NCBI GenBank assembly: GCA_963817525.1
Contig: CAWFOU010000001.1
Coordinates: 352,001 to 416,000 of the forward strand
Source: an uncultured archaeon
GTDB lineage: Archaea; Thermoproteota; Nitrososphaeria; Nitrososphaerales; Gagatemarchaeaceae
Direction: 5' to 3'
Length of the DNA: 64,000 bases
The position numbers and the translations under genes were made by a program. This document shows positions 1-64,000 of this stretch, in pieces (position 1 is the stretch's first letter; each line of letters opens with the position of its first letter). The notes beneath the pieces are model-generated. The model was not told the origin of the DNA. It did not search any database and saw nothing but the letters and a program-made list of their open reading frames with translations.

Positions 1-101
1 AGAGCTGGATATCAGGGCGAGACGTTCCAGGTTGCGGTGCCACAGATTGTGGTCCAACCCAATGCCATCACCTATATCACAATATCAATAGCCTCCGGCG
101 A
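1..101 (+). pseudogene. 5' part (truncated at window edge) of a host gene interrupted by the IS6 transposon
   Basis: Frame 1 reads RAGYQGETFQVAVPQIVVQPNAITYITISIASG up to the TSD. Removing the element restores the frame into 2435-2527. Confidence 0.7.
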
Positions 102-179
102 GGCTCTGGTAAGTTGATTGGACATTAGGCTTTCGACTTCTCCCTGTTAAGGCTCTGGACATGGCTCGCCTCGCAGAGC

Positions 180-467
180 ATGTTTATTTTGGAGGGTGCA
201 GATTCCGCCATCATGGAGCGGAGTCTGATATATCGCTCTGGATGGGCGATGGTCGTGGTAGGGTTGCTGCTCATTGTTGCAATCCCATACGAGAGTTTGA
301 TTCCAGCCCCTAACGGCTCTGCCCGTAGCCCCCCTAACTTTGCGTTAGCATGGGTTGGGTTGGCAATTGTCGGGGTCGGCTTTCTGCTAACTCGCCTCAC
401 AAAGTCAAAGCAGGAGGTCATTCCGTCTTCTCCTGAACCTTCTCAAGATGGCTCGCGTTCTGGATGA
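180..467 (+). CDS. small 2-TM membrane protein (transposon passenger)
   Basis: ORF with two hydrophobic segments, inside the TIRs. Start uncertain. Confidence 0.5.
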   Translation: MFILEGADSAIMERSLIYRSGWAMVVVGLLLIVAIPYESLIPAPNGSARSPPNFALAWVGLAIVGVGFLLTRLTKSKQEVIPSSPEPSQDGSRSG

Positions 468-1571
468 TTGTCAGCCATTTGTTGCGGCCCTCGACTGTTA
501 TCCCGCAAGCCTCGGCGGGAGTCTTCCCATCAAGGCCCTCGTGCGGCCTAACGAAATTGTGGTAAATCTGGTAGCCCTTCAAGGCCGCCGAGTCTGTGGT
601 CTTTAGGCCTCGCATGGTCTTCTCTCTGTCGCGTATCTCCCCATTCATGCGTTCCATCTTGTTGTTGTTCATGTCGCCCGCCATCCGGATGTGCTTGATG
701 TGGATAGGGCTCTCTACCTCTCCGTAGGGGTGGGAGAACTCCTTCCGGTAGGCGTCGTGGAAGTTGTTGGCCCCGTCGCTGATGAAGGTCTTCGGAACCT
801 TGCCCGTCCTCTGAATCGCGTCCTTGAACATGGGCCTTACATCGCTCGTCCCCTTGTTGTCGGCTACCTGTTGCGCTATCCAGAAGCGGCTCTCGTCGTC
901 CATCATGGCGAAGAGATAATTCATGTTACCCTTCACTTTGAGATAGAGTTCGTCCGTCCTCCATGTGTCGGAGACGTTCGGGGTAATCTGGCTCAGATAC
1001 TTCTCCATCAGGCCGACATATTTCCTCATCCAGTTGAGGACGGTAACATGCGACACGTTCACGCCTTGCAGCCTCAGAAACTTCTGGACGTTGCGAAGGC
1101 TCTCTCCGGTGAAGTAGAGTTGCATCGCGGAGGTTATGGATTGGGGAGTCGCCCTCATCCCCTCGAACCCGAGATTGAGGGTGAACCGCTTGCCGCATTG
1201 CTTGCATGAGTATCGCTGGATGTCTCCGCTCTTGTTGTGGAGAAGGCCGTGCTTCACGACCCGCTCAGAGCCGCACGACAGGCAAGCCTGAAAGTCGAGC
1301 GGCACGATTCTCTTGGCGTTCTCTATTCGCCGCCGAATCTCAAGCGAGAGTTCGACGCCGAAGATGTGCTTGCACTTCTGCTCTCGGAAAACGAAGTCGG
1401 GGCAGGAGCAATTCCACCCCGATTCGGTGTGGAGAGGACGACATACTCTCCCGAGCCTGATTGGCTCTTGACGCGATACTCGTTAGCGTCAAGCCTTCTG
1501 ACGTTGCTCTCAGTCTGGGCTATTGTCTGGCCTCTCATCCTTCTAACCTCGGCTTCTTGTTGGGTCGCCAT
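418..1571 (-). pseudogene. IS6-family DDE transposase with N-terminal SWIM finger and Zn ribbon; +2 frameshift near 1428
   Basis: Motifs WRTDELY, FAMMDD, FISDG, NNNKMERMNG and CxxC...CxxC. The frame extends upstream to ESGWNCSCPDF...CKH (SWIM) and joins ORF 1323-1571 if an extra AC dinucleotide is removed. Confidence 0.85.
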
Positions 1572-1577
1572 GTGCGT

Positions 1578-1643
1578 ATCGACATCAATGGGTGTATATC
1601 GTATCTCTTATAAAGGTGTCTATACACACCTATTGCTGTCGAT
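1578..1643. promoter_or_regulatory. imperfect inverted repeat around a TATA-like box between the divergent transposase and RHH genes
   Basis: ATCGACATCAATGGGTGTATA (1578-1598) vs TATACACACCTATTGCTGTCGAT (1621-1643), with CTTATAAA in the spacer. Confidence 0.65.
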
Positions 1644-1647
1644 AAAG

Positions 1648-1782
1648 ATGATGAAACGCTACAACGTAGCCATGACCGAAGAGATGGAGGCCGCTCTTGA
1701 GAAGGAGCGGAGGAAACGCCTACTGGACTCGATACCAGAAACGATAAGGACGATTCTGAGTGAGCATTTAGCAAAGTCCTAA
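1648..1782 (+). CDS. small ribbon-helix-helix-like DNA-binding protein
   Basis: MMKRYNVAMTEEMEAALEKERRKRLLDSIPETIRTILSEHLAKS has a beta-alpha-alpha pattern. Confidence 0.65.
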   Translation: MMKRYNVAMTEEMEAALEKERRKRLLDSIPETIRTILSEHLAKS

Positions 1783-1784
1783 AA

Positions 1785-2237
1785 TTGAAGTTCACGCCCC
1801 TATACCTCTTCGGAAAGGCTCGTCTGCCTGCCGCAATAACGGCGATGTGGATTGCACTTTTCTTCATTGGAAGCGTCCTGTCAATTACCGTCTGGGCAGA
1901 GTTCGTCGCTTTCATCGTTGGATTCGTTGTTGCAGACCTCGTGTATGATTGGGTCATGAAGAAACGCGACCCTCGGACGCAGACCGATATGTTCCTGAAC
2001 TACTTTGTTGCTGTGATAGGCGGGTCGCTGATTGCCGAATACGCATCTTACAACTCCATCTCGACCCTGAATTTCTTTTACTCACTCGTCCCTACTCTCC
2101 CTCTCTGGGCTCGCAATGACTTTGTGGTTGCAATTGGGACGACTCTGGAGGTGATTCTTGGGTTTGGAGCGAGTTGGAGGCTTCTTGCAATCGATAGAAA
2201 GCTACGAAAGCGGCCCCCGAAACTGCTGCGGCAGTGA
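1785..2237 (+). CDS. multi-pass membrane protein (transposon passenger)
   Basis: About 4 hydrophobic helices. Starts 2 nt after the RHH stop. Confidence 0.6.
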   Translation: MKFTPLYLFGKARLPAAITAMWIALFFIGSVLSITVWAEFVAFIVGFVVADLVYDWVMKKRDPRTQTDMFLNYFVAVIGGSLIAEYASYNSISTLNFFYSLVPTLPLWARNDFVVAIGTTLEVILGFGASWRLLAIDRKLRKRPPKLLRQ

Positions 2238-2385
2238 TGTATAGCGTATCGCTGGACGACGCCCCGAGGTAGTTGCCGAGCAAAATTCCGGCTATCAGTC
2301 CGACACACCAACCCAGAAGTATTCCTATGAATGGCCCTGCCTGATTGAGCGGGTCATCCTCCCAATTGGGGCCATGTCCAGCCAC
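2092..2385 (-). CDS. possible small 2-TM protein (passenger)
   Basis: Hydrophobic N-terminal half, but overlaps the convergent ORF by 146 nt. Confidence 0.35.
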   Translation of the reverse strand: MAGHGPNWEDDPLNQAGPFIGILLGWCVGLIAGILLGNYLGASSSDTLYITAAAVSGAAFVAFYRLQEASNSLQTQESPPESSQLQPQSHCEPREGE

Positions 2386-2434
2386 TTAACAGGCCTCCTC
2401 CGTCTGGCCTGTGGCCAGACAACTTACCAGAGCC

Positions 2435-2527
2435 TCCGGCGAGGTGGTAGAGCTCACCGTAGCTTGCGAACCGGGAAACGCCTGCTCATCCGCAACAGCT
2501 ACCATCAGCGGCTCGGGCGTGGGCTGA
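2435..2527 (+). pseudogene. 3' part of the interrupted host gene
   Basis: Reads SGEVVELTVACEPGNACSSATATISGSGVG* from the TSD, in register with 1-101. Confidence 0.65.
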
Positions 2528-2583
2528 AGATTCTACCAAAAGTGGATGTAGTGGGAAGGGCGTCAATCTCAGAGTGGAGAGCC

Positions 2584-3072
2584 GTGTCGACCAAGCCGTC
2601 CTCTCCAGACAAGCCGAATGACCAGAAGGGGCTCAAGCCTAAGCCAGAGTTCCCATCTCGAGACGCTCTGAGCGGGACGACACGCCGCGTCTTTCGCTAC
2701 ATCTACAGGAAGGGGCCCGTGAGGCTCCACGAGATCCAGCGCGATCTCGGGCTCTCTTCGCCGTCCCTCGCGGATTACCACGTGCAGAAGCTCCTCGAAA
2801 TGAAGATGATCCGTCGGGAAAACGAGGGCGACCTGCCTGGATTCGTAGCGGAGGAGGCGGTCTTCGAGGCGATGGTGAGGATACGACGGACGGTCATTCC
2901 CCTGCGGGCGACCTCTTCGGCGTTCTTCGCTTTGGCCCTGGTTCTGCTCTTGACGATACTCAGGCCAGGATACATCGGGTCGACATATGTGTTCTCGCTC
3001 TTGGTGGTGGCAGTCGCTCTCTTGATTTCGATATACGAGACGGTCAAAGGTCTGAGTAGCCAGGGCATCTGA
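2584..3072 (+). CDS. membrane-anchored winged-HTH (ArsR-like) regulator
   Basis: HTH-like VRLHEIQRDLGLSSPSLADYHVQKL plus two C-terminal TM helices. GTG start at 2584 inferred. Confidence 0.75.
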   Translation: MSTKPSSPDKPNDQKGLKPKPEFPSRDALSGTTRRVFRYIYRKGPVRLHEIQRDLGLSSPSLADYHVQKLLEMKMIRRENEGDLPGFVAEEAVFEAMVRIRRTVIPLRATSSAFFALALVLLLTILRPGYIGSTYVFSLLVVAVALLISIYETVKGLSSQGI

Positions 3073-3200
3073 GACCGAGACATGAGTGAACCACTTGGGC
3101 GCGATGAACCCGTATGCACGGCAACTTAATCGCTTTCTCACATCGATGTTTGTTCTATCAGGTTCAATAGCCACCACTACATTCGAACCCTGAGGAAGCT

Positions 3201-4343
3201 ATGAGGAAGGAGGCAACAGCGGCGGTCATCGCGATTCTGGTCGTGGCGAGCCTTGGCATCGGCTATCTGGCCGAGAACCCAAGCCGGCAGACTCCCACCT
3301 CAACGTCGACTTCCCAGCAAACGACGGCCTCGACCTCCATCGAAGAGAGCTCCACGGCCTCCAGCGCCGCCATCTCGACCGTGTCTTCATCGGGGCTCGA
3401 ACTCGGGCTCGACCTCAACGCGACGGCGATGGAACCTGGGCAGACCCTCGGGGCGAACGTAACCCTCTTCAACACGTTCGACGAAAACCTCTCGCTTCCC
3501 CTCAGCGCCCCGGCGAACCTCAAAAGCCAAATCGCGGCCTGGAACGATGACGACTTTGAGTGCGGCAAGGGAGGCCCCGGCCTCGCTTCCTACGTGGCCG
3601 GCTTCGCGCTCTTCAAGGGCGATGTCTCTGCCGACAACCTCTCCTTAGCGCCCGCCCCCCTTCAGTTGGCTGAGGCGGTCCCGTTGTGCGACGTCTCCCT
3701 GCTCCTCACCGAGAACGAATCGATCGTGTTCCTGCCCCACAGCGAGAATGCTTTCATACCCGGAGCCGATCCCTTCGTGACCCCGACCACGCTCAACGTG
3801 ACGACGTCGTGTTACCAGGGGTGCTCCCGCGGCTCGGGGCTCTTCGGCTACTGGAACAGAACCAGCTACACATGCTGCGACCTGAGCGCGAACGCTCCGG
3901 ACCTCTTCCGCTACCTCACTCCCGGCGCGTACACCATCGCGGCCGAGGACCTCTGGGGCCAGACGGTCTTCGCGTATTTCGAGGTAACTGAAGCCCCCGG
4001 CCCGTCACTGGCCGTCTTGGCCCAAGAGTCTCCCTTCAGCAGCGAGGCACACCCCATCATCGGCATCACCTTGGCCGACTTCGCCGACGCGCCGATCACG
4101 TCCCTGAATGCGACCCTTCGATTCGTCGCCCCTTCGAACTCGACCGCGGGTCAGTTCACCTTCGGCGCGAACTCTTCCAACCCCTTGCTGCCCGGTCAGT
4201 ACGTTCAAGACGTCAGGACGTTTCAGGGCAACCTATTCGACATCGGCGTGAGCTACCCTCTGACGATATCTGGGACACTTGCGAACGGCACAGAGTTCGC
4301 TTACACCCAGCAAATCCAGTTCGTGAACTCGGCCCCTTCTTAG
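3201..4343 (+). CDS. membrane-anchored extracellular protein with Ser/Thr linker
   Basis: N-terminal TM, S/T stalk, Cys pairs, motif PGAYTIAAEDLWG. Confidence 0.8.
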   Translation: MRKEATAAVIAILVVASLGIGYLAENPSRQTPTSTSTSQQTTASTSIEESSTASSAAISTVSSSGLELGLDLNATAMEPGQTLGANVTLFNTFDENLSLPLSAPANLKSQIAAWNDDDFECGKGGPGLASYVAGFALFKGDVSADNLSLAPAPLQLAEAVPLCDVSLLLTENESIVFLPHSENAFIPGADPFVTPTTLNVTTSCYQGCSRGSGLFGYWNRTSYTCCDLSANAPDLFRYLTPGAYTIAAEDLWGQTVFAYFEVTEAPGPSLAVLAQESPFSSEAHPIIGITLADFADAPITSLNATLRFVAPSNSTAGQFTFGANSSNPLLPGQYVQDVRTFQGNLFDIGVSYPLTISGTLANGTEFAYTQQIQFVNSAPS

Positions 4344-4349
4344 TAGCAA

Positions 4350-5863
4350 CCGGCGGAGGCGCAATGAACCCTCTACACGGGTAGCCTATGTCAACGGAAG
4401 GCGAAGACGCCGTTGTTCCCATCCACGGCGATTAGGCCGCCGGCGACTATCGGCTCCGAGACGTAGCCCTCGCCCAGGCCGGTGAAGTGCCAAAGTTGGG
4501 CTCCGTTGCTTGCGTCGAACTGGTATAGGGTCCCGGTGGAGTCCGCGATGAAGACCGAACCGTCCACGACTGTCGGGGTGCTCGTCTGGAAGGATGCCAG
4601 GGGAGCCTTCCACGCTATCGAGCCATTGGAGGCGTCTATCGCGTAGAGCCCTCCCGAGGTCCCTAGGAACACCTTCCCATAGCCGACCGCAGAGGACGCC
4701 CTGAGGTTGACTATCCCCACGCCCAGGCTCCTGGCCCAGACCTCGTTCCCGTTGGTGGCGTTCAGGGCGAAGACGTGTCCGTCCGTAGTGGTCACGAAGA
4801 GCTCGCCGTATGCGAGAGGCGGGGTCTGCACGACGCCATTGGGGAGAGTGAGGTCTATTGTTGTCGTCCGGTTGCCCGAGGTGGTCACATACTGTGTCGT
4901 CGACGACGTGGAGTTGAGGCCCTGCGGGAAGGCCTTCTTCCAAAGGACCGCCCCGGAGTCCGCCGCGAAGGCGACGATCGTGCTATTGTCAACGACGGAA
5001 TAGACTATGCGGCCGTCAGTGGTCGGATAGCCCGCGAAAGACTGTGTGGCTAGGTCCACTTCCCAAAGGTTCTTGCCCGAGGTCAGGTTCACTGCAAGGA
5101 TCGAGCTTTCAGGGGCTGGCGGCTGGTCGAATTCTCCCCGCTCTGCGGTGATGTAAGCCGTGTCGCCGCAGATGGCGGCGCTACCGAGCGTCGTGACGTT
5201 CCCCACCGGTGCGCTCGCTCCGGTGGTCGCATTGAACGCGTAGAAGCCCCCGGTGTTCGCGCCCAGATACACTGTCTTGCCGTCCGAGGCGATTGGAGGG
5301 GCAGGCCCCGCGCCGGTCGTCTCCGTCCAGAGTCCCCTTCCGCTAGACATGTTGATCGCGAAGAGCCAGTAGCCTGCCACGAAGAGCTCCGTCTGCGTCG
5401 CCGCCATCTCTGAGAAGCCGCTCTTGTTCTGCCAGACTAGCTGCCCCGCAAATCTCCCCGCAGCCGATGACGAGAAGTTGAAGGGAGAGTAACCCGTCCT
5501 TTGTGAGTCGTGCTTGAACGTCAGCCACTCGTCAGCAAAGGCAGCGCCGACGCTGCAGTTTCCGTTCTCGGGTGACGGGGCGCCGCTCGCCTGTGAGGCG
5601 GACGAACCCGTGCTGGTCTTGGTTCCACCTCGCGGTGCTCCCAGGTAGGAAGAGGCGATGACGCCGGCCAAGACCACGATTGCGACGACCGCAATGGCTG
5701 CCGCAGACCTGCCGATGGCATCCCGGGATTGTGTGAGCATATAATTCTGTGGGCAGAAGCGCCTGAATCTCATTAATACATTTGTCCGAACGCCATGGAG
5801 TTCTGTGGCAGCGTGAAGAGGAGCGATTTCGCCATGCATAGGGGTTTATTGCGCCTCCGCCGG
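4350..5863. repeat. 22-bp inverted repeats flanking the PQQ-repeat gene
   Basis: CCGGCGGAGGCGCAATGAACCC (4350-4371) vs reverse complement of 5842-5863: 21/22 identical. Confidence 0.75.
4391..5740 (-). CDS. PQQ-like/BamB-type beta-propeller repeat protein, membrane-anchored
   Basis: Repeated A(I/L)D/NAxxGxxxW motifs, WLTFKHDSQRTG, N-terminal TM. ATG 5740 preferred over 5839. Confidence 0.85.
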   Translation of the reverse strand: MLTQSRDAIGRSAAAIAVVAIVVLAGVIASSYLGAPRGGTKTSTGSSASQASGAPSPENGNCSVGAAFADEWLTFKHDSQRTGYSPFNFSSSAAGRFAGQLVWQNKSGFSEMAATQTELFVAGYWLFAINMSSGRGLWTETTGAGPAPPIASDGKTVYLGANTGGFYAFNATTGASAPVGNVTTLGSAAICGDTAYITAERGEFDQPPAPESSILAVNLTSGKNLWEVDLATQSFAGYPTTDGRIVYSVVDNSTIVAFAADSGAVLWKKAFPQGLNSTSSTTQYVTTSGNRTTTIDLTLPNGVVQTPPLAYGELFVTTTDGHVFALNATNGNEVWARSLGVGIVNLRASSAVGYGKVFLGTSGGLYAIDASNGSIAWKAPLASFQTSTPTVVDGSVFIADSTGTLYQFDASNGAQLWHFTGLGEGYVSEPIVAGGLIAVDGNNGVFAFR

Positions 5864-5883
5864 AGCCTGAGCTGCGGGCTGGA

Positions 5884-6012
5884 CTAAGGACCCGCCGCTA
5901 TTGCGCTCCCGACCACGACGATAATTACGACGACTAGAATTGCTACGATGACGCCAATCACGACCAATGACTTGGCCCACTCCTTCACGAAATACTTGAG
6001 ACCGGCGTTCAC
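5884..6012 (-). CDS. 42-aa single-TM peptide (not in ORF track)
   Basis: GTG-NAGLKYFVKEWAKSLVVIGVIVAILVVVIIVVVGSAIAAGP*. Confidence 0.45.
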   Translation of the reverse strand: MNAGLKYFVKEWAKSLVVIGVIVAILVVVIIVVVGSAIAAGP

Positions 6013-6132
6013 ACTGACCGCCACTCGCCGCGAAGATCCGAGCAGAAGCATGATGTTGGCCGACCTGTCCGGACTTCGGCACGACGCTTCACGACGGTTT
6101 TACGACGCACGGCCCTATATACCTCATGGCGA

Positions 6133-6786
6133 CTAAGGGAAGCTGAACGGTGCCTCGATCGTCGTTGCATTCGGGAAATCGGTCGGGTTGGTGCTCGCTC
6201 CAGCGTTCGTCGTGTCGTTGAACTCTAAACTCGCGATGAGGCTCCCGACCACGCCTTGCTCATACTCGAAGCCGTCCCCGCAGGATGGAGCATAAATCGT
6301 GTAGTTCTGGCCGTGGTTCAATCGCACGATCTGATAGGTTCCAGCGCATCGCAGGGAGGAGACTTGGAGGAGGACTGAAGAGTTTTGGGGAATTGAAGAG
6401 GCGAGCCCCGCGGAGCCGTCCGGGATATAGATGGGCGAGTTCCCCACGTTCTCGAAGGTGACCGCGAACTCGACGTAGGGCTCCCCGTTCCCGCCGCTGC
6501 AAGCCCCGCAGCTCGCACTCATCGCCTCTACGGATTCAATCTTCACCGAGTCGGTCGAGGTGGACACGAACACCGTGCAAGGCGTGTCGAAGGGACAGGG
6601 ACCCGGGAACGACGCAAAAGTGGCGGAGCTTGTTGTGGAGGAGCCTCCAGGGTTAGTTGCAGCTGCCTCGACAGAACTGGCTTTCGATTCGAGGTTGGCG
6701 ACCTGATAGTATTCTCCCAGCGCCAGCGAAGCGAAGACAAGCGTCGCGGCCACGAAGACGATGAGGGCGACGTTCTTGAGGTTCAT
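6133..6786 (-). CDS. membrane-anchored extracellular Cys-containing protein
   Basis: MNLKNVALIVFVAATLVFASLALGEY anchor, S/T linker. TATA-like box upstream of ATG 6786. Confidence 0.75.
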   Translation of the reverse strand: MNLKNVALIVFVAATLVFASLALGEYYQVANLESKASSVEAAATNPGGSSTTSSATFASFPGPCPFDTPCTVFVSTSTDSVKIESVEAMSASCGACSGGNGEPYVEFAVTFENVGNSPIYIPDGSAGLASSIPQNSSVLLQVSSLRCAGTYQIVRLNHGQNYTIYAPSCGDGFEYEQGVVGSLIASLEFNDTTNAGASTNPTDFPNATTIEAPFSFP

Positions 6787-6911
6787 GTGCTTGGAAGGCT
6801 TGCCCGATTTTCTTTTATACCTTTGTCCGAACGTGCCTGGTCGCAATTTGGGGATCATGAACAAAGCATCCAAAGCTTGAAGAGCCGCCCGACGATTCAA
6901 CGCAGCCAGAG

Positions 6912-7601
6912 TTGAACTTCAGGTCCGCGGTGCTGGGTCTCTTCGTGGCGCTGACGATAGTTCTTGCATCGACCACAGTCTACGAGTCGGGCATCAGAAC
7001 CACGCTGACGTCGACGAGCACGTCTACGAATACCCTGACGCTGTCTTCTGTCGTTCTCGGAAGCACGGCAGTCGCCTTGAACTCCTCGGACCACCTGGGC
7101 CTCAGCGCTCAAGTCGAGCCCGGCCTCAACGGGAGCTACACATTCATTGTCAGGGAATCAAACCTCCTGAACTCTGTGGACAATGTCACGGGGGCCACGG
7201 CCATCGAATGGAGGTATCCCCAGAATTCGTTGGAGCCGTACCCTCCCGTTCTCTACGGGGAAGTCGTGGAACTTGCAGTCGTCCAGGGGCACTACGGGGG
7301 AAACAACTACACTTCGAGTAAAGCCCTGATGTTCTACAGCGGCCCATGTACATGCGCCCCACAGACGGAACTCGGTGGCAGCCCAGCCGTGTACCACTTC
7401 CTGCCTCTGAATGACACCGTCTCGACCTATCCGGGGTCATACAGCTTTGCGGCATCTGCGAGTGTCACGACTACCGGGTATTGGACCATCGGCCAGAATG
7501 GTGTCGGCGGGGGCTTCAAGCCCTTCCCTCCGGGGGCCTACACCGTGATCGGGGCAGACGAGTGGGGGGACGTGGTGCTCCTCCAAGCCTTCCTGGAGTG
7601 A
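6912..7601 (+). CDS. membrane-anchored extracellular protein, paralogue of 3201-4343
   Basis: N-terminal TM; shared GYW and PGAYTVIGADEWG motifs. Confidence 0.75.
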   Translation: MNFRSAVLGLFVALTIVLASTTVYESGIRTTLTSTSTSTNTLTLSSVVLGSTAVALNSSDHLGLSAQVEPGLNGSYTFIVRESNLLNSVDNVTGATAIEWRYPQNSLEPYPPVLYGEVVELAVVQGHYGGNNYTSSKALMFYSGPCTCAPQTELGGSPAVYHFLPLNDTVSTYPGSYSFAASASVTTTGYWTIGQNGVGGGFKPFPPGAYTVIGADEWGDVVLLQAFLE

Positions 7602-7678
7602 CTGCAAGGAGCCCAGAAACAAGTTCCTAGCGTGTACCAAAATTGCGTGGCAAAACCGCTAATACCGCCCGTGCGTAA

Positions 7679-8626
7679 ATGAGGCCAATGCGCAAAGGGG
7701 AAGGGTCGAGTCTGAAGGACCGGGCCGCGCTGGTCTTCGCCCTCGTGGTGATTGCGGGCGTCGCGCTCGTGGGCGCCTATTCGGCCGTCAACCCGACGGC
7801 TTCGTCGTCCTCGAATGGTCAATCCTGCGAGAATCCAGCCGCCGTGAGCCAGTCCTCGCCTTCCCAGGGCGGACTGCAGATCACGGTGGGCGGTCCCGTG
7901 ACGACGACCTTGCATCCCGAGTTCTTCAATACGTCGGTAGGTCCGCAGATCACGTTCACGGGGTGGGAAGCACTATCCGTCTACGTCCGCTCGAACGTGA
8001 CCGCGGACGTCTCCCTTGGCGTGTCGGACGTCCCGTGCGGAGTCTGGGCCGAGTTCGACCCATCGAGCCTCCAGAACGTGGGCATTGCCGGGGCGAGGAC
8101 GTCGCTGCTCCTGGCCGGAGCGGTGTCACTCTTGCCGCAGACCTCGAATCCAAGGAATTCCTCCTTGATAATCAACGCCTGGAGGGGAAACGGAGCATCA
8201 TCCGCGATAATACTCCCGGTAGTGCAGCAGGAAAACTTGACCGTTCTCCGATCCCCGGGTCCCGTGATCGAGGCGGGAATCCAAACCTCCTGGGGCGCCT
8301 ACACCACTGGTAACACGAGTGACGTCTTCGGCGTCGTGTACGATCCCGCAAACCCTCAGCAAGATCCGACGCTCAACGTGAGCCTTTCGGCGGCGGGGTT
8401 GATCCAGAACGGGTCCTTGGTCCGCCTGCCGAGCTGGATGCGAGTGAGCCTGCCCACGCCGTCCTTCATCCTTAACGCAAGCGAGCCGTACTACTTCGAG
8501 GTGGGAATCGCCACGCAACCGGCCCATTTCGGGAACTACGCGATATCACTGAGGGAAGACGTGAACGGGCAGCCCTTCACTGAGAGCGTGACGATCGAGA
8601 CCCACAACCCTCCTTCGTTTGGGTGA
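7679..8626 (+). CDS. membrane-anchored extracellular protein, paralogue of 10951-12408
   Basis: N-terminal TM; shared YDP...LPSW...PYYF...E.V.GQ.F pattern. Confidence 0.75.
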   Translation: MRPMRKGEGSSLKDRAALVFALVVIAGVALVGAYSAVNPTASSSSNGQSCENPAAVSQSSPSQGGLQITVGGPVTTTLHPEFFNTSVGPQITFTGWEALSVYVRSNVTADVSLGVSDVPCGVWAEFDPSSLQNVGIAGARTSLLLAGAVSLLPQTSNPRNSSLIINAWRGNGASSAIILPVVQQENLTVLRSPGPVIEAGIQTSWGAYTTGNTSDVFGVVYDPANPQQDPTLNVSLSAAGLIQNGSLVRLPSWMRVSLPTPSFILNASEPYYFEVGIATQPAHFGNYAISLREDVNGQPFTESVTIETHNPPSFG

Positions 8627-9030
8627 GGACAGAGATGGGTAAGCGCCTCAGCGGAAGGAGACGTTGGGCCGTTGGGATTGTCATCGTCCTCGTCATCGCA
8701 ATGTTCGGCGTCAGCTCGTTCATCACGACCTCCAAGATGATTGGTGATACCATCACCTGCGTCGATTCCAGCCTGACATATCCTGATTGCGGCGGAGCGG
8801 GCGAGCTCATAGCCACAGAATCCGTGACTTGCACGGGGTTCTGGACGCCATCGTATACGGTGGAAGGAAGCGGAGGGTATCCCTACGCCTACAGTAGCTA
8901 CTCTTATGGAATTTGCCTCATTGGCCACTGGTTCTCAAATGGGGTCTGCTCGACGATCTGCACAGAGACGGTCGCGACTACGCTTTCTTGGACAGTGGTG
9001 AACGGGACAACTCACCTGCTGCCCCGATAG
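8623..9030 (+). CDS. small Cys-rich membrane-anchored protein
   Basis: N-terminal TM, 6 Cys, GTGA overlap with the previous gene. Confidence 0.6.
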   Translation: MRTEMGKRLSGRRRWAVGIVIVLVIAMFGVSSFITTSKMIGDTITCVDSSLTYPDCGGAGELIATESVTCTGFWTPSYTVEGSGGYPYAYSSYSYGICLIGHWFSNGVCSTICTETVATTLSWTVVNGTTHLLPR

Positions 9031-9293
9031 TGACCGTCTGGAATACCCGAAGAAATAGGAGTCAACTGATTCCGTGCAAAAGTCAAGGTATGAATTCCCA
9101 CCTTTCTGGAAGCCTCCTTCCGGCGTCGCGGTTGAGCCGTCCTGTAAGCCGCCGAAGTCTGATTCGCCACGTTCGGAGGGAGGATACTAACGGTCAGGGT
9201 AGACCCAATCTTCCAGGAAGAATGGGAACAGAAGATTCAAAAGAATCTCAACGCCCAAGAATATCCTATCATGCCGAAACCCGGCGGTGCGGT

Positions 9294-9755
9294 ATGGGGA
9301 GGCGAAGGACAGCGGTAAAGCACCTCGTCATGCTTGCGGGCATAGCCGTCGTTGCAATCCTCGCTGTTAGCGGCGCTTTGTACTTCTTCGCGCCAGCCCG
9401 CTCTGCAAGCAGCTCGGTGACCTGGACGACAGTGAGCCTATCGTTGGCATCTGGCCCTGATTCGGAAAATGTCTTTGATGATTTCTCGCCCCAGAACTTC
9501 ACAGTCACGGAGGGGCAGCACATCACTCTCGTATTTCGTAACACTGATGACACCCCTCACGAGTTGGCAATTCCTGCACTAAATCTGGCCACAGGGGTGG
9601 TACCGGGCGGACAGGTAGTGAGGATAGTTTTCGTCCCCGATAGGGTCGGCACCTTCGGTTTCGGTCAGCCGAGTGGAATGTGCGACTTGAACGTACCCAA
9701 AGGGACAGTCTGCACCGACTTGATGAACGGGAACGTTACGGTTTTAGCCCCTTAG
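9294..9755 (+). CDS. membrane-anchored cupredoxin-fold protein
   Basis: FSPQNFTVTEGQHITLVFRNTDDTPHEL...GTFGF...MNGNVTV. ATG 9294 inferred. Confidence 0.75.
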   Translation: MGRRRTAVKHLVMLAGIAVVAILAVSGALYFFAPARSASSSVTWTTVSLSLASGPDSENVFDDFSPQNFTVTEGQHITLVFRNTDDTPHELAIPALNLATGVVPGGQVVRIVFVPDRVGTFGFGQPSGMCDLNVPKGTVCTDLMNGNVTVLAP

Positions 9756-9884
9756 CATAAGCCGTCGCGTGAAACGCTCAGAAATCACCTCCAAACGGGA
9801 CAGAACCCCGCCGAGTACAACTGGGGCGCGGACGCCATTTTCACAAGCCTTAGAAGCGCCGAGTCGTTCTTCCACCACGGACTC

Positions 9885-10832
9885 TTGAAGCTACGAAGCA
9901 GGGGCGCCGCGGGGGCGATAGCTGTAATAGCCGCTTTTGTAGTCGGCGTACTGGCGATAACGGTCTTCCCGACTGGTCTCGGTCACAGCTCCACGACAGT
10001 CAGTACAAGTAGTACAATTGCTCCCGTCATAGAACTCGGTGGTCCATGGTTGGATGGATCGGTATCTGGACAGAATGCGTCGTGTTCCCTGGCGAGCGGC
10101 GTCTGCATCTTCACGATCGTGAACAACAGTACCACGCCATTGGACCCGGTAGGCTGCCAAATGCTGGTGGTCGTGGCCGCCAATGTGACCTCCATAACGA
10201 CCCTCACGGCCAACAGCGAATTGGCCACCACGACCATCACTTTTGCAAACGGGTCGAGGTCGACGGAGGTCTCCACGCCCACCAACTCAATCGCGGCCAA
10301 TTCCACCGTCACCGAGACCTTTACAGTAGTCAACAACATCAACGGCACGTTGAGCGGTCCTGCCACGACGAGCATCCCCGCCAGTTCTCAAGTGACAATG
10401 ACTTGCACCATCCCCCCAGCGCAACTTACACAACAGCCAACTGGCTCGCGGGCTGACGGAACCGTCTGGATGAAAACAGCCGGCAGTTCGGAGGCCACCC
10501 CTGCCGGCACCCAAATACCCGTCGGCTTCGAAGGCGTGTGGTCACTCGCTGATACCGTGCTCGCGACCGCCACTGTGACGGAGACCCTTACTACGCTGGC
10601 TTCCCAGGCTACGACGACTTACGCCATTCCAACCACCGACTGCACGTACATGCCGGTCACTACGACGGAAACCACCACGATTACAGTGGGGCCGACGCCC
10701 CCGGCCTCGACGACCACGACCACGGTGACGTCGACCTCGACGAGCTACACACAGACGGTCACCGTGACCAGTTGCACGTTCAGCGCGCTGCCGATCGTCA
10801 CTTCTACCGTCACCACCACAGAGAACCCGTAG
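9885..10832 (+). CDS. Thr-rich surface glycoprotein-like protein
   Basis: N-terminal TM, many NxS/T sequons, Thr-rich C-terminus. Confidence 0.75.
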   Translation: MKLRSRGAAGAIAVIAAFVVGVLAITVFPTGLGHSSTTVSTSSTIAPVIELGGPWLDGSVSGQNASCSLASGVCIFTIVNNSTTPLDPVGCQMLVVVAANVTSITTLTANSELATTTITFANGSRSTEVSTPTNSIAANSTVTETFTVVNNINGTLSGPATTSIPASSQVTMTCTIPPAQLTQQPTGSRADGTVWMKTAGSSEATPAGTQIPVGFEGVWSLADTVLATATVTETLTTLASQATTTYAIPTTDCTYMPVTTTETTTITVGPTPPASTTTTTVTSTSTSYTQTVTVTSCTFSALPIVTSTVTTTENP

Positions 10833-10950
10833 GCTCAGGAAGGATCTGCACCGGTCCAAACTCTTTCAGGCTGAGGGATCCGACGAATACCTCGAATGCG
10901 ACTAGCGTTCCACAGGGGTTATAGCAGTCCGACCCCTCTCCAAAAGTCGA

Positions 10951-12408
10951 ATGAAGCGCAAGGAAGGCGCGTTCTGGGTCGCGCAGGCGCTGATGGTAGT
11001 TGGCGTCCTGGCGCTGGTCTCCCTGCCCGTGCAGTCCACCATTGAAACCAGCACTCAGAGCTCAGCCATCTCCGGTCCGGGAGCAGTCGGGTTGTCGAGC
11101 CCATTCCTGGGCGCCAGCCCGATTTCCGTAATGCACACGACCTGTGGAACCGCCATCAGGGGTTTCGGAGCCGCCTGCTGGTCTTCCGACTCTAGTGCCG
11201 GGATCCCGCAGTCCTTCAACATGACCAGTGCGACCACGATCTTCTCCGATTACTTTGCCATCTCAGTGAGGCAGGGTGATTCGGTCGACTTCTCCATGAA
11301 GGCCACCAATAGCACGACCTTCCAGGGGTACTTCGACGCCGGGGCCAACGCGTCATCCGCGGCTTCATCGATGGCGAGTGGGGGACAGATGCTCTTCAAC
11401 CAGACCGGCAACTTCCAGACCTATAGCGGAAGCGCCACTGCCCCTGCGGCGGGTGCATACGCGTTCGCCTTCACCGTTCCGAGTCCAGAGTTCAACGACT
11501 CGGTGACCTTCCTCCTCATGGACTCGGCGGCATACGACACCGGCATCACGCTCAAGGTGGGCGCTCCCGAGACGCAGCAAGTCTCGATCAGCGAGAGCTT
11601 CCCCAACGGAGGCGGCGCCGGCGGGGGAGGCGGCTGGGACAAGGTGCCGATTACCGTCTACGCGCCCAAGACCACCGCGGTGAACCTCACCTCGCTCACC
11701 GTCGAACAGGGCGGCTGGCTCAAGATCCTCCCGTCCTACCTTCCCGCGGTCGGGCCACAGGGGGCGAACGCGACCCTCTACATGGTGGATGTAGGCCCGA
11801 CGACGAACCAGTTCAACAGCTCCCTCTTCATCGGCGCTTCGGGGACGGACGGGCTCACGGGCGACGCGGTCATCCCGGTCGAGGGGTCGATCGGCCCGAC
11901 CGTGATCAGCGGACCGGGACCCATCAGCCTCTCCGGCGGCGCTCTTCCATACATAGTGACCCTGATCTACGACCCCTCCAGCGTTGCCGTGTCCGCGCCT
12001 TCGCTCCGCGTCAGCATCTCCGTTGCGGGCATCCTGGAGCAGAACGGCTGCGTGGTCCCGCTTCCCAGCTGGCTCAACGTAAGCTATCCAGAGCAGCACA
12101 TAGTCTTCGGCAACGGGACCAACGCAGCCAGCACGACGACGCTCGGTCCCGGTTCCACTCTCGTCAACCCCTATGGATACGAGACCGACGACGTCACGTA
12201 CAACCCGGAGTCTTCGAACTTCAGCCTCGTCCTGCAGCCCTACAACCCGTACTACTTCGTCCTCGTCGTTGACGGGTCATCAGCTCCAAATGCCGACCAA
12301 GGTGTGTACACGGTGGTGTTCGACGAGACCGTCGGGGGGCAGCATTTCGTAAGCTACCTCACGGTCGACGCATACCCCCTTAGTCTGCCGGGAAGCCTCC
12401 CCGGGTAA
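10951..12408 (+). CDS. membrane-anchored extracellular beta-rich protein
   Basis: 485-aa ORF with GC3-rich codons and an N-terminal TM. Confidence 0.8.
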   Translation: MKRKEGAFWVAQALMVVGVLALVSLPVQSTIETSTQSSAISGPGAVGLSSPFLGASPISVMHTTCGTAIRGFGAACWSSDSSAGIPQSFNMTSATTIFSDYFAISVRQGDSVDFSMKATNSTTFQGYFDAGANASSAASSMASGGQMLFNQTGNFQTYSGSATAPAAGAYAFAFTVPSPEFNDSVTFLLMDSAAYDTGITLKVGAPETQQVSISESFPNGGGAGGGGGWDKVPITVYAPKTTAVNLTSLTVEQGGWLKILPSYLPAVGPQGANATLYMVDVGPTTNQFNSSLFIGASGTDGLTGDAVIPVEGSIGPTVISGPGPISLSGGALPYIVTLIYDPSSVAVSAPSLRVSISVAGILEQNGCVVPLPSWLNVSYPEQHIVFGNGTNAASTTTLGPGSTLVNPYGYETDDVTYNPESSNFSLVLQPYNPYYFVLVVDGSSAPNADQGVYTVVFDETVGGQHFVSYLTVDAYPLSLPGSLPG

Positions 12409-12454
12409 TACAGGTGACTCGACGCTAAATGGCGGAATCGGCTTCTTTGCGTGG

Positions 12455-12595
12455 ATGCGAATCGCGGCTATCGAGGTGGACAACTATGGCAGCTACACCT
12501 TCACCAGCTGGTCCGGCGGCGCAACAGCTAATCCCATGAGCTTCACCGCGACAAGCTCCGCCCAGACGTTCACAGCGGAATACAACCGCGGATAG
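12455..12595 (+). pseudogene. fragment resembling an InlB B-repeat-like surface module
   Basis: YGSYTFTSWSGGATANPMSFTATSSAQTFTAEYN* with no plausible N-terminus. Confidence 0.4.
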
Positions 12596-12676
12596 GGCGG
12601 AACCGGACCGCGCCAAATGATTCGAGCGGAAGCATGGCCCCCTTGCATGGCTCTCGACTGAGAGGGCCGGGAGGAG

Positions 12677-13330
12677 CTAGTTGAGACCGGGAAAGGGAAA
12701 GCAATCGGGGAGGGGCGGTTCGTCTAATTGGGTGAAGTTCCAAGTCTCTCTCGTAATGAGCCATGATGATGAAGAGTTGTTGGAGACGTGCGCGTAGAAG
12801 TCCTGAGCGATTACCGTCCCGCTCAGGTGGCCCACCACAAGGACAGATCCGTTCACGTCGCCCACAAATATGGGGCTGCTCGTGCCGCAGTATTCCCACC
12901 CCTGAAGGTCAAGCGTCGAATTGACCACGTAGACATCGCCCTTGCTGACCCCTATGGATTCATTTTCAATCGAAACGGACGCATTCTTGGACCTACTGAT
13001 AGTGCTGCCCCACAGAATTACGATGTTTCCCCCGCCGGAGTAGGTCCCTTGTACCCCGTAAGTTTGCCCATTCCCATTCCACTCCAATGTTGCGTTGCTC
13101 TCGTAATCACCTCGGATTGCGGTTGCATTGGTTCTGGCGCTCAAATGCGCCAAGTGGGCCGCATACGCGTTGGCGACCTGCACCGCATGAGCATCCGAAG
13201 TCGTCACTGTCAGGGTTACAGTCCTCGTGCTGAGGGGACCGATGTCGATGACCGACTGCAGCACCAGCAAAACGATGATCGCAAGCGCCGCGCCCACGGT
13301 GACGAGTAAGCCATCTCTGCCTCGACGCAT
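12677..13330 (-). CDS. membrane-anchored extracellular protein
   Basis: MRRGRDGLLVTVGAALAIIVLLVLQ anchor. Start 13330 or 13348. Confidence 0.7.
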   Translation of the reverse strand: MRRGRDGLLVTVGAALAIIVLLVLQSVIDIGPLSTRTVTLTVTTSDAHAVQVANAYAAHLAHLSARTNATAIRGDYESNATLEWNGNGQTYGVQGTYSGGGNIVILWGSTISRSKNASVSIENESIGVSKGDVYVVNSTLDLQGWEYCGTSSPIFVGDVNGSVLVVGHLSGTVIAQDFYAHVSNNSSSSWLITRETWNFTQLDEPPLPDCFPFPGLN

Positions 13331-13705
13331 TCCTCCTACGCTCCGCATACCGGCTCTCTTGACTCTGAAGAAGATGACTTCCCGCTTTATTGTTTCCTTT
13401 CTTGATTTGCCCGCAGAATCTAAGTCGGCCTCCGTCCAAAAGGCGGATCTGAGCAACAGCAAGCGCAGGCAACAGTCGATTCCGGCACTAAAAACGGGCA
13501 TAATCGCCCGTAAACGGGGACGGCCCTGGCCGAGCAACAGGCATCCAAGAGGACGGAGAGCCGCTTTCGGTCAGAAACCTCGACTGAGTGTATGGCTACC
13601 AATGGGCGGGCTTGGAGGCCGACTTGAGCGGACAAAGAGGAACTGAACCCACAGGGCAAGGCCGACATCCTGGTTCACCTGGCTTGCGCTCGCCGGGACC
13701 ATTTG

Positions 13706-14875
13706 TCAAGGAAGGAGAATCGTTATGCTTCTCAGCGTCAATACGTAGCCGTTCGAGTTCGCAAGGTAGATCATCTGGTTGCTAGGATCGAAGGCTACGC
13801 CCATGGGTGAGCCATTGTCGGCAAACGAGTTCAGGATGTTATCATTCGTGCCGTCGACAATGAAGAAGGAAGGCAGACCCTGTCCATTCCCGCAAGCGAC
13901 GTAGACTTCGTCGGTGGAAGAGTTCACAGCGAGCCCACGACACTCCAGAGCATACGCGCTCAATCTCGTGTTTGAGACCGAGCCGGTGGTCCCGTTGATG
14001 GAGACCAGCAGATTCTGCGACGTCGTCACGTAGATCATGTTCGTGACCTGATTGACAGCTATCGCAAATGGGAGACCTATGGGGATCGACGAAACTATCG
14101 AGTTGGTCCTGCCGTTGATGACATAAACGAAGGCAGGTGAGCAGGCGAAGTTGGTCGTGCAGACAGGCACATAGACCATGTTCGTCTTTGAATCGACGGC
14201 CACGCCCATGGCGCTGCCGTTCAGCCGGATGCTCTTGGTGAGCGAGTTGGTCGCACCATTTATCACATACAACGTGTCGGTATCTGCGCTGCTCGCGTAT
14301 ACCGTATTGGTATCTGTGTTCACAGCCAATCCATCAATATACGCTCCCAGGTTTACTCCTCCAATAACGTGGTTTGACGAGCCATTGACAGCTACTACGG
14401 ACTCGCTGCACGGTCCACATGAATCGTTATTGGCGTAGATAGTATCGGTCTCAGGGTCTACCGCTAAGTAGAGGAAGCCGCCAGGTATCGGGACGCTCGA
14501 TGTGTGGCCAGATGTCGCGTTTATCACAACCATGCCGCCAGAGGCACCACCCACATAGACTTCGTTGGTCGAAGGGTCGACCGCTATGTCCCAAGGGCTC
14601 CCGCCCACGGTCGTATTCGCCAGCGTTATCGCCGAGATACTTGGCGATTCATAGCCGCCCACCGATGTCACATTACCCGTTGCTGTACCGGTCAGGGTCA
14701 AAGTGCTGTCGGCGGTGACGGTGGTATCGAAGGTCGAGGTAATGGTCGAAATCTCCGTCACCGTCATCCTGTTCCCAAGGTACGACGAACCGAGTATTGC
14801 CGAAGCGATCACTGCTGCGGCAATGATTATGGCCGCCGAGAGCGAGGTGTAACTTCGAGATGGCTGAGCTTCCAT
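13706..14875 (-). CDS. YncE/YVTN beta-propeller repeat protein, membrane-anchored
   Basis: Repeated P..IAVD/N..TN.VYV....VING motifs. Confidence 0.85.
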   Translation of the reverse strand: MEAQPSRSYTSLSAAIIIAAAVIASAILGSSYLGNRMTVTEISTITSTFDTTVTADSTLTLTGTATGNVTSVGGYESPSISAITLANTTVGGSPWDIAVDPSTNEVYVGGASGGMVVINATSGHTSSVPIPGGFLYLAVDPETDTIYANNDSCGPCSESVVAVNGSSNHVIGGVNLGAYIDGLAVNTDTNTVYASSADTDTLYVINGATNSLTKSIRLNGSAMGVAVDSKTNMVYVPVCTTNFACSPAFVYVINGRTNSIVSSIPIGLPFAIAVNQVTNMIYVTTSQNLLVSINGTTGSVSNTRLSAYALECRGLAVNSSTDEVYVACGNGQGLPSFFIVDGTNDNILNSFADNGSPMGVAFDPSNQMIYLANSNGYVLTLRSITILLP

Positions 14876-14995
14876 TCAACCCTGCCTGTTTCAGATTTAG
14901 ATGAATAATGGGATTAATACCCTTGTCGGCCCGCTCTGAAGACCCGGTTGCGCCGCTCCGACTTTTCGCCTCCCTCCCAGGCATTCAAACAGTCC

Positions 14996-15631
14996 TCATG
15001 TCGAGGCCGGGGCAGAGGGCTGCGAGGACGTGAGGGAGAATAGCTTCCCGACTCTCGCCGCAATCGGTCCCCAGTTCATCTTGTAAGTGGCGATGCCGAG
15101 GACGACGAACGCCGCGGAGCCTGCTATCGAGAGCTCAAGGCGCGTGAGACCGAGGAAGTGGTGGGTCAGGCGTGAGATCTCGAGGAGGCCCGAGAGCTCT
15201 AGGAGGATCTCGAAGGCGCTCTTGAGGAGCTTCGCCAGGAATGTGACCCCGAGCATGGGGGCGAGCCTGCCGCGGTTAGCGCCCGCTCCGAGGTAGACGT
15301 AGTCGTCGAAGGGCAGGAAGGGCAGCAGGGCCGTGATGAACAAGCCCAGATAGAACCCGGTCTTCCCGATCCACGTCCCCAGAAGCCTGACGTTCCTGTT
15401 CTTGAGGAGGCTGCTCTTGAGCCCCACGGCCGTGAAGTAGATCACGATCTTCCCCAGGGTGGCTCCGAGCGCCGTGACGAAGACGACGAGCAGGAAGCTC
15501 TCGATGTTGACCCCAAAGGCCGAGAGCTCGGCGGTGGCCAGGAGCGTGTACGATGCGCCGAAGAACGCCGTGGCGTTGGAGACCAGCGAAAACAGGAAGA
15601 GAAGGAAGAGGCGTACCAGGACCGAGATCAA
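14996..15631 (-). CDS. DedA/VTT-like membrane protein
   Basis: Multi-TM; ALGATLGK and LLPFLPFDDYVY motifs. Confidence 0.65.
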   Translation of the reverse strand: MISVLVRLFLLFLFSLVSNATAFFGASYTLLATAELSAFGVNIESFLLVVFVTALGATLGKIVIYFTAVGLKSSLLKNRNVRLLGTWIGKTGFYLGLFITALLPFLPFDDYVYLGAGANRGRLAPMLGVTFLAKLLKSAFEILLELSGLLEISRLTHHFLGLTRLELSIAGSAAFVVLGIATYKMNWGPIAARVGKLFSLTSSQPSAPAST

Positions 15632-15760
15632 CGGAGGCTCCGTGGGCCGCCCCCTTCGGCCCTCTTATAGACGGTGCGGGCCTCCCGTCGACTGACTCCA
15701 ACAGCCTAAAATACGCTGACGGCCCCCTTCGCTTGGGAACCTTCTGCGGGGTGTGAACAT

Positions 15761-17269
15761 TTGCCATCGCACAAGCTGATAATAATCGGGATCGACGCGG
15801 CTGACCTGCAGCTCACCCAGGACTACATGGGGGAGGGGGACCTGCCCACCCTCACCTCAATCGGAGACAGAAGCTGCTTCTCACGTCTAAAGTCGGGCAT
15901 CCCCCCGCAGACCGCCCCGGCATGGACCTCGATCACGACCGGGGTGAACCCGGGCAAGCACGGCATATACTACTTCTACAACTTCTCGACCTCCCCCATC
16001 ACGATAACAAACTCCACCGACTCTTCTACCCCGAGGGTCTGGGACTACGTGCAGGCGCTGGGCGAAAAGTCGGTCGTCGTCAACCTTCCCGTCACCTATC
16101 CCGTCCGCGAGATGTCAGGGTCGATAGTCTCCGGGATACCCCCTTGGTTCGTCGACGAGAGGTCGGTCTACCCGAAGGAGCTGATGGGGAGGCTGAAGGC
16201 CATCGGCTACGAGATCGACGCGCCGATGAGTAGGGGCCTCGAAAAGCGCCCCGACGCCCTGGTCGGCCGGGCCTTGGCGACCGAGGAGAAGAGGGTGGAC
16301 CTCTTCCTCGAGCTCCTCAAGGAGGGCGAGTGGACCTTCGGCATGATCGTCCTCACCGCGCTCGACCGCGTCCAGCACAAGCTCCTGGGGAAGGGGGATA
16401 AGGAGAGGGCCGCGGTCCGGAAGGCATACGGCGGGGTCGACTCCCTCGTCGAGAAGATAATCGAAACCGTCGGGGGCGGGGTCAACTTCCTGATAGTCTC
16501 TGACCACGGCTTCAACGAGAGGCCGGTCGCCTTCTACCCCAACTCGTGGCTACACGAACAGGGTCTGCTCCTCAGGAAGTCCTCCCTAAGGTATCGCCTG
16601 ACGAGGATGGCGCACGACCTCTTCGACGGCCACCTCCTTTGGCTCCCTCAGAGCTTGACGAAGAGATACCAGGGCGCGACCACGGTCATACGCACCATAG
16701 ACGCCGTGGACCTGGAGAGGTCGCGGGCATATGTGCCAGGAACGGACGGAGTCATCGTGGTAAAGTCCAAGGAGGACGAGAAGTCGATAATATCGGGCCT
16801 CTCCGCATTGAAGGACGAGTCCGGGAAGGAGATCTGCAAGGTCTACACGAGGGACCAGGTCTACAAGGGCGACAGGCTAGACTCAGCGCCCGAACTCCTG
16901 ATCGTCCCGCGCGACGACATCAACATCAAGACCGACCCGTTCAAGAGCGGCATCCTGTCCAGGTCTGGGAACTTCCCCAAGGCCAACCACAGCTCAAACG
17001 GGATCTTCTTCGCCCTCGGCCCCGACGTGAAGAGGTCGAGGGCGTTAGACGTCTCTCTCGAGGACGTGACGCCGACCTCGCTCACGCTGATGGGAATCAG
17101 GCCCCCCGACTGGATGGACGGGCACGCCATCCAGGAGATCATGGCCTCGCCGCACCCGACGCAGAATCTCAGGGTCGCCGACGTGAAGCGCGTCGACCGC
17201 AGCTACGCCTTCTCAGAGAAAGAAGAAAAGGCAGTGATGGACAACCTGAAGCGCCTTGGCTACACGTGA
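15761..17269 (+). CDS. alkaline phosphatase superfamily (type I phosphodiesterase/nucleotide pyrophosphatase-like) protein
   Basis: IIGIDAA, PPQTAPAWTSITTGVNPGKHG, VSDHGF, C-terminal LKRLGY. Confidence 0.85.
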   Translation: MPSHKLIIIGIDAADLQLTQDYMGEGDLPTLTSIGDRSCFSRLKSGIPPQTAPAWTSITTGVNPGKHGIYYFYNFSTSPITITNSTDSSTPRVWDYVQALGEKSVVVNLPVTYPVREMSGSIVSGIPPWFVDERSVYPKELMGRLKAIGYEIDAPMSRGLEKRPDALVGRALATEEKRVDLFLELLKEGEWTFGMIVLTALDRVQHKLLGKGDKERAAVRKAYGGVDSLVEKIIETVGGGVNFLIVSDHGFNERPVAFYPNSWLHEQGLLLRKSSLRYRLTRMAHDLFDGHLLWLPQSLTKRYQGATTVIRTIDAVDLERSRAYVPGTDGVIVVKSKEDEKSIISGLSALKDESGKEICKVYTRDQVYKGDRLDSAPELLIVPRDDINIKTDPFKSGILSRSGNFPKANHSSNGIFFALGPDVKRSRALDVSLEDVTPTSLTLMGIRPPDWMDGHAIQEIMASPHPTQNLRVADVKRVDRSYAFSEKEEKAVMDNLKRLGYT

Positions 17270-18857
17270 TCCGGCGCCAGGTCAAACTGCCGAGGCAGCG
17301 CGCGCCCTAGTCCAGCCGGGGGCTCCCGCGAGCGGCGCGGGCAAGGAGGTCGCTTCAGAGAGGACGAAGCACATCGCATCGGGGATCAGGTCCCTGACCG
17401 TACAGAACATGGTCAACAGCATCCTGGGCTTCGTCTTCCTCAGCATGCTCCTCCGCCTGCTGTCGCCCTCCGACTATGGCCTCTACTCAGCGGCCCTCCT
17501 GGTGACCACCATCGGCTCTGCGGTGGCGGTCTTCGGGCTGCAGTTCGCCGCGACCAGGTTCGTCGCCTTCATGGCGCACGACGAGGGCGAGTCCAGGGTC
17601 GTCTCCAGGGCGATAGTGATCCTCTCGCTCGTCTTCACTTCTACGGCGACCGTTGTCTACGTCGTGCTCTCCCCGGCGCTCTCGATGTACTTCACCAAGA
17701 GCACAGCCGACGCGTGGGTCTTCGCCGCCTCCGGCGCCTGGCTCTTCTCTATCACGATCTCGGGGATATTCCAGGGGCTCGTCCAGGGTATGAAAAAGTA
17801 CCAGACTCTCGCGCGGATACTCGTCAGCGCGAACTTCGCCACCGTGGGCCTCACCGTGCTCGGGCTGCTAGAGTTCCACAGCGTGATCGTCCCCATCGTC
17901 GCCTGGGTCGCCTACGGCGCGGTCATAACGGTCTGGTCGCTCGCCATCACCCGCAAGCCGCTCCTCGTCGCGGCGCCTTCGGCCGCCTCTGGAATGAAAG
18001 TAGGGCAGGTTCTTAGGTACTCCATACCTCTCGGCATCGCGGGCATAGTCACGGTCGCGACCGGCGCGGCCGACCCCATCGTGGTGGGCGGGTTCATGAG
18101 CCAGTCACAGCTCGGGGCGTACTACGCCGCCATCGCGATCTCAGGCGGGCTCGGCGTCATGCTGTTCACCCCGCTGAACACCGCGTTCTTCCCCGAGACG
18201 TCGTCCTACGCCGACGACCCCAGCAAGCTCACCGCAGGCCTGAGGCTCGCCTTCCGCTACACCGCCCTCGCCCTGATCCCAGTGTCCTTCGCGCTCGTGG
18301 GCCTCTCCAAGCAGATGATCCGCCTCTTCTCGGGCGGCGTCACGAGCTATCTCGTGGCCAACCCGTCCCTGCAGATGATGTCCGCCTTCTTCCTCTTCGT
18401 CGCTATGCAGGGGATACTCACCTCGCTCCTGCTCTCGACCGGGAAGACGACCCAGGTGATGCTGATCGGGCTAGTGACCGTGGCGCTGGACCTCGTCCTC
18501 TCGCTGCTGCTGGTCCCGAGCTTCGGCCTCCTCGGGGCAGCGACGAGCAGGACGCTCGTGGACGTCGCCGGGTTCCTGATGGCCGTGTACCTCACCAGGA
18601 GCTACCTCAGGGGCATCGCTGACATCGGCTTCCAGGTGAAGCTCATCGGCTCCTCGCTCGTGATGCTCGGGGTCCTGTTCGGGATGTCCAAGTTCATCTC
18701 CAACAGGGCGGTGACGCTTCTCCCCTACAGTCTGATCGGGGTGGCGGTCCTCCTCGTCTGCGCGCGCGGCCTCCGCCTCCTCACCGAGGAAGACAAGCGC
18801 TACATAGAGCACTTCGTGCCCTCCGCAATGGGGAAGCTGGTGCGCCAGCTCCTCTAG
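17256..18857 (+). CDS. oligosaccharide flippase (Wzx/RfbX, MOP superfamily)
   Basis: 12-14 TM; RLLSPSDYGLY, LGAYYAA, LVPSFGLLGAA. Confidence 0.85.
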   Translation: MATRDPAPGQTAEAARALVQPGAPASGAGKEVASERTKHIASGIRSLTVQNMVNSILGFVFLSMLLRLLSPSDYGLYSAALLVTTIGSAVAVFGLQFAATRFVAFMAHDEGESRVVSRAIVILSLVFTSTATVVYVVLSPALSMYFTKSTADAWVFAASGAWLFSITISGIFQGLVQGMKKYQTLARILVSANFATVGLTVLGLLEFHSVIVPIVAWVAYGAVITVWSLAITRKPLLVAAPSAASGMKVGQVLRYSIPLGIAGIVTVATGAADPIVVGGFMSQSQLGAYYAAIAISGGLGVMLFTPLNTAFFPETSSYADDPSKLTAGLRLAFRYTALALIPVSFALVGLSKQMIRLFSGGVTSYLVANPSLQMMSAFFLFVAMQGILTSLLLSTGKTTQVMLIGLVTVALDLVLSLLLVPSFGLLGAATSRTLVDVAGFLMAVYLTRSYLRGIADIGFQVKLIGSSLVMLGVLFGMSKFISNRAVTLLPYSLIGVAVLLVCARGLRLLTEEDKRYIEHFVPSAMGKLVRQLL

Positions 18858-18901
18858 CGTGAGGCGCGACAGACAAACTTAAAGCGATTACGAGGCTGAA
18901 G

Positions 18902-19522
18902 TTGGCCGACTTGGCCAGAACGCAGGAATATCTCGAGGAGGTCTCCCAGATTGCGGCGAAGCTCGACCGAGGCTCGATCGACAAGGCGATAGGGGTCCTA
19001 TACGAGGGGTGGAAGAACGACAGCCAGGTCTTCGTGATAGGCAACGGGGGCTCGGCCTCCACCTCCACGCACTTCGCCTGCGACCTCAACAAGTGGGTCT
19101 CGGACGAGTCGGACAGGAAGTTCCGCGCGTTCTCGCTCGTGGACAACATCCCGCTCGTGAGCGCCCTCACCAACGACAACGGCTGGGGCGACATCTACTA
19201 CGAGCAGCTGAGGAACTTCTTCAGGAAAGGAGACGTCCTCGTCGCCATCAGCGTCCACGGGGGCTCTGGGAGCGACAAGGCCGGGCCCTGGTCCCAGAAC
19301 CTCCTGAAGGCGGTGAAGTACGCCAAGGACAACGGCGGCAAGGTCGTGGGCCTCTCGGGGTTCGACGGCGGAGTGCTCAAGACCGCCTCCGACGCGTGCA
19401 TCGTCGTCCCCGCGAACTCCACACCCCACGTCGAGGGGATGCACCTGGTCCTCACGCACCTCATGGCGGAGCAGCTCCGCGGAATGATTTCGTCCAAGGA
19501 CAAGAAGCCTTCGAGGTACTGA
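18902..19522 (+). CDS. gmhA: sedoheptulose-7-phosphate isomerase (SIS domain)
   Basis: IGNGGSASTSTHFACDL, ALTND, LSGFDGG, VEGMHL. Confidence 0.85.
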   Translation: MADLARTQEYLEEVSQIAAKLDRGSIDKAIGVLYEGWKNDSQVFVIGNGGSASTSTHFACDLNKWVSDESDRKFRAFSLVDNIPLVSALTNDNGWGDIYYEQLRNFFRKGDVLVAISVHGGSGSDKAGPWSQNLLKAVKYAKDNGGKVVGLSGFDGGVLKTASDACIVVPANSTPHVEGMHLVLTHLMAEQLRGMISSKDKKPSRY

Positions 19523-19524
19523 CC

Positions 19525-20187
19525 TCAGCCGGATGTTCTGCTCGCGCGGCCTTTCACTCGGGCTCGCTTCGTCTCACTCTCGATCCTCGCAAGGAGGTCT
19601 GGGACCTGCTTCAGCGAGGGCAGCATGTAGTCCGGCTGCGCGTCCTGCTCCTCCATCAGCCGGGTGAGGAAAGTCGTGACGTGCCCTAACAGGATGGTCT
19701 TGCACCCTGCCGCATTGCCAGCCTTTACGTCGTCCAGCGCGTCGCCCACGAAGAAGGAGCTGCTAATGTCGACGCCGTTCTCCTTGGCCGCCCGAAGCAG
19801 AAGCCCTGGCTTCGGCTTCCTGCACTCGCAGTCCGCCTTGTACTTCTTGACCAGCGCGTCGGGGTGGTGGAGGCAATAGTACTCCCCGTCCAGCGCGCCT
19901 CCGCGCCTGGCCAGCTCTGCCCTGACCATCGCGTTCATCTTCTCGAACTCCGAGTAAGTGAGCTGGCGCTTCGCCACCCCTGGCTGGTTGGAGACAAGGA
20001 TCGCCTTGAAGCCTAGCCCCTTGATCTTCCTCACAGAGTCCCCCGCGTAGGGGTGGACCCTGAGCTGCTTCGCCGACAGGGGGCTGCCGATGCGCCCTTC
20101 GTCAGGGTTGTACTCGAGGTCGTTGAGCACCCCGTCCCGGTCGATGAAAACGGCCCTTTTTCGTCTCATTTCACGCGCGCCAGGCAT
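19525..20187 (-). CDS. gmhB: D,D-heptose 1,7-bisphosphate phosphatase (HAD IIIA)
   Basis: FIDRDGVLN, SNQPG, CLHHP...CECRKPKPG, VGDALDD. Confidence 0.88.
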   Translation of the reverse strand: MPGAREMRRKRAVFIDRDGVLNDLEYNPDEGRIGSPLSAKQLRVHPYAGDSVRKIKGLGFKAILVSNQPGVAKRQLTYSEFEKMNAMVRAELARRGGALDGEYYCLHHPDALVKKYKADCECRKPKPGLLLRAAKENGVDISSSFFVGDALDDVKAGNAAGCKTILLGHVTTFLTRLMEEQDAQPDYMLPSLKQVPDLLARIESETKRARVKGRASRTSG

Positions 20188-20300
20188 TTTTCAGGACGTC
20201 TGGGAGGAGACGACCCGTAACCGACTTATGCCTTTCGCAGGCGTGCTTTGGTGCGTCTTAGGGAGATGGGTGGTTATATCGTGGAATCGCCTTTCAAGGC

Positions 20301-21375
20301 GTGGAGTCCGTCAGGGCAATCCGATTCAGGTACGAGGCCTCCGAGGAGCTCTCGTCCCTCTTCGAGGAGTTCCGCCTCATGTGCAACGACGCCATCAGGA
20401 TAGCCTTGAAGGAAGCCCAAGAGCAGGTTCAGGCTCATCGAGCTCGCCTACCCCCGGCTCAAGGAGTACGGGCTCCACACGCACTACATCCTCTCGGCCT
20501 GCGAGGTCGCCTATACCGCCTGCAAGAACCGGAAGAGAAAGTCCACACCCCGCATCACGAGGCCGTTCATCAAGCTCGACAGCCAGACGTACACGCTGAA
20601 CCACCTCATCTTGAGGATCCCGACGCGGCCAAGGCACTTGATCTATCTGACCCTTCACGCGTCCAACTACCACCTCTCCTTCGTGGACGACCCTGCTCTG
20701 AAGCGGGGTTCCATCACCATTACCGACACAGCGCCCGCGGTAGCTTTCACTAGGAAGACCGCCGAGATCGAGCCCCGCGGGAGGATGGGGATAGACATCA
20801 ACGAGAGGAACGTGACGTGGGCCGACTCGGCAGGGACAGTACTGAAAGAGGACACGTCGGCGGTCGCGGAGCTAAAGGAGAGATACAAGGCGCTCAGGGC
20901 GAAGATCGCCGAGCGGACGAGCAAGGATAGGCGGATAATGCGAGAGCTTCTCTCAAAATATGGAAGGCGCGAGAGGGACAGGACGACCCAGGCTCTTCAC
21001 CGCGTCACGAAGAAGATCGTCGAACACGCGAAGGCGAACGGCCTGGCGATCGTCATGGAGAACCTCAAGGGAATAAGGAAGCTCTATCGCCGGGGGAACG
21101 GACAAGGCGCGTCGTTCAGGGGGCGGATGAACTCATGGGCCTTCCGTGAGGTCCAACGACAGATCGAGTACAAGGCGCGGTGGGCAGGGATGCCCGTCAA
21201 CTACGTCAACCCGAGAGGCACGTCCCGAAAATGCCCGAAGTGTGGCTCCTCTCTCATACGACTCGAAGGGCGCAGGCTCTTGTGCCCTTCGTGCAAGCAG
21301 GTCCAGGATAGGGACGACATTGCCGCGATGAACATAATGGCCTGCGCGGTTCCGCAGGCTCGGCCTGGCGGGTGA
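20301..21375 (+). pseudogene. tnpB: TnpB (IS200/IS605 family, no TnpA), frameshift near 20413
   Basis: RuvC motifs GIDINE, VMENL, DRDDIAAMNI and a CPKC...CPSC finger. The N-terminal frame (RFRYE...MCNDAI) shifts into KPKSRFRLIEL...HY. Confidence 0.85.
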
Positions 21376-21472
21376 AGCTGTGATGTGGAACGAGACGACG
21401 ACTCTAATCCTCGGAGCAGATGCCAGGAAGGCGCGTCTCCCGAAGGGGCACCAGAATCCGCAGGCGCAGTAA
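21340..21472 (+). ncRNA. putative TnpB omega/reRNA region
   Basis: Overlaps the tnpB 3' end. Pairings GTTCC/GGAAC, CCTGGC/GCCAGG and a CCC-GAA-GGG hairpin. Boundaries approximate. Confidence 0.45.
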
Positions 21473-21516
21473 ATCTTATACCCTCGCCCGCCACACCACG
21501 GGACAGGCGCGCGAAC

Positions 21517-22197
21517 GTGGTCCAGTTCTTCTTAGACACGGCCTCTCTGAACGAGATCGAGGAGGTCTCACGGCAGGGTGTGACCGAAGGGGTCACCACC
21601 AACCAGATGATCATCTTGAAGGAGGGGAAGGTCGACTTCAAGCGACGGATCCTGGAGATCTGCCGTCAGGTAAAGGGCCCCGTCAGCGTCGAGACCACAA
21701 AGAACAGCGTCTCCGACCTACTTGCGCAGGGCAGGGAGTTCGCCTCGTGGCACAAGAACATAGTCGTCAAGGTGGCGATGCACGGCGACGGCAGGGGGCT
21801 CGAGGTGGTGCACCAGCTGACCAAGGAGCACATCAAGACGAACATGACCTGCATGATGACCTTCAACCAGCTCGTCCTCGCGTCCAAGGCAGGCGCGACC
21901 TACGTCTCTCTCTTCTACAACAGGGCCATAGAGGCGCGCGAGAACCCTCTACAGATAATCAAGGACTACGTCGCCCTGGCCAAGGAGAACGAACCCATGG
22001 GCAGGCTGATTGTCGGGAGCATCAGGAAGCCGGAGGACGTCGCCCAGGCCGTCGCGGCTGGGGCACACATCATCACCGTGCCCTTCAAGATCCTGAAGCA
22101 GATGCCTTTCAACAAGCGGACCGAGGAGACCATCGAGGAGTTCGACAAGGCGTGGGGCGAGTTCGAATCGATGAAGAAGGCTGCGATTGTCCGGTGA
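21517..22197 (+). CDS. tal: transaldolase / fructose-6-phosphate aldolase family
   Basis: FFLDTA, GVTTNQ, GPVSVE, NIVVKV, AGATYVS, GSIR. GTG 21517 inferred. Confidence 0.9.
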   Translation: MVQFFLDTASLNEIEEVSRQGVTEGVTTNQMIILKEGKVDFKRRILEICRQVKGPVSVETTKNSVSDLLAQGREFASWHKNIVVKVAMHGDGRGLEVVHQLTKEHIKTNMTCMMTFNQLVLASKAGATYVSLFYNRAIEARENPLQIIKDYVALAKENEPMGRLIVGSIRKPEDVAQAVAAGAHIITVPFKILKQMPFNKRTEETIEEFDKAWGEFESMKKAAIVR

Positions 22198-22320
22198 GGA
22201 CGACTAGCCACTCCCAGTCGAAACACAGGGCCTAGCCCGGCGCGCACTGGAGCTAGATGACCGCTTTGCAACGTCAACCTTCCAGCCCGCGCACACGAAG
22301 CGGGGGAGGGGAGTGATTCG

Positions 22321-23274
22321 CCCAGGAGAGCGCTTGTCACCGGCGGCCAGGGGTTCATCGGGAGCCACCTCGTCGACCGCCTCCTGAAGGACGACTGGGA
22401 CGTGGCGGTGCTCGACAGCCTCCTTACTGGGCGCCGCTCCAACCTGGGCCAACACAAGGGCAACCGCAGCCTCAAGATCATCGAGGGGGACATCAGGGAC
22501 CCGGAGACCGTGTCGAAGAGCTCGAAGGGGTGCGACGCCGTATTCCACCTCGCTGCACACGCGCTGATGCGGGTAAGCCTCGGAGACCACCGGGCCGACC
22601 TCGAGCACAACATCGTGGGCACCCTGAACGTCTTGGATAGCATGGTGGCCAACGGCGTCCCGGACTTTGTGTTCGCCTCCACCTCCGCGCTCTACGGGGA
22701 GGCCGAGGTCGTCCCAACGCCCGAGACCTACGCGGGCATCCAGACCTCCATCTACGGGGCAGCCAAGCTCGCGGGAGAGGGCTACGCCTCCGCCTTCGCC
22801 GAGTTCAGCCCCATCAAGGTATGGGCCTACAGGTTCGGGACAGTGCTGGGCGAGAGGTGCAGGAGGGGGGCCATATGGGACTTTACCCACAAGCTGCTCG
22901 CCGACCCTTCCAAGCTTGAGATACTGGGCAACGGGAGGCAAAGCAAGGACTACATGTCGGTGAAGGACTGCGTCGACGGGATCATGATCGGCCACCAAAA
23001 GGCAAAGGGCCGCGTGAACATCTTCAACCTGGGCCTCCAGGAGCAGACCACCGTGGACCAGCTCGCCGACATCGTCATCGAGGAGATGGGGCTGCCCGGG
23101 GTCAAGAAGGCCTACACGGGCGGGGCGAGGGGGTGGGTGGGCGACAACCCTGTGGTCTACCTCTCTACGAAGAAGATCAAGGCCCTGGGGTGGAGGCCGA
23201 AGACATCGCCGACAGAGGCGATAAGGCAGACCGCAAGGTGGACCCTGAAAGAAGTGGGCTGGCGCGGGAAGTAG
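22321..23274 (+). CDS. NAD-dependent epimerase/dehydratase (start unresolved)
   Basis: In-frame ALVTGGQGFIGSHL upstream of the ORF-track start; YGAAK motif. No canonical in-frame start codon. Confidence 0.85.
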   Translation, partial: PRRALVTGGQGFIGSHLVDRLLKDDWDVAVLDSLLTGRRSNLGQHKGNRSLKIIEGDIRDPETVSKSSKGCDAVFHLAAHALMRVSLGDHRADLEHNIVGTLNVLDSMVANGVPDFVFASTSALYGEAEVVPTPETYAGIQTSIYGAAKLAGEGYASAFAEFSPIKVWAYRFGTVLGERCRRGAIWDFTHKLLADPSKLEILGNGRQSKDYMSVKDCVDGIMIGHQKAKGRVNIFNLGLQEQTTVDQLADIVIEEMGLPGVKKAYTGGARGWVGDNPVVYLSTKKIKALGWRPKTSPTEAIRQTARWTLKEVGWRGK

Positions 23275-23280
23275 GACAGG

Positions 23281-24270
23281 ATGTCGAGAGTCGCGGTCAC
23301 CGGAGGCGCGGGCTTCCTCGGAAGCCACATCGTTAGGAGGCTCGTCGACGACGGTCACGAGGTCTCGATAGTCGACGACTTTTCGTCCGGCCTCGTCCAG
23401 AACCTGACCGACCTGGGAGTCAAGCGCAAGTGCTCCGTGGGCGACCTACGCGACTACCGCTTCGCCAAGGCCTCGCTGCGCAAGGCGGAGACCGTCTACC
23501 ACTTCGCCGCCGAGGTGGGGAGCGTGAGCTACCTCCACGGGTCCAACGCGCAGGAGCTCGCCGCGATGGAGTCCAACCTGGTCATCGACGCCAACGTCTT
23601 CAAGGCCTGCCTCGAGAACCACGTCAAGACCGTCATCTACGCGTCCAGCGTCTCGGTCTACCCATTCGACGAGCAGCTCGGCTCGAACACCCGCTTCCGC
23701 GAGGAGGACACCGAGAGGAAGGTCAACCCGGAGGGAGGCTACGGGTGGTCGAAGTACATCGCCGAAAAGCAGCTCGCCCTCATGCCAGGGGTCTCCTACG
23801 GCGTCGCCCGGATCTTCCACGCCTATGGCAAGAACATCTACCTGAGGTCCGACCGGAGCCAGGTCATCGCCTCGCTGATCAGGAAGGCGGTGAGGTACCC
23901 AGAGGAGGACTTTGTGGTCTGGGGAGACGGGAGCCAGAGGCGCTGCTTCGTCTACATAGACGACGCCATCGACGCGCTCATGAGGCTCGAGAAGCACGCG
24001 GTCGAGCGGGGGAGCCTCACCGTCAACGTGGGGTCGACGGAGGAGACGACCGTCCGGGAGCTCGCCGAACGGGTCGTGGCTTTGTCCAACAAGGACATCC
24101 CCCTCAAGTTCGACCTCTCAAAGCCCACCGGGGCCTTGAACAGGACCCCCGACCTCGCGAGGGCGAAGCGGGTCCTCGGCTGGAGCCCCACCACGCCGCT
24201 TTCCAAGGGCCTCGAGAAGACGTTCGACTGGGCCAAGGGAAGGCTGAGGAAGCGGGGGGAGCGTCGCTGA
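23281..24270 (+). CDS. NAD-dependent epimerase/dehydratase (GDP-mannose 3,5-epimerase-like)
   Basis: VTGGAGFLG, YGWSK, VWGDGSQRR. Confidence 0.88.
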   Translation: MSRVAVTGGAGFLGSHIVRRLVDDGHEVSIVDDFSSGLVQNLTDLGVKRKCSVGDLRDYRFAKASLRKAETVYHFAAEVGSVSYLHGSNAQELAAMESNLVIDANVFKACLENHVKTVIYASSVSVYPFDEQLGSNTRFREEDTERKVNPEGGYGWSKYIAEKQLALMPGVSYGVARIFHAYGKNIYLRSDRSQVIASLIRKAVRYPEEDFVVWGDGSQRRCFVYIDDAIDALMRLEKHAVERGSLTVNVGSTEETTVRELAERVVALSNKDIPLKFDLSKPTGALNRTPDLARAKRVLGWSPTTPLSKGLEKTFDWAKGRLRKRGERR

Positions 24271-24316
24271 CTGTCGTCGAGCGCCGTGAGAAACATCCTA
24301 GGTCGGATATCACCCA

Positions 24317-25324
24317 TTGAGGAGGGCCGGCGCGAGCAGGACACGGACTGCCGCCGCGCTGCTGGTAGTGGCGCTCCTAGCAATCGGCGCCGCGTACGTC
24401 CTTACCTCGTCCCCGAGGCAGGTCGTCTCGACGACCGGGAGCTCGACATCCTCTGCCTCCTCGACCGCCTCTTCGGAGCGCATCTCTCACGTCATCGTCA
24501 TCCTCATGGAGAACGAGGAGGAGAGCAGCGTCATAGGGAACGCCTCCGCCCCGTACGAGAACGCCCTCGCCACGAGGTATGCTCTGGCGGCCGACTACTT
24601 CGGGGTCGCCCATCCCTCCCTCCCCAACTACATGGCGCTCATCGCGGGAAGCACGTTCGGAGTCAACAGCGACTGCCTCCCCGCACAGTGCAGCCTCCCT
24701 GCCAACGTGACCACCGTGGCCAGCCTGCTCGACTCCCACGGCCTCACGTGGAGGGAGTACGCAGAGTCGATGCCCACGAACTGCTCGCAGGTGAACAGCC
24801 CGGACGGCCTCTACTGGACCAAGCACAATCCCTTCGTCTTCTTCGGGTCCATAACCGGGAACAACGGGACCGGCCAGACCTCGAGCTACTGCGACTCCCA
24901 CGTCGTCTCCATGGCCCAATTCTACCTGGACCTCCAGTCCGGGGACCTCCCCAACTACTCCTTCATCACCCCGAACATTTGCGACGACGCCCACAGCTGC
25001 GCCCTCTCGGTCGGCGACCAGTGGCTCTCTACCCTCGTCCCCAAGATAATCAACTCCAGCTCCTTCTCGACGACCGCCCTCTTCATCACGTACGACGAGG
25101 GAGCCACCAGCGACATCCGAGGGGGCGGGGGCGAGGTGCCCTGCATCCTCGTCTCCCCGTTCGCAAAGCCCGGTTACGTCTCTACCGTGGAGTATTCGCA
25201 CTACTCGCTGCTCGCCACCGTCGAGAGCATCTTCGGGCTGGGGACGCTCGGGCGAAACGACTCAACAGCCTCGCCCATGTCCGACCTCTTCACCCCGCAG
25301 GCGGGGCTCACGCAAAACCCGTGA
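24317..25324 (+). CDS. membrane-anchored phosphoesterase-family (acid phosphatase-like) protein
   Basis: HVIVILMEN, HPSLPNY, KHNPF, ITYDE, YSHYSLLATVE. Confidence 0.85.
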   Translation: MRRAGASRTRTAAALLVVALLAIGAAYVLTSSPRQVVSTTGSSTSSASSTASSERISHVIVILMENEEESSVIGNASAPYENALATRYALAADYFGVAHPSLPNYMALIAGSTFGVNSDCLPAQCSLPANVTTVASLLDSHGLTWREYAESMPTNCSQVNSPDGLYWTKHNPFVFFGSITGNNGTGQTSSYCDSHVVSMAQFYLDLQSGDLPNYSFITPNICDDAHSCALSVGDQWLSTLVPKIINSSSFSTTALFITYDEGATSDIRGGGGEVPCILVSPFAKPGYVSTVEYSHYSLLATVESIFGLGTLGRNDSTASPMSDLFTPQAGLTQNP

Positions 25325-25405
25325 AGATCGCCCCTGAAATTAGCAACTGAGGGTCAATTCTCCGCCGAACTTCTTAATACCTCGAAGAAGCAGTTTGGCA
25401 ACAGC

Positions 25406-25819
25406 ATGGCCGTCGCAAGAGGGAAGGGCACAAAAGCGGCTCCCTGGGTCCTGAAGACCCCGCCGGGGACGTCCGAGTTTCAGGCGTACAGGGACGAGGC
25501 CCTCTCGCCTCCCGCCCTCGTGGTCTGGGTGGGCAAGACGGAGCTGCGCTACGACCTCAGGTGCCTGGCCGACCTCCACGCGATGCTCGAGGAGCGCGGC
25601 GACTGGATGCTCCTCGGGAGCGCTGACGAGCAGAAGCCCGCCGCTCCCGCGACGGTCGAGGAATGGGGGCGCTCGCCCAAGAACCCTGTGGGCGGTTGGT
25701 ACGGGCTCAAGAAGGGGCTGAGGGGTAGGTTCGCGATGTATATCCCCCCGGTCATGGAGGCCTTGGGGACGGCCGAGGTCGAGCACAACCCCAAGAACAA
25801 CCGGATGAGAGCGCTCTAG
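25406..25819 (+). CDS. conserved hypothetical protein (DUF6855-like)
   Basis: PWVLKTPPGTSEF...GGWYGLKKGLRGRF, family recalled from memory. Confidence 0.65.
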   Translation: MAVARGKGTKAAPWVLKTPPGTSEFQAYRDEALSPPALVVWVGKTELRYDLRCLADLHAMLEERGDWMLLGSADEQKPAAPATVEEWGRSPKNPVGGWYGLKKGLRGRFAMYIPPVMEALGTAEVEHNPKNNRMRAL

Positions 25820-25865
25820 ACCCGGACACGCTTCAAATACGGGGCGCTTCTCGGGAGGCATCGGT

Positions 25866-28800
25866 TTGCAGGAGACGACAACCAAACAACTCGACCTAGC
25901 CGAGAGGCTTCGCGCGCTCACCACTCCCGCGACCGACCTCGAGGAGGGCTTGCTGGTCTCGGCCACCTACGACGGCGACACCCGGAGGGCCGTGCTCAAG
26001 TTCTACGACGCGAAGCAGGAGCGGGTCTGGCTCTGGGAGGACAAGAGCGGGCACAAGCCCTACTGCTACACCAAACTCTCAGACCAGGAGATTGCTTCCG
26101 CTGGAGTCGAGGTCGGCAAAAGCGGGATAACCGGGATTGTGCCGGAGAAGAGGCGTGACCTCCTCAACGACGCGGAGATAACGGTCAAGAAGATCACCGC
26201 GACCGACCCTCTCGCCATCGGAGGGTCGCCCACGTCCCTCCGGGAGAAGATGGAGTGCTGGGAGGCCGACATCAAGTACTTTGAGAACTACGTCTACGAC
26301 AGGGGGCTCAGGGTCGGGACCTACTACAAGATCGCCCAGGGGGAGGTCACTCCCGTGCAGAAGGAGGTCGCCGGCGAAGTCAAGCGCTCGCTCGATGCTA
26401 TCGTAGCCAAGGCATCCGGGGACGCCGCCCTCTACATCAAGGACTGGGCGGAGCTCCTGGGGCAGCCCCTCTCGAACTTCAAGCGGATCGCCTGTGACAT
26501 CGAGGTCGCGAACGAGGAGAACCGCATCCCCGACCCCGAGATAGCGGACAGAGAGGTCATCGCAGTCTCCTTCTACAACGACAGGGAGTCGATAGTCTAC
26601 CTCATCGACAAGTCGGGGGAGGACAGGTCGCTCGACGGAGCGCTCACGGGCTACACCCCGACGGTCTTCGCCGACGAGGCGTCGCTCCTCCGCGCGACCT
26701 TCGCGAAGATGATGGAGTACCCATTCCTGATCACGTTCAACGGAGACGACTTCGACCTCCGCTATCTGAAGCACCGCGCGATGAGGAAGGAGATCGGCAT
26801 CAGGGAGGAGGAGATACCCATCGCCCTCCAGAGGCAGGAGGCGTCGCTCAAGCATGGCGTCCACATCGACCTATACCGCTTCTTCAACAACCGATCGATA
26901 CAGGTCTACGTCTACAACAACAGGTACACCGAGCACACGCTCAATGGGATAGCGGAGGCCCTCCTCGGCAAGGAGAAGATCCCCTTCGAGGGGAACATCG
27001 CGGAGCTCCCACTTGTCGAGCTCGCGGACTACTGCCTCAACGACTCGACGCTCACCTACGACCTTACCGCGGCCAACGACTCCCTCCTCATGAAGATGCT
27101 GCTGGTCATCGCGAGGATCGCCAAGATGCCCATGAACGACGTCGCCCGCCTGGGCGTCTCCAACTGGATCCGGAGCATGATCTTCTACGACCACCGCCGG
27201 ATAGGCGCGCTCATCCCACGCTCGGACGAGCTCAGGCAGAAGGGCGGGGCCTCCTCCGAGGCGATAATCAAGGGGAAGAAGTACAAGGGAGGGCTCGTCA
27301 TCGAGCCCAAGCCGGGCATCTACTTCGGGGTATCCGTCCTCGACTTTGCGTCCCTCTACCCCAGCATCATCAAGGTCCACAACCTCTCATACGAGACTGT
27401 GAACTGCATCCACGAGGAGTGCAGGTCCAACAGGGTCCCCGACACGGACCACTGGATATGCACGAAGCGCAGCGGGATAGAAAGCCTCCTCATCGGCTCG
27501 CTTCGCGACCTCAGGGTGGGGCACTACAAGGCGCTCTCCAAGGACAAGGCCCTCCCGAAGGAGAGCAAGGACCTCTACAGCACGGTGACGCAGGGGCTCA
27601 AGGTCATCCTCAACGCGTGCTTCACAGGAGACACGCTGGTGGTCACCCCGACCGGGATCAAGAACATCAAGGACTTTAGGGTGGGAGACCAAGTCATCAA
27701 CGTCAACCCTGAGACCCTCGAGGTCGAGATGGACAAGGTCGTGGCTGTCCAGGCCTATCACTACGATGGAGACATCTACCACTTCCAGGACAAGAGGTTC
27801 GTCGACCTCATGGTCACCCCCAACCACAGACTCCTCACCATCGATAGGCGCAAGTCCTCAAAGAGCGGGGCAATCTTTAGGTCGGCGGAGGAGGTACGGG
27901 ACCTCGCGAACGTCGCGATCCCGAAACTGCGAACGGGTGTGGGACGGGACTCGGCCAACAACAGAGTCTCGATGCTAAAGGTTGCCAAGGAGATTGGCGT
28001 ATTTGCCAGCGTCTATCCGCCCTCGGGAATTCGCTTGATCAACTGGTTCAGGACGCTTCCATCCGAGCTGCAGAAGAATATCCGCGAGAACGGACGCGTC
28101 AGGAAACTCGGAACCCAACCCACATTGGAAAAGCCGGTAAAGAACCGGCAGTCCCGCTACGAGCTGCCTGCCGACGCGGTCGAAGAGGTCGACGTCGACG
28201 CCGTCGAGGCTGCCGGGGGCCGGGTCCTACTCGGGGAGTCGCACTCAAGGCAAGTCCCGGCTCGCTACCTTGCGGCGGACCTCGCCTCGCTCAGCGGTTG
28301 GTTCGTCTCCGCAGGCAACCCACACTCTTCGCAGATGAAGATATACGCGAGCGGCCGAGTCCGCGGCAAGACCTCGGGCATCATGATCTCACAAGGGTTC
28401 GGGAAAGGGAATGTCATGGGAACCCAATACAGGGCGGAGATACAAGGTCTCCTCGGCAGGCTCGGGCTCAGAAGTATCCAAGATTCGGGCCGAAACAAGT
28501 ACTTCAAGGTCAGCAGCTCGATCCTAAACCGCTGGGTTCTCTCGCAGTGCTACGTCGAAGGTGAGGGTCACGGCGCCACCGCGAAGAGGATCCCTGACTT
28601 CGTGTTCGAGTCGAGCGACACGATGAAGGAATTCCTCGCCTCGGTGTACAAGGGCGACGGCAACAGAAGGCGTGTCAGATACTCCACGGTGAGCACGCGT
28701 CTTGCGAATGACATGGTCGTCCTGCTGAGTCTCCTTGGGTACAAGGCCAAGCTGTCCTACGAGAGCGAGTCACACATCTACAGGATTGTCTTCAAGAACG

Positions 28801-31250
28801 TCAGTTCGAAGCTCACTTTTTCAGGGCAGGAGAAGCTCAAGCAGCTGAACATCCTGCCCTTCGAAGGGACCGTCTTCTGTGTGACCACCGAGAGAAACCA
28901 CACGGTCATCGCAGGTAGGAACGGTAGGTTCGTCCCGGTCGGTCAGTCCTACGGGGTGATGGGATTCGAGACCTTCGCCCTTTACTGTCTCCCGGTAGCG
29001 GACGCGACGGCGGCGTTCGGGAGGGACGCGATCACCAGGACGATAGAGAAATGTAAAAATGAAGGGGTTTCTGTGATATATTCTGATACTGACAGCCTTT
29101 TTATTGAAAATCCTAACAAGGACAAAATCGCGGATGTCCTAAGGTGGGCGGACAAGGAGCTCGGGGTCGAGCTCGAGGTAGACAAGACCTACCGATACGT
29201 CGCCTTCAGCCAGCTCAAGAAGAACTACTTCGGGGTGCTCCAGGACGGGACCGCGGACATCAAAGGTTTGACGGGGAAAAAATCGGTCGACGGGGAAACC
29301 CCCATTCTCGCGCGCATCGACGGGATCACTACGTTCACAACCGTGGCGGACGTCTATAGCAAGTTCGTCGAGAAACATTCTGTGGAACTCATCAGCGTCG
29401 GCGACGATTTGCGCTCAAACTGGGCACCTATCAACGATGCAACGCGGCACGAAGTTGACGACGTCTATGTGATTCGAACCAGCAAGGGCAGGATCCTGAA
29501 GCTGTCCGGGGATCACAGTGCGTTCTTCATTGATGCTTGTGGCCGTCTGCACAGTAAGGAAACAAGAAACGCCCTTGTGGGCGACGTCCTCGTGGGAACT
29601 CGATTCTTCCCCCAAGTCGCTCCTTCGAAAAGCGTCGATTTGAAACGGTATTTGCCAGAAACGACCGACCGGAATGGAATGCTTTTCTCCTCGAAAGCTC
29701 ACTCGACGACTGGCGTTCCGATTCCTAGGACCTTGGCGCTGACCAAAGACGTCGGAATGATTTTCGGAGTGTTCGTTGCGGAAGGATCTACGGCCAAGGA
29801 CCGTGCTTCAAGGTCGAACGACATCTCGCAGAACGAAATCTCAAATCCGGAGGTTTGTCGTGCTTTGGTAGCCGCGTGGTCTGCGACCTTTGGACGGCGA
29901 ATCAAACAGTTTGGCCCCCCAAACAAACGCGTATTCTATCTCCCGATACTCTACGCCGAACTCTTCAGGGAAACATGCGGCACAAGAAGCGCAGACAAGC
30001 ACGTCCCTGATTTCATCTTCAACGCGCCTTTGGAAGTCATCGAGAGCTTCCTTCGCGGGCTCTTCTCTGGAGATGGCTTCAGTAATGGAAGAAAGATCTC
30101 AATTGCTTCCGAGAGTAAGAGATTGATTGAAGAGACCGGCTACCTTCTTGGCTATTTTGACATCGATACGAGGATCCGAGTGTGCTACAACTCACGTTTC
30201 AACATAGAGTACTATCAACTCAGCGTAATTGGGACGTCAAGCAGGAGGAGGTTCCAAGCGCGGATTGGGTTCCTCCAGCCAAGGTCCCAGAAGATGCCCG
30301 ATAACGGACCACGCAACAAGGAACTACTCCCCATTTCCACCGTGGGGTTGGTGGAAGTGAAGGCAAGCATACTCAAGAGATTGGGACTGAAAAGATTCAG
30401 GCACGTAAACATGCATGATATCAGATTCTTCAACCTGAGCCTTCTCCAGCACTACAACGAAGTGATCGATTCCTTGGCCAGACATGCGAATGACGTAGAG
30501 TCTGCCACGCTGGCGAGAATCAGGAGAATGTTGAACACTCAGGATGTCACATATGATGAGATTATCGAGCTGAAACGAGTTCCCGGAAGCTGCGTGATGT
30601 ACGATTTCTCGGTTCCGAGTACAGAGCGATTCGTTGCGGGAAACCTCCCGACGCTGCTCCACAACAGCCAGACCCCCGAATTCTTGAAGAATGAGTTCTA
30701 CCAGGTGCTCGACATCCTCGGCGCGGTCTACAGCCAGGCAGACTTCGACCAGGCCAAATCGAGGATCAAGAAGCTCCTCACCGACATGGTGACCTCGCTG
30801 AAGGATAGGAAGGTCCCCATCGAGGACCTCTCGTTCAACGTGATGATGGGCAAGTCCATCAGCGGGTACAAGTCAACAAGGTCCCCCGAGCCTCCCAGGA
30901 AAGACGCCCAGGCCCGGCAGGCTCAGGGCTTGCTCCACGAGAGGCCGGAGGCGCCCCAGGAGAGCGGTTTCAACGCGATATCTATGGATGGGAAGCCCCA
31001 GCACGTCAAGGCCGCGATCCTCCTCGCCAGGAGCTCCAATCGCGAGGTGAAGGCAGGCGAGCTGATATCGTTCGTGAAGACCAAGGGCGGGGAGGGGGTC
31101 AAGCCCACGAGCCAGGCCAAGCCGGAGGACATCGATGTCGACAAGTACATCGAGTATGCGAGCTCGATGTTCGATCAGGTGCTCAGCGCCCTCGACCTCT
31201 CCTTCGAGTCTGTGGTCCCGAAGACCAGCCTCGACGCGTTCTGGTCCTAG
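25866..31250 (+). CDS. polB1: family B DNA polymerase (PolB1) with two inteins; about 890-aa mature protein
   Basis: DIEV, FNGDDFD, DFASLYPS, KVILNA|SYG, YSDTDS, KKNY, KGLTGKK|SQTP. Confidence 0.95.
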   Translation: MQETTTKQLDLAERLRALTTPATDLEEGLLVSATYDGDTRRAVLKFYDAKQERVWLWEDKSGHKPYCYTKLSDQEIASAGVEVGKSGITGIVPEKRRDLLNDAEITVKKITATDPLAIGGSPTSLREKMECWEADIKYFENYVYDRGLRVGTYYKIAQGEVTPVQKEVAGEVKRSLDAIVAKASGDAALYIKDWAELLGQPLSNFKRIACDIEVANEENRIPDPEIADREVIAVSFYNDRESIVYLIDKSGEDRSLDGALTGYTPTVFADEASLLRATFAKMMEYPFLITFNGDDFDLRYLKHRAMRKEIGIREEEIPIALQRQEASLKHGVHIDLYRFFNNRSIQVYVYNNRYTEHTLNGIAEALLGKEKIPFEGNIAELPLVELADYCLNDSTLTYDLTAANDSLLMKMLLVIARIAKMPMNDVARLGVSNWIRSMIFYDHRRIGALIPRSDELRQKGGASSEAIIKGKKYKGGLVIEPKPGIYFGVSVLDFASLYPSIIKVHNLSYETVNCIHEECRSNRVPDTDHWICTKRSGIESLLIGSLRDLRVGHYKALSKDKALPKESKDLYSTVTQGLKVILNACFTGDTLVVTPTGIKNIKDFRVGDQVINVNPETLEVEMDKVVAVQAYHYDGDIYHFQDKRFVDLMVTPNHRLLTIDRRKSSKSGAIFRSAEEVRDLANVAIPKLRTGVGRDSANNRVSMLKVAKEIGVFASVYPPSGIRLINWFRTLPSELQKNIRENGRVRKLGTQPTLEKPVKNRQSRYELPADAVEEVDVDAVEAAGGRVLLGESHSRQVPARYLAADLASLSGWFVSAGNPHSSQMKIYASGRVRGKTSGIMISQGFGKGNVMGTQYRAEIQGLLGRLGLRSIQDSGRNKYFKVSSSILNRWVLSQCYVEGEGHGATAKRIPDFVFESSDTMKEFLASVYKGDGNRRRVRYSTVSTRLANDMVVLLSLLGYKAKLSYESESHIYRIVFKNVSSKLTFSGQEKLKQLNILPFEGTVFCVTTERNHTVIAGRNGRFVPVGQSYGVMGFETFALYCLPVADATAAFGRDAITRTIEKCKNEGVSVIYSDTDSLFIENPNKDKIADVLRWADKELGVELEVDKTYRYVAFSQLKKNYFGVLQDGTADIKGLTGKKSVDGETPILARIDGITTFTTVADVYSKFVEKHSVELISVGDDLRSNWAPINDATRHEVDDVYVIRTSKGRILKLSGDHSAFFIDACGRLHSKETRNALVGDVLVGTRFFPQVAPSKSVDLKRYLPETTDRNGMLFSSKAHSTTGVPIPRTLALTKDVGMIFGVFVAEGSTAKDRASRSNDISQNEISNPEVCRALVAAWSATFGRRIKQFGPPNKRVFYLPILYAELFRETCGTRSADKHVPDFIFNAPLEVIESFLRGLFSGDGFSNGRKISIASESKRLIEETGYLLGYFDIDTRIRVCYNSRFNIEYYQLSVIGTSSRRRFQARIGFLQPRSQKMPDNGPRNKELLPISTVGLVEVKASILKRLGLKRFRHVNMHDIRFFNLSLLQHYNEVIDSLARHANDVESATLARIRRMLNTQDVTYDEIIELKRVPGSCVMYDFSVPSTERFVAGNLPTLLHNSQTPEFLKNEFYQVLDILGAVYSQADFDQAKSRIKKLLTDMVTSLKDRKVPIEDLSFNVMMGKSISGYKSTRSPEPPRKDAQARQAQGLLHERPEAPQESGFNAISMDGKPQHVKAAILLARSSNREVKAGELISFVKTKGGEGVKPTSQAKPEDIDVDKYIEYASSMFDQVLSALDLSFESVVPKTSLDAFWS
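27618..28946 (+). mobile_element. intein 1 (443 aa, Cys1...Gly-Gln) with LAGLIDADG-type endonuclease
   Basis: CFTGDT block A, VTPNH block B, ends RNGRFVPVGQ|S. Removal restores LNA-SYG. Confidence 0.92.
29283..30665 (+). mobile_element. intein 2 (461 aa, Ser1...His-Asn) with LAGLIDADG endonuclease
   Basis: SVDGETPI, SGDH, GVFVAEGS, LRGLFSGDG, YDFSV, LLHN|S. Lower GC than the extein. Confidence 0.92.
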
Positions 31251-32962
31251 GAGAACTTCGATACCTTCTCGCGGACCTCCGAGAGGAAGTCCTCGAGCTT
31301 CACCCCGTACCTCACGTCCCCGTCCCTAGCCCTGACCGCGACGGAGCCTGCCCGCTCCTCCTTCGAGCCGATGACGAGCATGTAGGGGACCTTCTGGATC
31401 TGGGCGTCCCTGATCTTCCCCCCGATAGTGCCGCTCGCGTAGTCGCCCTCGACCCTTATGCCCGCTTCCACGAGGGTCCGTGCGACCTTCTCCGCGTAGG
31501 CCCTGCTCTCGTCAGAGACCGGCATGACCCTCACCTGGACCGGAGACGCCCAGACGGGGAGCCTCCCCTGCACGTGCTCGAGGTAGACGCCGATGAACCT
31601 CTCGAGGGAACCTAGAATCGCCCGGTGTATCACCACGGGGGTGTGCTCCTTCCCGTCGGAGCCCGCGTAGGTCAGCTTGAACCTCTGCGGGAGCTGGTAG
31701 TCGAGCTGGATCGTCGAGTTCTGCCACTCCCTGCCCATCGAGTCCTTGATGTCGACGTCGATTTTGGGACCGTAGAAGGCGCCGTCCTTCTCCTTCACCT
31801 TGTACTGGAGCCCCTTCGCCTCCATCACGCGTGAGAGGATCGACTCGGCTTTCTCCCAGAACTCCCTGGTCCCAAGGTGCTCGTCGGGCATCGTGGAGAG
31901 GTTGAGCTTGTACTCGAGCCCGAATATCTTGAAGACCCTGTCCATGAGGTCGATCATCCCCTTCACCTCGCCCTCGACCTGCTCGTCCGTGGCGAAGATG
32001 TGGGCATCGTCCTGCGAGAAGGACTTGACCCTGAAGAGCCCGCTCGCCACCCCGCTCAGCTCGTTCCTGTAGAGCCAGTCGAAGCACGAGACCCTCAGGG
32101 GAAGCTCCCTGAAGCTCCACCTCCTCGTCCGGTAGAATAGCATGGTCGGAGGGCAGTTCATCGGCTTTAGGGCGAACTCCTCACCGCCCAGGTCCGTCAG
32201 GAACATGTTCTGCTTGTAATAGCCCCAGTGGCCGCTAACCTTCCACAGGGCGCTGCTGAACATCGCAGGGGTGCTGACCTCGATGTAGCCGCCCTTCGCG
32301 AGCTCTCCGCGCATGAACTCGATCAGGAGGTTCCTGAGCTTCAGCCCCTTGTTGTGCCAGTAGACCATCCCCGGGGCGGGCTCCTGGAAGCTGAACAGGT
32401 CGAGCCTCTCGCCTATTATCCTGTGGTCGGTCTCCGGGAGACCTGCAAAGTCGCTCTTCCTCAGCCGCGCGAAAAGCTGCTCCTCGGTGAGCTCGTGCTG
32501 GGGCTTCCTCTCTGGCTGCGGGGCCGCCTCCGCCTTTGCCGCTGGCGCGGCGCTGGTGTATACACGCGACTGCTCGGCCAGAGGGTGGCCCTTTACCTTG
32601 ATCTGGAACGCCTTGTTCCAGCCGAACGGCGCGCGGTAGGTCTCCAGCCCGGCCTCGTTCGCCAGCCTCTCCATGGTCTTCAGCACTTCGAGCGCGTCCT
32701 TTGGCCTTGCGAGGTTCGAGCTCAGGTGGGCGTAGGGGTAGATGATTATCCTCCTGACCTTCAGCTTCTCGAGGAACGCCCTTGTCCCTTCGACCGCCTT
32801 TCTTGCGACCTCGTCGTCGTCGCCCGGCTCAACGCTCACGAACAGCGCGACTATCTCCTCGTACCTGCGCTTCTGCTTGTCGGGTATGTCCTCCGCCGCG
32901 GATATCTCCTTGCCTATCGGCTCGTACTCGATGAAGTCAAGGTGCTGCTGGAGTATCCTCAT
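31247..32962 (-). CDS. thrS: threonyl-tRNA synthetase
   Basis: Archaeal editing domain YPYAHLSS/PFGW; KPMNCP, FYGPKID, IHRAILGSLERF. Confidence 0.96.
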   Translation of the reverse strand: MRILQQHLDFIEYEPIGKEISAAEDIPDKQKRRYEEIVALFVSVEPGDDDEVARKAVEGTRAFLEKLKVRRIIIYPYAHLSSNLARPKDALEVLKTMERLANEAGLETYRAPFGWNKAFQIKVKGHPLAEQSRVYTSAAPAAKAEAAPQPERKPQHELTEEQLFARLRKSDFAGLPETDHRIIGERLDLFSFQEPAPGMVYWHNKGLKLRNLLIEFMRGELAKGGYIEVSTPAMFSSALWKVSGHWGYYKQNMFLTDLGGEEFALKPMNCPPTMLFYRTRRWSFRELPLRVSCFDWLYRNELSGVASGLFRVKSFSQDDAHIFATDEQVEGEVKGMIDLMDRVFKIFGLEYKLNLSTMPDEHLGTREFWEKAESILSRVMEAKGLQYKVKEKDGAFYGPKIDVDIKDSMGREWQNSTIQLDYQLPQRFKLTYAGSDGKEHTPVVIHRAILGSLERFIGVYLEHVQGRLPVWASPVQVRVMPVSDESRAYAEKVARTLVEAGIRVEGDYASGTIGGKIRDAQIQKVPYMLVIGSKEERAGSVAVRARDGDVRYGVKLEDFLSEVREKVSKFS

Positions 32963-32983
32963 CGGTGTTCCCCGGAGTCCTTC

Positions 32984-33190
32984 CTAGCCCCATCGGGCCC
33001 GTTCTATGTCTCTGTCCTTCTTGGTGGCCTTCTTCCAGGTCTTGTAGTGCTCGCGGCAAAGGTAGACCCGCCTCCCCTCACCGCCGGCGGTGAGGCCGCT
33101 CCCCGCTAGCTGGTCCCTTCCCATGGACCTCTCACTCGGGTTCTTGCAGCCTGCAATTGAGCACGTGACGCCCTTCTCGACTTTGCCCAT
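32984..33190 (-). CDS. small conserved Zn-binding protein, first gene upstream of thrS
   Basis: CSIAGC...YLCREHY; 21-nt gap to thrS. Confidence 0.75.
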   Translation of the reverse strand: MGKVEKGVTCSIAGCKNPSERSMGRDQLAGSGLTAGGEGRRVYLCREHYKTWKKATKKDRDIERARWG

Positions 33191-33213
33191 TCTGAATCCG
33201 GGCTGCCGAGTCC

Positions 33214-33375
33214 ATATTTATAATCTGTTAACGCATCGTTAACGCTTAACGTAAGGCACGCGATAGGTTCTGTCTGGGTTTTGCTAGATTCCGGCGGACG
33301 GGGTGCGGCATCGGGCGTCGCTGGCGACGATGGCGACCGTTCTTCAGGTTCTTTCTTTGGTTCGAGGTCTGTCAT
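33214..33375 (-). CDS. int(N): N-terminal fragment of the split integrase
   Basis: MTDLEPKK...VNDALTD-YKY. The YKY codons are the att core, in the same frame as int(C). Confidence 0.65.
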
Positions 33376-33429
33376 TAGGTAGGTATGGTGTGGAGTTTGT
33401 AATAAATTCAATTTCCCTAAACGTTAGCC

Positions 33430-33705
33430 GCCCGTGTTAACGCGAAAGGGCGGCCTGATTCGGTCGGTCTAAAGCCGCCGCCGTGTCTCTAGCGCAGCGA
33501 TAGGCGCGGCCACTGGAGGCCGCGGACGGCGGCGGCGTGTGGTCTAAGGACACTGGAGGCCGCCCCGTGCTAGCACGAGAAGGGCGGCGGGAGGCGGCGG
33601 TTCTACGCGGAGCGTTTCAGCGAGCGAAATCCGTTCCCCGGAACGGTGATTGAGCGAGCTACGCCGCCGATAAGATGACGCGTAGACTGGATTGTGTTAA
33701 CTTAT
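33430..33705. other. highly structured GC-rich non-coding region, candidate single-strand origin
   Basis: Nested stems GCCGCCGCCGT/ACGGCGGCGGC, CGCGGCC-ACTGGA-GGCCGCG, CGTGCTAGCACG; repeated CACTGGAGGCCGC and GGTCTAA. Confidence 0.55.
33596..33670. repeat. structured repeat, copy 1
   Basis: GGCGGTTCTACGCGGAGCGTTTCAGCGAGCGA-hairpin-GAGCGAGCTACGCCGCCGA. Confidence 0.85.
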
Positions 33706-33755
33706 CTGCGCTCAGCGATTGATGGGCCAAGAATAGTCACCATAGGCCGCCCCAT

Positions 33756-34454
33756 TTATTCCGTTACCGTGGTCATTAGAGGTGGTGCAAGCAACTGTGA
33801 CTCACACAGTGGAGGCTCGTGCAACGAGCACGGTAAGTATTGCTTCGTAATGAACAAGGTAACTTGGTAAGTCCCAGAAGGCATTCCTGCAAAGGAGCCA
33901 ACGTCGCAATAGGTATAGCCGGTCTTCGGGATATAACAGGAGCTGCTCGTGGTGACATTCTGGCCAGTCGATACATCCTGGTAAAATGCAGTAGCAGTTA
34001 CCGTATAATTTGAGCCCTCAAAAGGGATGATGGTAATTGGGGTAGCATTGCCCAAGTCCTGACCCGCGAATGCGAGTGTTAGTTCGAGGCAGTTTGTATC
34101 GCACCACTTTACCGGAGAGTTCGGCGCCCACATTAGCGGATATTGAGCGCTTGATTCAACCGTTGATTGCATACTGGACGTTGACTTACTGGTTGAGGTC
34201 GGGGCAACGGTTGACTGAATGATAGAGCCGCTGGTAGAGAGGATTGAAGACGCCGAGCCGATGGAAGAACTCGAATGGACATTGTTGGGATTTTCGGGTA
34301 ATGAGCTGGTCCTCTGTGATGAAATGAGAGCGGCGGCAATCACGATTAGCCCAACAGTAATGGCGCAAGTAACAAGGAAGAAGTTCCCTGCCGCAAGGCC
34401 TTTCCTCTTTTGCCCGGCTTCAAACCTCATTCCTACCGAGCGTCTGTGGTTCAA
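33756..34454 (-). CDS. membrane-anchored extracellular Ser/Cys-rich protein (element cargo)
   Basis: N-terminal TM, Ser/Thr stalk, Cys pairs. Start may be ATG 34430. Confidence 0.75.
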   Translation of the reverse strand: MNHRRSVGMRFEAGQKRKGLAAGNFFLVTCAITVGLIVIAAALISSQRTSSLPENPNNVHSSSSIGSASSILSTSGSIIQSTVAPTSTSKSTSSMQSTVESSAQYPLMWAPNSPVKWCDTNCLELTLAFAGQDLGNATPITIIPFEGSNYTVTATAFYQDVSTGQNVTTSSSCYIPKTGYTYCDVGSFAGMPSGTYQVTLFITKQYLPCSLHEPPLCESQLLAPPLMTTVTE

Positions 34455-34515
34455 AGCGTAGAAATGAGGGCGAGGGTGATATTTCAGGGGTTCGCATCAT
34501 TGTTCTATTAGGTCG

Positions 34516-34579
34516 GGCGGTTCTACGCAGAGCGTTTCAGCGAGCGAGGATTTCATTTCCGAGCGAGCTACGCCACCGA
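34516..34579. repeat. structured repeat, copy 2
   Basis: GGCGGTTCTACGCAGAGCGTTTCAGCGAGCGA-GGATTTCATTTCC-GAGCGAGCTACGCCACCGA. Confidence 0.85.
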
Positions 34580-34606
34580 CTCGATCAGAATATAGGTTGG
34601 AGGCAG

Positions 34607-34954
34607 TCAAGCCTTAGAGGTTGACTCTACGGGAATAGGTCTGACTTCCTTCATGCTGTACGTCAACTCTTTCTTGCATCGCGGGCACGTTGCCTTGAAG
34701 GTTACTCCAATAGACCTGTCCGTTATCATGTTCTCCCAGAATGACGTAGACCTAACTCCGCCTTTGGGCTGTATCTCAGTAAGGTCTATTGTTGCGAAGC
34801 AGTGTCTGCAGATGACGCCATTGTGTGAGGAGACGTAATTCTCAATCAGGGTTTCGATGACATCATTCTTCTTGCGGCCTCCCTGCTCCTCCATTACGGT
34901 GATGCTGAATTTCTTCCACAGTTCGTCCGGGACGTCGATAGTTGTTTTTACCAA
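34607..34954 (-). CDS. CopG-like RHH regulator fused to a Zn ribbon
   Basis: KTTIDVPDELWKKF...VIETLIENYV followed by CRHC...CPRC; divergent from rep. Confidence 0.75.
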   Translation of the reverse strand: MVKTTIDVPDELWKKFSITVMEEQGGRKKNDVIETLIENYVSSHNGVICRHCFATIDLTEIQPKGGVRSTSFWENMITDRSIGVTFKATCPRCKKELTYSMKEVRPIPVESTSKA

Positions 34955-34959
34955 GCTGA

Positions 34960-35076
34960 CTTCTGCCCTTCTGCTTTCTACGTTCTGGGTTCTGCTCTTT
35001 TAACCTTATTCCCGTTTACCCGCGTATGCGGGTATAGCGGGCCCTTATATTCGCCTTATAGAAGGGGATAAGGGGA
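34960..35076. promoter_or_regulatory. RHH/rep intergenic control region, candidate operator and double-strand origin
   Basis: Five TTCT(G/A) repeats 7-8 nt apart, hairpin TACCCGCGTATGCGGGTA, tandem AAGGGGAT. Confidence 0.5.
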
Positions 35077-35082
35077 TAGCGT

Positions 35083-36243
35083 ATGCCGATGCAAACTCAC
35101 GCGTTTAAGGCAAGCATGGAGGTTCGGGTAACAGCCGAAACGTGCGGAGGGAGGAAGCCGAATCCGGGGCTGGACGCAATCAGGACAGAACTCTTTCCGT
35201 TGGAGTCGACGGAGTGTGAGGCATGCGGGACGCGTTTGTGGACCGCGAAGTGCAGCAGCGGATGCGTTACTCATGTAAGGCAGATGTGCAGGAGGGACAA
35301 TCTATGTCCCGCCGATTCGTTCAGGCGTTCGAGCGAGCTGGCGGGCGATTTTGTGCGGGTAGCTCAAGGCTTGTGTAGCGCCGCGGGGGTAAAGCTTCGA
35401 TTCTGGCGTTGGGAGGTGACGATGCCCAGAGACACGCAAAAGGGCATGACGCTGGACGAGGGGTATGAGTTCACAAGAGAGGCGAAGCGCTACGTGGAGG
35501 GCTACCTTCGGGAGAGGTTCGGGATACCCGAGGAAGTCCAGCTAGGCAGCGCGGTGGTCTTCCAGATGCTGCACAGCAGCGACCCGTTCGGAATGAAGAA
35601 GAACCATCGCGGCGCTGACCGGAGACACTTCCACTATCACGGGGTGACGCTGGGGTGGGGCGTGTGGAAGTCGGAGGCCACCGTCTATCGGGGTCCCAAC
35701 AGCTTGTTCGTCCAAGACAGCGCGATCGTGGACGGCGAGAAGAGGAAGTTCGTAAGGTTCCGCGCTGGCTGGCGCGCCGTGGTTGAGGGCCGCTTTGGAA
35801 GGTCGAGCGCTAAGGACGTGGACGGCTTCATCCGCTATGAGAGCGGGACGGCGGAGCTGTATCACCGTTTCAGATACATGATGAGAGGCGGGGTGGAGGA
35901 CTTTGCACAGTGGACCCGGAGATACGGGTATCCGCAGGACTACGACAAGGAGTGGGTGCGGGAAGCGCTGACGTGGAAGAAGGGGAGGCCGAGGGTCTTG
36001 TATTACGGCTTCCTGTCTCCCAAGAACCTGTCGGAGAAAAACAGGTTCATGCGGAAGATCGCCTTGGCGATTCCGACCAAGGCGCTGCGGCTGAGAGAGG
36101 CGAGGAAGCTGTATTGCGACAAGCATGGCGAGGAGCTACGGATAGACTTCGCGGCTGGCCTGAAGCACATCAGCGAGGTGATGGCTGAAGGCGGCACGAT
36201 AGTGGTGCGGCTTCGAAGTGCGGTCGAGTATGGAGGCGGCTAA
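35083..36243 (+). CDS. HUH rolling-circle replication initiator, IS91-transposase-like
   Basis: N-terminal Cys cluster, WEVTMP (motif I), HFHYH (HUH), RFRYMMR (Tyr), RVLYYGFLS, C-terminal CDKHG. Confidence 0.75.
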   Translation: MPMQTHAFKASMEVRVTAETCGGRKPNPGLDAIRTELFPLESTECEACGTRLWTAKCSSGCVTHVRQMCRRDNLCPADSFRRSSELAGDFVRVAQGLCSAAGVKLRFWRWEVTMPRDTQKGMTLDEGYEFTREAKRYVEGYLRERFGIPEEVQLGSAVVFQMLHSSDPFGMKKNHRGADRRHFHYHGVTLGWGVWKSEATVYRGPNSLFVQDSAIVDGEKRKFVRFRAGWRAVVEGRFGRSSAKDVDGFIRYESGTAELYHRFRYMMRGGVEDFAQWTRRYGYPQDYDKEWVREALTWKKGRPRVLYYGFLSPKNLSEKNRFMRKIALAIPTKALRLREARKLYCDKHGEELRIDFAAGLKHISEVMAEGGTIVVRLRSAVEYGGG

Positions 36244-36345
36244 AAAATGACGCTCCTGAAAGGGTCTGGGGAAAGCTCAGAGAGTTTCCCCACGCTCGGC
36301 GGCAGGCGCGAAGCGCCGCCGCCGCATGCAGGACGGCGAGCGTGA

Positions 36346-36573
36346 ATGGCGGAGTCAGAGCTAATCCCAAGGCCAACATGGGTCTATTTCCGCATTGTAG
36401 GCAAAGACCACAATTTGTTGAAGGTCACATTTGATGTTGATATTGGAGGTTCGTTCCTGTTGAAGCTGGATTACATAGAGAAGCTGAAAGCTGAACTGAT
36501 TGATAGGGCGTATAGTCGGTTCTCTCCCGATTCGATGGAATATAGGAACCGGTCGAAAAGACCGGACTTTTAG
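36346..36573 (+). CDS. small hypothetical protein
   Basis: 75-aa ORF downstream of rep, after hairpins at 36268-36343. Confidence 0.5.
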   Translation: MAESELIPRPTWVYFRIVGKDHNLLKVTFDVDIGGSFLLKLDYIEKLKAELIDRAYSRFSPDSMEYRNRSKRPDF

Positions 36574-37361
36574 CCAGTTTGCAATTCGGAGATAAACTGA
36601 GCCAGAGGAACCCCATCAACCTTGATGGGGAGCCAAGCGTCGGCTTGGGGATACATGTTGTCAAGGGAGAAGACCTTTCCGTCTTGCACGTAGAATAGGC
36701 CTTCGGCCCCTGCTGCCGTAACGTATGCATTACAGCAGACCGCTAGGTTGTTGATGTTGGTCCAATAGGGGATGTATGCGCTGGGGAAGCTGTCGGTGAC
36801 AAAGAAGATGTACGTCCCTCCTACTGTCAAGGTCGGGTATCCGAGAGGCGTCATAGTCGTCCCGTTCACGGTTCCGCCGATCCAAGCGAGGGTAGCGACT
36901 GTTCCCGCCGGAGCCACATAAGTTCCCGGTGACGAAAGTGTCTCCACATCTGTGAAGTTATACAGCATGAATGGGATGCCATTCACGGACACTGTGGTGG
37001 CTGACGTCACGTTCGCGAGCACCGCGGCTGAGTTCTGGAGTAAGTCGTGGAGAGTCGGGAACGTTGAATCAGGAAAGACGTAGACCGTGCAGTTGCACGG
37101 CCCCTTAAGGAAGCCAACCGTTTCAATACCTCCGTCTATGCTGGTTCCTATGGTGACGGTTCGCGTCTGCGATGTGACGCTAGCCGAGGCACTCGTGGTG
37201 AGGTTCTGAGTTTGGCTCGATGTTGTAGAATAAAATATCGTTTGTTCCGCTGACGAAACAGGACTCGTCGTCCTAGAATACATTGAGGCGGCGATTAGCG
37301 CCAAGAGTATCAGCGCCGCTATTACAACGGCCGCGGCGGTGAGGCCTCTCGGAGTTGGCAC
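36570..37361 (-). CDS. membrane-anchored extracellular protein (element cargo)
   Basis: N-terminal TM, S/T stalk, CNC and CC motifs. Confidence 0.75.
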   Translation of the reverse strand: MPTPRGLTAAAVVIAALILLALIAASMYSRTTSPVSSAEQTIFYSTTSSQTQNLTTSASASVTSQTRTVTIGTSIDGGIETVGFLKGPCNCTVYVFPDSTFPTLHDLLQNSAAVLANVTSATTVSVNGIPFMLYNFTDVETLSSPGTYVAPAGTVATLAWIGGTVNGTTMTPLGYPTLTVGGTYIFFVTDSFPSAYIPYWTNINNLAVCCNAYVTAAGAEGLFYVQDGKVFSLDNMYPQADAWLPIKVDGVPLAQFISELQTG

Positions 37362-37439
37362 GATGTGTCGGGAAGATAAATTCCCAAGGTTGATTTAAAG
37401 GATAAGAATACGAAATCGAACCAAAGGAGAAGCGCCCAA

Positions 37440-37461
37440 GGGCTGAGGCGCGTCTCAGCCC
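37440..37461. terminator. hairpin at the integrase 3' end
   Basis: GGGCTGAG-GCGCGT-CTCAGCCC overlapping the stop codon. Confidence 0.4.
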
Positions 37462-38621
37462 AGTTTGGCTAGGAGCTTCTGCATGATTCGGTTGTTCTCG
37501 ATGACCTGAGCCTTTAGCTCGTCGTTCTGTTTGCGAAGCGCCTCGATTTCGTCTGTATTGGCACTAGATCGGATTGGGTCTTTTGGCGTGTCTGGTTCGT
37601 TGGTTTCTCCGATTGAAAGATAGGGCGCTAGGAACCTATCGTATTCGTTGATGAGGTCTGCAAAGTCCTCCAGCGTATAGGTTCCTGCGTTGTGCCCAAG
37701 CGATTGCTTGTCGCCCATGAGGTAGTCCCATGAGTTGACGGGCATTACCGTCTTGCCTGCGATGGTGTGGAATCGCTTCCGCAGGTAGTGGCTCGTCAGC
37801 CTGACGCCGAACCTGTCAAGCGCGAGCTTGGTAATCTCGCGCCATATGCTGTCGTGGTTCGGGAAGGGTCTGTTTCGTCCCGCTGCCCTGGCGCGTTCTC
37901 TGATGCGGTCCGCCAAAGCTTTAGGGATGATGGAGATGTGTGCGTTTCGGGCCTTGGTCTGGCGCATCTGGACGTGAATTAGGACGTAGGAGCCCGCATC
38001 CTCCCACTGGTCTATGGTGACTTGGGACGCCAAGCAGGTAACTCGTTCCCCAGCGTAGGCTTGCAAGTCGATGATGTCTCGCTGCTCCTCCGTGGCGGCT
38101 TGGTAGATGGCTTGGAGGATGCCAATGCTAATCTTCTTCGTTGAATGCGTCCATGATGTGTTGAAGGACGCTTGGAGCGGCGTTCTGTTCGCCTTGAAGA
38201 TGCCTTTCACATAGGCGCCATACTGGCAGTTGGTGATTACGGGCGGCTTTGATACGAATTCAAGCAAGGCGTTGTCGATGGAAAAATCGTCGCGCCGTCG
38301 TCGCTCTCTTGTCTCACTGATTAGTTCCGAGACGGCTGTTCCTGTAATGGGTCGGTTGAGGTGCTGGAGGAAGCATCGTATGCCGTTGATTGAGTGGGTT
38401 CGTGTGCTGTGGCATACCGTGCCTCCGTTGCGCCGCCGGCTTCCCACAGATGCGTAGTATAGCTTCATGGCGGGGTCTGCTTGCAAGATGCGGTGAAGCG
38501 CTGCAAGTTCTTCGATTCGCTTGCGGTTCGGTCGTGGGTGGAATTGTCTGTAGGTGTTTACAAATGATTGCGCTTGCGGTTTTTCGCTTAACGCTTGACG
38601 AGTTAACTGATTATATTTATA
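37455..38621 (-). CDS. int(C): tyrosine recombinase body of the split integrase
   Basis: AGERV (R), QTK (K), HYLRKRF (HxxR), YLMGD...LGHNAGTY (Y), C-terminal coiled coil. Frame open through the att core. Confidence 0.9.
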   Translation of the reverse strand, partial: YKYNQLTRQALSEKPQAQSFVNTYRQFHPRPNRKRIEELAALHRILQADPAMKLYYASVGSRRRNGGTVCHSTRTHSINGIRCFLQHLNRPITGTAVSELISETRERRRRDDFSIDNALLEFVSKPPVITNCQYGAYVKGIFKANRTPLQASFNTSWTHSTKKISIGILQAIYQAATEEQRDIIDLQAYAGERVTCLASQVTIDQWEDAGSYVLIHVQMRQTKARNAHISIIPKALADRIRERARAAGRNRPFPNHDSIWREITKLALDRFGVRLTSHYLRKRFHTIAGKTVMPVNSWDYLMGDKQSLGHNAGTYTLEDFADLINEYDRFLAPYLSIGETNEPDTPKDPIRSSANTDEIEALRKQNDELKAQVIENNRIMQKLLAKLG

Positions 38622-38699
38622 GCATATTCCCGGGGCCGAGGGCCGTTCCCAGGTGCAAGTTATCAAGCCAGGCCGCCCGGCAGCAAGAGAGGCGGACGC

Positions 38700-39296
38700 T
38701 TGCTAGACAGGCTGAGGGGGTCCCTCACTGAGGTCCTCGCCTCGCTGGGCAAGAGCGCCGCCAAGCTCGTCCCCAGCCCCACCGCGTGGACGCTCGTGGG
38801 TCTGCTCTTCGCGCTGCTCGCGTTCGCATTTTACAGCCGGGGTGATCCGTTCCTGGCGGCCCTCATGCTCCTCGTCTCGGGGTTCTTCGACGTCCTGGAC
38901 GGGGCAGTGGCCCGGGCGACGGGCAGGACGAGCCAGAGGGGTGCGTTCCTCGACTCGACGCTGGACCGGGTCGCGGAGGTCCTCGTCTATCTTGGGATAA
39001 TCGTCGGCGGGTACACCAACCCCTCCCTCGTCCTAGTTGCGCTCTCCTCAAGCCTTCTGGTGAGCTACACCCGCGCGAAAGGCGACGCGCTAGGCGTGAG
39101 CCTCGCGGGCATAGGCGTCGGCGAACGGCCAGAGAGGCTGCTCGTGCTGATAGTGGCCTCCCTTCTGGGAATAGTCTGGCTCGGGGTCCTGATTGTGGCA
39201 CTGCTCGCGCTGATCACCTTCGTCCAGAGGACGGTCACCGTGAGCAGGGCGCTCGGGCGCCCAAAGGCGGCCGGCGCCACACAGCCGCCCCCGTGA
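38700..39296 (+). CDS. CDP-alcohol phosphatidyltransferase (archaetidylinositol phosphate synthase-like)
   Basis: DVLDGAVAR...GAFLDSTLDR. Confidence 0.9.
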   Translation: MLDRLRGSLTEVLASLGKSAAKLVPSPTAWTLVGLLFALLAFAFYSRGDPFLAALMLLVSGFFDVLDGAVARATGRTSQRGAFLDSTLDRVAEVLVYLGIIVGGYTNPSLVLVALSSSLLVSYTRAKGDALGVSLAGIGVGERPERLLVLIVASLLGIVWLGVLIVALLALITFVQRTVTVSRALGRPKAAGATQPPP

Positions 39297-39316
39297 GCTC
39301 TAGCTAGTCAAGGCGC

Positions 39317-39595
39317 TCAGAACTTGTTGTGTCTCTCGGACTTGGCCCGTACGTTCACTATACCGTAATGTACGGAACAGCTGATACAATAGTAACGAAC
39401 GGTGGTGGGCGCCGCGATGTAAGCGCCGGCCGCCCTGAGCTCCCTCGCGAGGAGGGGCTCGACCAGGCTCAGCCTCGTCGTGACCTTCTTCGCCTTGTCT
39501 CTCGGGACAAGCGCGCCGCAGTTGCTGCACGAAATGAAGCCGGAGCTCCCCTTTCCGCCCTTGGACCTTCCCCGACTCTTTCTCTTCTTTGTCAT
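39317..39595 (-). CDS. rps26e: 30S ribosomal protein eS26
   Basis: MTKKRKSRGRSKG, CSNCG..VPRDKA, YCISCSVH. Confidence 0.96.
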   Translation of the reverse strand: MTKKRKSRGRSKGGKGSSGFISCSNCGALVPRDKAKKVTTRLSLVEPLLARELRAAGAYIAAPTTVRYYCISCSVHYGIVNVRAKSERHNKF

Positions 39596-39710
39596 CCTAA
39601 TACCGGGAAAGGCGGCGCCAGGGCCTGCTTAAAAGGTTGGGGCACGCCAAAGGCGACGTCCGACTCCAGAAGTCTTAAGACGCTTCCGGAGTGGACGAAG
39701 GGGAGCCGGG

Positions 39711-40610
39711 TTGAATGTCCTTGTCGCGGGTTTCATCACTATCGACAGGATCGAGCTCAACCTGCGGCAGATAGTCTCGATAGGCGGGCCTCCGTGCTAC
39801 GCCGGCCTCCTGTGCGCCAGGTTCGGCTTCGACGTGACGCCCCTCACCAAGGTCGGACCCGACTTCCCCGACGAGCAGATCGTATGGCTCGCGCGCAACG
39901 GGCTCCAGCTCCGCGCAATCGACAGGAGCAGCACAAAGAAGACGACCCGCTTCAAGCTCGTCAACAAGGGGGACGAGCGCTCGCTATACCTCGTCGAGAG
40001 GTGCGAGGACCTGACCCTCGACCAGGTCCCGGACAAGCAGTTCAACGCCTCGCTCATCAGCCCGCTGGCGCACGAGGTCTCGACGCAGCTCTTCGAAGAG
40101 ATAAGGAAGCGCTCTGACTTTTGCTTCTTGGACCCCCAGGGGTTCGTGAGGATGTTCGAGGCCTCGGGGAGGGTCATCGTCGACAGCTGGAACGACGAGA
40201 AGGTGCTCGGGAACGTGGACGCGCTCAAGATGGACCTCGAGGAAGCCCACGCGCTGACCGGGACCTCCGATGGCAAAGCCGCCCTCGTGAAGCTCTCAAA
40301 GAAGGTGAGGAAGGCGGTGGTCACCAGGGGGAGCGAGCCCGCCCTGGTTCTCGACGGGAACAAGATCTCTCAGGTGGAGGTCCCGAAGGTCAAGGTGCTG
40401 GACAGCACCGGCGCGGGGGACATCTTCGCGGGCTCGCTCATCAGCTGCTTCCTGCGGTCGCGCGACTTCCTCTGGTCGTGCTGCTTCGGCATAGCCGCGT
40501 CCTCCATGTCTCTCACCTCCATAGCCCTGGGCAAGATAGAGCTCCCGCACAGCGTCGACCAGCAGGCGAGGAAGCTCTACGCCTCGGCGACGACCGTCGA
40601 GACCGTGTGA
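39711..40610 (+). CDS. PfkB-family carbohydrate kinase
   Basis: GGPPCYAG, LDPQG, DSTGAGDIF. Confidence 0.88.
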   Translation: MNVLVAGFITIDRIELNLRQIVSIGGPPCYAGLLCARFGFDVTPLTKVGPDFPDEQIVWLARNGLQLRAIDRSSTKKTTRFKLVNKGDERSLYLVERCEDLTLDQVPDKQFNASLISPLAHEVSTQLFEEIRKRSDFCFLDPQGFVRMFEASGRVIVDSWNDEKVLGNVDALKMDLEEAHALTGTSDGKAALVKLSKKVRKAVVTRGSEPALVLDGNKISQVEVPKVKVLDSTGAGDIFAGSLISCFLRSRDFLWSCCFGIAASSMSLTSIALGKIELPHSVDQQARKLYASATTVETV

Positions 40611-40612
40611 GC

Positions 40613-42046
40613 TCAGTAGGCCTTTGCCAGGTAGGCCAGCTCCGTCCCCTTCATCCCGCACCAGGTGCATGTCTCTGCGTGCTTCTCCTGGATGTCGACC
40701 CTCTTCCCACGCACCTCGTACCCCCCCGTCTGGGCCTTTATCTCGCGGGCGCACTCCTCCCTCCCGCAGAAGGTGAACTTGATGAAGCCCCCCACACCCC
40801 TCGCCTTGGCGAGCAGGTCCTCCTTCGATGAGGCCTCGTGGATGTTGGAGTTCAGCCACTCCCACGCCTTCCGGGACATGTCGGCGAGCATCTCGCGCTC
40901 GAGCGAGGCCAGGTGCGAGACCAGCGAGTCTTCCTTCACGCTCTCCCTCTTCCTCAGGTCTCTCCTGGTGACGGTGAGCACCTTGCTCTCCGCCTCCCGA
41001 GGGCCTATCTCGATCCTGACCGGGGTCCCGAGCATCTCCCAGCGGTAGAACTTCTCGCCCGCGGTCTCCGAGCCGTCGTCGACCTTGACCCTGTAGCCGG
41101 CATCCGCCAGCCTCCCTTCGAGGGCCCGGGCGTAGAACGCCAGCTCGGGCTCGTTCCTTATCGGGATGATCACAACCTGGACGATGGCCGCCTTGAAGGG
41201 CAGCACGAGGCCGTAGTCGTCGCCGTGGACGGATATCACAAGGGCGGCTATCCTGGAGACCCCAGGCCCGAAGCAGGTGGACTCGGGGACCACCTTCTGC
41301 CCGTCGGACGCGAGGTATGACACCTCGAACGGGCCTGTGAACCTCTTCCCCAGGAGGTGGGTCGTAGCGGACTGGAGCACCTGCTTGTCAGGCAGGACGA
41401 CGTCGTACGCGAGGCTCCTCTCCGCGCCAGGGAACCTGTCGAAGGGCTCCCTCTCGATGGGGAGGAAGGGGAGGCCGAACTCCTCGAACGTCTTCCTCGT
41501 GATCTCCATGTCCTCGGTGAGCTGGGCCTCCGCCCCCTGCCTCGTCGCAAAGACGTCGTGGGACTCGATCCAGAGGAACTCCCTCCCTCTGAAGAGTGGC
41601 CGGGTGGCCTTGGTCTCGTGGCGGTAGACCGCGCAGGACTGGAAGGCCTTGAACGGGAGGTCCCTGTAGCTCCTGATCCAGAGCGCGTACATCGGGTATA
41701 TCGCAGTCTCCGAGGTGGGCCTGATGAAGAGCCTCTCCTCCAGCTCCTCGCCCCCGGCCTTCTCCACCGAGAAGACCTGGTTCTCAAAGCCCTTGACGTG
41801 CTCCTTCTCCACAAGGAGGTTCTTGTACGGTATCAGGAGGGGGAAGAGCATCGCCTTGTGCCCGCTGGCGATGAGGTGCCTCTCGAGGCTCTCGTAGATC
41901 TCGCGTATTATGTGCATCAGGTTGGGCCTGAACACGACGAACCCCTTCACCCCGTACCTCACGTCGGCGAGCTCTGCCTTCTCCGAGACGAGGTCGTACC
42001 ACTCGCCGAACTGCTTCGTCTTTTCAGGGAGGGGGGCCTTCGCCAA
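40613..42046 (-). CDS. proS: prolyl-tRNA synthetase (archaeal/eukaryotic type)
   Basis: IRPTSET, RPLFRGREFLWIE, C-terminal AKAY. TTG 42046 inferred. Confidence 0.95.
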   Translation of the reverse strand: MAKAPLPEKTKQFGEWYDLVSEKAELADVRYGVKGFVVFRPNLMHIIREIYESLERHLIASGHKAMLFPLLIPYKNLLVEKEHVKGFENQVFSVEKAGGEELEERLFIRPTSETAIYPMYALWIRSYRDLPFKAFQSCAVYRHETKATRPLFRGREFLWIESHDVFATRQGAEAQLTEDMEITRKTFEEFGLPFLPIEREPFDRFPGAERSLAYDVVLPDKQVLQSATTHLLGKRFTGPFEVSYLASDGQKVVPESTCFGPGVSRIAALVISVHGDDYGLVLPFKAAIVQVVIIPIRNEPELAFYARALEGRLADAGYRVKVDDGSETAGEKFYRWEMLGTPVRIEIGPREAESKVLTVTRRDLRKRESVKEDSLVSHLASLEREMLADMSRKAWEWLNSNIHEASSKEDLLAKARGVGGFIKFTFCGREECAREIKAQTGGYEVRGKRVDIQEKHAETCTWCGMKGTELAYLAKAY

Positions 42047-42105
42047 CGAATTCCGTGCGCCCGCGCCCCGGACGAGATTTAAGGCTTCGGCGCTTTGGAG
42101 GCGCC

Positions 42106-42726
42106 TCACGCCCCGGCCAGGGTCGTGACTATCACCGTCACGCCTATCACCGTGAAAACGACGATCGAGAGGTACTTTATCCGTTTGGGGGACAAGATCC
42201 TCCCCAACCTGTTCCCGAGCGCCGTCTCGACCGCGACCGCGCCGACGAGACCAATGACCGCCCCCGCGAAGACCACGAGGGCGTCCTGGAAGCGCGCGAG
42301 GAAGACGATGGTCACGAGCTCCGTGGCATCCCCGGCCAGGTCGAGGAGGACGAGCGTCGCCACGGCGGGGATGAATATCGACCAGACGCTCTTCGCGCTC
42401 TTCTCGAGCAGCCTCTCCTCCCTCTGGTCGACCTTGCTCTCCTCCCTCGAGAGCCTGTAGAACTCCAGCGCGGCGTACCCCAGCATTATCGCGCCGCCCG
42501 CCAGCTTGATGGCGAACACGGGGACGACCGCTATCAGAACTGAACCCACGAGTACGATCACGGCGGTGCTGATTGTGAACGCGACCGACCCGGCGAGGAA
42601 GACCACCGAGGCCTTGGTCTTGGTGGCGAGCGCGAGGAGGAAGAGGGCGTCCTTGTCGGTGAGCTCGGCTACGAAGACCGTTCCCATCGTCGTGAAGAGC
42701 GCGGCGAGGATGGCCGTTTGGTCCAG
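42106..42726 (-). CDS. TMEM165/GDT1 (UPF0016) cation transporter
   Basis: AELTDK and DLAGDATE motifs. N-terminus extends to CTG 42726. Confidence 0.8.
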   Translation of the reverse strand: MDQTAILAALFTTMGTVFVAELTDKDALFLLALATKTKASVVFLAGSVAFTISTAVIVLVGSVLIAVVPVFAIKLAGGAIMLGYAALEFYRLSREESKVDQREERLLEKSAKSVWSIFIPAVATLVLLDLAGDATELVTIVFLARFQDALVVFAGAVIGLVGAVAVETALGNRLGRILSPKRIKYLSIVVFTVIGVTVIVTTLAGA

Positions 42727-42859
42727 CTCACGTCGCCTCCGATGCCGTCTTCGAGCCCATCAGGCCCGCCCCTCTGCCGAGGTTCGGGTAAAGGCTTTGC
42801 AGACGGAATCGGGGAAGAGTGATATCTCCCCAGAGCTGGTGCCATGACGAGATACCCGC

Positions 42860-43726
42860 TTGCGCACGCTAACCATAGGCTTCCAGGGGGAGCACGGCGC
42901 CTACAGCGAGGAGGCGATCTTCAAGCAGTTCGGGAGGGACGTAAAGACAGTGCCGGCGGTGAGCATACACGAAGTCTTCAACCTCACCGAGGCGGGGGCG
43001 GTCGACCTAGGGGTCGTCCCGGTGGAGAATTCAGTCGAGGGGAGCATCAACGAGACCTACGACATGCTTCTCTCCTCCAACCTCACAGTCGTCGACGAGG
43101 TCGTCCTGCGGGTCGTCCACTGCCTCATCGCCCTCCGCGCGGCGAAGCTCGAAGGGGTCAAGGTGGTCTACTCGCACCCCCAGGCCCTCGCGCAGTGCCG
43201 TAACTTCATCACCTCGCTTGGGGTTGAGCCTATCGTCACCTACGACACGGCCGGGAGCGTCAAGATGATCAAGGAGAAGAGGCTCAAGGGGGCCGCCGCC
43301 ATCGCCGGCGAGAGGGCCGCGGCCATCTATGGCCTCAAGGTGCTCAAGAAGGGCATCGAGGACTACTCCACCAACTCGACTCGCTTCCTGGTCGTCTCGA
43401 GGGAGCCATCCGCGGAGGGCGAGCGTGGACCGGCATCCCGACGCGGGGTGAGCCAGGGGAGCAAGACGTCTCTGATCTTCGCGGTCCCCCACACGCCGGG
43501 CTCGCTCTACAACGCCCTCGAGGTCTTCGCGAGGGCGAAGATCAACCTTACGAAGATAGAGTCCAGGCCCACGAAGGAGCGTCCCTGGGAGTACTACTTC
43601 TTCGTGGACTTTGAGGGGCGAAGGGACGACAGGAAGGTCGTGGAGGTCCTGACCGAGCTCGCCACGAAGACGGCCTTTCTCAAGGTCCTCGGCTCCTACC
43701 CTCGCTCGAGGGCAGATCGCTCCTGA
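42860..43726 (+). CDS. pheA: prephenate dehydratase
   Basis: FQGEHGAYSE, PVENS, SHPQALAQC, NSTRF, NLTKIESRP. Confidence 0.95.
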   Translation: MRTLTIGFQGEHGAYSEEAIFKQFGRDVKTVPAVSIHEVFNLTEAGAVDLGVVPVENSVEGSINETYDMLLSSNLTVVDEVVLRVVHCLIALRAAKLEGVKVVYSHPQALAQCRNFITSLGVEPIVTYDTAGSVKMIKEKRLKGAAAIAGERAAAIYGLKVLKKGIEDYSTNSTRFLVVSREPSAEGERGPASRRGVSQGSKTSLIFAVPHTPGSLYNALEVFARAKINLTKIESRPTKERPWEYYFFVDFEGRRDDRKVVEVLTELATKTAFLKVLGSYPRSRADRS

Positions 43727-44319
43727 CGTCAGGAGCCATCCACGACGCCGACTCCCTGTCGCTAGTCTCGGAGGAGGTCAGGCGTTGCACAAAATGCCCC
43801 CTCTCGCTTGCGAGGACCAACGCCGTCCCGGGCGAAGGCCCCCCCGACGCCGACGTGGTCCTTGTTGGCGAAGGCCCCGGAAGGAACGAGGACCTTCAGG
43901 GGAGGCCGTTCATCGGGGCGGCCGGGAAGCAGCTGGAGGCGCTCCTAAGGGAGGCCGGGCTGGCGAGAGGCGACGTATACATCACCAACGTGGTGAAGTG
44001 CCGCCCACCCGAGAACCGCCGCCCCACCGGCGCGGAGGCGGACGCCTGCCAACCCTACCTCGTGAGGCAGCTTGGGCTTCTTCGCCCCAAGGCCGTGGTC
44101 CTGCTCGGGGACAGCGCGCTGAAGCGCTTTCTCCCGGCAGAGGGCCTTTCAGGCGCGCACGGCAGGGCTTTCGAGCGGGGGGGCATCGTCTTCTTCCCTA
44201 CATACCATCCCGCCGCCATGATCTACAACCGGTCCCTCGAAGCCGTTTCTAGCGAAGACTTTCGGGCGCTCGGTAAGGTATTGGATGGCCTGGGCACGAG
44301 AAAGAGGCGGGGCCTCTAG
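43723..44319 (+). CDS. udg: family 4 uracil-DNA glycosylase
   Basis: CTKCPL, VGEGPG, NVVKCRPP, TYHPAA. Probable CTG start. Confidence 0.9.
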   Translation: MTSGAIHDADSLSLVSEEVRRCTKCPLSLARTNAVPGEGPPDADVVLVGEGPGRNEDLQGRPFIGAAGKQLEALLREAGLARGDVYITNVVKCRPPENRRPTGAEADACQPYLVRQLGLLRPKAVVLLGDSALKRFLPAEGLSGAHGRAFERGGIVFFPTYHPAAMIYNRSLEAVSSEDFRALGKVLDGLGTRKRRGL

Positions 44320-44327
44320 CCGCTGGG

Positions 44328-44924
44328 CTATTCCCTGTTGTAGACGAGCAGGAAGGCCGCCGCTAGGAGCAGGATGAGCCCTACGCCTAGCCCCGCTACC
44401 GTGTTGTGCTTGCCCAGCTCATAGACGGAGACGGGGGAGAGAACGAGGAGGACTATGATGCCGAGGTTCTTGAGGTTGACTCCCTGTAACTTGACCGAGG
44501 GCAGTATCAGGTAGCTGAAGAACACGAGGACGGCCGGGAAGATGAGCGGGTATCTCCCGTCGACCATGTTGAGGACGCCGTTCCCCAGGTTCCCGTCCGC
44601 GGAATACCACGCCGAGATGAACGCGAGGACGATGGAGAGCAGTGCTAGCTGCTGGAGCCTCCTGCTGAGGGTTGCTGTCGCGCCCTTCCGCGCGTTGGGG
44701 GCCTCCGAGTCAAAGTCCAGCACCACCGCGAGCGCCACGGCCGCGAACCCGAGGAGGAAAATGTAGGGGCTCTGGGTGACCTCGATGTACACGAGCGAGG
44801 GCATGACCGCTGACAGCCCGACGCCCGCCCATACGTAGAGCGCGTACACGAAGTTGATTATGAACGGGGCGGCGTAAAGGAGCAGCGCGACATCTCCGTA
44901 CTTCGCTCCCACCTTGTCGCTCAA
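44328..44924 (-). CDS. multi-pass membrane protein
   Basis: About 6 TM helices. Confidence 0.75.
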   Translation of the reverse strand: MSDKVGAKYGDVALLLYAAPFIINFVYALYVWAGVGLSAVMPSLVYIEVTQSPYIFLLGFAAVALAVVLDFDSEAPNARKGATATLSRRLQQLALLSIVLAFISAWYSADGNLGNGVLNMVDGRYPLIFPAVLVFFSYLILPSVKLQGVNLKNLGIIVLLVLSPVSVYELGKHNTVAGLGVGLILLLAAAFLLVYNRE

Positions 44925-44998
44925 TGATGTTCACCCGCGCGGCCGGGACGGGGTTAAAACTCTTCGCTTGTCGTGGGCGCCCAGCCCCCTCTCGCGGC

Positions 44999-45767
44999 CT
45001 ATGCGAGCTTCCTACCGAAGACCAGGTAGGCGGTGTGCGCGACCATGAACATGGAGGGCCTTGTCATACCCGTCCTCGCCTCGATGTTGCGGGCTATCAG
45101 CTCGAGGGTCTCCGTCGCCGCGAACCCCTCATCGTGGAGGGTCTGGACGAGCTTCTCGGCCTGGTTCATCGTAGGGCAGATCGCCGCCAGCATCGCAGAC
45201 GGGGCGAGCGCCTCCTTGACCGGCTTCACGAGCTCCCACGGGATCCCCCATGTCGATGAGCGCCGCGTCGAGGTCCCTCTCCTCGATGCCGAGCTTCGCA
45301 TCCTGGGTCTTCAGGGTGACGTGCGTCAAGAGCCCGAACCGCTCGAGGTTCCTCCTCGCACCCGACTGGAACTCGTCGTTGATGTCGTAGCTGAACACTC
45401 GGCCCTCGGGCGCCACTGTGTACGCCATCGCCGCCGTCGCGGCCCCGCTCCCCGTCCCCGCCTCGAAGACCCTGCTCCCTGAGTGGATGCCGCACTTGAT
45501 TATGATCATGCCGATGTCCTTTGGGTAGATGACCTGGGTCCTCCTGGAGAACTTCATCACGATGTCCTCGAGGGTCGGCTTCAGTATCATCAGCTCGTCG
45601 TTTAGCGTGGTGAGGACCCGAATCCCATAGTCCCTTCCCACGAGGGAGGCGCAGTCGAGGATACCAAGGTGGGTGTGGAGCTTCGGCGTCTCCGATACCC
45701 TGACTAGCCACTTCCTCCTCTTGTCCCTGTACACGAGGATGAAGGAGTCCGGCGTGATCTTCTCCAT
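44999..45767 (-). CDS. trmI: tRNA (adenine-N1)-methyltransferase; one extra base near 45241
   Basis: RRTQVIYPKD, EAGTGSG, D.GDPW, C-terminal HTAYL in the shifted frame. Confidence 0.88.
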
Positions 45768-45999
45768 GTTGCTTCTCGGGCGCCTGCCGCTAACGTTTAT
45801 TTGGCTTATGCATAGGTCCACGGCAAAACCCGCGTTCGCGCGTAGGTTGGGGCGGCACCCGCGGCGTTGCGCGCCAAGGGCGTGAAGTGGTGACTTTGGA
45901 AGGGGCCCCGGTCCGCCGAAGGGAAAGCCCCGTGAACGAGATGCCTTCGGTTGGATTCGCAGAGTCAGGCGGAGGCGAGTTTCGTGCACGAGGACCCTG

Positions 46000-46404
46000 T
46001 CATGAGTCCTTCCTCTGGTTGCGATACAAGGATCGGGTCAGTTTCTCCGCGGTCTTCGAGAGGAGTCGGGGGGCATCCATCATCATCCCCAGTCCACATA
46101 GGAACACGGCTACCCCGAGCGTGACCACGATAGGGAGGGACGTCTCGTAGAACTTCATGGAAGCGTAGCACCCTATCGACCCAGCGCCCCCGATAGCGCA
46201 TCCGAGAAAGGGCAGAGCGGTGCTGCTGAGGGCGACGACGAGACCGAACCCGCAGAGGATCGACCCGATGTTGATGAAACGGATCGCCCTCAGAGATTCG
46301 GCCGGCAGCTCCACGATGTGCCTCGGCGTCGTCAGATGGTTGCCGCACTGAAAGCAGTAGAGGGAGCTTGCTGGGATCTCCGCCTTGCAGGCCGGGCAGA
46401 TCAT
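46000..46404 (-). CDS. zinc-ribbon membrane protein
   Basis: MICPACK...YCFQCG followed by 3 TM segments. Confidence 0.7.
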   Translation of the reverse strand: MICPACKAEIPASSLYCFQCGNHLTTPRHIVELPAESLRAIRFINIGSILCGFGLVVALSSTALPFLGCAIGGAGSIGCYASMKFYETSLPIVVTLGVAVFLCGLGMMMDAPRLLSKTAEKLTRSLYRNQRKDS

Positions 46405-46522
46405 GGGTCTTCGATGCCCATCCTCGTTGGACGAAGGTCGTCTACCTCGCACGGCCGCCCGCCCCCTGGTCGTCGCCGATGCATGTCGGAGTCGAGGGAC
46501 GTTCGACCATTGTCGCACGCCT

Positions 46523-47884
46523 TCACTTGGGGGTCACATCCCACGAAGCCTTCCCCTGAAGGAACTCGATCAGCCCCGCGACCATGGGTTCGTTCTCCAG
46601 GAAGCCTATGAACCAGAGGCTCAGCACCAGGGTAACGACGCCCTTGAGGTGCCGCCGCACCCCGCCCTGGTAGTTGTAGAGACGATTGAGGTAGAAACCA
46701 AGCAGGTAGGTGAAGGCCCAGATAGAAAGCGAGACAACGGCGCCCAGGCCCAGGACGACCTGCACGAGGCCCCCACCCAGGAGCGAATGCCATATCTGTC
46801 CGTTGATGGCCGAGAAGAGTATCTGGCCTGCCGTCATGAACGGCGGATGCAGGTAGGGAGAGATTCCTAGGTGCAAGTGGAAGAGGTCTGACGCGAAGTA
46901 GAAAGCCGTAAGGACCCAGAGGGGGATCGAGATGATGGTCGCGAAGAAGCCGGTGGTCCAGATAGAGAGCCGGAAGCCTGCTTCGCGCTTGAGCTTCCCG
47001 TCCATGTGCTTCCAGTTCTGGAGGGTCCCGACCACCCACCTCTTCCGCTGTTTCATCAGGCCGGAGATGGTCGCGGGGGAGGACTCGAGCACTATCCCGC
47101 CGTGCCAGCCGAACCCGGGATGCTTCTTGTGGGCGTAGAAGCCGAAGAGCTGGTCCTCCGCGATGCTCTTGTCGTTTGCCCACCCCGTCTCGCACTCGAC
47201 GTCAGCCCTCATGAGGAGGTTGCTCCCATGCAGGTGACTCGGGGGTCCAGAACCGGTTATCGTGGAAACGCAGAAGTAGCAGTTGGAGCTCCTTATCGAG
47301 TCGGCTACGCCCGAGAGGCCATTCTTGGAAAAGCTCGACGGGAACAGGATGGGCCCTTCGGCGAGGAGGCCGTCCCCGCTACCGATGTACTTCACGATCG
47401 CCTCTACCGTCTGAGGGAGGACGACAGACTCCTCGTCGATGTGGAAGATCCAAACGTTCTTCAGGTCGGGGAACCTTTGCTGGTACTGCTCTGCGGCGTA
47501 GTTGAGCGATCGAGCCTTCCTCACGGCGTTGCACCGATAGGAATCCGGCACGACGATTGCCTCGTCGGCGTCCGCGTGGGTGTAGGCGTCCCGGGGGTCG
47601 TCCGAGACCGTGACGACCTTGTATGACCTCAAGCCCATCTCGCTGGCGGACTTCCTTATGCTAGAAACGCCCCGGCCAACGATCCCGAGGTTGTCGGTGA
47701 CCGAGAGTGCGGTGATCTGGAAGATGACTGTCGCTCCGATTCGAGGCAAGACTCCGTTCGGTTTGTAAAGAAAGACATGGCGGTTCCGGTAGTAGTTGAG
47801 GAGGAAAGACGCGCCGTACGGAAGATATGTCAGCCAGAGGGCGAGGACGAGATACCAGCCGAGCTCGTAGTAGCTGAGGGACAT
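46523..47884 (-). CDS. membrane GT2 glycosyltransferase, egghead-like
   Basis: KARSLNYA, WIFHIDEES, HGSNLL, AEDQ, QRKRW. Confidence 0.85.
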   Translation of the reverse strand: MSLSYYELGWYLVLALWLTYLPYGASFLLNYYRNRHVFLYKPNGVLPRIGATVIFQITALSVTDNLGIVGRGVSSIRKSASEMGLRSYKVVTVSDDPRDAYTHADADEAIVVPDSYRCNAVRKARSLNYAAEQYQQRFPDLKNVWIFHIDEESVVLPQTVEAIVKYIGSGDGLLAEGPILFPSSFSKNGLSGVADSIRSSNCYFCVSTITGSGPPSHLHGSNLLMRADVECETGWANDKSIAEDQLFGFYAHKKHPGFGWHGGIVLESSPATISGLMKQRKRWVVGTLQNWKHMDGKLKREAGFRLSIWTTGFFATIISIPLWVLTAFYFASDLFHLHLGISPYLHPPFMTAGQILFSAINGQIWHSLLGGGLVQVVLGLGAVVSLSIWAFTYLLGFYLNRLYNYQGGVRRHLKGVVTLVLSLWFIGFLENEPMVAGLIEFLQGKASWDVTPK

Positions 47885-47885
47885 T

Positions 47886-48014
47886 CTAGTAGTAGAACCC
47901 TACCACGGGGATGGCGAGCCCGATCAGCAACAAGACGGCCAGCACCCCAGCGAGCGCGACGCCGAGCATGATCTTGTCCTTTCTCCCCAGAGGGTTCATC
48001 AGGACCGCTGGCAC
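47886..48014 (-). CDS. 42-aa single-TM peptide (not in ORF track)
   Basis: GTG directly follows the upstream stop; ...MNPLGRKDKIMLGVALAGVLAVLLLIGLAIPVVGFYY*; ends 1 nt before the GT2 ATG. Confidence 0.6.
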   Translation of the reverse strand: MPAVLMNPLGRKDKIMLGVALAGVLAVLLLIGLAIPVVGFYY

Positions 48015-49241
48015 TTACTTCCTGACCTCCTTCGTAGTCTGCGGCGTCCCCGGCGGCTGGCTCACCGGGATCTTGCTCTTCATAATCAGCCACTGGATCA
48101 TCCTCGCGAGCTCCTCTTGCTTCTCGACGATCGCGTCAAGGATCACTGCATCCTCGACCGTGGAGCCGATCTGCCGACTGGGCGCGGCTGGCTCCGGCTT
48201 CCCCATAGTGATGGGAGTATCACGGGGTTTCTTTCTGGAGGTCGAGGACACCGCCCCCATCACGGCCGACTCTATCTGAAATGCGACCTGCGCCACGGTC
48301 GGGCACTCTATGATCGTGATGCCGTAGTACGAGGCCATCTTGATCCAGTCGCTGGTGGCCCTGGGTATGACCACCAAGAAAGTGTTCGGACAGCCCACGT
48401 CCAGGGCCTTCGCCACCGATGCCGCGATTTGGCCATCGAGCGGCTCCCTGGCGAGCATTACGTCCACGACGATGCTCGGCCTCCGCTCTCCCTCAGGTTC
48501 GTCGTCTGGCCAGGCAAGGAGGTCGAAGTGGTGCTGGATTCCAGACTTGCCGTTAGCGTCGCCGCCGAGCTTCGAAGTGAAGTGCCGGGCAGAAAGCTTG
48601 GCTTTCATCCCGTAGAGGGCCGAGAGGCTCGCCTCGACCTTGGCTCTCGATTCGGGGACGTACCTGTAGGTGGAGAGCGTCCCGTGGCGTGCCTCTTCGA
48701 GGGGCAGCTTCCTTCCGCACTTGTTGCAGAGGAGTAGGTCGTCGACGATCCCGCTCAGTCGGCCACAGTTGACGCATGAGTAATAGTTGCTGAAGCGCCG
48801 ATAGTCCACTCCGATGGTCTTGAGGCTCTTTTTGCAGTTGGGGCAGCGGAACCCGTCCGGCGTGACGAAGGCCTCTTCGAGCTCGGCGTGCCCGCAGTTG
48901 AGGTGCTCCAGAGCGTTTCCCACTTTGAATGCTTCTCCCTTGCACGAGGGGCACCTGATCCTGAGGAGCAGGTCTTTCGAGTCGCAATTTGGGCAGGCGA
49001 AGAAGAACTGGTAGGGCTCCTTGACGAGGATGCCCTCGCTCTCCAGCAAGTCCAGGATCTGGTTCGCCCGCCTCGAGTCGACTTCGGCGAGCTTTTCCAG
49101 CTCGCGATACCCGATCGTCTGGTTGTCTACGATTGCGGCCTTGAATTCCACGTTCTCGCCTTCGTATAGCTTGACGAGGATCCTTTGGACTTCGGGCGCG
49201 CTTAGAAGAGATTCTTCATCCTTCACGTGACCCGGGGTCAT
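48015..49241 (-). CDS. TackOD1-like multi-Zn-ribbon protein with C-terminal restriction-endonuclease-like fold
   Basis: CPNC...CPSC...EHLNCGH...CPNC..IGVDY...CVNCG; GKSGIQHHFD. Confidence 0.75.
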   Translation of the reverse strand: MTPGHVKDEESLLSAPEVQRILVKLYEGENVEFKAAIVDNQTIGYRELEKLAEVDSRRANQILDLLESEGILVKEPYQFFFACPNCDSKDLLLRIRCPSCKGEAFKVGNALEHLNCGHAELEEAFVTPDGFRCPNCKKSLKTIGVDYRRFSNYYSCVNCGRLSGIVDDLLLCNKCGRKLPLEEARHGTLSTYRYVPESRAKVEASLSALYGMKAKLSARHFTSKLGGDANGKSGIQHHFDLLAWPDDEPEGERRPSIVVDVMLAREPLDGQIAASVAKALDVGCPNTFLVVIPRATSDWIKMASYYGITIIECPTVAQVAFQIESAVMGAVSSTSRKKPRDTPITMGKPEPAAPSRQIGSTVEDAVILDAIVEKQEELARMIQWLIMKSKIPVSQPPGTPQTTKEVRK

Positions 49242-49390
49242 CTTCGCTCACTTTTCTCGGGGCAGAAGGCGTGAACGCCCCAGTCGAAGGTGCAATTCTT
49301 CGAAAGCGGCTGCAAAAATTGGCTTCGAGTTCAAATTTCTCCGCCGCGCATATAAGCGTTCCCCGGTATCGCGCAAAACACGGATTGACG

Positions 49391-49780
49391 TCAGGCGACG
49401 CTTCCGTGTAGACGGATGTGGAGCATCCGCAGTTCTTCGTACTGGGTGACGAACCCGCAGAACGGGCACTGCATGAGGTTCGCCGGGAGCTGATTCTGGC
49501 TCTTCTTTCTCATGGCAGAAACCGGGTCCGCCGAACGGACGACGATCCTCTCGCCGAAGGCTTCCACCGCATAGTGTGAGGCGTCCCTCCTTCGCGAGAC
49601 AAAGTCCGTGACAGCGTCCTTCACAGCGGAAGCTTCCGGTCTCTCGTCGGAGAGGTAATCCAAAACGATGTCCTCGCCCTTGACCAGGGCGAGAGCCACC
49701 CCCTCTAGCTTATCGGAGAGCCGCGATGCGAGGGCCAGCTTCTCGTTGGCTGAGAGCTCGGAGCAGTCGACGAGAATCAT
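49391..49780 (-). CDS. hypothetical protein with C-terminal C2H2 zinc finger
   Basis: CPFCGF.T.YEE...H...H. Confidence 0.7.
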   Translation of the reverse strand: MILVDCSELSANEKLALASRLSDKLEGVALALVKGEDIVLDYLSDERPEASAVKDAVTDFVSRRRDASHYAVEAFGERIVVRSADPVSAMRKKSQNQLPANLMQCPFCGFVTQYEELRMLHIRLHGSVA

Positions 49781-49873
49781 ATGAGGTTCGTGGCGTAAGG
49801 TCTGTAATACGCGTTGTGTGGGAGAGACGAGGCGGTAAGCGACGCCGAAATGTTGTAAGGGTTAAACGTGCTC

Positions 49874-50909
49874 AACTGTGTCGAATAACTAACTCCTCTG
49901 TCAAGCTTCTTTCATCCGCTCTCTCATGGGATTGAGAGAATCCAACTCTCTCATGCCCGAGAAGAAGAAGCGCAACTGGAAGGAGTACAACGAGTCGCTC
50001 GTGAGGAGGGGAGAGCTCCTCTTCGACACCGATTTTTTATCTGGATGGAGCAGAGAACTAGGGAAGCTCAACGAGGGGAAGGAGGGCGCAAGATACCGCT
50101 ATCCCGCCTCATTAATGAGTATGCTCGCGGCCATCCACGTGTACCTGCTCCCGTACCGGGAGCTGGAAGGGTTCCTCCGGATGTTCGCGGGGCACGTAGA
50201 AGGCCTCAAGGTCCCAGACTACACCACGATGTGGTGGAGGATATCGCGAGTAAAGATCGAGCTCGACCCGGACGTAGACCCAGAAAAGGACGTCACCATA
50301 GCGGTTGACTCCACTGGCATCAAGGTCTCGAACCGCGGGGAGTGGATACGGCAGAAGTGGGCGGTGAAGAGGGGGTTCATCAAGGCCCACCTCGCCGTCG
50401 ATGTGAAGACGGGGAAGATACTCTCGATGGAGGTGACCAAGGAGGACATCCCTGATGGGAGGATGCTCGTCCCTCTGGTGGAGGGGGCGTCGTCGAGCGC
50501 GAACGTCACGAGGGCGATGGGTGACGGCGCGTACGACTCGAGGGAGATCTTCAGGTACCTCGACCGCAAGGGGATAGAGCCCGTCATCAAGGTAAGGAAG
50601 AACGCCTCGATGCACGCGCACGGGTGCATGCCCAGGAAGCTCGTAGCGATGGAGCAGCTGAGAGACTACGAGAGATGGAAGACGAGGCGCGGGTACGGGA
50701 ACAGGGCGAGGGTCGAGTCCGCGATATCGTCCTTCAAGAGGACGTTCGGGGAGCACATAACGTCCGTGAAGTGGAGCAGCATAGTGAACGAGCTGCTCCT
50801 CAAGGCGTCCGTCTACAACCTGTTCGTGGGGATGAACCCGTAGCGAGGACGCAGGCCAGAAAGACCTGGAGGCGAGAAATGGCGCATCGTCGGGTTATTC
50901 GACACGCCT
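49874..50909 (+). mobile_element. IS5-family insertion sequence (1036 bp)
   Basis: Inverted core GTGTCGAATAAC (49878-49889 / 50894-50905); 8-bp direct repeat ACGTGCTC at 49866-49873 and 50910-50917. Confidence 0.88.
49953..50843 (+). CDS. IS5-family (IS903-like) transposase, intact
   Basis: RNWKEYNESLVRRG, PDYTT, VDSTG, GDGAYD, RARVES. Confidence 0.92.
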   Translation: MPEKKKRNWKEYNESLVRRGELLFDTDFLSGWSRELGKLNEGKEGARYRYPASLMSMLAAIHVYLLPYRELEGFLRMFAGHVEGLKVPDYTTMWWRISRVKIELDPDVDPEKDVTIAVDSTGIKVSNRGEWIRQKWAVKRGFIKAHLAVDVKTGKILSMEVTKEDIPDGRMLVPLVEGASSSANVTRAMGDGAYDSREIFRYLDRKGIEPVIKVRKNASMHAHGCMPRKLVAMEQLRDYERWKTRRGYGNRARVESAISSFKRTFGEHITSVKWSSIVNELLLKASVYNLFVGMNP

Positions 50910-50959
50910 ACGTGCTCCTAACGTTTATATTGGTTCTTGCCGTAAAAAGGGGCATCGGC

Positions 50960-51241
50960 ATGAGCAGCGGCACTGATGACGGAGGGCAGGGCTCGGGAGG
51001 CGACTCCCAGTCCAAGGAGAGGTTCTCAGGCCCATCAAAAGAGAAACCAGTCAAGGTCGGCGAGGAGATCGATGTTCTGGTCTCCGAGGTCAGCAGGCGG
51101 GGAGACGGAGTGGCCAGGATTCAGGGTTTCGTGATCTTCATCCCCAACACGAAGCAGGGGATGCAGGCGAAGATCAGGATCAAGGAGATAAGGCCGAACT
51201 TCGCGACCGCCGAGCTCATCGAGAGCGGGCCTTCCAGCTAG
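50960..51241 (+). CDS. single TRAM-domain RNA chaperone
   Basis: KPVKVGEEIDV...RRGDGVARIQGFVIF. Confidence 0.88.
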   Translation: MSSGTDDGGQGSGGDSQSKERFSGPSKEKPVKVGEEIDVLVSEVSRRGDGVARIQGFVIFIPNTKQGMQAKIRIKEIRPNFATAELIESGPSS

Positions 51242-51249
51242 GCCAGGGC

Positions 51250-51813
51250 CTAAGCCCGCCACCAGTCGAACCCGAGGAAGTCCGCCCTGCGGGAGTCCAC
51301 GTTGACTATCGCGATGATGAACTGCTTCCTTACGGTCGTGGCTAGGCGCCCGGACCTGACCATCCCGGTCGCCGTCACCTGAGACTCGTCCTTCTCGACC
51401 TGTACCAGGTAAGGCGCGTGGTCGATGCCCGGCCCGTGCTCGTAGACGGCAAAGTCGGAGCCGAACTTTATCCCGGGCCCCACGACGAACCCCGACTCCC
51501 GCAGCAGGCTGTAGACCAAGTACTGCTCCCGGAAGTTCGGGTACCCGGCCGCGCACAGCGCCTCGAGCTCCTTGGCCGAGAGCGCCTCTCCCTGCTCGCT
51601 CTCGACGCGGAGCTTCTTCTTCTTCACGAGGTAGTAGCTCTCCATGAGGTCAAGGATCAGGGGCGCGTCAAAGTCAAAGTCCTTCGGCTTTGGGATGCCC
51701 AGCGGCTTTCCGTAGTACGAGTCCTTGAAGAGCCTCCTCGAGGCCTCGACGTCCCACACTACGATCCTGTTCTCGAAAAGCCTCCCGACCGCAACCTTCA
51801 CTGTGTGGGGCAA
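51250..51813 (-). CDS. endA: tRNA-splicing endonuclease catalytic subunit
   Basis: YGKPLG, GIKFGSDFAVY..GPGIDHAPY, GRLATTVRK. Confidence 0.92.
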   Translation of the reverse strand: MPHTVKVAVGRLFENRIVVWDVEASRRLFKDSYYGKPLGIPKPKDFDFDAPLILDLMESYYLVKKKKLRVESEQGEALSAKELEALCAAGYPNFREQYLVYSLLRESGFVVGPGIKFGSDFAVYEHGPGIDHAPYLVQVEKDESQVTATGMVRSGRLATTVRKQFIIAIVNVDSRRADFLGFDWWRA

Positions 51814-51869
51814 GCGACTCTGCCGGATTCTTAGTGCTATATCTGCGTGCGGGGGGCCATGGGACCTGG

Positions 51870-52523
51870 CTACACGCCCAGGGCGACTATGGTGGTCGCG
51901 TCGGCCGCCGTCAGCGCCGCATCCGCGGTGTCCTCTAGCGCCTGCGCCAGGTCCCTCATCGTGATGAGGTCCCTGTACCCACGGACCGACTTGATCAGCT
52001 CAGTGATGAGCTCGCGGTGCTTGGTGTCGATCTCGCTCTCTAGCTTCTGGACCTGCGCAGCCATCTCGATTGACTGGTCCGGGTTGATGGACAGCGCCCT
52101 CACACAATCGTTCTGCTTGGAGATCGCCTCTATGAGTGTGTTGAGCAGGTCGTTGTACGCCTCCTTGTACTTCTTGAGCTTGATCACGCTCCTCCTTACC
52201 TGCGAGAGCTTGAACGCGGAGCCGTTGATGTGGCCCACCACGCTCTCTACCGCGAAGGCTACCCTCAGGAGGTCCTCCTTGTTCATGAGGAGGGTGCCGA
52301 CCTGCGCCAGCTCCCTGATGAGGGAGCGCCTGAGGGTCACCACGTCCTCCTCCGCCTTCTTCACCCTCTCTAGGCAGGACTTTATGCTGGCCTTGTCGTT
52401 CGAGAGCACGGCCTGGTACTCCTCGCGGAGCACCCTTGCCGCGTCCGTGACCCTCCTGACCTCGTCTTCGAGGACCAGAAGCGTCCTCCTGCGCGCTTGA
52501 AGGTCTGCTTCTGAGCCTGACAG
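51870..52523 (-). CDS. DUF47/PhoU-like phosphate transport regulator
   Basis: Helical repeats; LESEIDTKHR and ALEDTAD. Frame extends to CTG 52523 / ATA 52526. Confidence 0.8.
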   Translation of the reverse strand: MSGSEADLQARRRTLLVLEDEVRRVTDAARVLREEYQAVLSNDKASIKSCLERVKKAEEDVVTLRRSLIRELAQVGTLLMNKEDLLRVAFAVESVVGHINGSAFKLSQVRRSVIKLKKYKEAYNDLLNTLIEAISKQNDCVRALSINPDQSIEMAAQVQKLESEIDTKHRELITELIKSVRGYRDLITMRDLAQALEDTADAALTAADATTIVALGV

Positions 52524-52641
52524 TATTTTCCCCGCTCAGGCTATGAATGCTGAGAATATAAAAGAGGGGACTGGTCGCACTTTGTGCCCCCGGCGCCAAA
52601 GCGGAGGGCCCGTGTCAGGCCTTTTATCGAGGGTCCGCGCG

Positions 52642-53961
52642 ATGGGCGCAGAGCCCGAAATGCGAACCTCCAAGGGCCAGGGCAGGCGGCAGTTTCTCCT
52701 TGTCTTCCTCGCGATCGCGTTCGCCTGCTTCTTGCTCGCCGCGGTCGCTTCCCGCGCTGAGGCGGCTCCCGGCGGCTCTAGCTCGGTGGTGGTCAACTTC
52801 GACGTCCCTGTCGACCCGGGCTCCTCTAGCTTGATGGCGGACGCCGTCGCCACCGCGGAGTCCTCCCATGCCCCAGCTTTAGTCATCGAGATGAACACCC
52901 CAGGCGGGTTGTTGAGCGACATGCTAGACATCGTGACCAGCATCGAGCAGGCCAACCAGTCGGGCATCCCCACGTACACCTACGTCCCTCCCAACGGCCT
53001 CGCGGCCTCCGCGGGCAGCTACATCGCGATGGCCACCAACGGGATACTGATGGGCTCCGGCTCGGAGATAGGCCCCTCCACCCCCATCGTGGAAGGTGGG
53101 ACCGCGCTCGAGCAGAACCACACCGAGGACGCGATGATCTCTCTCATGGTGAGCCTCGCGGAGAAGTGGGGGCGGAACTCGACCGCCGCACAGTCGATGG
53201 TCGTGTCGGACATCGCCTTCTCCGCCGCCCAGGCGTACCAGTATCACCTGACGGAGGGGAACGCTTCCTCCCTCCAGGGCGCGCTCTCTCAGTTCGGGCT
53301 CGGCCCCGACTACACGGTCGTCCAGGAGGGCGCCTACGACCAGCTCCTCAGTGCCCTCAGCGACCCCAACCTCTACGGCATCCTGATACTCCTGGGTGCC
53401 TTCGCGATCGTCCTAGACCTCACTCACCCGACGTTCATCCTCTCGATCGCGGGCGCCATCGCCCTGGTCGCGGGTCTGGTGGGAGCGGAGGTTGTCGGCT
53501 CCTCCCTCCTGGGGATCGTGGTCATCCTGATTGGCGTCGGGCTCATGTTCCTCGAGCTGTGGCAGGGGCACGGCCTCGCCATGATGGGCGGAGCGGTGGT
53601 GGGGGCGGTGGGCGTCTACCTCCTGTTCCAAGGGGTCCAGGTCTCCTCGTCGACGCTCATCGACTTCACCCAGGTCGAGGCGGTCGGGGTGGGAGCCGTC
53701 GGAGTTTTAGGGGGCCTATACTTCAGGTGGATAGTGGGGCCGATGAGACACAAGCGGAATTTGACGGGGTCGGAGTCGTTGATCGGGAAGCGCGGGATCG
53801 CTGTCTCGCCGACGGAGGTCAGGGTGGAAGGGATAATCTGGCGCGCAAGGATCGACTCGGGCGAGCTCAAGCAGGGCGAGCAGGTCCAGGTGAAGGCGGT
53901 CGAAGACCTTGTCCTTCGCGTGGTGAGAGTCGAGGAGAACCGCGCTCTCGACGCGATGTAG
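52642..53961 (+). CDS. nfeD: NfeD membrane-bound serine protease
   Basis: MNTPGG, AASAGSYI, TM bundle, C-terminal OB fold. Confidence 0.88.
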   Translation: MGAEPEMRTSKGQGRRQFLLVFLAIAFACFLLAAVASRAEAAPGGSSSVVVNFDVPVDPGSSSLMADAVATAESSHAPALVIEMNTPGGLLSDMLDIVTSIEQANQSGIPTYTYVPPNGLAASAGSYIAMATNGILMGSGSEIGPSTPIVEGGTALEQNHTEDAMISLMVSLAEKWGRNSTAAQSMVVSDIAFSAAQAYQYHLTEGNASSLQGALSQFGLGPDYTVVQEGAYDQLLSALSDPNLYGILILLGAFAIVLDLTHPTFILSIAGAIALVAGLVGAEVVGSSLLGIVVILIGVGLMFLELWQGHGLAMMGGAVVGAVGVYLLFQGVQVSSSTLIDFTQVEAVGVGAVGVLGGLYFRWIVGPMRHKRNLTGSESLIGKRGIAVSPTEVRVEGIIWRARIDSGELKQGEQVQVKAVEDLVLRVVRVEENRALDAM

Positions 53962-54039
53962 TCTGCTTACCCACCCAACAGGTCGGCCGGCAGAAGGCCT
54001 ATATGACCCGCCGGCGTTCTTGCAGTTAGGTGCCCTTGT

Positions 54040-54924
54040 TTGGTTGACGTAGCTGCGCTCGCTGTAGAAGCTCTCGTTGTCCTTATCGTCCTGGCGATAC
54101 TGCTTAGCGGGCTAAGGATACTGCGAGAATGGGAGAGGGCGCCCATCCTGAGCCTAGGGAGGTACAAGGGCCTGAAGGGACCAGGGATCATCTACGTCGT
54201 TCCTTTCATAAACAGGATTCCCTTTGTGATCTCGACGCGCCTCCAGACCGTCTCCTTCAAGACAGAGCAGACCTTCACCAAGGACAACGTCCCCGTGGTC
54301 GTCGACTCGGTGATGTACTTCCAGCCCGCAGACCTGCAAAAGGTCGTCCTCGGTGCAGAGAACTACATGATGGCGACCCAGCTCGCGGCGCAGACCACGC
54401 TGAGGGAGGTAATCGGCCAGGTGAGCTTCGACGACCTGCTCACCGAGCGAGAGAAGATAGGGGCCAAGGCGCGCGAGGTCATAGACAGCAAGACGGAGGT
54501 GTGGGGCGTGAAGGTCACCGCCGTCGAGATAAGGGACGTCGGGATACCGTCGGCTCTCCAGGACGCGATGTCCAGGAACGCCCAGGCGGAGAGGGAGAGG
54601 AGGGCCAGGGTCACGCTCGCCCTCGCGGAGTTCGAGGCCGCCCAAAAGATGGTCGACGCGGCCAACCTGTACGCGAACAACGACAGGGCCTTCCAGCTGA
54701 GGTGGATGAACATCATCTATGAGCTGGGACTGCAGGGAAAGAACACCATACTCCTCATCCCGTCAAACATCCCCATAGCGGGCACCGTGGCAGGGACGAC
54801 CGGGACCACGACTGGCCCAACTCTCGACCCGACGACCGGCGGACAGACGATTCCCCCCATAGGCGTGCTAGGCATCCAAGAGCTGGCGAAGAGGGCCCAG
54901 GCGGCGTCCAGCGATCAAAAATAG
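54040..54924 (+). CDS. stomatin/SPFH domain protein
   Basis: TKDNVPV, AQTTLR, AERERRA; follows nfeD. Confidence 0.92.
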   Translation: MVDVAALAVEALVVLIVLAILLSGLRILREWERAPILSLGRYKGLKGPGIIYVVPFINRIPFVISTRLQTVSFKTEQTFTKDNVPVVVDSVMYFQPADLQKVVLGAENYMMATQLAAQTTLREVIGQVSFDDLLTEREKIGAKAREVIDSKTEVWGVKVTAVEIRDVGIPSALQDAMSRNAQAERERRARVTLALAEFEAAQKMVDAANLYANNDRAFQLRWMNIIYELGLQGKNTILLIPSNIPIAGTVAGTTGTTTGPTLDPTTGGQTIPPIGVLGIQELAKRAQAASSDQK

Positions 54925-55006
54925 CGTCAGGCCGCAGGCTGGACGCGCTTCCGCATCGAGCACATCCCTTCCTCGTCAGGTTCATGATTGTTGATATCAT
55001 AGGTCC

Positions 55007-55600
55007 ATGTCGGGGTACTTCATGAGCAATCCGCTAGTCATAAACAAGGCAAGAACCGCGCTGGTTGTAATAGACCTGCAGAAAGGCGTAGCACAGATGG
55101 ACTGTAAACCATATACCGTCCAGGAGACGATTGCGAATGCTTCGAAGCTTGCGGAGACATTTAGGAAGAACAACATGCCTGTCTTCCTTGTACACGTAGC
55201 CATGGGGCCCGGAACAATGCTGAAGACGTTAAGTGATGAAACCTTCGCCAGACCTGCAAATGCAGCTGCTGACTGGGCTGATTTCGTGCCTGAGATGACG
55301 CCAAAGGAGTCAGACGTTGTGATAACAAAGAGGCAATGGGGTGCGTTCTATGGAACCGATCTCGAATTGCAGCTCAGAAGAAGGGAGATTGATACGATAG
55401 TGCTTTGTGGAATCGCTACCGATTACGGAGTTGAAAGCACCGCAAGATTTGCCTATGAGTATGGCTTCCAGCAGATATTTCCTGAAGACGCCATGACCTC
55501 AAGATCACAGGAGCAGCACAGCGCGGCCTTGAACTTTGTCCTCAAGAGAATTGGTAGAGTGAGAAAGACACAGGAGATACTCGAATCGATTGGGAGATAG
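55007..55600 (+). CDS. isochorismatase-family hydrolase
   Basis: VIDLQKG, KRQWGAF.GTDL, GIAT..GVESTAR; lower GC than neighbours. Confidence 0.88.
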   Translation: MSGYFMSNPLVINKARTALVVIDLQKGVAQMDCKPYTVQETIANASKLAETFRKNNMPVFLVHVAMGPGTMLKTLSDETFARPANAAADWADFVPEMTPKESDVVITKRQWGAFYGTDLELQLRRREIDTIVLCGIATDYGVESTARFAYEYGFQQIFPEDAMTSRSQEQHSAALNFVLKRIGRVRKTQEILESIGR

Positions 55601-55863
55601 GAGGCGCATGGAAATAGCAGACCTCCGAGTCCCTCTTACCGATTCGTTTCATGCACTCGTCTTGAGAGACGACTATCCAGATAGCCACGAAGGCTTCCTC
55701 CGCGGAGGAACAGGCCTCCGATAGAAACGCACCTTCTTACAGGAGTGAAAGAAAAGTCGAGCTTAGGTCGTCTATCCACATGGCACAGACTTCCGCTCTC
55801 TACGATCAAAGAAGGGTGAGGTTGGGACTAGGCCGTCGGTTGAAGACGCTTGACACCCTAAGA

Positions 55864-57681
55864 TCAGCTCTTAGGTGACGATATCCTACCAGCGCCCTTA
55901 TCTGCCTCGTTGGGTTGTTTTGATTGGACGCGCTTCTGCAGACCATACATCTCCACGAGCTCCTTCACCGTCGTGGCGTCCTCCGGCCCCTTCTCGTCCC
56001 GTATCTTTCCGGTGAACTTGGGGAAGCGCAGCGCTAGCCCGCTCCCCTCCCTCAGCTCGTCCATCGCCACCGGGTAGATGGGGGAGAGGGTGATTTCCGA
56101 CGCGATGGTCTCTATCACCACCTTGGGGCGATACCACACGTCTGGCACCAGCTCCGACTCCACGTCCGGTGGCTTCACGGAGCTCTCGTACGGCGCGAGA
56201 AGCTTGGGGAACCTCTCGAGGTCCGCGTCGCTGAATCCCGTGCCGATTTTGGTGGCGGTCGGGAATTTCTTCTTCTTAGAGTCGTAGGCCGCGAGGAGGT
56301 AGGCACCGTAGACTCCTACCCTCCTCCCCCTCCCGTGGAACGCCCCGACTATCACGAGGTCGATGGTGTCTGTGAGCTCGCTGCTGTACTCGCGCTTGAG
56401 CTTGATCCACCCGAACTCCCTTGCGCCGGCGCGGTAGATGCCGTCGGGCTTCTTCGCCATAATCCCCTCGCACCCCTCCGATATGGCCAGCTCCATGAAC
56501 TCCTCCATCTCCTTAGCGCTCTCGACCATCTTCTGGGGGACTGGGCGAGTGAACTCCGTCACCTGCACCACCCTCTCGAGCTTAGCGCGGCGCTTTAGGT
56601 ACGGCTGGCCCGTGATGTCCTTCCCGTCGACGTTGAGCGCGTCGAAGAAGTTCACCGAGACCGGGTACTGCTTCATCATCTCCTCTATTCCGTGCTTCCT
56701 CCTCCTGTGCATCAGCTCCTGGAACGGCAGGTACTCCCCGGTGTTGGGGTTGATCGCGACGACCTCTCCCTCGAGGACGGCGCGCTTGGACTTTACGTAG
56801 CTCCTGACGTAGCTGACCACGTCGGGGTAGTTCGAGGTGATCCTCTCGAGGCGCCTCGAGAACAGGTCCACCTTCTCGCCGTCCTTGTGCATCTGGAGCC
56901 TCTCGCCGTCGAGCTTGTACTCGGCGGCCACGGGCTTGCCAATCTGGTCGAGGATGGCTTGGGCGGATTTTAGGCGCTCCGCGAGCATCGGCCTGATGGG
57001 CTTCCCTACCTCGAGGTGTATCTTCTCGACGCCTGGGAGCCCCTCCTCCGCCGCGACGCCCACCACAAAGCCGAGGTCGGACGTGACGTTGTAGGCTCTC
57101 TCGAGGACCTTCCTGTGCGACTTGTCCCCGAGGAGCGCAACCGCAGCGCCGTCCAGGATTGTGTAGTCCGCGACTCCGAACCTGAGCACTCCCATTGCGG
57201 TCCTGAGGATGTACTTCGCCTCCACCGGGCTCGCGTCATTGAGCAGGCTCACGAGCTCCCTGAGCTTGGACTCTATCGACCCTCCGCCGCTGGTCTTTGC
57301 TATCGAGAAGAGCGAGTCGTAGACCCGCCTGAGGGTGAGGGGCTCCGAGACCAGCGAGCCCTGCCTCTCCCGCCCAGAGCCGCGCTCGAGGAGGACCTGG
57401 GCCGCGCTCCCGATGTCCCCCGCCTTGATGTAGGCGTCCTTGACCTCCTGGGGCGTTCTCCCCGTCGCGGTGGCCAGCGCCCTGAGGGCGAGCTTCTCGG
57501 CTATCCCGAGCTCAACGCCCTCGTAGTCGGGACGGAGCTTTCCCTGCATCAGGTACGCGAGGATGGGCAAGTCTGCCTTGGGGGTCTCCTTGAAGAGGGA
57601 CGAGAGTATCTCCGTCATTTGGAGCCTCCCGCTCGTAGCTTCCAGCTTGTCGAAGTATTCGGCGACGAGTGAGTACTTCAA
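55864..57681 (-). CDS. lig: ATP-dependent DNA ligase
   Basis: EYKLDGER, EGIMAK, WIKLK, LRFPKF..IRDEK. Confidence 0.96.
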   Translation of the reverse strand: MKYSLVAEYFDKLEATSGRLQMTEILSSLFKETPKADLPILAYLMQGKLRPDYEGVELGIAEKLALRALATATGRTPQEVKDAYIKAGDIGSAAQVLLERGSGRERQGSLVSEPLTLRRVYDSLFSIAKTSGGGSIESKLRELVSLLNDASPVEAKYILRTAMGVLRFGVADYTILDGAAVALLGDKSHRKVLERAYNVTSDLGFVVGVAAEEGLPGVEKIHLEVGKPIRPMLAERLKSAQAILDQIGKPVAAEYKLDGERLQMHKDGEKVDLFSRRLERITSNYPDVVSYVRSYVKSKRAVLEGEVVAINPNTGEYLPFQELMHRRRKHGIEEMMKQYPVSVNFFDALNVDGKDITGQPYLKRRAKLERVVQVTEFTRPVPQKMVESAKEMEEFMELAISEGCEGIMAKKPDGIYRAGAREFGWIKLKREYSSELTDTIDLVIVGAFHGRGRRVGVYGAYLLAAYDSKKKKFPTATKIGTGFSDADLERFPKLLAPYESSVKPPDVESELVPDVWYRPKVVIETIASEITLSPIYPVAMDELREGSGLALRFPKFTGKIRDEKGPEDATTVKELVEMYGLQKRVQSKQPNEADKGAGRISSPKS

Positions 57682-57723
57682 GCCGACCCGTGCGCTCTCC
57701 CCGATTCTCCGTTATAACATCTA

Positions 57724-58740
57724 TCAGGCGGAGGGGCTATACAGGGCGTCCACGAACGACGACGGGGACGGCAGCCTCAAGCCCGCCGCCTGGAGCTGGC
57801 TGATGACCGAGTGCGTCGAGAGCTCGACGGGATAGGAGTACTCGGACTCCACGCGCCTCAGCGTGGACGACTCTAGGCCCGATAGCGCTGCGTACGCGGA
57901 CGAGAAGGACCCCCTGCCCCTCTTGAACTCGTCCATGGCGGCGGAGTAGCACCTCGAGAGGTTCGAAAGGACGCGGTCGCCGAGGTGGTTCCCCGCGGCC
58001 GCGGCACAGCAGACATGCTCCGAGAGGTCCGAGTACCTCATTATCCTCCTCGCTCCCTTGGACTCGTACATGGAGGCGTAGGGTTCCCAGACAGCGCAGA
58101 CGTCGGCGGAGCCTGAGAAGAGGGCGCTCTCGATCTCGTGTGGGCTGTCCGCGTAGGAGATCGCCCCCACCTCGGGGATCGCGTGGCTGCTCTCCGCCGC
58201 CCTCATGAGCACCTCCATCGTGGACATCTTGGTGCACACCGCGCTCACGCCCTCCCGCCGCGCGCGGCTCTTCTTTGGGCTCCCCAGCACGCTCGAGCCG
58301 CCCGAGCCCGCCGGTCCGATTATCTTGAAGGGGGCGTCAAGCGAATGCATCACGAAAAGCGTGATGAGCGGCGCTATCCCGACGTCTATCCGGAGCATCG
58401 ACAGGTCGCGAGCCACCGCGACCCCGTTGTCGTAGATGCGGAAGTCCAGCTCGAAGCCTTTCTCTCTGAGGGTCCTTCTCAAGGGCACGAGGAACGGGTA
58501 CTCGGCCGCGCGGGTGAAGCCCAGTCGCAGCCTGCTGCGGGTCCGTGCCCGTCCGGCAGAGTACATTATCCTGGCATTCCTCCCCTCCCTCGTCCTCGTT
58601 ATCATCCTCCTCTCCTCTAGTCTGGAGAGGACCTCCGAAACCGTGGAGCGCGAGAAGCCCGTCGCCCTCATTAAGTCTGACTGGTAAGCTACTCCGTTCT
58701 TTCGGAGAATCTCCAGCGTCTCCACCTCCGCACGCCCCAT
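57724..58740 (-). CDS. winged-HTH regulator fused to an NMT1/SsuA-like solute-binding domain
   Basis: YQSDLMRATGFSRSTVSEVLSRLE; LRLGF..AAEY, AVWEPY, HVCC. No signal peptide. Confidence 0.75.
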   Translation of the reverse strand: MGRAEVETLEILRKNGVAYQSDLMRATGFSRSTVSEVLSRLEERRMITRTREGRNARIMYSAGRARTRSRLRLGFTRAAEYPFLVPLRRTLREKGFELDFRIYDNGVAVARDLSMLRIDVGIAPLITLFVMHSLDAPFKIIGPAGSGGSSVLGSPKKSRARREGVSAVCTKMSTMEVLMRAAESSHAIPEVGAISYADSPHEIESALFSGSADVCAVWEPYASMYESKGARRIMRYSDLSEHVCCAAAAGNHLGDRVLSNLSRCYSAAMDEFKRGRGSFSSAYAALSGLESSTLRRVESEYSYPVELSTHSVISQLQAAGLRLPSPSSFVDALYSPSA

Positions 58741-58774
58741 GGCGTAGTCCACGCTCCAACGTTTAATAAGATAT

Positions 58775-58790
58775 CCGAACACATGTTCGG
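58775..58790. promoter_or_regulatory. palindromic operator candidate
   Basis: CCGAACA-CA-TGTTCGG just downstream of TTTAATA, between the divergent regulator and permease. Confidence 0.55.
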
Positions 58791-58859
58791 CCTTGGAGAC
58801 CCGACGGGCATGGACTCGTTGCCTGCTCGGAACTCCTCCGACAACCAAGTGAACTTTCT

Positions 58860-60156
58860 TTGGAGAAGCTTGGCATAGAGCACGTGGAGGACGAGAAGAG
58901 GCACGGGTCACCGTTCAACACCTTCACCCTGTGGTTCGGGGCCAACCTCACAATCGCGGACTTTGCCCTGGGGTCTCTCTTCTTCGGGCTTCCCTTCTCG
59001 AGCATAGTCGTCGCCATAGTCGTGGGGAACGTCCTCGGGGGCCTCTTGCTCGGGCTCATGGCCTCCATGGGCCCCACCTTCGGCTACCCCCAGATGATGA
59101 TATCGCGGGCGGTCATGGGGAAGAGCGGGAACGTCCCCTTCGCGCTCGCGAACTGGATAAGCACCGTGGGTTGGTTCACCGTGAACATCATCCTGGGGGG
59201 CTACGCTCTGCAGCTGGCCTTCGGGCTGCCGTTCTTCGTCGGCGCGGGGATCATGGTCATCGTCGACGTAGCTCTCGCGACCTACGGGCACGACATCATC
59301 CACACCTTCGAGAAGATCATGTCTGTCGTCCTCGCGGTGATGTTCGGGGCCATCGCCGTCCTCGCGTACTTCAAGATGGGCGTCAACTTCTCCACCTATC
59401 AGGCCTCCGCCTCTTTCGGCCTCTACTTTTGGGCGCTCGTGGTCGCCGTCGTCTTCTCATACCTTATGAGCTGGTCGCCCTACGCCAGCGACTATTCCAG
59501 ATATCTCCCTCGGACCTCATCAAAGTGGAAGATCATGGCCTACACCATGGCCGGCGGGGCGATAGCCAGCGCGTGGGCGGAGTTTGCGGGTTTCTTCGTC
59601 TACGTAAGCGCCAACAACACCAGCCTCAACGCCATCGCCGCCCTCGCATCGGTCTCGGGAAGCTACCACGTCTTCGCCCTCGTCGCAATCGTTCTCGGTG
59701 CCATAGCTGCGGACGCCCTCAACCTCTACACCAACTCGCTCTCTGCCCTTGTCCTCTACAAGAAAGCGGGTCGGGTGCAGACGGTCCTCTTGGCGGGCGT
59801 CGTCGGATTCGTGCTCGCGCTTGCTGGCTCGTCGAACTTCGGCACATTCTATCAGAACTTCCTCTTGACTCTGGACTACTGGATCACGCCATGGATCGGC
59901 GTGGTGCTGGGGGCCTTCTTCGTCAAGAAAATCGCCTCGGGAGTGGAGAGCGCGCCGCCATTTCTCAAGACGGGCCTGGGAGCCTACGTCTTGGGACTCT
60001 TGGTCTCGGTGCCCTTCATGAACCTGTCCTCGTACGGGGTGAACTACGTCAGGGCCCATTGCGAACCTGATTGGCGGCGCTGACGTGAGCTACTTCGTCG
60101 CCGCGCTGGTGGCCTTCGCGGCCTATGCCCTCATCGCGCGGCGTCAGAAGACTTAA
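58860..60156 (+). CDS. NCS1 purine-cytosine permease; frameshift near 60051
   Basis: WFGAN, GYPQMMISR, SWSPYASDYSRY. The last helix GPIANLIGGADVSYF... is in the shifted frame. Confidence 0.85.
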
Positions 60157-60195
60157 TTGCCCCGTCCGGACGCCGAGAAACCAGGCGCATTTGAG

Positions 60196-60540
60196 ATGGG
60201 CGGCACAAAGAAGAAATCACTAGCCTCGATGGAAAAGTCGCAGGACGATAACGCTAACTCCGCCGCTGGAGGAGGGGACCAGCCCGGAAAGAAGAAGGTC
60301 GAGAAGACCAAGGTGGTCGGCGAGCGTAAAAAAGTCGACGTGCTGATGCCGCGCATGAACGACCAGGAGCTCTTGAAGACCCTGACTTCGCTGAAGGCCA
60401 TCACAATCTACGGAGCCGCCAAGTCGCTCGCTGTAAACGCCGCCGTGGCAAAGAGCGTCATCTCGTCGCTCGAGTCCAAGGGCATGGTGAAGCGCGTCGG
60501 CGGCTTTAGCGGCCACTACGTCTGGACAGCCGCTTCCTGA
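60196..60540 (+). CDS. rps25e: 30S ribosomal protein eS25
   Basis: MGGTKKKSLASMEK, AITIY...VN...A...LE..G, VGGFSGH. Confidence 0.85.
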   Translation: MGGTKKKSLASMEKSQDDNANSAAGGGDQPGKKKVEKTKVVGERKKVDVLMPRMNDQELLKTLTSLKAITIYGAAKSLAVNAAVAKSVISSLESKGMVKRVGGFSGHYVWTAAS

Positions 60541-60911
60541 GCCGACGCCGCAGATATCTGCACGACGTCTCCGGCTGTCGCGCTTTCAAGGACCTCCAGC
60601 CCTGCCTCTATCTTTCCGACTGGATTGAGGGGTCGCTCGCTCTTCACGTTCTTCAGAAATATGCAAATCGAGCCGGTCGCCGCCAAGAGGGCGACGTCGC
60701 CCCTCGAGAACTCCATCCTCTGCTTCTCCACCCCCGTCTTGATCGTCGTAAGCAAGATTATCATCCCCGGATAAATCGTCGCCCTCGACGCTGTCGGGAA
60801 CTCGTCGAGAAGCGCCGTCACCGTGACGGGTGCGAGGTGCCGATAGAGGCCAAGGGTGAAACCGCCCTTGCCCCTCACCGTCGCTGCGCACTCGATCTTC
60901 GAGACAGACAC
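60516..60911 (-). CDS. cyclophilin-like fold protein
   Basis: RHLAPVTV, GVEK, GDVA, ICIF, PLNPVGKI. Confidence 0.7.
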   Translation of the reverse strand: MSVSKIECAATVRGKGGFTLGLYRHLAPVTVTALLDEFPTASRATIYPGMIILLTTIKTGVEKQRMEFSRGDVALLAATGSICIFLKNVKSERPLNPVGKIEAGLEVLESATAGDVVQISAASAQEAAVQT

Positions 60912-61107
60912 GGGTCTTCTTCCCTTGGTGGTCGCCGGTCGGTATTTATGCCATCGTGACGCGGGTCTCCGCGTCGGGGGCGGGCGGCCCGTTGCGGCGT
61001 TAAGAGCATCCGAACAAAGTCCGAAGAAGGCGCTGGAAACTCCGAGTTTTCAGCAAGCACAAGACTTATCCGGCCCCCCAAATGGGCCTTGTAGTTCTGG
61101 GTTTTTC

Positions 61108-61404
61108 GTGGTCACTATCGCGGCATCTAAGGAGAAGAAGAGGGGAAAGAGGGCGGCAGAAGAGGGCTTTGAGATTCTTATCGGCCCGCAGAAGCTGACC
61201 AGGTTCGAAAGGGCCAGGATTGTGGGCGCCAGGTCGCTCCAGCTCGCGATGGGCGCACCCTCGTTCGTCCCCAGCGACGAGACGATACGCGACTCCATCG
61301 CCCTCGCCATGGTCGAGCTCGCGAGCGAAGCGCTCCCGATATCGATAAGGCGCTCTCTGCCCAACGGGCATTCGCAAGACATCCCGATAAAGTACCTGCT
61401 GTGA
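61108..61404 (+). CDS. rpo6: RNA polymerase subunit Rpo6 (K)
   Basis: LTRFERARIVGARSLQLAMGAP, LPISIRR.LP. Confidence 0.93.
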   Translation: MVTIAASKEKKRGKRAAEEGFEILIGPQKLTRFERARIVGARSLQLAMGAPSFVPSDETIRDSIALAMVELASEALPISIRRSLPNGHSQDIPIKYLL

Positions 61405-61496
61405 GACGCGCGCCCACCGGGCCTGCAGCACCCCACATCATCTACAATCTTTTCTTCGGTATGCATAAATAGTCAAAGGAGGGAGAGCCGGCTACA

Positions 61497-61859
61497 ATGT
61501 CAGCCAAACCAAGCATGAAGAGACAACCCAGAGCCACCGTCGAGGAGAAGACTGAATCTCCAACCGAAGAAGTCCGAACGTTCTCGGGGCCATCTAACCA
61601 CATCTACGTTGGTAAGAAACCAGTGATGAGCTATGCGATGTCGGCGCTCATCCAGCTCTCGCAAGCAGGAGAGGTCAACATAAAGGCAAGGGGCCTCGCA
61701 ATCAGCAGAGCAGTCGATGTGGCGGAGATCGTCACAAAGCGACTAGGCAACGGCACCTTCACCGTGAAGAACGTCAACATCAGCACGGAGCAGGTGAAGA
61801 GCACCGAGACCGGTGAGATGCGCAACGTCTCCTCGATCGAGATACTCGTAGGCAAGTAA
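61497..61859 (+). CDS. albA: chromatin/RNA-binding protein Alba
   Basis: IYVGKKPVMSY, KARGLAISRAVDVAE, VSSIEI. Confidence 0.95.
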   Translation: MSAKPSMKRQPRATVEEKTESPTEEVRTFSGPSNHIYVGKKPVMSYAMSALIQLSQAGEVNIKARGLAISRAVDVAEIVTKRLGNGTFTVKNVNISTEQVKSTETGEMRNVSSIEILVGK

Positions 61860-62471
61860 CTAACTCAGCTTAGAGTAGCCGAAAGTTCCGAAAAGCCAAT
61901 CGCCTCTTCAGGCATATTCACTTGCGGCCTAGCGTGGGCTGTAATGCTCGAAGCGCCTCTTTCCGGCCCTACGTGTCGGAGGGCGTGAGCACGCGGGACA
62001 TGCGGCGAGGAAGGTAGGGCGGCGCGGTAGAGGCTAGATTCTCCGGGTCGTCACGATGACGTCGATGCGGCTGACGCACCTCCGGATTTTCGCACTGCGC
62101 CGGCGCGCTTGAATGCCGGATCCTCGCAATTCTCCCTCGCGAGCCCTTCAGCGAACCCGTTCAAATCGTCGAGGCTTTCTCGACGCGACGCGCGGATCAA
62201 GACACGTTCATCTTTTGACGGGACAAACCTTTTGCGCGCGCGGCCTGCAGCGGCTGGGGACCATAGTCGAACGCGTCGGCGATCATAATCGGTTTGGAAG
62301 AATTTTGGCTGCGAGTTCTCGCAGGCCCAGAATAATTTTTTGGTTGGCGTTCGGAAACTATTTTTCCATTATAGATTTGAAATTCTTTTTTCGAGAAAAA
62401 AATCTGTGCGAGAAATTTTTTTTGCCATATCTTTTTAAGCGAATTGAAAAAGGGATTGACTATCAACAAAA

Positions 62472-63809
62472 TTGCCTGAAAATCGGGCGCAACCGGTGTC
62501 GCGAATGCGGAATGCGACACCCAAGTTCTCTGACCAAGAATTATTCCATCTGGCAGAGAAATTTGGAACACCATACTTTCTCATAGACGAGACGGCACTG
62601 CGGAAAAATGTCAGCGAGCTAGAGCAGGCATACCAAAAGTTCAAGGGACCGTTCCGCATGGCTTACTCGATAAAGGCCAACCACAACCCTAGCGTGATCA
62701 AGACCTTCGTCTCCGAGGGGATCATGTTCGACCTCACAGCCAGCAACGAGCTATACTTCCTTCTAAAGTGCGGAGGATCCGCGGAGAACGTGATCTACAC
62801 GAGCATCACCGAGACGTTGGCGGAGTACAAACAGATCCTGAAGTTCGGCGTGCGCAAGATCGTCGTTTCGAGCTACAACGGGCTCCTGAACCTGATAGAA
62901 GCGAAGACGGCGGTCGGCGATGAGGTGGAAGTCCTGGTCCGCGTCAATCCAGAGGTGAGCGTAAAGGCCGAGCTCAGGTTCTCCATAAAGCACGGAAAGT
63001 TCGGCGTCCCTCTAGACTCGGCGAACGAGGACAGCGCGATGCACCTGCTCAGGAAGATACTCTCCACTCCGGGTCTTAGCTTCGAAGGGTTCCACTTCCA
63101 CCTCGGGAGCCAGATAGACGACCCTTCGTGCTTCACCGTCGCGCTAGAGAAGCTGGAGAGCTTCATAATGGGTGCGCGACGAGAGCTGGGAGATTTTCCA
63201 ATTCGGACGATAGACGTAGGGGGCGGCCTTCCAGCGGCCTACGGGAAGATCGTCCCGACCGCGTCCGACTTCTCCGCGCAAATCCTAGAGCAGCTAAACA
63301 GCATTGTCGAGCGCTTGGGCAAGAAGTTCACGCTCATCGTCGAGAGCGGGAGGTTCCTCTCAGCGGAGTCCACCATCCTGGTGTCTCGCATAGTCAACGT
63401 CAAGAAGTTCGACGAGACGAAGTACGTCTACCTCGACACGGGCTACCACAATCTCCTCGACTCGGCGCTTCTAAAGCACGAGTACCCAGTCGAGGTCGTC
63501 CCGGGCGGGACGCACACCCCGAGGAAGAGCATATTGTCGGGTAGGCTCTGCGACGCCCTCGACATCTTTCCAACATCTTCGAGGTCCAAACTCGGGGGCG
63601 CCGAGCCTGGCAAGCTCGTGGTCTTCAGGGACGTGGGCGCGTACTCGTTCGTCCTCGGCTCGCAATTCCATTGCCAGCCCAAGCCCTACATCCTGATGCG
63701 CACGACCCAGGGGAACCACATGGTCGTCCGCAAGGGCCAAAACATCGACGACCTGTTCAGAGAGGAAGGCGGCGAGCTCCCCACCAAGTTCTCCAACACG
63801 CGGCACTAG
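62472..63809 (+). CDS. lysA: PLP-dependent decarboxylase (diaminopimelate/ornithine decarboxylase family)
   Basis: YSIKAN, KFG, HFHLGSQ, DVGGG, ESGR, GRLCD, VGAY. Substrate not certain. Confidence 0.75.
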   Translation: MPENRAQPVSRMRNATPKFSDQELFHLAEKFGTPYFLIDETALRKNVSELEQAYQKFKGPFRMAYSIKANHNPSVIKTFVSEGIMFDLTASNELYFLLKCGGSAENVIYTSITETLAEYKQILKFGVRKIVVSSYNGLLNLIEAKTAVGDEVEVLVRVNPEVSVKAELRFSIKHGKFGVPLDSANEDSAMHLLRKILSTPGLSFEGFHFHLGSQIDDPSCFTVALEKLESFIMGARRELGDFPIRTIDVGGGLPAAYGKIVPTASDFSAQILEQLNSIVERLGKKFTLIVESGRFLSAESTILVSRIVNVKKFDETKYVYLDTGYHNLLDSALLKHEYPVEVVPGGTHTPRKSILSGRLCDALDIFPTSSRSKLGGAEPGKLVVFRDVGAYSFVLGSQFHCQPKPYILMRTTQGNHMVVRKGQNIDDLFREEGGELPTKFSNTRH

Positions 63810-63842
63810 ACTCGAGGCAGTTTCGCGTTCTCGCTCCGTCCG

Positions 63843-64000
63843 CTAGCCCGATGCGAGGATCTTTCTCAGCACAGTCCTGCCGGCGAGCGTTCCCATCGAG
63901 CCCAGTTTGGCGTCCCTCTCCGTGAACCTGCAGGAGCTCGCGTCCTTGGCGGTCCTCTTCCCGGTCACGAGGAGCGGCACGGGGTCGGCCGAGTGCATCT
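63843..64000 (-). CDS. apgM: C-terminus of 2,3-BPG-independent phosphoglycerate mutase (partial)
   Basis: MHSADPVPLLV...RFTER..KLGSMG. Confidence 0.75.
   Translation of the reverse strand, partial: MHSADPVPLLVTGKRTAKDASSCRFTERDAKLGSMGTLAGRTVLRKILASG

Follow-up and report, generated by a model that had tools for sequence, protein, structure and literature searches.

In the window (the whole stretch of 64,000 nucleotides that was analysed), two host genes that are close neighbours in related genomes, one coding for a Cys-rich protein of 68 aa and the other, divergent, for a CDP-alcohol phosphatidyltransferase, are separated by an insert with a GC content of 0.55, against 0.63 in its flanks (Table 1). 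As the first-pass annotation had reported, the same 9-bp sequence, ATATTTATA, is found at both ends of this insert. It occurs only twice in the window, considering either strand, while 0.02 occurrences are expected, and two copies were reached in none of 100 shuffles. The exact repeat is limited to 9 bp, the flanks of the two copies being unlike each other, and a naive scan also finds chance repeats of 9–11 bp around the element junction. On its own, the repeat is weak evidence for the boundaries, the case for which owes its weight to the empty sites and related elements described below. Counted with one copy of the core (38613 minus 33214), the element is 5,399 bp long, a size that follows from the congeners, where the flanking genes are adjacent, with a single copy of the 9-mer between them.

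Table 1. Features of the integrated element and of its host locus (positions in the window; strand left blank where none is given; a dot marks features without strand).
Feature	Position	Strand	Remark
attL core, left 9-bp copy	33214..33222	.	Single copy here in relatives with an empty site
attR core, right 9-bp copy	38613..38621	.	Identical junction in two metagenome contigs (L069, L070)
Body of the integrated element	33223..38612	.	Missing between the same two genes in congeners
attP arm, int(C) side, adjoining the core	38602..38612	.	Encodes N-Q-L-T; homologous arms in 7 other elements
attP arm, int(N) side, adjoining the core	33222..33232	.	Inverted copy (10/11); encodes L-T-D
13-nt direct repeat, copy 1	33239..33251	+	2 matches in the window vs. 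0.05 expected
13-nt direct repeat, copy 2	38588..38600	+	DNA stretch retained even in L076 (integrase only 50% identical)
int(N): start codon, 51 codons and core codons	33214..33375	-	In-phase frame open
TATA-like heptamer	33400..33406	-	24 nt upstream of ATG 33375; read from the sequence
int(C): 388 codons and stop	37455..38621	-	Two-domain tyrosine recombinase body (fold and catalytic residues)
386-aa protein, N-terminal Cys cluster	35083..36243	+	Second conserved gene of these elements
115-aa protein, four-Cys zinc-ribbon-like C-terminal half	34607..34954	-	Weak zinc-finger matches
232-aa protein, N-terminal hydrophobic segment and Ser/Thr-rich stretch	33756..34454	-	
263-aa protein, N-terminal hydrophobic segment and Ser/Thr-rich stretch	36570..37361	-	
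Host 68-aa Cys-rich gene, promoter box as target	32984..33190	-	Present in 40/41 genomes searched
Host thrS, after the 68-aa gene	31247-32962		ThrRS domains
Host CDP-alcohol phosphatidyltransferase gene, divergent neighbour across the target	38700..39296	+	Adjoins the 68-aa gene in relatives

Two further observations on the element ends were confirmed. When the ends are joined, the inverted arms that adjoin the core are separated by an 8-nt spacer and are complementary at 10 of 11 positions; the int(C)-side arm is probably, from comparison with the other elements, an integrase binding site of the core type, and both arms are presumed to bind it, while the flanks of the chromosomal site (attB) show no resemblance to them. 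The sequence TTAACGCTT(A/G)ACG recurs once inside each end and nowhere else in the window, and these direct repeats are possible accessory (arm-type) sites.

The cargo would consist, besides the integrase, of a probable rolling-circle Rep and four small or membrane-type genes. The 386-aa protein is probably a replication initiator of the HUH type, judging from its invariant HxHxH, RYE and RY-M-RG motifs (H182, H184, H186, Y252 and Y265) and from protein-language features close to Rep_1 clusters (0.96), and it has relatives in four of six other delimited elements. None of the 11 members of its family has a Pfam match, and its best Foldseek E-value is 0.28. The 115-aa protein is a candidate regulator, the N-terminus of which, read by eye, looks like a ribbon-helix-helix, while searches with the 232-aa and 263-aa proteins returned no family.

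The gene that reaches the right repeat on the minus strand codes for a divergent tyrosine recombinase. Its AF2 model (pLDDT 88.5) displays the two-domain fold of these enzymes (core-binding and catalytic), and Foldseek ranks XerA first (E-value 7.5e-6), then Cre, XerH, lambda Int and the catalytic domain of SSV1 Int (TM 0.66 on the target); 22 PDB chains were retrieved at E ≤ 0.001, and all those listed at that level are recombinases. The R-K-H/K-R-H/W-Y set is present: in int(C) numbering, R193, K223, R281 and Y315 (37677–37679) are invariant across 35 sequences and W298 is found in at least 90% of them, while position 278 is H in this integrase and H or K across the family. The protein is presumably an active enzyme. 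Sequence searches against the PDB gave no match, the integrase has no Pfam match at E ≤ 0.01, and a weak PF00589 signal is limited to 11 of 35 family members. PF16795 is absent among the 25 families listed for these 35 members, and a six-frame search of the genome recovered it only at C1:965538-965804, outside the window; genes of this type do occur in other families of the same order. The SSV1 Int used as a control matched both PF16795 (1.5e-61) and PF07935 (2.6e-34), while the hhalign probability between the two integrases is 8.7%. At the sequence level, the proposal of a distinct family is thus justified; this family is a small one, with 221 clusters in all at E ≤ 0.001 in a collection of 1.84 billion representatives.

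The empty attB predicted from the element ends is present in relatives of the same genus, one of which (L005) is identical to it over 24 nt. Among the loci of 19 relatives, the CDP-alcohol transferase gene lies at most 1.5 kb from the 68-aa gene in 17, and the intergenic stretch measures about 60–155 bp in 13, six of which have the exact 9-mer once, as does L010. A second empty site belongs to the element of L059: in a related genome (L115), the flanks of that element overlap by exactly its 8-nt spacer. Moreover, the elements of the window, L052 and L076 lie at three distinct host loci but have one spacer in common. By these sequence comparisons, integration is site-specific rather than random. 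No tRNA gene was found in 30000–42000 and no Rfam match in 31000–41000; the 68-aa gene is preceded, 23 nt upstream of its ATG, by a TATA-like box that is the attL core read on the minus strand, so that the insertion target in this soil archaeon is the promoter of a small host gene. Likewise, the other elements target gene 5' boundaries (TATA box or start codon) and not tRNA genes.

The frames at the two ends are also as described by the first-pass annotation. The minus-strand frame starting at ATG 33375 ends with ...ALTD-YKY at 33214, while another on that strand, opened by YKY at 38621, runs to a stop at 37455, and their computed joining yields 1,320 nt coding for 439 aa without internal stop, YKY being residues 52–54. 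In the integrated state, int(N) continues into host DNA down to a stop at 33106; its in-phase frame is open for 67 codons, the other two closing after 5 and 2 codons, and int(C), read from the core, meets no start codon before TTG 38486 or ATG 38468. An attP inside the int frame, which leaves int(N) and int(C) after integration, is the arrangement of the suicidal integrases. By analogy with archaeal promoters, the heptamer upstream of int(N) is likely the int promoter, serving a leaderless mRNA.

Seven related elements were delimited in other Nitrososphaerales genomes (L052/L086, L056b, L058, L059, L062, L078 and L053), in all of which the gene contains inverted 10-nt arms around an 8-nt spacer, and only 5–9 nt are in common with the host. 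They correspond to the 7 of 35 other non-redundant copies for which a partner site (inverted arms, common spacer core, in-phase int(N) with a Met) could be located; among the 28 copies for which none was found, 11 have less than 1.3 kb of sequence downstream and 17 at least 3 kb. Measurements in five elements gave 39–117 open codons for the in-phase frame, against 2–8 before closure for the others, and every int(N) piece ends with [LVY]-T-[DNC]-Y; these pieces are of low complexity and range from ~14 to ~51 residues. The in-frame join, for which the first-pass annotation allowed a one-in-three chance of coincidence, is not an isolated case: the same layout recurs in seven other elements of the family, even if such joins do not count as independent, their arms being homologous. 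Among natural variants of the family, at least five spacers are in use.

Altogether, these observations make it very probable that the locus holds a small integrative element, inserted site-specifically by a tyrosine recombinase, the attP of which lies inside its own integrase gene, which is split on integration. A less favourable reading, which we consider unlikely, accepts this layout but takes the copy in the window for a trapped relic, devoid of a working integrase and inherited only vertically. Neither an excised circle nor an attP junction nor an empty-site read was seen in the four runs containing this DNA, but these are Logan contigs of depth 2–5 without joints, in which a circle is not detectable. 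The genome harbours a single copy of the element, hence no helper copy, and int(C) lacks a start codon up to TTG 38486, as seen above, whereas none of the frames, int(C) and the Rep-like gene included, is interrupted. Decay does exist among relatives, as fragments with stops (G015 and G008) or as elements of 2–3 kb without the Rep gene (L058 and L062), but the close relatives of the present integrase differ mostly at synonymous sites (78 synonymous vs. 26 non-synonymous codons with L069). Furthermore, int(C) is more alike between genomes (86–88% identity with L069 and L070) than are the host flanks (76–79%), and hosts that are equally distant may have either an occupied or an empty site, the empty-site relatives being as close as 79–81%.

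It is considerably less probable that the integrase is a conventional, unsplit gene starting at ATG 38468 or TTG 38486, with attP just upstream and an int(N) in frame by coincidence. At face value, gene callers agree with it, as they place the start of the closest homologues at this ATG (337 aa), yet the corresponding Met is not conserved in the family, and the alignments of 51 out of 91 homologues reach upstream of it, the earliest from residue 53, right after the first core residue, which is in favour of the anticipated N-terminal extension. Similarly, the body conserved family-wide starts only ~45 residues past the core, but the 48 codons between the core and ATG 38468 show a third-position bias, with differences by codon position of 4/1/10 against L069 and 3/0/10 against L070. 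Finally, int(N) is poorly conserved, whereas the residues across the junction are conserved and in eight elements int(N) contains a Met and is open in phase, their other frames being closed. By these alignments and codon patterns, integrase coding runs up to the core. In the protein collection, no intact close relative of the integrase was found, the matches with at least 67% identity all being 337–354 aa long, and no homologue of 48–156 aa was detected for int(N). As for the idea that the 9-bp repeat is the target-site duplication of a transposase (e.g., the HUH protein acting in an IS91-like manner), it is scarcely credible and was rejected: the motifs of the 386-aa protein fit it, but a duplication would vary by site, while the repeat is identical at three unrelated host loci, with the same 8-nt spacer, belongs to the symmetric site of the element itself and delimits L058 and L062 in the same way without any HUH gene, and IS91-type insertion is not known to make such a duplication.

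Under the preferred reading of a self-splitting integrase gene, attP would lie about 50 codons from the start of that gene and would consist of two inverted arms of 10–11 nt, presumably bound by the integrase, around the 8-nt spacer in which strands would be exchanged; a match with the chromosome would be needed in the spacer only (here 8 nt plus 1). The chromosomal partner would be the TATA-like box common to the 68-aa gene and the divergent CDP-alcohol transferase gene; as recombination would duplicate this box, one would be left for each host gene, and insertion may thereby affect their promoters. The promoter, start codon and first 51 codons, at the left end, would be parted from the 388-codon enzyme body, at the right end, and the complete gene would exist only in the predicted excised circle, such that integration would shut off the full-length enzyme.

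Sites of similar build are loxP (Cre) and dif (XerC/D, XerA), which have inverted arms of ~10–13 nt and a spacer of 6–8 nt, homology being needed in the spacer only. The likeness covers the arm-spacer-arm design and the enzymes, since XerA and Cre rank high among the structural matches, but loxP and dif are not inside the recombinase gene and have good arms on both partners, whereas the chromosomal site in the window has no recognisable arms. With the pNOB8-type or lambda-type integrases (type II), the element shares a tyrosine recombinase and the weak PF00589 signal mentioned above; in that class, the gene is whole after integration and attP is outside it, and the assignment was rejected here because coding runs to the core and int(N) is in phase.

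According to the accessible parts of two reports, the integrases of SSV1, pTN3 and pT26-2 are of the SSV-type (“suicidal”, type I; PMC8371274; PMC7253208), and their families are united by the PF16795 (Phage_integr_3) catalytic domain, the att identities being given as 40–50 bp (PMC8371274). As far as these parts describe them, the present element resembles such systems in having attP inside the integrase gene, in the separation of int(N) from the catalytic int(C) upon integration, and in being a compact module without a separate excisionase gene. It departs from them in that its family matches neither PF16795 nor PF07935, its identity with the host spans 5–9 nt (9 bp in the window) instead of 40–50 bp, its insertions fall in promoter boxes or start codons instead of tRNA genes, and its hosts are mesophilic soil Nitrososphaerales, not hyperthermophiles; the site lies ~51 codons into the gene, vs. 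~63 in the SSV1 record. A layout known from hot-spring archaeal viruses is found here in an integrase family that looks unrelated and uses a very short target.

While the first-pass interpretation is largely supported, through the empty site, the N-terminal extension and the repeated layout, its statement of what is known, namely that partitioned integrases use long att sites in tRNA genes, has to be corrected. In the accessible part of Krupovic et al. 2019 (PMC6563490), which deals with integrated elements of the same phylum (Thaumarchaeota), att sites go down to 8 bp, 15 of 68 elements are intergenic and small cryptic ones start from 2.6 kb; one element has a rolling-circle Rep of the SNJ1/IS91 kind, and NitEve-E3, which carries MCM, has a split integrase, comparable with ours only through its description as “SSV1-like”. 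That part describes neither a TATA-box or start-codon target nor an arm-spacer-arm site.

More tentatively, and with rather more doubt than confidence, self-splitting may have arisen in this family independently of the SSV/pTN3/pT26-2 lineage, with a 5–9-nt overlap borrowed from host gene 5' boundaries, an exchange of promoters and a built-in switch. As the overlap would be taken at such boundaries, integration would exchange promoters, int(C) coming to face the host promoter half, and the host gene the int promoter together with int(N); the split would then act as a switch shutting off the integrase, perhaps for regulated excision.

In the accessible text of PMC8371274, self-cutting integrases are treated as one hyperthermophile lineage, characterised by PF16795 and long sites in tRNA genes. 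The locus in the window and its seven relatives exhibit the same self-splitting layout in a different-looking family, hosted by soil archaea of the Thaumarchaeota type and relying on a site as simple as loxP or dif, while, for Thaumarchaeota, att sites of small length and one case of a split integrase were already in print (PMC6563490, accessible part). An independent origin would make the “suicidal” design a repeatable solution rather than a frozen accident. The site, made up of two 10-nt arms around an 8-nt spacer, is small enough, and its natural spacers are diverse enough, for the rules of target choice to be directly testable, and the use of promoter boxes and start codons as targets raises the question of how insertion rewires the neighbouring genes, which is testable with RNA data.

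The 9-mer ATATTTATA, which the first-pass annotation had placed at both ends of the element, is present there in two copies, and both strands of the 64-kb window lack a third one (0.02 copies expected; none of 100 shuffles gave two). On the minus strand, the left copy closes a frame that begins with an ATG inside the element and ends ...ALTD-YKY, and the right copy reads YKY and is followed by 388 codons up to a stop. When both frames are joined by script, they give 439 codons free of stops, with YKY as residues 52-54, in agreement with the continuous 439-aa integrase proposed earlier. The core is also short and unrelated to tRNA, as had been suggested: positions 30000-42000 are free of tRNA genes, and no Rfam match falls within 31000-41000. 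GC content is 0.55 between the repeats versus 0.63 in the flanks, and the genome from which the window comes, in 15 contigs (2.8 Mb), has a single copy. A pair of 13-nt direct repeats near the two ends may act as accessory sites. Other direct repeats, made of a 32-nt block (97% identity) and a 19-nt block (95%) with copies 920 and 909 bp apart, flank a 232-aa gene on both sides and could represent a duplicated replication origin or a gene insertion.

In the enzyme body of the split gene, int(C), there is no in-frame ATG, GTG or TTG between the core and TTG 38486 or ATG 38468. Out of 91 homologues, 51 align upstream of the equivalent of ATG 38468, the earliest from residue 53. Moreover, two metagenome contigs (L069 and L070) share the attR junction of the window, with int(C) identities of 92% and 90%, respectively; over the 48 codons before ATG 38468, their differences at codon positions 1/2/3 amount to 4/1/10 (L069) and 3/0/10 (L070), i.e., the pattern of a translated region. 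The host open frame upstream of the core is of unequal extent among the three genomes (15, 78 and 13 codons), and there is therefore no conserved host-borne start. A start codon lies at the opposite end of the element, 24 nt after a TATA-like heptamer; the corresponding start piece, int(N), retrieves no homologue when used alone as a query. Long homologues (476-520 aa) were considered as intact forms and rejected: some (P0031, P0035, L078) are antisense-strand read-throughs from host DNA, and others (P0055, L060, L061) have a tandem-duplicated N-terminal domain. We infer that the intact int gene exists as a physical molecule and that its product is an active enzyme.

This product has no match in Pfam, PHROGs, NCBIfam or the PDB, either by sequence or by profile, and its identification as a recombinase follows from a fold match and from weak PF00589 matches in relatives. 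PF00589 has a precomputed match in 6 of the 91 homologues and is found at E <= 1 in 11 of 35 aligned members (best 5.4e-7). The AlphaFold model, computed from the 35-sequence alignment (mean pLDDT 88.5), is matched in Foldseek by XerA (7.5e-6), the Brujita integrase, Cre, XerH and lambda Int, as well as by the catalytic domain of SSV1 Int (TM 0.66 on target). All sequences share R193, K223, R281 and Y315, at least 90% have W298, and position 278 is occupied by either H or K. The protein is thus a tyrosine recombinase, as a remote member. Its family is small and sharply bounded, since its profile, run against 1.84 billion representatives, yielded only 221 clusters at E <= 0.001. Named records come exclusively from uncultured Nitrososphaerales, Nitrososphaerota, Thaumarchaeota or Conexivisphaerales genomes, the sequencing runs containing the window DNA are soil metagenomes, and no relative was found in IMG/VR. 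In one subfamily (L060, L061, L033; P0055, P0059, P0065-P0067; 475-490 aa), the N-terminal (core-binding-like) domain is duplicated in tandem, and no partner site was found for its members within 14-17 kb.

At the window locus, the left flank consists of a 68-aa Cys-rich gene followed by thrS, and the right flank of a divergent CDP-alcohol phosphatidyltransferase gene. The 68-aa gene, whose product has no counterpart in Pfam, NCBIfam or PHROG, is present in 40 of 41 genomes searched in the order; of 19 relatives' loci, 17 have the transferase gene no more than 1.5 kb away from it, and in 13 of these the two starts are ~60-155 bp apart. The empty attB anticipated by the first-pass annotation does occur in relatives: locus L005 is identical to it over all 24 letters, and the exact 9-mer is found once, 23 nt from the ATG of the 68-aa gene, in 6 of the 13 short-gap loci and likewise in L010. 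More distant relatives have a TTTAGA-type box in the equivalent position. Because a box is kept at a fixed place before the 68-aa gene, the target looks like the TATA box of this leaderless gene. Judging from position and from what is known of archaeal promoters, the box may also serve the divergent transferase gene where spacers are shortest. Insertion may affect promoter function. In four congeners (L009, L016, L018, L021), the gap between the two genes is ~660-720 bp instead of ~100 bp, and L015 has no transferase gene within 1.5 kb; all five have a box of either the TTTAGA or the TATAAATA type. One genome carries a decayed integrase copy (three pieces, TGA) 7.5 kb from the 68-aa gene, and the promoter site there is empty.

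Features of the element and its surroundings (window positions unless a contig is named) and delimited elements of relatives
Feature	Position	Strand	Length	Remark
68-aa Cys-rich host gene	32984-33190	minus
Left core copy (attL)	33214-33222		9 bp
Right core copy (attR)	38613-38621		9 bp
Putative accessory repeats	33239-33251; 38588-38600		13 nt
int(N), ATG	33375	minus
TATA-like heptamer before int(N)	33400-33406
Repeats around 232-aa gene	33596-33670; 34516-34579
386-aa protein	35083-36243
int(C), stop at 37455	37455-38621	minus
Copy of int 3' end	L070:3277-3333		57 bp
Facing integrase copies (L056)	G106:C3:161882-181880
Decayed integrase copy	G015:C8:130104-131172
L052/L086 element			9,148 bp	spacer identical to window's
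L059 element			5,418 bp
L053 element			5,294 bp
L056b element			4,399 bp
L078 element			6,333 bp
L058 element			2,984 bp
L062 element			2,236 bp

In relatives, int(C) is bordered by an arm of the type AAT-C/T-n-G-T-T/A-A, coding N-x-L/Y, and partners were sought downstream of each copy as an inverted arm followed by the same spacer. A partner site was identified for 7 of the 35 other non-redundant copies (see table) and for none of the remaining 28, of which 11 have less than 1.3 kb of downstream sequence. A naive search for direct repeats (at least 9 nt near the int(C) start) returned mostly noise, even for the window, and a scan allowing up to 2 arm mismatches in a 250-nt zone gave equally many matches in control zones. 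Hence, matches were retained with 0-1 arm mismatches or when anchored at the junction motif, the anchored scan yielding an estimated ~0.015 chance partners per 17 kb. The arms are 0-2 letters off perfect inversion, and the host-identical stretch (5-9 nt) lies inside the 8-nt spacer. In all cases, the partner site is preceded by an open frame that shares the phase of int(C), includes a Met and ends [LVY]-T-[DNC]-Y; this frame is open over 39-117 codons in the five elements measured, with the other two frames closing after 2-8. Up to the junction, the int(N) piece is short (~14 to 51 residues), and its conservation is weak. The split layout is a property of the family. On one contig, two family integrase copies face each other ~12 kb apart, one of them belonging to the delimited 4.4-kb element L056b. 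Inverted integrase pairs are a proposed substrate for hybrid integrases.

Targets differ between elements. The flanks of the L059 element are adjacent in the congener locus L115, where the 8-nt spacer is precisely their overlap, and several other relatives are consistent with this empty site; the spacer contains the ATG of a host gene whose product is hydrophobic at its N-terminus. From the translations, we read the L056b spacer as containing the ATG of a ribose-5-phosphate isomerase gene, and that of L078 as containing the TTG of hisI on the other strand. The spacer of the window is itself found at three unrelated host loci, i.e., the window, L052 (upstream of a DUF72-like gene) and L076 (near an ndk-like gene). 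Such a constant repeat sequence at different loci argues for site-specific recombination and against target-site duplication.

Among the other genes of the element, the 386-aa protein has ten relatives, three of which have a longest contig exactly as long as that of an integrase homologue, and relatives of it occur in four of the six other delimited elements tested (L056b 52%, L052 32%, L059 29%, L078 26%). An N-terminal Cys cluster, HxHxH, RYE and an R-Y-M-x-R-G motif are invariant, and protein-language features place it beside Rep_1 clusters (0.96). Pfam, PADLOC and Foldseek give no significant match (best Foldseek E 0.28; model pLDDT 67.6); since Pfam and Foldseek do not confirm it, a rolling-circle Rep is a supported lead rather than a finding. 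The remaining frames, which match no family, encode a 115-aa zinc-ribbon-like protein, a 75-aa product and two proteins that combine a hydrophobic segment at the N-terminus with stretches rich in Ser/Thr. In L069 and L070, the DNA after int is unrelated to the cargo of the window, so that elements with near-identical integrases differ in content. In L070, the int stop is followed ~830 bp further on by a copy of the int 3' end (89% identical), and a gene for a 235-aa membrane protein lies in between.

In working principle, the integrase is of the type I or "suicidal" kind, as defined for SSV1, pTN3 and pT26-2 in PMC8371274 and PMC7253208. It differs from that group, in its current definition, in that PF16795 and PF07935 are unmatched, whereas SSV1 Int itself scores 1.5e-61 and 2.6e-34, and in an hhalign probability versus SSV1 Int of 8.7%; moreover, that group uses a long site in a tRNA gene, unlike the element. 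Thaumarchaeota were covered earlier by PMC6563490, which gives 8 bp as the lower limit of att site length, places 15 of 68 elements in intergenic DNA and describes the "SSV1-like" integrase of one element as split. PF16795-type genes exceed the cut-off in 47 of 301 genomes elsewhere in the order (a tally including the unpublished genome G296); therefore, the element with the split integrase may belong to the classical family. Our literature search retrieved no description of the present family, though the supplementary tables of PMC6563490 may list similar sites, nor of an arm-spacer-arm site inside an integrase gene, nor of promoter-box (TATA-box) and start-codon targets; for suicidal integrases since 2021 or in Nitrososphaer*, it gave nothing beyond the cited papers.

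Regarding mobility, excision would release a circle, and the 5.2-5.6-kb contigs with homologues P0008, P0015, P0020 and P0090 might be episomal forms. Logan contigs from four soil runs (depth 2-5) bridge attL (33095-33360) and have no joint, which leaves them uninformative on circles or empty sites. One begins at 38627, a misfit to a branch at the core, and loose ends at 36994 and 37035 in run X1, which read like what we take to be sequencing-adaptor sequence, are an artefact of that run and not a feature of the locus. Compared with the window, int(C) and host flank are 85.8% and 79.0% identical in L070, and 88.2% and 75.9% in L069, and the closest empty-site relatives show 79-81% in that flank. 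Hosts at equal distance thus include both occupied and empty sites. The element looks younger than the divergence of its hosts, in keeping with insertion more than once at a single site; as the compared regions differ in constraint, this is only suggestive.
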